Source: an uncultured archaeon (GTDB lineage: Archaea > Asgardarchaeota > Thorarchaeia > Thorarchaeales > Thorarchaeaceae). From it: DNA of 25,972 nucleotides. Of this stretch, positions 1-25,972 are shown piece by piece (the stretch's first letter is position 1; each line of letters opens with the position of its first letter). The notes below the pieces were generated by a model. It saw only the letters and a program-made list of their open reading frames with translations, was not told the DNA's origin and did no database searches. Position numbers and translations under genes: made by a program. The stretch is taken from positions 1 to 25,972 of the forward strand of contig CAZPWM010000030.1 in NCBI GenBank assembly GCA_964590575.1, read 5' to 3'.

Positions 1-666
1 ATTCTTTGCAATCTGATAAGATGATAATGCGGAATGTCGAGCGTTGTATTTCATGGCGTTCATATGACCGGGAAGACCGATTTCAAAGTCCATCTCTGAA
101 ATGCGTTTGAGTGACTCTACAAGCTTCACTGGACTACCAGTAGGGAAATCTACTCTTCCGAAACTTCCACCGGGAAACAAAGTATCTCCTGTAAACAGGA
201 TTCCTGAGTCTTCAACCTTCATCACTATACTTCCTGCAGAATGTCCAGGCGTATGGAAGACATGTAGTTTTATTTCACCAAAGTCAATCAAATCTCCTTC
301 TTCAAGGAGAACGTCAATTTTGAACGGTGGCAGGTCTGCTCCGAACGTGTCTCCAAGCGTGTGACTCATATCACCATGATTGATGGGTTCTGCTTCTGCT
401 TTATGAAGGTAGAGCTTAGGAGAACCTCTTTCCAAAAGAGGGATGACACCTCCAATATGGTCAATGTGAGAATGAGTAAGAACGATATCCGTGATAGATT
501 CAAGCGATGAACCTTGTGTCTGGAGATCTTTATCAAGTGCCGACGCATACAAACCTGTTCCTGCATCTATCAAGACTTCATGATCCCCTGACTTGATGTA
601 GGTGATGTTTGAGTCGAATGAGCGACTTAATATGAAATAGATGGAGTCTGTTATCTGGTCAAGCAT
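1..666 (-). CDS. MBL-fold metallo-hydrolase (3' end runs off window; not in ORF track)
   Basis: Manual translation from ATG at 666: MLDQITDSIYFILSRSFDSNITY...VLIDAGTG...LTHSHIDHIGG (HxHxDH)...HTPGHSAG...LFTGDTLF...LPGH. Frame is open to base 1 and starts 4 nt after the aminotransferase stop. Confidence 0.9.
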   Translation of the reverse strand, partial: MLDQITDSIYFILSRSFDSNITYIKSGDHEVLIDAGTGLYASALDKDLQTQGSSLESITDIVLTHSHIDHIGGVIPLLERGSPKLYLHKAEAEPINHGDMSHTLGDTFGADLPPFKIDVLLEEGDLIDFGEIKLHVFHTPGHSAGSIVMKVEDSGILFTGDTLFPGGSFGRVDFPTGSPVKLVESLKRISEMDFEIGLPGHMNAMKYNARHSALSSYQIAKN

Positions 667-670
667 GTAA

Positions 671-1795
671 TCACCTTAGATATCCGATAATTCTGTCAAT
701 CTCATCATAGTTGTTGTAGAAGTGCGGTGATACCCGTAATCTACCATTTCGAACAGAGCAATGTATCTTATTCTTCATTAGTTCCTTATGTATCTCCTCT
801 ACATCCTGCGGTTTGCATGATACGATTGCTGAGTTGTGATTTGGACCAAAATCGTAGAATGGGATATTGATTTCAGAGAGTTGCTTCCGGAAATAGTCGG
901 CATTATCCAAGGCTACTCTCTCTCTGATTCTCCCTGGAATTTTAAGTAGTATTCTTAGTGATTCCAATAACCCAACATATGCAATCATCGCTGGTGATCC
1001 GACCTGAAATTTCCGTGCGTCTGGAAGCGGAGTCCGCTCATAATACTCAAAATCCATTAGTTCCTCGACACCCCACCATCCAATAAACCGTGGATTGAGT
1101 TTATCCATCACTGATTGTCCGACGTAGATGTACCCAGCTCCAACTGGTCCTAACAACCATTTTGCAGCTTGGCCTGTTGCAAAATCTACTCCTATCTTTG
1201 CCAAATCTGTGTCGAAACATCCCGCAGCTTGAATAATGTCAACCGAGAGAAGCGCAGAATTCTCATGTGCGAGCTTCTTAAGTTGGTTCAGGTCAGACCT
1301 AAATCCAGAACCAAATTGTATCTGACTAACAGCAATTACCTTGGTGTTTTCATCTACCTGGTTTGAGAATGCATCACGCGAAACAGCGCCTTCCTCGGAC
1401 TTGACAACCCGGAGATCAAAGCCATACAGTTTGCTTGCATTCTGCCAAGGCACATAGTTAGCTGGGAATTCCAAATCACAAATAACCACATTCGAACCAG
1501 TTGGATAATCAATACTGTGAGCTAGGGAGTTAATTCCCTCACTTGTGCTAGGCACAAATGCATATTGGCTGTAATCGCCACCCAGAAGGAGCGCAAGGAG
1601 TTGACGTATCTCCTTGAAGGCTTTGAGGGTATCTTCGAATTTTCCGATAGCCTTTACCTTATTGTCCAAATACTCTTTCATAGCATTGAATGTGTTCAAT
1701 GGTGGAATACCGGTTGAGGCATTATTCAGATATGTCATCTCTCTCAATGTGGGCCACTGTCCAGAGATGAATTTCGGGTCAATCAATTCCTTCAT
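671..1795 (-). CDS. Class V PLP-dependent aminotransferase (cysteine desulfurase-like fold)
   Basis: YLNNASTG, VDIIQAAG, AAKWLLGP (PLP lysine), LRVSPHFYN. No SufS-type RxGHHC loop. Confidence 0.88.
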   Translation of the reverse strand: MKELIDPKFISGQWPTLREMTYLNNASTGIPPLNTFNAMKEYLDNKVKAIGKFEDTLKAFKEIRQLLALLLGGDYSQYAFVPSTSEGINSLAHSIDYPTGSNVVICDLEFPANYVPWQNASKLYGFDLRVVKSEEGAVSRDAFSNQVDENTKVIAVSQIQFGSGFRSDLNQLKKLAHENSALLSVDIIQAAGCFDTDLAKIGVDFATGQAAKWLLGPVGAGYIYVGQSVMDKLNPRFIGWWGVEELMDFEYYERTPLPDARKFQVGSPAMIAYVGLLESLRILLKIPGRIRERVALDNADYFRKQLSEINIPFYDFGPNHNSAIVSCKPQDVEEIHKELMKNKIHCSVRNGRLRVSPHFYNNYDEIDRIIGYLR

Positions 1796-1897
1796 AATAT
1801 GTCATTCGAATTGTTTCTTGTTGATAAAGTTCACTGCGGATGAAACCCCCCCAAGATTTATCTGATTCATTTATCACCGTAAGGTTTGGAGGAGCGT

Positions 1898-2710
1898 TTG
1901 TCCGTGTTACGCAGGTTCACAGGCCGCTCGAAAAAGCCTAAAGAGGAAGAAGAACCACCAGCCAAATCTAGTGCTGATGCTAGCGTAGCTACGAGGGAAC
2001 CTGTAACAGTTGAACCGACATCTCGACCTATGGGAACTTTGATTGCTACAAGTGAAGATGTCAGTTTCGATCCTGCGACCACTGCTGAACACGCCCGGCG
2101 CGCTAGTATCAAACCTCAAAGTGCTGCTGAAATTGTACCTGGTCAAGTCTTGAAACGTGATGAATTAGGCCGGATACACATTAAGATTGTATTCTACGGG
2201 CCTTCTCTCTCTGGCAAAACAACTGCTTTGAGATGGTTATTTGCCAATGTTCGGTCTCTAGCAAAGGGGAAGCTAGTAGAGATCTCTGATGAGCTTGGTC
2301 GTACAACTTTCTTTGATTTTGTTCCTGTGACTGCAAGCGAGCGAATAGTTTTCGATGTATTCACTGTTGCTGGACAGAGACGACATGCTAGTCAACGAAT
2401 CAAAGTTTTACGGGACTGTCATGGTATTATCTTCATGGCTGATTCAACACCTGAACAAATGAATGAGAACCTCGCTTCAATACAAGAGTTGAGAATTGCT
2501 TTAGGTACTGATAGGATGGCGACTCTTCCTATCATAGTCGCATTAAACAAGAGGGACCTCCCGAATGCTTTGCCTCTTGATTACATGGTGCAGATGCTTG
2601 ACCTTGATGGTTATCCAGTGTTCGATACCATTGCCACACAAGGGAAAAACCTTCTGAGAATGTTTCAGCGTGTCCTTCGAGATGCATTGATTTTCAAGGT
2701 GGGTATCTAA
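1898..2710 (+). CDS. mglA: MglA-family small GTPase with ~90-aa N-terminal extension
   Basis: KIVFYGPSLSGKTT (G1), GRTTFFDF (MglA-type Arg/Thr), FTVAGQ (G3), NKRD (G4), TIA (G5). TTG at 1898 follows GGAGGAG; the ORF track starts at 1886. Confidence 0.85.
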   Translation: MSVLRRFTGRSKKPKEEEEPPAKSSADASVATREPVTVEPTSRPMGTLIATSEDVSFDPATTAEHARRASIKPQSAAEIVPGQVLKRDELGRIHIKIVFYGPSLSGKTTALRWLFANVRSLAKGKLVEISDELGRTTFFDFVPVTASERIVFDVFTVAGQRRHASQRIKVLRDCHGIIFMADSTPEQMNENLASIQELRIALGTDRMATLPIIVALNKRDLPNALPLDYMVQMLDLDGYPVFDTIATQGKNLLRMFQRVLRDALIFKVGI

Positions 2711-3441
2711 CCTTTCTTGACAGGAAGAATTCCTTTTCCCAATTGGGTTATGAGCTCTAACAGTTCTTCCTCAGCTTGTTCCATGATAAGTTTGCCTTTC
2801 TCCTCAGAGGCTTTTCTAGGATCTCCGTACATAGCAGATGGGAGAAGCTCGCCTCTATAAGTTCCTGAGATTATAGTGAACTTAGTTTCAACACGGTGAG
2901 CCTCTGCAACAGACATGTCTACCAAGTCCGGGCGAACATGCATCATTTCAGAGGTTTCATCTTCTGCAGCATGTCCCCCTGGGGTTTCCTCCACAATCTC
3001 CCGTATGGATTTAGCCAAGTCTCTCCACCAATTCACGATGATGACCACTCGCTCCCCCTTCCGGGTAGCCTTCTTTGCTGCCTGTCGGATAATCGGATCA
3101 TTTCCACCATGTCCATTTAATGCGACAATGTATCGGAACCCATGTTTGAAGACTGCATTCATAACCGATCTATAGTAATTAACTAACACATCTGGTTGGA
3201 TGGATACAGTACCATCGCACTGGTCGAAATCCCAACTCTCACCAAATGGTATTGTTGGAAGGACAATGGCTTTTGTCTTCTCAGCAACCTTCTGCGCCAA
3301 ATAATTTGGAAGCATTGAATCAGTCCCGAGCGGCAGATGTTTGCCATGTGCTTCAAGAGCACCTGTAACCATGACAATAATCTCGGTCTCACGAGCTGCT
3401 TTCCCGAAGTTCCCGTTTGAGAGTTCAGACCAGAATGGCAT
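2707..3441 (-). CDS. Creatininase / creatinine amidohydrolase family protein
   Basis: GALEAHGKHLPLGTD, NGHGGN, GHAAEDETS. Start set to ATG 3441 (MPFWSELS) because the longer ORF runs through the tRNA. Confidence 0.9.
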   Translation of the reverse strand: MPFWSELSNGNFGKAARETEIIVMVTGALEAHGKHLPLGTDSMLPNYLAQKVAEKTKAIVLPTIPFGESWDFDQCDGTVSIQPDVLVNYYRSVMNAVFKHGFRYIVALNGHGGNDPIIRQAAKKATRKGERVVIIVNWWRDLAKSIREIVEETPGGHAAEDETSEMMHVRPDLVDMSVAEAHRVETKFTIISGTYRGELLPSAMYGDPRKASEEKGKLIMEQAEEELLELITQLGKGILPVKKG

Positions 3442-3547
3442 ATCTAAATCCCAGTAGGTTAACGCGCGCATGCTAATAAATAAGGCGTCATAATTGACAC
3501 GCACAACCGAAAAGATGAAAAACGCCGCGAGTAACTCTCGAGCCAAT

Positions 3548-3623
3548 AGCTCCGTGGTGTAGTGGTCCAGCATGGCGGGTTCTGGCCTCGCTGACCTAGG
3601 TTCAAATCCTGGCGGAGCTACCA
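3548..3623 (+). tRNA. tRNA-Gln (CUG), intron-less, CCA encoded
   Basis: Acceptor AGCTCCG/CGGAGCT plus A plus CCA; D arm GTGT/GCAT; anticodon stem GCGGG/CTCGC with loop TTCTGGC; T arm CTAGG-TTCAAAT-CCTGG; A1-U72 typical of archaeal tRNA-Gln. Confidence 0.96.
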
Positions 3624-3852
3624 TCTTTCCTCAATCATCAGATTCAACCTAATACGATAGGTGGTTATAATCAGACCTCCCATTAACATTAAGATGGGAT
3701 TTCGGTAATATTGTTCAACTTTGGGGACTTGATTGCTAAAAATTGGAGTGAATTTTGATATTTATCTCATCAAACCACCCTTTAGAAAGTCGATAAATGG
3801 AAAATATGTTCGAAAAATGCGAAAAAATCCGCTTTTATTCAATACCACATTC

Positions 3853-3860
3853 TTTTTATA
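3853..3860 (+). promoter_or_regulatory. Putative TATA box for the structured element at 3883-3966
   Basis: TTTTTATA ending about 23 nt upstream of the closing stem. Confidence 0.4.
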
Positions 3861-3882
3861 GTTACCATACCTCCATTTCAAG

Positions 3883-3966
3883 TGGAGAAGGACTTAACGA
3901 TTCTCATTATGAGTTTCCTATCTGAGTCTGCGTCCCTCCCGGCGGATACTCAAAACCCCTTCTCCA
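3883..3966 (+). ncRNA. Candidate structured small RNA (unknown family)
   Basis: Perfect 9-bp closing stem TGGAGAAGG/CCTTCTCCA, inner hairpin TGAGT-CTGC...GCGG-AT-ACTCA with a C-rich loop, upstream TATA, downstream pyrimidine tract. Confidence 0.4.
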
Positions 3967-4077
3967 ATTTCTCTTTCTCTAGGAATCAATCCCTATCCAA
4001 AGTTCAATATTATTTCAACACTCCATGACAATCTTCATATCCGAATCCAATCACAACATCTACCGGATGTGCGACTC

Positions 4078-4857
4078 ATGGACAAGGTAGAACGAGGTTG
4101 GAACGAATTCTGGGCTGAGATTTTCAGAGTCCAGCATCGACGAGCAATTCAGGGGATTGAGCAGTTCGATCAACTTCTTGCGAAATTCATTATCGAAGCC
4201 CTAAACCTCAAGAAGGGTGATGAGATTCTTGATATTGCCTGTGGTGCAGGAGGTCATTCTATTGAGTTTGCCAAGCGAGGTCTCAAGGTGACAGCTTTTG
4301 ACATAGCGCAGTCTCTCATCGATGTTGCCAAGCAGGAGGCAAAAGACGAGCAGGTTGAGATAAACTTCTATGTTGGCGACATGCGTGATATGTCCTTCGA
4401 ACCACGGTTCAAAGCAGCGGTACTATTGAGCCATAGTTTTGGCTTCTTTGACCATCAGGAAAACAAGCTCGTATTGAAAGATGCATATGATGCCTTGCAG
4501 AAAGGTGGTTGCTTATTGTTGGATCTCATGAACCCCTACCATTTACCAACGTTCCAGAAAACTTGGACTCAACTCGAGGGTGGGTTCTTGTTGAATGAAC
4601 CTCATGTCTTTGATGCTCGAGCTGGCGTCCTCACTGGCAGACCTGCCATATTCATAGACACGGAAAACGACTGCATTGTGATGATGGACCAAGATGCTCT
4701 GGCAAACAATGACATCCGAATGTACACAGCCCTTGAGATTCGAGAGATGCTCGAGGAGATTGGATTCACAAAGATCGAGCTATATGGACAACATAGCCTC
4801 CCGCGACTTCCCTATGAAGCAAACTCAGAACGAATGATGGTCATAGCACATCGATAA
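4078..4857 (+). CDS. Class I SAM-dependent methyltransferase
   Basis: ILDIACGAGGH, AFDIA, VGDMRDM, HSFGFF, GGCLLLD. ATG 4078 preferred over GTG 4069. Confidence 0.9.
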   Translation: MDKVERGWNEFWAEIFRVQHRRAIQGIEQFDQLLAKFIIEALNLKKGDEILDIACGAGGHSIEFAKRGLKVTAFDIAQSLIDVAKQEAKDEQVEINFYVGDMRDMSFEPRFKAAVLLSHSFGFFDHQENKLVLKDAYDALQKGGCLLLDLMNPYHLPTFQKTWTQLEGGFLLNEPHVFDARAGVLTGRPAIFIDTENDCIVMMDQDALANNDIRMYTALEIREMLEEIGFTKIELYGQHSLPRLPYEANSERMMVIAHR

Positions 4858-4976
4858 GTGTGATCGATGATTCCTAGGAATATTCTTCCAACTCGCTCTA
4901 GCGCTAGTTGCTATATTTACTAGTATGAAAGGTCATGACGAAATACTTTTAATCATCCACTCGCGAAGTCGCGCTA

Positions 4977-5097
4977 GCCACTGGTGAGGCCGATGGTGAC
5001 CCCGACGAGTTCTCTCGTGTGATAATAGACTGTTGGGGATATGCTATCAAATAGAAACGCGAGGGGACAACACACTAAGCAACAAGGAGAATTCCTT
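4977..5097 (+). promoter_or_regulatory. Structured 5' leader of the EF-2 paralogue
   Basis: BRE/TATA-like CGAAA..TTTTAAT (4939-4953); stems CCCCGAC/GTTGGGG and GATGGT/GCTATC; loop complementary to 5057-5067; AAGGA-GAAT-TCCTT hairpin over the SD. Confidence 0.5.
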
Positions 5098-7311
5098 ATG
5101 GTTAAGATTAAAGAGCCGGAAGCTATCAAGAGGCTCATCCTATCAGACGATTATGCGCACAAGAGAATCATATCGATCAGTGCTCATATTGATCATGGAA
5201 AAACTACTACAACAGACTATCTGATGCGTCGTGCAGGACTCATGAGTGATGCTGCAGCAGGACAGGCACTGATGACTGACAGTGATGAAGAGGAGCAGGA
5301 GCGAGGTATCACAATCTTCACCTCTGTTGTACTGCTCAACTTCGAGGTAGATGGAGAAGAGTATCTTGTTCAACTGTCTGACACTCCAGGCCACCTATCA
5401 TTCACAGGTGAGGTCTCAAGAGCTCTACGTGCCAGCGATGGTGCAGTCATTCTTGTAGATGCGTTGGAAGGCGTCATGACCCAAACTGAAACAAATATTC
5501 GGCTAGCAGTTGGTGCAGAAGCTTGCAAGCCAGTGCTTTTCATTAACAAAGTCGATCGACTCATCAACGAGTTGAAGCTACCACCAAAGAAGGTCTATGA
5601 ACGCATTGATATCATTATCGCGAAAGTTAACGAGCTCATCAAGAAAGTCGCACCAAAGGAGTACGCTCTGGACTGGAGAGTCAGTTTCCAGGATGGAAGT
5701 GTAGCAATCGGAAGTGCGAAGACTGGTTGGGCTTTCACAATGAAGACTTTGGAGAAGAGAGACATCAAACCAACCGTTGTTTTTGAGAAGTACAACGAGG
5801 GCGATGAAAGGTGGCTGAGAGATAACTTACCACTTGATGAGGCTCTCCTCGAGATGATTGTCAAACACTTACCAAACCCACAACAGGCTCAAAAGTACAA
5901 GATTCCAAGAATCTGGAAAGGTGATTTGGACAGCCCAGAAGGAAAAGCGCTTCTAGATGTTGATCCTAACGGACCTCTCTGTGGGATGATTACCAAGATA
6001 TTTGTCGACCCTAAGAGCAAGCGACCAACTCTGATTGGTAGAGTGTTCTCTGGTACAATCAAATCTGGCCAAGAAATTTCTCTAGTCAATATGCGTCAGA
6101 ACGCTAAGGTGAAGCGACTGGGTGTCCAAGAGATTACTGATATTCTAGACATGGATGAGGTGCCTGCAGGCAATCTGTTCTCAGTATTTGGATTCATGTG
6201 CCCTAGTGGCGAGTCCTTTGTCACTCCAGGTTCTGATATGAAAGGGTTTGAAGCCATTGAATATGTCAGCGAACCTGTTGTAAGCCGGAGCATTAAGCCA
6301 GTTGATCCTCAAGAGATTGCGAAGCTCGGTGAGGTTGTTTCAAAGTGGATCATGGCCGACCCCACTGCGAGATTCTTCCACGATAAAGAATCTGGCGAAT
6401 ACCGCCTAGATGGTATTGACCCACTCCAAATTGAAATTCTTACTAAGAGAATTAACGAACAGGTAAAGATTAGGGTGTCTGAACCAATCATTGTCTACCG
6501 TGAGAAGATGACCCAGAGAGGTGACGAGTTTCACACTAAGTCACCAAACGGTCACAACAGAATTCGAATGTATCTGGAACCACTCGATGACAAGACAGTT
6601 GAACTCATCAAAAAGAAGAGAATCACTGCCGATATGCCTGACCGTGAGCGTGCAGCCATTCTTCGAGATGAAGCTGGTTGGGATGCGAAAGAGGCACGGA
6701 AGATTCTAGACATCTACCAATCCTCGATGCTAGTTGATGCGATGAGTGGTGTCCAAAGGTTTGACCGAATCTACTCCTACCTAGAAACTACGTTCAGAGA
6801 ATTCATCGATGGAGGTCCAATTGCGAAGGAGCCAATCATGGGTGTGAAGGTAGTACTGACTGATGCAACAGTTCACAATGACCCTGCGCATACTGGATAC
6901 AACGAGGTTGCAACAATGGTCAGCGCTGGTCTGAATATGGGTTTCCTAACAGGTGTACCAGGACTTTACGAACCTGTTCTCAATGCTGACATAAAGACCC
7001 CCCCTGACACACAAGGCGCAATCATCAAAGTTCTGACTGGGCACAGAGGTCAGATTGTCACAATTGAGGGCGAAGAAGATGTAGTCGCTATTAAGGGCAC
7101 TCTACCTACAGCAGAAACCATCGGTATTGCTGACGAGTTCAGGAGCGCTGCGGCTGGTCGAAGCTTCTTTGGTTACGAGTTTCGCGGATTTGAATCTTTA
7201 CCCACAAAATTGCAGGAAGAGATCATCCTTGAGATTCGAGCTCGTAAGAAGATGCCCGAAGAGATGCCAAGCTTAAGCTCATGGAACAGATGGATTTACA
7301 AACGAACCTAA
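5098..7311 (+). CDS. Archaeal elongation factor 2 paralogue (aEF-2p-like translational GTPase)
   Basis: AHIDHGKTT, RGITI, DTPGH, NKVD, GRVFSG, KSPNGHNR. Diphthamide loop reads HNDPAHTG. No rps12/rps7 neighbours. SD AAGGAG precedes ATG 5098. Confidence 0.9.
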   Translation: MVKIKEPEAIKRLILSDDYAHKRIISISAHIDHGKTTTTDYLMRRAGLMSDAAAGQALMTDSDEEEQERGITIFTSVVLLNFEVDGEEYLVQLSDTPGHLSFTGEVSRALRASDGAVILVDALEGVMTQTETNIRLAVGAEACKPVLFINKVDRLINELKLPPKKVYERIDIIIAKVNELIKKVAPKEYALDWRVSFQDGSVAIGSAKTGWAFTMKTLEKRDIKPTVVFEKYNEGDERWLRDNLPLDEALLEMIVKHLPNPQQAQKYKIPRIWKGDLDSPEGKALLDVDPNGPLCGMITKIFVDPKSKRPTLIGRVFSGTIKSGQEISLVNMRQNAKVKRLGVQEITDILDMDEVPAGNLFSVFGFMCPSGESFVTPGSDMKGFEAIEYVSEPVVSRSIKPVDPQEIAKLGEVVSKWIMADPTARFFHDKESGEYRLDGIDPLQIEILTKRINEQVKIRVSEPIIVYREKMTQRGDEFHTKSPNGHNRIRMYLEPLDDKTVELIKKKRITADMPDRERAAILRDEAGWDAKEARKILDIYQSSMLVDAMSGVQRFDRIYSYLETTFREFIDGGPIAKEPIMGVKVVLTDATVHNDPAHTGYNEVATMVSAGLNMGFLTGVPGLYEPVLNADIKTPPDTQGAIIKVLTGHRGQIVTIEGEEDVVAIKGTLPTAETIGIADEFRSAAAGRSFFGYEFRGFESLPTKLQEEIILEIRARKKMPEEMPSLSSWNRWIYKRT

Positions 7312-7325
7312 ACGGTGTCAAAGTC

Positions 7326-7369
7326 TCAAGGGGCAGTTTCTTGATTGTCCCTTGACCAAGTTTTTTCTT
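7326..7369 (+). terminator. Hairpin plus T-tract after the EF-2 paralogue
   Basis: 12-bp stem TCAAGGGGCAGT/ATTGTCCCTTGA (2 G-U), then TTTTTT at 7361-7366. Confidence 0.7.
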
Positions 7370-7430
7370 GTAACATCCACCTGAGTGGATAGATTTTTGA
7401 CTCACCTAGTATGCTTTCCTCTTGATAGAG

Positions 7431-8759
7431 ATGACGTTAGATCCAGTTGAACTTCTAGAGACCCTAATCGCTTTTGACACAAGAAATAATGATGAAATGA
7501 AAGCTCCACGAGAATGCCCCGAATACATCAATAGTATTCTACGCGATTTTGGCTTTCATACAGAAATTCTGGAGTCAGAAGGATATACGACAGCTTTTGC
7601 ACGAAGGGGTCATGGCAAGTTCAAGATCCTCTTCTTGGCACATTTCGATGTTGTCCCATTCGGTGAGGGCTGGAACAGTGACCCCCTGAAACTGAAGGTC
7701 GATGGCGATAAAGCATATGGTCGGGGGACTTGTGATGACAAGGGGAACATTGTTTCCCTCTTACTTCTCGCAGAGAAACTTGTTGAGTCGGATTTTCCAT
7801 GCACAGTCATGATTGCTACTTCTGGTGATGAAGAGATAGGTGGTCGTCAAGGTGCAGGAGTGCTGAAGGAGTATATGAAGAAGCAGGGTCTCTTTCCAGA
7901 TTATATTGTTGTTGCAGATGGGAATGGGCACGACATTATCCACAGAAGAAGGAATATTTTACCTACTATAATAAAAGTGAAGGAAAGAATAGAGAAGATC
8001 AAAGGTAGGAAAGAAACTGTGAGGGTGGAAACAGAAACTTTTGGCAGCAATACGAGACACAGCGCTTACCTGCGATTCGGTGTTGATAGGCATGCGATGA
8101 TTGCAGCATCGAAATATCTTGATCTTAATCCTTTGACAGTGATTGAAACTGTTCGCGGGGCTTTCCTGAAAGGCAATGTTGTGCCTGACTGGGTCGAGAT
8201 GGATATAATCCATCCAGATGAGTCAGGTCCGGAATTTTCCTATGATGCCTCTTTAACCGACCTAATGAGGTCTTTGTTACCTATAACAAGGGTCGCGTTT
8301 CCAACTGAACCATCAGACATGGGGACCAATATCTGTCCTAACGTTCTGACAAAAGAGAATGACTTGTGGACTCTCTATGTTGATCTCCGCTCTATGACGA
8401 ATGATGGCGATGCTGTCAAGGCTGCATTCCAAGCTTCTCTCAGAGACCGGGTGGATTTGTTTTCACTCACTGTTCATGCAGGTATTGGTTATGTCAACAG
8501 TGATCCTGACTCAAGACTCATCAGGGCGGCTCGTTGGGCACTTGAAAAAGAGGGTATTCCATACAGAGTCGTTGAAGGTTTTGGGGCATCTGACTCTCGC
8601 TTCTTCGCTAGAGAGGGAGCAGACCTCTTTGATTTTGGTCCAAAGGGTGACAATGTTCATGGAGCAAACGAATGGGTTTCAATAGAATCTCTTAAAGAGA
8701 ATGCAGAATTCTTTCATACTCTAATTGAGGTGCTCTTGAGAAAACCTAGTTCATTGTGA
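7431..8759 (+). CDS. M20/M25/M40 family metallo-hydrolase (ArgE/DapE-like)
   Basis: LAHFDVVP, GRGTCDDKG, GDEEIGG, GASDSRFF, GP..NVHGANE. Confidence 0.9.
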   Translation: MTLDPVELLETLIAFDTRNNDEMKAPRECPEYINSILRDFGFHTEILESEGYTTAFARRGHGKFKILFLAHFDVVPFGEGWNSDPLKLKVDGDKAYGRGTCDDKGNIVSLLLLAEKLVESDFPCTVMIATSGDEEIGGRQGAGVLKEYMKKQGLFPDYIVVADGNGHDIIHRRRNILPTIIKVKERIEKIKGRKETVRVETETFGSNTRHSAYLRFGVDRHAMIAASKYLDLNPLTVIETVRGAFLKGNVVPDWVEMDIIHPDESGPEFSYDASLTDLMRSLLPITRVAFPTEPSDMGTNICPNVLTKENDLWTLYVDLRSMTNDGDAVKAAFQASLRDRVDLFSLTVHAGIGYVNSDPDSRLIRAARWALEKEGIPYRVVEGFGASDSRFFAREGADLFDFGPKGDNVHGANEWVSIESLKENAEFFHTLIEVLLRKPSSL

Positions 8760-8793
8760 TCCAATATAGACCCTACATCTCCTTGTGGAATTC

Positions 8794-11700
8794 CTATTTT
8801 TCACTAGAGGATATCGCTACTACAAGTTTTTCGTCGCCAAATGCATATTCTTCTTGGTAGTGTCCAGAGGGTTTTTTCGCCTGTGTCAAGCTTCTAGCTA
8901 GTGTTTCCTCTGAGATGTACGCTTCATGAAACTCAACTGCTTCAGCCATTAATTCACTGGAACTATATTGCACTTCGATTCTGTCATTAACGTTGAGATC
9001 GGCTGACTTACGGAGGTTTTGGACACGTCGCACGAATTCACGAGCCAAACCTTCCAGTTTCAGTTCGTGTGTTACTTCTGTCGTCAGGGCTGCAAGGTAG
9101 GACCCCTCCGAGGCAGTCGAAAAACCTTCTCTCGCTTCAACAATCACATCGACTTCTTCTGGTAAAATATCGAACTTGTCCCCATTCAATGACACTTCTA
9201 TAGATTCACCATTCTGAAGCCGCATCGATGCTGCACGTGGATCCAGACTTAAGATTGCATCTTTAAGTACTGGGAAACGGGAGCCATATTTCTGGCCTAA
9301 CTGCTTTGGGAGTGGCTTGAGTTGATATCTAACTACCTCTGCGGTAACATCCATCAAGCGAACATTCTTGACGTTCAGTTCATCGCTTATCAAATCTGCA
9401 TAACGCGTGATTATATCTTGTTCATTGTCTAATCCAACAGCAAACGCAATTTCAGATAGTGGTTGACGAAGTTTACAGTTAGCTTGGTTTCTTGCTGCAT
9501 GGCCTAGTGACACTAATCGGAGAACAAACGCCATTTCATTGTTAAGTTCATCATCAATAGAATCACTTAGGGGCCAATCACAAAGATGAACACTCTCTGG
9601 TGCTCCTGAATCAACACTTCGTGTTAGATTTTGGTGCATCACTTCTGATACAAATGGCGTAAATGGTGCAAGCAGTCTAGAGAGAGTAACTAGAACCCGA
9701 TACAATGTATCATAAGCTGCATTCTTATCTGCGTCAACATCATCGCTTGCACCCGCCTCAGCCCAGAAGCGCCGACGGCTTCGTCGTAGATACCAATTAC
9801 TCAGATGGTCTATGAAGCGTGTCACAGCAGCTGTTGCCATATTCGGTTCATAAGAATTCAAAGAATCTGTGACCTCGCGAATGACTTCATTCATCCTTGA
9901 GAGTATCCACTTGTCCATTAAACTAAGAGACATTTTGTTATCAGATCTGGGAACCCATCCGTCCATGAGGGCATATGTGACAAAGAAGGAGTAGACATTC
10001 CACAATGGGATAAGAAATTGTCGCCGCACTTCATCAGCACGATGGTATCCGAAAGCAAGATCCTTCTCAGGTTTGTGAGCACAATAAATCCAACGCATCA
10101 CATCTACACCCATTGAATCAGCGGCATCATTGAACTCTACCATGTTGCCCCAAGACTTGTGCATTGGTCTTCCGTCCTCAGCAACCAAAGTGGCATATGT
10201 AAAGACATCTCTAAATGGTGCTCTGCGTACAAGGATAGTACTCATGGCGAGAAGGCTATAGAACCAATTTCTGAATTGTCCAGGAAAGCTCTCGCTGATA
10301 AGATCTGCTGGGAACCACTTGTTCCAATACTCTCTATCTGAGTTATACCTCATTGTGCTCATTGCAACAATACCTGCATCTAACCAAGGGTTGCCAACAT
10401 CTGGAATCCGTTTCATTCTCTTGTTGCATTCACTACACTCTATCTCAATCTCATCGATAAATGGTCGATGAGGCGAATGTCCTTCGAATACATCCCACCC
10501 TGCGACAGCACGTTCTTTGAGTTCTTCCCTACTACCTATCACATCGAAATGACCACAGTGCGAGCATTCCCATATAGGTAATGCAAGTCCCCAATACCGT
10601 TTCTTGGAAACCATCCAGTCATCCATATTTCGTAACCAGTCTAACTCTCTATCTTTTCCAAAGGAAGGATACCAGTTGGTTTCGTTGATTACAACCTCCA
10701 TTATCTGATAACGCAGATTGCGGTCTTTCTGTTCATTAGTGACTTCTTCATAGGGAATGTCTAGTTTAGTTCCCATTGAGATGAACCACTCATCTACTAA
10801 TCGAAATACCAATTCTTCCTGACATCTCCAACATACAGGGTATCGATGAGTATAGTCCTTTACTCTATACGCTACTCCTTTTTCCCTTAGGTTGTCAAAT
10901 ATTGGTTGAGCGACAGAATTCACATTCATGCCTGACAACCAATCAAAACCATCTATGAATACTCCATTTTCTGTGAGGGGTGCAATGGCAACAAGGTCGA
11001 GTTCCTTGGAGAGTTCAAAGTCCTCTGCTCCACAACCTGGTGCGATATGGACAATTCCAGTACCCTCCTCTTCACCTACTTCATCCCACACTATCACCCT
11101 GTGTTTCCCGGCAACACCGCTCTCCTTTTGAGCTGGTAATTCATCAAAGGGACCATGATAGACCCAACCTTCCATATCTGAGCCAAGTATCTCTCCCTCA
11201 ATTTCATAATCTCCTTTCAACATATGCAGAGTTCCGCGACTGAGGTATAGAACCTCCTCACCCTGACGCACCTTGACATAGGTCAGATCCGGACCAACGG
11301 CAGCAGCAACATTGCTGCTCAGAGTCCAAGGTGTTGTTGTCCATACAAGAAGACTTTCTCCAGGGCGATCAACTAGTGGGAATCTTAGTGTGATACTCGG
11401 ATGAGTTAACTCACGGTATCCTTCGGTTACTATTTCATGTTGACTTATACCTGTTCCACATCGTGCGCACCATGGCATTACATCTCTACCTTTGTATATC
11501 CAGCCTCTTTCATGACATGACTTCAACATAGTCCAGATTGTATAGTTATTTTCTTCAGAGAATGTGAAGTATGAACCTCCAACCTCTGGTGAACCTAGTT
11601 TTCCAACGAGTTGTTCAACTGTACCGGTAACTGGGGCTTTTACGCCATCGATTGTCGTAACTGCTAGCGGATCTTTATCAAGTGCATCATGTAACTTCTG

Positions 11701-12150
11701 TAAAGTTTCTAAATTATCCCAATCCATCCAATAACCTAGTCGGATACTTTGTTCAGTCTGCACTGCTGCATACTTCAGAACACGTTGCTTACACAATATG
11801 ATGAACTTCTCCAATCCATACTCTTCTATGTCTTGTTTACCTTTGAACCCCAAATCCCGTTCTACATTGACCTCCACCCAAAGACCTTGGCAGTCAAAGC
11901 CATTCTGATAGCGGGTATGATATCCCTGCATAGCTTTGAAACGATGGTATAGATCTTTGTAAGTACGTCCCCATCCATGATGAATCCCCATAGGATTGTT
12001 GGCTGTGATGGGACCGTCAAGAAATGACCACATTGGTCCATTAGCCCTGAGCTTCTTCGATTTTTCAAAGATCTGTGAATCTTTCCATAGCTTGAGCATT
12101 TCCTTTTCTTGAGCAACGAAGTCAACCTGACTGGGTACTGGTCTGAACAT
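8794..12150 (-). CDS. ileS: Isoleucine--tRNA ligase, type 2, non-canonical GIHH motif
   Basis: FLDGPITAN, GIHH, GFDCQGL, WTTTPWTL and GTGIVHIAPG (editing domain), PMHKS, NWYLRRSRRRF, KLRQPL, EGLAREFVRRVQNLRK (type 2 C-terminus). GGTGA SD precedes ATG 12150. Confidence 0.96.
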   Translation of the reverse strand: MFRPVPSQVDFVAQEKEMLKLWKDSQIFEKSKKLRANGPMWSFLDGPITANNPMGIHHGWGRTYKDLYHRFKAMQGYHTRYQNGFDCQGLWVEVNVERDLGFKGKQDIEEYGLEKFIILCKQRVLKYAAVQTEQSIRLGYWMDWDNLETLQKLHDALDKDPLAVTTIDGVKAPVTGTVEQLVGKLGSPEVGGSYFTFSEENNYTIWTMLKSCHERGWIYKGRDVMPWCARCGTGISQHEIVTEGYRELTHPSITLRFPLVDRPGESLLVWTTTPWTLSSNVAAAVGPDLTYVKVRQGEEVLYLSRGTLHMLKGDYEIEGEILGSDMEGWVYHGPFDELPAQKESGVAGKHRVIVWDEVGEEEGTGIVHIAPGCGAEDFELSKELDLVAIAPLTENGVFIDGFDWLSGMNVNSVAQPIFDNLREKGVAYRVKDYTHRYPVCWRCQEELVFRLVDEWFISMGTKLDIPYEEVTNEQKDRNLRYQIMEVVINETNWYPSFGKDRELDWLRNMDDWMVSKKRYWGLALPIWECSHCGHFDVIGSREELKERAVAGWDVFEGHSPHRPFIDEIEIECSECNKRMKRIPDVGNPWLDAGIVAMSTMRYNSDREYWNKWFPADLISESFPGQFRNWFYSLLAMSTILVRRAPFRDVFTYATLVAEDGRPMHKSWGNMVEFNDAADSMGVDVMRWIYCAHKPEKDLAFGYHRADEVRRQFLIPLWNVYSFFVTYALMDGWVPRSDNKMSLSLMDKWILSRMNEVIREVTDSLNSYEPNMATAAVTRFIDHLSNWYLRRSRRRFWAEAGASDDVDADKNAAYDTLYRVLVTLSRLLAPFTPFVSEVMHQNLTRSVDSGAPESVHLCDWPLSDSIDDELNNEMAFVLRLVSLGHAARNQANCKLRQPLSEIAFAVGLDNEQDIITRYADLISDELNVKNVRLMDVTAEVVRYQLKPLPKQLGQKYGSRFPVLKDAILSLDPRAASMRLQNGESIEVSLNGDKFDILPEEVDVIVEAREGFSTASEGSYLAALTTEVTHELKLEGLAREFVRRVQNLRKSADLNVNDRIEVQYSSSELMAEAVEFHEAYISEETLARSLTQAKKPSGHYQEEYAFGDEKLVVAISSSEK

Positions 12151-12177
12151 TTCCATCACCAACCTTGGAATAGATAA

Positions 12178-12342
12178 TCTCTGTAACTTTCTAATGCAAC
12201 ATGACTGTTCGATATGAAATGCAGTATCCTTCCGTTTTGTTTTGAATATAATTCAAAAAATCGAACAAGCATGTAATCAGAGAATGGACTACAATTACTT
12301 TCACATGAGTTAGTGAATTTGGCAATCCATCCTTTCTCACCT
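12178..12342 (-). promoter_or_regulatory. Putative ileS leader: SD-led uORF and large nested inverted repeat
   Basis: AGGTGA-N6-ATG GAT TGC CAA ATT CAC TAA (12330-12310); nested arms TCTCTG/CAGAGA, ACATG/CATGT, TGTTCGAT/ATCGAACA, TTTTGAAT/ATTCAAAA. Confidence 0.4.
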
Positions 12343-12453
12343 ATTCGCTCTCTGGTTTCTCCTAATACCTCCGTTAAAAACGTTAGGTTAGTTGTCTTTA
12401 ACCATCAGGAGGTCCGACCAATGTTTAATTGATAGAGTTGTACCGTGTTAGCT

Positions 12454-13128
12454 ATGAGTGCTCTTGAAGAAAGGTCATTAGACAAGCTCGCTGACATGAT
12501 TTTCAATATCCTCTGGCAGGATATCCTTCAGGTTTGGAAATCTATCAGAACGAAGATGGATCAAGAGGGGGCTGAAGCTGTGAAGGCTGCCTTTGATGGA
12601 GCTGCGAATCGGTTTATCAATGGTCCTTTCAGCGAACATCTTGAAGTAAGATGGGGCATGAACCTCTGTGTTCATTGTAATGATGATAACATCGATAAGA
12701 ACGGTATTGCGTACATTAACTCTGCAGGCGATGGACTTGAATTCAATCAGTGTCTAAACTGTCGTATAGGGATTCTCTACAGACTTGAAACTGCAAAAGC
12801 AACAATGGATACCTATAACATAGGTCTTGGAGCCCCTGAGCAATTCAATGGGATGTCTATCTATTGGAATGCGATTGTGCCTGAGGGGATGAGAAAGTTC
12901 CTTCCGACCTATGAGATCATAAACAGTGAGGGCCAATGGTTAGGTACGATTTCATTTGATGATTCATTCAATGTCAAGTTTCTTCCGTTTTCAGCTATGA
13001 CGGATTCTACGCCTCGAGATGCAGAGGCTCCATGGACCACAGAGATTCCTGGAGCAGTAAAACTCGCAGTTGATGCATTCTTGGAAACAGCAAAATACCA
13101 GGTCGAGGTTGCGCTTGTTCTGAAGTAG
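12454..13128 (+). CDS. Hypothetical protein with two CxxC pairs (possible Zn binding)
   Basis: Long ORF with gene-like composition; CVHC and CLNC; no family recognised. Confidence 0.75.
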   Translation: MSALEERSLDKLADMIFNILWQDILQVWKSIRTKMDQEGAEAVKAAFDGAANRFINGPFSEHLEVRWGMNLCVHCNDDNIDKNGIAYINSAGDGLEFNQCLNCRIGILYRLETAKATMDTYNIGLGAPEQFNGMSIYWNAIVPEGMRKFLPTYEIINSEGQWLGTISFDDSFNVKFLPFSAMTDSTPRDAEAPWTTEIPGAVKLAVDAFLETAKYQVEVALVLK

Positions 13129-13135
13129 GAATTGG

Positions 13136-13456
13136 GTGGTCATCTTGAATGAAAAACTCGTACGGGATAAGATACCGGATATTATCCGTGAGAAAGGCGA
13201 AACTCCTATCGTTCGAATTGCGGGACCTGATGAGCTCGATGTACTCCTTAGGGAAAAAATCGTTGAAGAAGCAAAAGAGTTTCTGTTCTCCGGTGATACT
13301 GAAGAGCTAGTTGATATTCAGGAAGCTATCGATGCCCTCCTCGAGCTCAGAAAAGCAGATCCCGCTCTTATCGAGATAATTCGTCATTCCAAATATCTTG
13401 CACGTGGTGGCTTTACTCAAGGGTATGTATTAATTTCGGATACAGAAGAGGAATAG
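13136..13456 (+). CDS. MazG-like / PRA-PH-type nucleoside triphosphate pyrophosphohydrolase
   Basis: KLVRDKIPDII, KIVEEAKE, EELVDIQE, RGGF. Confidence 0.85.
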   Translation: MVILNEKLVRDKIPDIIREKGETPIVRIAGPDELDVLLREKIVEEAKEFLFSGDTEELVDIQEAIDALLELRKADPALIEIIRHSKYLARGGFTQGYVLISDTEEE

Positions 13457-13578
13457 AAACAGCTCACTCTACATACTATGAATCATCGGGAAGAGCTTAT
13501 ATCCTAATTATTTTCCTTCTTGCGTGTAAATACCACCCCTGTTAGTGGTGGTGCCATGTGGTCATGGAGTGAACAATT

Positions 13579-15231
13579 ATGGTTATTGATGATGAAATTA
13601 CGAAAATTCCCGAAAAACCCATCAAACATGAAGATGGTGGTCCAATCTCAAGGTATCGTGTTGAGAGATACCCCGTTAAGGAGCTTCCATACGACACTGA
13701 GTCGATATGTCCTGAATGTTTCCTGACTGATGATAAAGTCCATGTGATAACTGCTACCCTCTATGAGGAAGATGGCAAGGTCATGTACAAGAAGACCTGC
13801 GAAGATCATGGTGAGTTTATTGATGTTTACTGGGGCGACGCTGAGATGTTCAGGAAAGCCCAGAAATGGTGGTACAAGTCTGTTGGACTTGATAACCCCC
13901 GTACTGAAACTGTGAAAGGTTGTCCAGAGGACTGCGGCCAATGTCCTGAACACAAATCGCACACAGCCCTAGCTCTTTTGGATGTAACCAATCGTTGCAA
14001 CCTGCGTTGTCCGATATGTTTCGCTGTGGCTGCAGAAGGTGGTTCAATCTATGAGCCAGAACCTCAAGAGGTCTTCGACATGATGAAGAATCTCCGCAGC
14101 AACTTACCCGTTCCAGCTCCTGCTCTCCAATTTGCTGGTGGTGAACCCACTGTCAGCAAGCATCTACCACAATATATCAAGTGGGCGAAGCAACTTGGTT
14201 TCAGTCACGTGCAGATTGCTAGCAATGTGATAAGAATAGGAAAAAGCAAGGAATACTTACAGGAACTTCGTGATGCTGGTCTTTCGACCATCTACATGCA
14301 ATTTGATGGAGTAACTCCTGAACCTTACCTAGCTGCTCGTGGGACAAACCTCCTTCCTCTGAAGAAGCAAGCTATACAGAATGCTCGAGAAGTTGGTATG
14401 GAGTCTTTGGTGTTAGTACCTACTGTTGTGCGTGGTGTTAATGAACATCAACTTGGTGATATAATTCAATTTGCTGTCGACAATCGTGATGTCGTGCGGT
14501 GTGTCAACTTCCAACCTGTGAGCATTACAGGACGTATTGATCACGCCTCTCGTAGGGAGATGCGAATCACGATACCTGATTGCATTCACCTAATTGAAGA
14601 ACAGACTGGAGGTAAGATTCCAGCAACTGAGTGGTACCCTGTACCCTCAATGATGCCTGTAGGTCGTGCACTTGGTCTCATCAAGGGCGGTCCAGACCTA
14701 GAGCTCAGTTCTCACTTTGCTTGTGGAATGGCGACTTTCATCTATATTGATGATGATGGTACCTATAAACCGATCACAGACCTGATTGATGTTGACAAGT
14801 TTCTAGTTCTCCTCGAGGAGATAGCAAACCTCTATGCTAATCAAGCAAGGGGGGCAAGCAAACGCGCCAAGGCTAAACTTGCAGCGGGTGCTCGTCACAT
14901 CAAGAAGAAGGGTCTCATCAAAGACCTACTAAGCGCATTTCTTAATCGTGGTGATTACGAGTCACTAGCCAAACTCATGCGCCGAGTCATCATGGTTGGT
15001 ATGATGCACTTCATGGATCCCTACAACTTCGACCTAGAAAGAGTCCAGCACTGTGACATCAACTACTCTGTACCTGATGGTCGAATCATTCCCTTCTGTG
15101 CAATGAATACCATTCACAGGTCCAGAATTGAAGAGAAGTTCTCCAAGCCTGTCGAAGAGTGGAGAAAGGGCCACAAACCATCACAGGTCGAAGAAGATAG
15201 TATCACAAAGCCCTTCTCAAGTGAGCAGTAA
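13579..15231 (+). CDS. tes: Radical SAM tetraether lipid synthase (Tes / GDGT-MAS family)
   Basis: N-terminal SICPEC...KTCEDHG; GCPEDCGQCPEH; CNLRCPIC (CxxxCxxC); NFQPV; MHFMDPYNFD; DGRIIPFC. Confidence 0.88.
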   Translation: MVIDDEITKIPEKPIKHEDGGPISRYRVERYPVKELPYDTESICPECFLTDDKVHVITATLYEEDGKVMYKKTCEDHGEFIDVYWGDAEMFRKAQKWWYKSVGLDNPRTETVKGCPEDCGQCPEHKSHTALALLDVTNRCNLRCPICFAVAAEGGSIYEPEPQEVFDMMKNLRSNLPVPAPALQFAGGEPTVSKHLPQYIKWAKQLGFSHVQIASNVIRIGKSKEYLQELRDAGLSTIYMQFDGVTPEPYLAARGTNLLPLKKQAIQNAREVGMESLVLVPTVVRGVNEHQLGDIIQFAVDNRDVVRCVNFQPVSITGRIDHASRREMRITIPDCIHLIEEQTGGKIPATEWYPVPSMMPVGRALGLIKGGPDLELSSHFACGMATFIYIDDDGTYKPITDLIDVDKFLVLLEEIANLYANQARGASKRAKAKLAAGARHIKKKGLIKDLLSAFLNRGDYESLAKLMRRVIMVGMMHFMDPYNFDLERVQHCDINYSVPDGRIIPFCAMNTIHRSRIEEKFSKPVEEWRKGHKPSQVEEDSITKPFSSEQ

Positions 15232-15243
15232 TTTATATTCCAC

Positions 15244-15290
15244 AGGTGATCGTGCTTCTTTATCGAAGCACACACCTTTCTCTCTTTTTA
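15244..15290 (+). terminator. Hairpin plus pyrimidine/T tract after tes
   Basis: AGGTG..GTGCTTC/GAAGCAC..CACCT followed by TTCTCTCTTTTT. Confidence 0.65.
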
Positions 15291-15482
15291 AATTCTAATT
15301 TTTTCCCCTTGATTTTTTTGTGCTTTAACAAGAAAATCATAGTGCGACCTATGAGAGAATTAGGAAAAATCATATCGATAATAATGCGTTTCTAATACGT
15401 ATATCGCGCCTTTTATTTTGTGAATTATCTCAGTACCAAAACAAACTTTAATAAGTACTGCATAGACTTAATCATAGTCTAA

Positions 15483-15605
15483 GTAGGAACGAACGGGCAT
15501 AAACCCTATTAAACTCAAAAAAAGGCGAGCGTGTGGGCTAGTTTTTCGTTACATGCCCTCAATTACGAAACTCCCCCCTCCTACCACGATTCCCATATGC
15601 TCGCC
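15483..15605 (+). ncRNA. Candidate structured RNA with possible pseudoknots (unknown family)
   Basis: 14-bp stem GGCGAGCGTGTGGG/CCCATATGCTCGCC (G-U pairs only on + strand), inner AGTTT(TT)CGT/ACGAAACT, upstream TTTAATAA. Confidence 0.45.
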
Positions 15606-15622
15606 ACCTCTTCAAAATTAGA

Positions 15623-16297
15623 TTATGGTTTGTTTTGCAATATGAAGAATGTTGACCCCATTCTGTTTTTTTTGAAAGTACTAATTTCTCTTCTTATTTC
15701 TTCAACTTTTTCTTCATCAATTTTACCTTGGATCAGAATACTTTCGAGAGGTTTGTAGTACCTATTCCACCATTCGTCATGTGGTACTTCAATCTGGCCT
15801 AGCACTTCATACCTGTATTTTGCAATAATCTGCAATTTGGACAGTACATCAGTATCCTCATCATGCACTACAAGAAAACCATTCTTGGCAAGAAGTTGTT
15901 TCCAATCGCGGATTCCGGTTTCAAAACCTACTACAAAAATAGAACCCTCGGCCCATACGATATTGTAAGTTTCTCTGAGATTATTTAATTCAAGCATTGA
16001 TAATCTCATGATAGAGATTCTGCTTGAGAATCCTAGTTCCTCAATTTTCCGTCGAAATGCTTCAAGTGCCTCTACATCAATATCAATAGCAGTGATGGGT
16101 CCATTGCACATCTTCGCAAGCTCAATTGTCTGTACACCTGACCCGCAACCAATGTCTAAGATGGATGGATTTTCAACTGGCGGGAGTATCTTGAATGCAG
16201 TTCTAGTATATTCTAAAAAATTAACTCGTAAGCTATCGCGAATCGCCAGGAGTGACATTTTGACTATCTTCCTCAAAGTAGTAAGAGACCTTTCCAT
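15623..16297 (-). CDS. Class I SAM-dependent methyltransferase
   Basis: ILDIGCGSG, AIDID, IVWAEGSIF, WWNRYY. Alternative start ATG 16258. Confidence 0.88.
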   Translation of the reverse strand: MERSLTTLRKIVKMSLLAIRDSLRVNFLEYTRTAFKILPPVENPSILDIGCGSGVQTIELAKMCNGPITAIDIDVEALEAFRRKIEELGFSSRISIMRLSMLELNNLRETYNIVWAEGSIFVVGFETGIRDWKQLLAKNGFLVVHDEDTDVLSKLQIIAKYRYEVLGQIEVPHDEWWNRYYKPLESILIQGKIDEEKVEEIRREISTFKKNRMGSTFFILQNKP

Positions 16298-16473
16298 GTT
16301 AATAATTCTTCAGAGTGAAAATACCTCTTACAATAACTTCCAAGTAGTGTTTCATCACTAATCTTAAAACAAAATATTCACAATTGTTAACAAGATTGAC
16401 TTTGTCAGTGACTTTCGAATCCCCATGGAATTGTTAATTAGTCACCATGAGGATTTCTAAGACGTTGGTGTCC

Positions 16474-17388
16474 ATGCATAATAAACACACACTCCCCGTG
16501 ATTCAGGTTGACTCATTCACCGATGTTCCTTTTGGAGGTAATCCCGCAGCTGTAATATTAAATGCTGACCATGTCAGCGAAAAAACAATGCATAAGATTG
16601 CTCGCGAGATGAATGTGAGAGAGACTGTATTCGTTTCTAAATCAAGGGTTGCTGATTTCCGTTTTCGGTACATGACACCAAAGAGTGAGATAAACTTCTC
16701 AGGGCATCCAACAATAGCAGCATTCCATGCTCTTGTAGAAGAGGGTTTCATCGAAATTGTCAGCGATGTGACAATGGTCCGTCTAGAAACCAACAGTGGA
16801 ATCTTGGATATTGAGATTGTACGAAATGAATCAACTGGTCATCACGAGATTCAAATCACACACAAGAAACCGAAGTTCATGAACACTTATGATCCTAAGG
16901 ACTATACTGAGGCCTTGGGTCTTTCACTAGCCGACATCCATTCTCCAAACCCCCTCCAGACTGTTAGCACTGGAACGCCACATCTTCTGATACCTGTTTC
17001 AACTAGCAGGTCTCTTGATAAGATTAAGCCGAATTGGGATCGTCTGAAAGAGCTACAAGCTGATTCGGACTATGTGTCTTTGAGTGTATTCACAAGAGAT
17101 ACGCGAGAACCCACATCCGATGCGCAAGTTCGCCATTTTGCACCTGTCTTGGGTGTCTATGAGGACCCAGTATCTGGCTCCGCGGCTGGTAGCCTCGGCA
17201 GCTACATCATTAGGTATGGCCTCATGGAGGCTACTTATCCTGTAACCAGTATAGTTATCGAGCAAGGTCACTATGTTGAGAGACCAGGAAAGATTTTCGT
17301 TGAGGTCCGTGGAGACCAAGAAAGCATTGACCAGGTCAAGGTAAGCGGTACTGCAGTAACCGTTCTGAAAGGTACCCTCCACTTCTAG
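16474..17388 (+). CDS. PhzF family isomerase
   Basis: VDSFTDVPFGGNPAAV, ETVF, TPKSEINFSGHPT, VSTGTP, RHFAP, EDPVSGSA, IEQG. Start ATG 16474 or 16447. Confidence 0.92.
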   Translation: MHNKHTLPVIQVDSFTDVPFGGNPAAVILNADHVSEKTMHKIAREMNVRETVFVSKSRVADFRFRYMTPKSEINFSGHPTIAAFHALVEEGFIEIVSDVTMVRLETNSGILDIEIVRNESTGHHEIQITHKKPKFMNTYDPKDYTEALGLSLADIHSPNPLQTVSTGTPHLLIPVSTSRSLDKIKPNWDRLKELQADSDYVSLSVFTRDTREPTSDAQVRHFAPVLGVYEDPVSGSAAGSLGSYIIRYGLMEATYPVTSIVIEQGHYVERPGKIFVEVRGDQESIDQVKVSGTAVTVLKGTLHF

Positions 17389-17472
17389 CACGCATCTGTT
17401 ATCATTGTAGCTAGCTTGCTCGCCTCCAAAGACTTATCTCAATTGCAAAAGGCGCAAGACTCAGTGACTCAA

Positions 17473-18861
17473 ATGCTAGTTGAAATGGAAAAAGCCATTG
17501 ACAAGTTTTCTGACAGAGATGTTTCATTTGCAGATATTCGACTCGAAGATCGAAGTGGCTCAAACTTATTTGTGACAAATGGTACACTCCGTTATTTTAA
17601 CAGGTCATCTACAGCTGGAGCAGTAGCTCGAGCATTGGTTGGGGAATGTTGGGGTACAGCATCATCTTCAATGCCGCTTTCAGAGAAAGGATATCTCAAT
17701 CTTCTCGAGAAAGCCACCAAAATGGCAAAGGTTTGCTCCAAGTATTCTAGAAAGAAAATTGATCTTTCTGGATTTAAGGGGATTGAGAAGATAATCTGGC
17801 AAAAGGTCAAAGAAAATCCGAGTGATGTTCCAACCGAAGAAAAGATAGAGCTTATCATGAATCTTGATAAAGCTCAACAAATCGATGAGAAGATTGTGAA
17901 CTCAAACTCAAGGTACAGTGATTCAAGGAGAATCTACCGATTGGTCAATACTGCTGGGTCAAAACTAGAATGGGATGAGTCACGAATTCGAGTTATGGTT
18001 CAAACTGCAGCAAGGGAAGGGAGTAATGTTCAATTCGATTATAATATTGCGGATGGCTCTGCTGGTTTTGAATTGGCTAGGAGTGTTGATCCTGAAGAAT
18101 TTGGTTCCATAACTGCAAAGGGAGCTATAGAACTTCTTTCAGCTGAGAAACCCCCTTCAGGGAAACTCACATCAGTCATTGATGGGAACATTGCAGGCCT
18201 CATAGCTCATGAGGTCTGTGGTCATGCAAGTGAAGCAGATGAAGTAGTCAAAGGTCGTTCATTTTTATCGGGACTAGTGGGAAAAACAATTGGTACTGAC
18301 CTAGTTTCCATGGTCGATGATGGGACACTTAAGGGTCCATCGGGAGGTTTTCCATTTGACTCGGAGGGAACTCCTTCATCACGAAATCCAATCATTGAAA
18401 ATGGCGTTTTCAAAGGATACTTACATACCCTTGAAACTGCTTTTCTAATGGGTGTTAAACCTACAGGTAATGGTAGAGCACAGGACTATAACCGTAGAAT
18501 AGCCGCCCGGATGACTAACACCTTCTTTGATGTTGGTGATTGGAAAGATGAAGAGATTCTAGCGGATACGAAAAATGGATTATATATTATCAAAGGCACA
18601 TCAGGCATGGAAGATGTTGTGGGTGGCGGAGTTCAGGCCACGGCTCTGAAGGGTTACATCATTAAGAATGGAGAAAAGACCCAGCTTGTTAGACGCCTGT
18701 CAATTGCTGGTAATGTCCTTGAGATGTTGAAAACTGTAGATGCAGTTGGAAACAAACTCAGGTTTAATGGGGGGAATTGTGGAAAAGGTGAGGAGGACTT
18801 TATACCTGTATCATCTGGTGGTCCACATATGCGTGTTGAGCTTATGGTGGGAGGTGGATAA
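17473..18861 (+). CDS. tldD: TldD family metalloprotease subunit
   Basis: HEVCGH (HExxGH), DDGT, FDSEGT, TGNGR, RMTNT, CGK. Confidence 0.92.
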   Translation: MLVEMEKAIDKFSDRDVSFADIRLEDRSGSNLFVTNGTLRYFNRSSTAGAVARALVGECWGTASSSMPLSEKGYLNLLEKATKMAKVCSKYSRKKIDLSGFKGIEKIIWQKVKENPSDVPTEEKIELIMNLDKAQQIDEKIVNSNSRYSDSRRIYRLVNTAGSKLEWDESRIRVMVQTAAREGSNVQFDYNIADGSAGFELARSVDPEEFGSITAKGAIELLSAEKPPSGKLTSVIDGNIAGLIAHEVCGHASEADEVVKGRSFLSGLVGKTIGTDLVSMVDDGTLKGPSGGFPFDSEGTPSSRNPIIENGVFKGYLHTLETAFLMGVKPTGNGRAQDYNRRIAARMTNTFFDVGDWKDEEILADTKNGLYIIKGTSGMEDVVGGGVQATALKGYIIKNGEKTQLVRRLSIAGNVLEMLKTVDAVGNKLRFNGGNCGKGEEDFIPVSSGGPHMRVELMVGGG

Positions 18862-18862
18862 G

Positions 18863-20248
18863 ATGGACCTGTCAACAACCAATGGAAAAATCCTGCAATT
18901 GGCTGAGAAAGGTGGCGCAACTCAGGCAGAGGTCTTCGCAATAACAGCGAAAACAAATGGTGTCTATATAGACGACGACATTGCAAAAATAGGGACCTTT
19001 CAGACTGAATTGGGTTTCGGTCTCAAATTTATAATGGACAAGAAGATTGGTTACACAAGTTCAACACTTACTTTCGAATCAATTGATGACTTTGTTTCTC
19101 GTGCTATCACGATGGCAAGAGTGAGTGATGCAAATCCAAAATTTGAATCATTGCCATCCCCCAAGAAGGTGTCTGGTAATCCTGAGCGATTCTATGATAA
19201 AACAACAGCAGAAGCAGACAGTGATTATCTTACTGAGAAGGCAATGCAAGTAGTTGAGAACGCTGCAGCTGAAAATGTTACTGTTCCCAATGGTACTCTC
19301 CGCGCCAGTTCAGTAGATTTCAATGTGATGAATTCACTTGGAGTACGTGCTGGTTCAAAATCGACAATGGTCTATGGTTATTTCACGGCAAAATCAGAGG
19401 TTTCTGGATCTGTTGGAGAGGGTGTTCAGAGATGCTGGTCACGTGATATCACTAGTATTGAGTTTGAGAAGATTGGTGAGAAGCTGAAAGAGCAAGCTTT
19501 GAACGTCTTGCATGCCAAACCGTTCACGGAAAAATGGGAGAATATTGTGGCTGTTATTACTCCTAGTGAGGGAGCACAATTAATTGATACTCTAATTGGT
19601 TCTGCTGCTTCAGGAGAGAATGTCAACAGGAGATCGAGCCCCTGGACCGACAAAGTTGGAGATGTAGTAGCTCATGAGGGTTTGACAATCTCTGACAATG
19701 GCTTGTCTGAGGCTGGGTTGCTCAGTGCACTTGTTGACGATGAGGGGCTGCCAATGCAAAAGACCCCCGTAATTGAGAAGGGTGTATTAAAATCATATCT
19801 CAATGACAGCTATAACGCAGCTCAGTTGGGTGTAGAATCAACAAGCAATGGTATGCGACGTGGTGCTCGAGAAATCAATGGTGCATTTGTATCTCCAGTA
19901 ACTTGCAGAACAACAACACTCGAAGTCCTACCTTCCTCAAGGTCTGTGGATGAAATAATTGGTGAGATTGACAAAGGTGTGTTCATTGAACATTTCGCTT
20001 GGCCGCAAGTAGATCCAACCTCCGGTTCATTCTCTAATGAGATACGAAATGCTCAGCTCATACTGAATGGAGAATTATCTGGTCAAATCAAACACGCACT
20101 ACTTGTGGGTAATCTCTTCGAATCTCTCAAGGGTGACTTGTACGTCGCCAACAATCTGGAGGTCCAAGGAATCTCTGATATCGGAGCCAACGGAAGTGCA
20201 ATAATACCTACGATTGCGTTTCCTGGCACAGAGCTTGTAGGTCAATAG
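18863..20248 (+). CDS. pmbA: TldE/PmbA family protein
   Basis: Starts 1 nt after the tldD stop behind GGAGGT; AEVF, DDEG, IEKGVLKSYL, SGSFS; lacks HExxH. Confidence 0.88.
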   Translation: MDLSTTNGKILQLAEKGGATQAEVFAITAKTNGVYIDDDIAKIGTFQTELGFGLKFIMDKKIGYTSSTLTFESIDDFVSRAITMARVSDANPKFESLPSPKKVSGNPERFYDKTTAEADSDYLTEKAMQVVENAAAENVTVPNGTLRASSVDFNVMNSLGVRAGSKSTMVYGYFTAKSEVSGSVGEGVQRCWSRDITSIEFEKIGEKLKEQALNVLHAKPFTEKWENIVAVITPSEGAQLIDTLIGSAASGENVNRRSSPWTDKVGDVVAHEGLTISDNGLSEAGLLSALVDDEGLPMQKTPVIEKGVLKSYLNDSYNAAQLGVESTSNGMRRGAREINGAFVSPVTCRTTTLEVLPSSRSVDEIIGEIDKGVFIEHFAWPQVDPTSGSFSNEIRNAQLILNGELSGQIKHALLVGNLFESLKGDLYVANNLEVQGISDIGANGSAIIPTIAFPGTELVGQ

Positions 20249-20311
20249 ATACAAACACAGCTGCTGGTGACACAATCCCCACCAATCGCCTTCATTTCAT
20301 AGACCGTTAGT

Positions 20312-20956
20312 CTATTGTGGTGGATATGCCCTTTGACCTGACTCGATGACCCTCAGGCTTAGTAAGAGAATCTCTTCTCCTTTTGAATTAAGCATCTTCT
20401 TCATTGGTCCGTATGCACTTGGAATATTCTTCTTCAAGTACTGAAGAAACGCCTCCTTTGATTCAGTGAGTGCCTTGTGCATTCTTTCAATGTGATTGAT
20501 GAGTGTAGGTTCCCAAGGCTTCCTGCTTGTTTTTGTTTTTGGCATAACTTGCTCAAGAGTTCGAATTATATCGTCCGCGAGTTTCTTAGATTCATGTACG
20601 CGGTGTTCCTTTGACACATCACGTTTCTTTTTCTTTTTTGAAACAGCTTGAACGTTTGTTATGAATTCTTTGACCTCTTCTGGAGTCATGGTTTGTTCAT
20701 CAATCTCAGACTCGATCACTAGCCGTTTCCATGCTCGCTTTCCTTGAAAATCAACTGGAGAAACGAAACCTTTAGCTTCCATTTTCATGAGGTACTTCCT
20801 GAACATATCCTCGGTTATTAATGACAGGGGCCCGGACATGATAAGAAACTTCTGAAACAGAGCAGCTTCAAATTCTATTACTGCCCATCCAAAAGACCTC
20901 ACTATACCTGTTTCTATGTCTCTCTCAAATTCTTCGGAGTCATATGCGCGCGACAT
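20312..20956 (-). CDS. Hypothetical protein, possible N-terminal winged helix
   Basis: 214-aa ORF with purine-rich SD; FRKYLMKMEAKGFV...RAWKR resembles a wHTH recognition helix and wing; KKKKKR tract. Confidence 0.7.
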   Translation of the reverse strand: MSRAYDSEEFERDIETGIVRSFGWAVIEFEAALFQKFLIMSGPLSLITEDMFRKYLMKMEAKGFVSPVDFQGKRAWKRLVIESEIDEQTMTPEEVKEFITNVQAVSKKKKKRDVSKEHRVHESKKLADDIIRTLEQVMPKTKTSRKPWEPTLINHIERMHKALTESKEAFLQYLKKNIPSAYGPMKKMLNSKGEEILLLSLRVIESGQRAYPPQ

Positions 20957-21096
20957 CCTGCAATCCCCTTCTCTCTTGATAATCGTTAAATTATACTGTT
21001 AGAGAACTTATGAACATAAGCCTATCCGATTTTTAGAGAGCCTTATTCCGAAATCGAACAGCTTCTTTTTTTTTCTCACTGAATTTGACAGAATTG

Positions 21097-21131
21097 AAAA
21101 ATGGAGGAGGCGGTCTGACTATCGCCAGACC
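21097..21131 (-). terminator. Hairpin plus pyrimidine tract after the surface-protein cluster
   Basis: Minus strand GGTCTGGC-GATA-GTCAGACC then GCCTCCTCCATTTTT. Confidence 0.6.
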
Positions 21132-21144
21132 AACACTCACTAGA

Positions 21145-23040
21145 TTATCTTCGTTTCAATACCATGACGATTGCAATGACAAGAATCACCACGCCTATTC
21201 CTCCAACGATAATAAGCATCGTTGTCGCGTTGATGGGTGGTCCACCTCCGCCGCCCCATGATATTGTGTAGTACGCTCGTACCGCGGTATTACCTTCGTT
21301 ATCTGTTGCACTAACTTTGACAGAGATTGTTTCATCTGTAAGACCACTGATAACAACCTCAAAGACATCAGCACTATCGAGGGTCATATCGAATGATTCC
21401 AGTCCAGAGTTTCCTTCATATTGTAGACTTACTGATGATACACCTCCAGGATCCGTTACCGTTGCTCTGAACGACACAGACTCACCATTTTCAGGTGAAC
21501 CTGGTGAGATGATTATATTGCTAATTCTTGGTCCAACCTCATCCACATCTGGAACTGAACCAGTATCCCGATTTGATATCCAATCAAGGAAGTTCTCAAG
21601 AAATATGATGTTATCAAAAGTGGCTGTCTTGCCATAATCAAAGTCACTGAAGAACGTCGTACCTGCGGTGAGTAGCCTTAGGTTTCCAATCTCTTCAACA
21701 GCAGCTAGCGGAATCTGATCGCCATATTCGAGATCAAGGGTGTCATCATAGATGACCGTAGGTGCTGGGGGTAGTTGATCTGTCTGATAGGCTTTGACAT
21801 CAGCAAATATCACCGGCAGGACTGGGCCATCATCGGTGAAATAAAGGCTTGATGGAGAGTAGAACGTTATGCTATCTACAGATTCTGTGAGGCCTAAAGT
21901 ATCTCCAGGAGCTGGAATTTCAGTCAGGTCATCGTACCAAGGCTGGTACGTGCCATTCATGTATACGTTATCATGATTAACGCGAATGTGAGAACCCACT
22001 GCCTCAAGAATCTGGTTAGGTCTAGCCAGATTGACATATTCTGAGAAATCTCCTCTGCTAGTTAGAAGAATGGACTTGTTACCCGATGAGGCCCATGTTG
22101 CAATTGCGGTGAGTTCATCTGTTGTATATGCATTATAGGCGCAAGTTGCTATGAAAAGGTCAACATCGGTCAGTGCACCTGACGTGATAGCACTCTCTTG
22201 GATTACCATCTGATATCCTGCTCTGGCAAGGGTCTGATTGAGTGAGATCAACTTCGACTCGCCGCTATAGTCGATGTAATCATTGGTATGTGCATAATCG
22301 ACGAGGGCTGTGTAGATGTACTCAACTGAAACATCCGGTGCGTTTAGGCCAATCGTTGCAGTATAGAACATACTTAGGGTGCTATTGAGTGCCATTGAAA
22401 GACAGTCTTCAGTGAACGCCTTGATGGTGGCATTAGTTTCTAAGGCCACCGAATTCTCATCCACATACGCATCTAGAATGTAGTCGAGAAACTGGTGTGA
22501 GAACACTGCATGTTGGATGACCCTTTCAGTGATATTTGTAATCTCAAACTCTCCTGGTGTATCAAGAACCAGAATTTCAAGATTGTCATTGATGTCTCCT
22601 TCATATGCTGAATGACCAGGATAGTCAGCACTTGCATCGGTATGAACTGGAATAGCGGGGTCTACCATATAGTGCGATGCTACACCCAATGCAAAGAACC
22701 CGTCTTCCCAATTCTCTGCTGTGAAGTTTGCCCTAGCAAAATCATACCATCTTTGAGCAGCCCAAGGAGCATCCATTTCACCTGTTTCAGGATAGTAGAG
22801 GTGATTATGCCAATCTTGCCAGGCTTGGTCTGGAGTTGTAGAACCTGCTAGTATCTCCGGTGAGTAATATTGGAATACTGCCGCCCAGCTACTATTCGAA
22901 ATGCTATTCGAACTTTCTGTTACGAGAAATTGGTGGGTTACTAATCCCCAGGCCGAAACAGACTTAGCCATTGGAAAGACCACAACTACTGAAACTAGTG
23001 GCACCAAAAGAAGTGCCATGATAAGCCATTGCTTCCTCAT
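21145..23040 (-). CDS. Membrane-anchored Zn-dependent phospholipase C / S1-P1-fold protein with GIFT/DUF4350-like and Ig-like domains
   Basis: Signal peptide ending VSA|WGLVTH (mature N-terminal Trp); TPD, HNHLY, HYMVD..PVH, HSAYE; ALVDYAH domain; C-terminal TM plus KRR. Confidence 0.82.
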   Translation of the reverse strand: MRKQWLIMALLLVPLVSVVVVFPMAKSVSAWGLVTHQFLVTESSNSISNSSWAAVFQYYSPEILAGSTTPDQAWQDWHNHLYYPETGEMDAPWAAQRWYDFARANFTAENWEDGFFALGVASHYMVDPAIPVHTDASADYPGHSAYEGDINDNLEILVLDTPGEFEITNITERVIQHAVFSHQFLDYILDAYVDENSVALETNATIKAFTEDCLSMALNSTLSMFYTATIGLNAPDVSVEYIYTALVDYAHTNDYIDYSGESKLISLNQTLARAGYQMVIQESAITSGALTDVDLFIATCAYNAYTTDELTAIATWASSGNKSILLTSRGDFSEYVNLARPNQILEAVGSHIRVNHDNVYMNGTYQPWYDDLTEIPAPGDTLGLTESVDSITFYSPSSLYFTDDGPVLPVIFADVKAYQTDQLPPAPTVIYDDTLDLEYGDQIPLAAVEEIGNLRLLTAGTTFFSDFDYGKTATFDNIIFLENFLDWISNRDTGSVPDVDEVGPRISNIIISPGSPENGESVSFRATVTDPGGVSSVSLQYEGNSGLESFDMTLDSADVFEVVISGLTDETISVKVSATDNEGNTAVRAYYTISWGGGGGPPINATTMLIIVGGIGVVILVIAIVMVLKRR

Positions 23041-23097
23041 AACCCTCTGTGAAGAAGCATTTGGCTATTAAGTAGTGTGTCTATTGTCTTTCGTTGA

Positions 23098-25590
23098 TTA
23101 TACTCCTTGTTTCTTCTTCGAGAAAATCACGACTATTATTACCACTACTGCAACGCCTCCCGCAATACCAAGCAAGAGGACGGGATCTATCTCAAATGGC
23201 GGTCCAGTGGTCGACGTCGTATCAGTTGGAGGCTCTAAGGGGTCTGTCAGAACCGTGTATTGAGCTTCAGGAGTCACCACCACTCCACCAAACATATCGT
23301 AGACCACGAAGTATAATGAGATTACCGTGTTCTTAGGATATGGTCCAATAGTGCCTTCGATGGTGACGGTTTTAATCCCAAGTGATATGTTTTGCCAACC
23401 TGATCCATCATCATAAAAACCAATGGCAGAGGTTAAGTATCGAGAGTCCCCTCTTGCGATTGCAGTAATCCCTGTAACATTTGTACCAGTATAACCTACT
23501 TCACTCACAAATCGAGCGCCAGTATTTATCAAACCCCCAACACCATAGATGAGAGGCGAAAGGTTAGAAGTAGTGTTGAACTCCTTGAGATTGAATACCA
23601 TGGCTGTGTACCCCTCCAGTGAAGTTGTGAAATTAGCCTCCAGGAGAGTATATCCATTGGAAGGTACAACAGCAATCATGCCTGTATGGCTCGTAGTTAT
23701 TGCTCGTGTAAAATACCGTGACATGTTGAATTGAACTGTGTCGCTATTGACGTTTGTCATATTCAAGGTCAGATTATACATTGTGTTGCTTTCCACGAAT
23801 CGAGGATCTGGACTAATCACGTCAATTGCAATATCTAAAGCCTCAGATGTGGATGCATTTCTAGCGGCATAGATTGCCTTGTGCGGACTTCCAGCTGAAT
23901 ATGCGATCTCTGCATCCTCAAGATATAGTTCTGCAAGAGTGGTTCCATTCACATCAACCGAATTCACAATAGCTTCAGCGTTTGCGATTTCTGTTTCAGC
24001 TTCTCCCATTAGCTCAAAATATCTGTTTAACCAGACCTGCTGACCATATACTATGTTTGAAGCTTTATCCACAATGACAAGTCGTTTATTTAATATCGCA
24101 TCTACAACATCGACATCAGCCAATCTTCCATTGGGTCCGGATGGATGATTTACAAATATAATGTTTACAATTGTGCCAACATACTCGAAAGAGTGTCCAT
24201 CACTTGCTCCATAGAAAGGCTTTGTATATCCCTCATCCAACAGACCATGATAGAATCCTGTATTAATTACCTCTATTGCATCGTATCCATAGGACTCCCA
24301 CAACTCGTATGTTGCCATGTACCCGTTTGATGTTGTTGGATGACAAAGAGCGATCATGGCTCCTTGTGCATGAGCGCCTGCAACCATGCCTTCTTGCGTG
24401 TCTGTGTAAATGTTCTCATTCAATGGAAATGCTGTTGAATGGTGGCCTCGAGATAGTTCTGCTCCCACAAATATCTCAATATCGATATCGTTAGCCTCTG
24501 CAATGGCCTTCATTGCCAAGGCTCCTGTAATACCTCCAAAACCATTAGGATTGGGTGCTTCATAACTATGATCTGTCATAACCATGTAATCAAGCCCTCT
24601 TGAAACACCTGCCCAGAGCATATTTGCAGGACTGTCTGCACCATCACTATGTGTTGTGTGATCATGAATGATTCCATTGTAAGATCTATAATTCTCCAAT
24701 TCAGCTGGTGACAGGTCAGGACCACTTCCCACTGGAATCGCTGCTACTGCAGGGACTACAACCTTTCTTGGTGAGATTCCAACTAACCAATCAGCAATAT
24801 TCAGTGAGAACTGAAACAAATCATCCTTCTCAATTTGCCATTGGGTCTTGACACGATACATTATGAATGGAGCAAGAGCTCCTACACATACAACTTTCCC
24901 CGAACCCGCTTCAGACACAGCAACTACAGGGTCGTCTTTGTAAGTGATAACAACGGTTGCCGGGCTTTCAACGGTAAGAGTTGTTCCAGAGAATTTGTAA
25001 TCTAGATTGGAATGAATCGAACTGACATCCTGTGTAATATGATGTGTTTCCATTTCATCAGTAATAGCAATCCATTTTTCACTTGTACTGAAGGTCACAC
25101 CGTAGGTTTGTGAGATTGCATTAAGGTTGATTGAGGAATACTGCCAAGTAGGATTATTTTCAGTTCCGATAAGTAGAAGGCCGCCTCCAGCCTGTACGAA
25201 ATTATGTACCGCAGTTACTTCTGCTGAGGTGAGTGCGATCATAGGAAAGGCAAGAACTAAAATATCTACACCAGAAAGCATTCCCGAATCGAGCTGCTGG
25301 TCGAAGTTCATATCTGTTTCATAACCATGTTCTTCCAGAATCCAAGCAAAAAGGGACGCGTTTCCAGGTACAAATGTTGCACTTCCAAGTGCGCAATGTG
25401 CCTCATCAAAGAGTACCTTATGCCCCATCTGGCTAACTTCTATGGTTTTCACAGGTTTTTCGTTTTTTTCCAATGCAACTGGTCCAGTCGAAAATAATGC
25501 TGGTACAGTGAATAGCAGAATGAATAAGGATACAATTAGGAGCTTAGGTTGAGTCTTCAAGTTCACAGACCTCTTGTTCTTCTTTTGCAA
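23098..25590 (-). CDS. Membrane-anchored surface protein: GIFT/DUF4350-like domain plus PHP (CehA/McbA-like) metallohydrolase
   Basis: Signal peptide; KVLFDEAH...FVQAGGGLLLIG...GKVVCVG...NIADWL; HDHTTHSDG, TDH, GAE, CHP, SDGH; many NxS/T sequons; C-terminal TM plus KKK; GGAGG before TTG. Confidence 0.82.
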   Translation of the reverse strand: MQKKNKRSVNLKTQPKLLIVSLFILLFTVPALFSTGPVALEKNEKPVKTIEVSQMGHKVLFDEAHCALGSATFVPGNASLFAWILEEHGYETDMNFDQQLDSGMLSGVDILVLAFPMIALTSAEVTAVHNFVQAGGGLLLIGTENNPTWQYSSINLNAISQTYGVTFSTSEKWIAITDEMETHHITQDVSSIHSNLDYKFSGTTLTVESPATVVITYKDDPVVAVSEAGSGKVVCVGALAPFIMYRVKTQWQIEKDDLFQFSLNIADWLVGISPRKVVVPAVAAIPVGSGPDLSPAELENYRSYNGIIHDHTTHSDGADSPANMLWAGVSRGLDYMVMTDHSYEAPNPNGFGGITGALAMKAIAEANDIDIEIFVGAELSRGHHSTAFPLNENIYTDTQEGMVAGAHAQGAMIALCHPTTSNGYMATYELWESYGYDAIEVINTGFYHGLLDEGYTKPFYGASDGHSFEYVGTIVNIIFVNHPSGPNGRLADVDVVDAILNKRLVIVDKASNIVYGQQVWLNRYFELMGEAETEIANAEAIVNSVDVNGTTLAELYLEDAEIAYSAGSPHKAIYAARNASTSEALDIAIDVISPDPRFVESNTMYNLTLNMTNVNSDTVQFNMSRYFTRAITTSHTGMIAVVPSNGYTLLEANFTTSLEGYTAMVFNLKEFNTTSNLSPLIYGVGGLINTGARFVSEVGYTGTNVTGITAIARGDSRYLTSAIGFYDDGSGWQNISLGIKTVTIEGTIGPYPKNTVISLYFVVYDMFGGVVVTPEAQYTVLTDPLEPPTDTTSTTGPPFEIDPVLLLGIAGGVAVVVIIVVIFSKKKQGV

Positions 25591-25670
25591 ACAATCCTCC
25601 TGTAATTAAATCTGTCCTAAAACATAGTTATGTTTCAGAGTAAAACCTACTGTCTACTCATGAAGATTGG

Positions 25671-25708
25671 AAAAAAAGAAAGAGTGAGAGGTAGATTGCT
25701 CTACCTCT
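25671..25708 (-). terminator. GNRA-capped hairpin plus T-tract
   Basis: Minus strand AGAGGTAGA-GCAA-TCTACCTCT then CACTCTTTCTTTTTTT. Confidence 0.7.
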
Positions 25709-25721
25709 TAGAGAATGGTAT

Positions 25722-25972
25722 CTACCTTCTCTTTGCTATAACTACGATGATGATTACTACGACCACCACTCCCGCAATCGCCATCAACAAAATAGGATCG
25801 ATTACGAACGGAGGTGGTCCTGGTGCATATGGGTTCATGGCATAATCTATGCCCCAATCGATTGTCTGCACGACTAGCAAGTTGCCAGTTAATGGAACAT
25901 CATAGTACTCTGTTGTAAACATAGGCTGGTAGTCACCATAGGGTGAGGCACCAGATACCACGATCACACCAT
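25722..25972 (-). CDS. C-terminal part of a third membrane-anchored surface protein (5' end outside window)
   Basis: Frame open to the window edge; GVIVVSG...NLLVVQTIDW resembles the end of the same domain; tail GPPPFVIDP plus TM plus KRR. Confidence 0.75.
   Translation of the reverse strand, partial: GVIVVSGASPYGDYQPMFTTEYYDVPLTGNLLVVQTIDWGIDYAMNPYAPGPPPFVIDPILLMAIAGVVVVVIIIVVIAKRR

Follow-up and report, generated by a model that had tools for sequence, protein, structure and literature searches.

Does the leader of an archaeal elongation-factor gene contain a functional RNA, and what could such an RNA control? The window analyzed here, a stretch of 25,972 nucleotides of Thorarchaeota DNA, raises this question with a gene of the EF-2 family whose leader had been described, in a sequence-only reading, as a switch-like pseudoknot in front of the paralogue aEF-2p. 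The translocase aEF-2 is essential and abundant. To our knowledge, few cis-regulatory RNAs have been found in archaea, and we know of no mechanism by which archaea match the level of aEF-2 to the number of ribosomes.

Identity of the downstream gene

5098..7311, + strand: aEF-2 gene, 737 aa, with ATG 5098 as its true start; matches to all five EF-G/EF-2 Pfam domains

The start codon is supported by 51 orthologue matches that begin at residue 1 or 2. An in-frame extension upstream of it, from 5041, differs in length among orthologues, and a conserved uORF or N-terminal extension from ATG 5041 was rejected as a candidate, this codon not being kept and reading AGG in other species. Alignments of the upstream region contain gaps of one and two bases and no conserved ORF.

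The domain IV loop of the window protein reads HNDPAHTG, and its second loop SPNGHN. In PMC6143161, the HxDxxHTG form belongs to the bona fide aEF-2 of paralogue-bearing Asgard archaea, and aEF-2p has lost the domain IV loops HxDxxHRG and SPHKHN, the diphthamide histidine included. The window protein matches a solved archaeal EF-2 over its full length with 567 bits; its counterpart on contig C44 lacks HxDxxH and reaches 456 bits, and most of the best matches to it cover the N-terminal part only. Judged by these loops and matches, the downstream gene is the canonical aEF-2, and the paralogue aEF-2p sits on another contig, C44. The gene assignment is thereby corrected: the leader, previously attributed to aEF-2p, belongs to aEF-2, and hence the element offers no direct hint about the function of the paralogue.

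Promoter and start of the leader

4940..4953, + strand: promoter with a purine-rich, BRE-like stretch and TATA box (GAAATACTTTTAAT), where conservation begins in 30 orthologous upstream regions
4962..4973, no strand assigned: palindrome CGCGA-AG-TCGCG between the TATA box and the inferred start, read from the sequence; candidate DNA operator outside the RNA
4976..4977, + strand: inferred transcription start, from the usual archaeal TATA-to-start spacing and the constant TATA-to-motif distance

Conservation across the 30 orthologous upstream regions sets in sharply at the promoter at 4940, with no alignment 5' of the TATA box, and remains high from there to about 5050. The TTTTAAT noted earlier at 4947-4953 is indeed present, and the TATA box that it represents is conserved. 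Its distance from the RNA motif described below is constant, about 24 nt, in 65 of 66 loci, the 65 being those with an upstream flank; in the remaining locus (L086) this flank is cut by the contig end, which places it outside the count. With this distance and a TATA-to-start spacing that we take to be usual in archaea, transcription would begin at 4976..4977.

Two RNA-library contigs, 4995-5144 and 5005-5423, connect the leader with the coding region. RNA libraries can contain DNA, and these contigs are weak evidence against a start downstream of about 5070, the case that would have told against the earlier reading. Their 5' reach ends at 4995; no RNA-library contig from the four runs covers 4700-4994, an absence of cover that was not used as evidence on the start. 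Most species of the window's genus share the palindrome at 4962..4973, and other genera lack it.

A conserved structured RNA at the 5' end of the leader

4977..5049, + strand: core RNA motif, 73 nt, match to covariance model R1 (85.7 bits, E 4.6e-23)
4979..4985, + strand: P1 5' arm, pairs with 4992..4998; covariation
4992..4998, + strand: P1 3' arm, pairs with 4979..4985; covariation
5000..5006, + strand: P2 5' arm CCCCGAC, pairs with 5032..5038; covariation
5032..5038, + strand: P2 3' arm GTTGGGG, pairs with 5000..5006; covariation
5039..5049, + strand: single-stranded tail after P2 (ATATGCTATCA), partly conserved class-wide

The segment 4977-5049 is a conserved structured RNA of the + strand, and it is under selection. 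Mean pairwise identity of the core reaches 73%, versus 50% at third codon positions of aEF-2 and 54% in the 100 nt 5' of the TATA box (435 pairs). Among 64 distinct sequences, P1 shows changes on both sides at all seven pairs, with 95.5% of the cells pairing, and P2 at four of seven, with 97.5% pairing. One P2 pair appears as G-U in 40, A-U in 21 and G-C in 3 cases, a distribution compatible only with an RNA of the + strand. In the window's own sequence P1 is weak, having five pairs, one G-A mismatch and one G-U pair.

In the model-fitted alignment of 66 sequences, 96.5% of the cells pair and double-sided changes occur at 11 of 14 pairs, where 3.6 are expected; on each of the five measures all 500 shuffles fall short, and in slid registers pairing is at most 55%. 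A MAFFT alignment of 26 of the 33 leaders, from which seven with length variants were left out, gave 97.4% pairing cells and four pairs changing on both sides against 1.7 expected, a result reached by 3 of 500 shuffles. When mutual information was computed over all column pairs, the P1 pairs alone stood out, the remainder reflecting clades, and no pairing partner was obtained for the tail. Conservation far exceeds that of neutral sites in the outer P1 pairs CAC/GUG, in the tail after P2 and in the word GAGUUCUCUCG of the P2 loop. The P2 arms lie 25-45 nt apart, and loop lengths vary.

The predicted fold energy of 4975-5110 is not above chance (z -0.61; 54 of 200 shuffles fold as well), so the evidence that the leader structure is real is comparative and not thermodynamic. 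Two additional helices were considered and rejected. A closing helix P0, joining the 5' end to the tail (AGCC/GGCU), occurs in some clades only and does not covary. RNAalifold proposed another helix, between GCCA at the 5' terminus and UGGU in the start region. It competes with the base of P1 and, with both strands nearly invariant and the 3' one coding, offers no covariation to read.

These results sort the stems of the sequence-only reading. Comparison of orthologous leaders, which it had called for, revealed conserved and compensatory pairs, and its general claim of a structured leader between a TATA-defined start and the Shine-Dalgarno sequence (SD) of the downstream gene gains comparative support, as does its strand assignment, the G-U pairs fitting the + strand only. 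The stem formed by CCCCGAC (5000-5006) and GTTGGGG (5032-5038) is our P2; it is kept class-wide with compensatory changes. The inward extension AGT/ACT is found in the window but is specific to a few species. The outward extension GATGGT/GCTATC was mistaken: it is not conserved, and 4992-4998 forms instead the 3' arm of P1, a hairpin overlooked at that time.

The conserved loop and its changing partner

5007..5017, + strand: near-invariant GAGUUCUCUCG in the P2 loop, invariant within the window's genus
5010..5020, + strand: 5' arm of the long-range, pseudoknot-type pairing, pairs with 5057..5067
5057..5067, + strand: 3' arm of the long-range pairing (ACGCGAGGGGA), confined to the window's genus with its linkers of 45-50 nt

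The loop word also recurs in divergent leaders that the covariance model missed, in full in G063 and as GAGUUCUCU in G082, and a shortened loop form, CCUUCU, is found in some genera. In the window's genus, the loop is predicted to pair about 40 nt downstream with CRCGAGRGRA in a 10-bp helix of pseudoknot topology. The earlier description of 11 pairs, three of them G-U, between 5010-5020 and 5057-5067 holds for the window, and 8-11 pairs are kept in 25 of 25 sequences of its genus; the helix is nevertheless genus-specific and does not form a family-wide core. In other genera, where motif and start codon are 6-37 nt apart, the long-range 3' arm is lacking altogether. A further pairing proposed earlier, GTGTG/CACAC, was seen in the window's own sequence only.

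Position 9 of the long-range helix is U-A in 14, U-G in 7 and C-G in 4 sequences and thus paired in all 25; the sister species L021 and L023 differ by C-G versus U-A at one pair. Facing the internal U positions 2, 4 and 6, the 3' arm carries A or G at all three; facing the three C positions it carries G, with one position deviating in two near-identical sequences. Five sequences do not keep the terminal U. In the MAFFT alignment, the helix did not exceed the shuffle control (152 of 500); owing to the invariant 5' arm, double-sided changes are confined to a single pair. The long-range pairing thus appears to be genus-specific and only weakly covarying.

Elsewhere in the class, the same bases can form a local hairpin, P3, inside the P2 loop, for which at least five complementary forms were found, including GAGUUC/GAACUU, UAGUUC/GAACUA, GAGUUU/AAACUU and UAAUU/AAUUG. 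P3 with at least five contiguous pairs was predicted in 19 of 29 distinct sequences outside the window's genus, versus 1 of 16 within it. As far as predicted pairing goes, the conserved loop element is always partnered, and the lineage decides the partner: the local P3 in most genera or the long-range helix in the window's genus. Such an exchange of the same conserved bases between a local hairpin and a long-range helix would illustrate clearly how RNA structure is rewired in evolution.

The ribosome-binding region

5084..5097, + strand: SD (AAGGAG) inside the weak hairpin AAGGA/TCCTT, read from the sequence

AAGGA-GAAT-TCCTT lies directly before ATG 5098, as reported earlier. The corresponding AAGGA/UCCUU hairpin, of 2-5 bp and of the weak, SD-holding kind that an RNA thermometer would require, recurs in the main clade of the window's genus only; other clades lack an equivalent and have an SD of the GGTGA type. 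The SD and start codon are predicted to be mostly accessible in nearly all orthologues listed, with P(unpaired) of the SD window at about 0.3-0.8, and no conserved SD-masking pairing was found among the orthologous leaders. Two anti-SD candidates were rejected. In the main clade UUCUCU can make 5-6 pairs with AAGGAGA, in clades with a GGUG-type SD none, and the P1 5' arm CCACC, as a partner of GGUGA, remains unchanged in sequence when the SD type changes.

Distribution and genomic context

A single copy of the motif per genome was found in 72 of the 87 genomes available for the Thorarchaeota class (E <= 0.001). The window's own 3.4-Mb genome holds one credible match, the runner-up (G000:C82) scoring 16.2 bits and being rejected as a second copy. 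Two other candidate second copies were likewise dismissed, namely G005:C29 (24.8 bits), which lies antisense inside a coding region, and L106, a false hit. Wherever the context was checked, the motif was located directly upstream of aEF-2: in 66 of 67 matches its MVKIK start follows after 6-50 nt, and the sole exception is a false hit. The element is Thorarchaeota-specific, single-copy and gene-specific in its placement. Two genomes of genus g5, G031 and G087, keep the aEF-2 gene behind a short leader from which the motif is absent, showing that the motif is not indispensable.

Possible role of the leader

Collectively, these observations point to a leader that is probably a control element of the essential aEF-2 gene. 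The reading we prefer, and to which we assign an even chance, is that of a protein-bound translational operator restricted to this lineage; regulation, a protein ligand and the identity of that ligand are what we infer here. The segment 4977-5049 would constitute the 5'-terminal domain of the aEF-2 mRNA, composed of P1, P2, GAGUUCUCUCG in the P2 loop and the conserved tail. This domain would be recognized by a protein acting in trans, the simplest candidate being part of the translation apparatus, perhaps aEF-2 itself. As the domain ends 6-50 nt before the start codon, such a protein, once bound, would impede the small ribosomal subunit and tune aEF-2 synthesis. Against the operator stand the lack of a visible switch, the mostly accessible SD and the absence of the motif from G031 and G087; moreover, aEF-2 is not known to bind RNA off the ribosome. 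A protein ligand is favored over a metabolite because one locus per genome, in one class and before a translation gene, is the pattern of ribosomal-protein leaders described in PMC7247131.

A more specific version of the operator, possible but doubtful, would make it a feedback device of the translocase gene, in which the GAGUUCUCUCG platform is bound by aEF-2, its paralogue aEF-2p or a ribosomal protein and the output of aEF-2 is thereby adjusted to ribosome demand, the window's genus having rewired the local hairpin into a long-range pseudoknot along with a change of SD type. It would then be the first lineage-specific cis-regulatory RNA of Asgard archaea, and, if aEF-2p were the ligand, the first functional handle on that paralogue. 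Being small, well defined and represented by about 70 natural variants, the element is directly testable.

Several other explanations were weighed against the protein-bound operator. P1 and P2 could be a constitutive 5'-terminal structure, with no ligand and no switching, that guards a highly expressed mRNA from 5'-end-dependent decay or serves as a fixed translation enhancer or standby site. This would suit a P1 that begins 2-3 nt after the inferred start, an SD predicted to be accessible in most orthologues with no OFF state visible, a loop partner that changes between lineages, tolerable for a simple stability role, and a motif dispensable in G031 and G087. A protective hairpin, however, needs no specific sequence, yet GAGUUCUCUCG, CAC/GUG and the tail are conserved, and only one gene per genome has the element, though a generic stabilizer would profit many mRNAs; we consider this account unlikely. 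Restriction to a single locus per genome and a single class weighs also against a riboswitch, in which the P1-P2 junction with loop and tail would form a pocket for a small molecule or ion and the long-range helix or P3 would be the expression platform. Covarying stems and conserved unpaired bases fit such an architecture, and so do the pseudoknot topology in the window's genus and a CUCG that can pair with either an upstream or a downstream CGAG, the two being mutually exclusive. Its supposed core, however, is rebuilt between genera (P3 versus long-range helix), SD sequestration by UUCUCU is not conserved and clades with GGUG-type SD have no complementarity, there is no Rfam riboswitch match and no obvious metabolite is linked to aEF-2, all of which leaves the riboswitch distinctly improbable.

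A separate small RNA gene that just happens to precede aEF-2 would explain the separate promoter and the compact, structured 73-nt core. We find it very hard to reconcile with the 13-31 nt between core and start codon in most genera, which leave no room for a second promoter, with the lack of a T-run after the core, with the RNA-library contigs joining core and coding region, and with the constant linkage of the element to aEF-2. Equally little speaks for a DNA-level origin of the conservation, whether as transcription factor sites in inverted repeats or through chance or coding constraint. P1 is an inverted repeat, and a true palindrome lies just upstream at 4962-4973; but the arms change together so that complementarity is kept rather than sequence, each G-U pair, read on the opposite strand, would become an A-C mismatch, the distance between the P2 arms is 25-45 nt and their loops vary in length, and the one- and two-base alignment gaps, the missing conserved ORF and the AGG found elsewhere in place of ATG 5041 do not agree with coding constraint.

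Comparison with known RNA families and systems

The element matches no Rfam family in the scan that the sequence-only reading had suggested. At gathering thresholds, Rfam 15 detected tRNA-Gln only in the whole window, and with E up to 10 the region 4800-5200 gave five weak matches, none overlapping 4940-5098. Mimicry of rRNA was not detected either: the best local alignment to the genome's own 23S scored 24 against a shuffled mean of 28.3, and the genome's own 16S, whose 3' end is missing from the assembly, and 23S gave short word matches only, at chance level. Two 8-mers in common with 23S (1719-1741) were discarded, their joint alignment score being below the shuffled mean, as was sarcin-ricin loop mimicry by 5057-5068, a segment that varies between species and lacks 23S similarity. 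No cis-regulatory RNA of Asgard archaea or of an archaeal elongation-factor gene was described in the literature that we searched.

A K-turn consists of a helix, a three-base bulge and tandem sheared G-A and A-G pairs, and K-turns that bind L7Ae exist in archaeal 5' UTRs. The leader resembles these as an archaeal 5' UTR element that would, hypothetically, bind a translation-related protein, and in some genera the three bases after P2 lead into GA. In the window's genus, however, UG follows the three bases, and the L019 clade has no A before P2, so the tandem G-A pairs of a K-turn are not conserved; the P1 loops contain no conserved K-loop. The link to L7Ae raised earlier accordingly finds no support.

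H-type pseudoknots are used by operators and riboswitches such as the rpsO/S15 operator and the preQ1 classes. The leader of the window's genus shares with them a P2 loop predicted to pair downstream, with a stem 1 of 7 bp and a stem 2 of 10-11 bp in crossing order. It differs in having about 12 unpaired bases (5020/5021-5031) between the stems and about 19 after stem 1, which do not permit a compact coaxial fold, and its stem 2 is found in one genus only, the same bases forming a local hairpin elsewhere.

Parallels also exist with the leaders of ribosomal-protein genes (autogenous translational operators), among which S15, eL15 and L4 are the archaeal candidates of PMC7247131; the text of that paper makes no mention of an elongation factor, fusA, Asgard or Thorarchaeota. 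The gene here encodes an elongation factor, not a ribosomal protein, and the element shows no resemblance to the genome's own 16S or 23S and no homology to any Rfam leader. What it has in common with those leaders is a structured, covarying 5' leader of a translation-apparatus gene near the ribosome-binding site, restricted to one lineage and present at one locus per genome.

Identity of the gene behind the leader

The gene downstream of the leader is the canonical translocase gene, and its earlier assignment to the paralogue aEF-2p proved wrong. The protein has every EF-G/EF-2 domain and the loops HNDPAHTG and SPNGHN, and it matches a solved archaeal EF-2 (5h7j) over its full length (567 bits). 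A second EF-2-like gene of the same genome, with 36% identity, lacks HxDxxH and scores 456 bits, and its match is confined to the N-terminal part in most of the top rows. According to Narrowe et al. (2018, PMC6143161), Asgard archaea that carry both copies have a bona fide aEF-2 whose diphthamide loop is kept, with Thr in place of Arg (HxDxxHTG), and an aEF-2p without the loop motifs. On loop motifs and structure matches, the leader is therefore part of the aEF-2 gene and not of aEF-2p. Both forms occur in the genome, aEF-2 at 5098–7311 and aEF-2p at G000:C44:13544-15589, the latter immediately behind another coding region and without the aEF-2 leader.

The frame given by the ORF finder begins at ATG 5041. 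Among 61 related genomes there are 51 orthologue matches, all of which start at residue 1 or 2 relative to ATG 5098, and the upstream open frames of the orthologues vary in length; by this comparison, the start codon is ATG 5098. Many genera use TTG or GTG instead. In genome G082, the aEF-2 match (L190/L189, G082:C7:68347-70556) consists of two separate segments and contains a single TGA; a frameshift, a fault in the assembly or a disrupted gene might each account for this.

Promoter and conservation of the leader

The TATA-like box TTTTAAT is present at 4947–4953. Across 30 orthologous upstream regions, no alignable sequence was found upstream of this box, and strong conservation extends from GAAATACTTTTAAT to about 5050. 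The distance from the box to GCCAC is fixed at about 24 nt; given the usual TATA-to-start spacing in archaea, transcription would begin near 4976–4977, so that the structured domain would form the extreme 5′ end of the mRNA. Over 435 genome pairs, the 73-nt core (4977–5049) is 73% identical; the third positions of aEF-2 codons 1–200 reach 50%, and the 100 nt preceding the TATA box reach 54% in optimal global alignments. A 12-bp palindrome, CGCGA-AG-TCGCG (4962–4973), lies between the box and the putative start, a typical location of archaeal repressor sites; it is retained in most species of the window's genus and only there.

Two covarying hairpins

The fold energy of 4975–5110 is not exceptional (z −0.61; 54 of 200 shuffles as good), and energy alone therefore gives no support.

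Paired elements of the leader
4979–4985 / 4992–4998, + strand: hairpin P1, two-sided change at 7/7 pairs
5000–5006 / 5032–5038, + strand: hairpin P2, the CCCCGAC/GTTGGGG stem of the sequence-only reading, found in place and covarying across leaders
5010–5020 / 5057–5067, + strand: long-range, pseudoknot-type helix

The outer helix drawn previously was not borne out, and P1 takes its place; P1 was overlooked because its form in the window is the weakest, containing two G-U pairs and one G-A mismatch. The 3′ arm of P1 is SD-like (GGUGA) and its 5′ arm is the complementary CCACC, with RAGG often in the loop; the hairpin might thus mimic the pairing of an SD with its anti-SD.

A MAFFT alignment covered 26 of 33 leaders; L019, L022, L027 and L030 (longer P1), L026 and L031 (loop insertion) and the divergent L037 were excluded. 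It has 97.4% of cells paired, with two-sided changes at 4 pairs against 1.7 expected, a value reached by 3/500 shuffles. The covariance model built from it recovered 66 leaders out of 84 loci. In the model alignment, which is biased toward the structure by fitting but agrees in direction with the MAFFT count, 96.5% of 892 cells are paired and 11/14 pairs of P1 and P2 change on both sides (3.6 expected), which supplies the compensatory pairing sought in orthologous leaders. None of five measures was reached by shuffles (0/500), and slid registers gave at most 55% paired. At one wobble position of P2, 40 sequences have G-U, 21 have A-U and 3 have G-C; wobble pairing of this kind is compatible only with a + strand RNA.

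A conserved loop element with changing partners

The P2 loop element GAGUUCUCUCG (5007–5017) is invariant across the genus. Divergent leaders missed by the model still carry it, in full in G063 and as GAGUUCUCU in G082 and G036; G064 has a CUUCU form, with P1 and P2 compensated.

The proposed helix between TTCTCTCGTGT (5010–5020) and ACGCGAGGGGA (5057–5067), with 11 pairs including three G-U, exists in the window and is kept, with 8–11 pairs, in 25/25 genus sequences, where UUCUCUCGYG pairs with a downstream CRCGAGRGRA; it is absent outside the genus. Position 9 is U-A in 14 sequences, U-G in 7 and C-G in 4, and the sister species loci L021 and L023 differ as C-G vs U-A. On the 3′ side, each of the three internal U positions (2, 4, 6) faces either A or G, and the three C positions face G, save for one of them in a pair of near-identical sequences. 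The MAFFT count gives 96.5% paired. The helix is thus conserved and plausible but statistically not proven, because its covariation is matched by 152/500 shuffles in the MAFFT alignment, its 5′ arm is invariant and a gap is misplaced in five rows.

Outside the genus the 3′ arm is missing and the motif lies just 6–37 nt from the start codon. There the loop element pairs locally, as hairpin P3 in most genera, in at least five complementary forms (GAGUUC/GAACUU; UAGUUC/GAACUA; GAGUUU/AAACUU; UAAUU/AAUUG; GAGUU/AACUC or AACUU). At least five contiguous local pairs occur in 19/29 distinct non-genus sequences vs 1/16 in the genus. Compared with shuffled loops, the gain is modest (4.83 vs 4.16).

Distribution and novelty

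The window's genome has a single credible match (85.7 bits; next best 16.2). At E ≤ 0.001 the motif was found in 72/87 genomes of the class, comprising 71/85 other genomes of family f1, 0/1 of f2, and 14/17 genera. There is one match per genome, except for two equal matches on two contigs in G099 and a second match in G005, rejected as antisense within a coding region. Directly 5′ of the MVKIK-type start of aEF-2 lie 66/67 matches, the remaining one being false. In other families of the phylum, 0/16 regions upstream of aEF-2 (L038–L053) match the motif, and the leaders there are short and AT-rich; in G031 and G087 of genus g5, aEF-2 is kept but its short leader lacks the motif.

An Rfam scan, as had been suggested, returned no family for the leader: at gathering scores tRNA-Gln alone matched in the window, and a limit relaxed to E 10 gave five weak matches, all outside 4940–5098. 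The literature covered, mostly as abstracts, mentioned no leader linked to archaeal EF-2 and no Asgard cis-regulatory RNA. Within that scope, the leader appears new.

The tRNA-Gln(CTG) gene (3548–3623, +) is overlapped by the longest ORF of a creatininase-family gene (2707–3624, −), whose true start is probably further downstream, because its Pfam domain begins at residue 67. At 1886–2710 lies a gene for an Arf-family small GTPase (Pfam Arf, E 7.5e-9); eukaryote-like signatures of this sort are typical of Asgard archaea.

Possible mode of action

The segment AAGGA-GAAT-TCCTT stands immediately 5′ of ATG 5098, as described. SD types, assigned from the consensus because the 16S 3′ end is missing from the assembly, vary by clade: AAGGAG in the main clade of the genus (window SD within 5084–5097), and a GGTGA type in a sub-clade and most other genera. 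The 16S gene (G000:C73:13812-16104) runs off the contig without reaching its 3′ terminus and spans 2293 bases against a 1478-position model, the ~800 extra bases being an intron or expansion. No mimicry of the genome's own rRNAs, this 16S included without its 3′ end, was found in the leader.

Comparative evidence shows the 5′ domain of the aEF-2 mRNA to be structured, under selection, strand-specific and gene-specific, and a DNA-level element or chance is very improbable. Contigs of four metatranscriptome runs, from relatives 85–99% alike, were compared to 4700–5600. One run yielded contigs at 4995–5144 and 5005–5423 that join leader and coding region, and in two further runs contigs begin at 5064 and 5074; such libraries may contain DNA, and contigs cannot reveal transcription starts. 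These contigs weakly support co-transcription, and we regard a separate small RNA as a very slight prospect.

No conserved SD-masking pairing was found in the orthologous leaders, and the SD is mostly open by prediction among the orthologues listed, which disfavours a simple self-contained switch and favours a bound factor. A ligand-free 5′ stabiliser or enhancer, acting through the structure itself, is an unlikely though not negligible reading. We give roughly an even chance to a translational operator, in which a protein would bind the structured 5′ domain of the aEF-2 mRNA; it is favoured because SD masking is not conserved and because the leader has operator-type hallmarks. A small share of the probability goes to none of the readings considered here. 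Ribosomal-protein-type operators characteristically occur at one locus per genome, in a single class and at a translation gene (PMC7247131). A riboswitch is improbable, as the aEF-2 leader has these same properties, in which it resembles ribosomal-protein-type operators and differs from metabolite riboswitches (PMC7247131).
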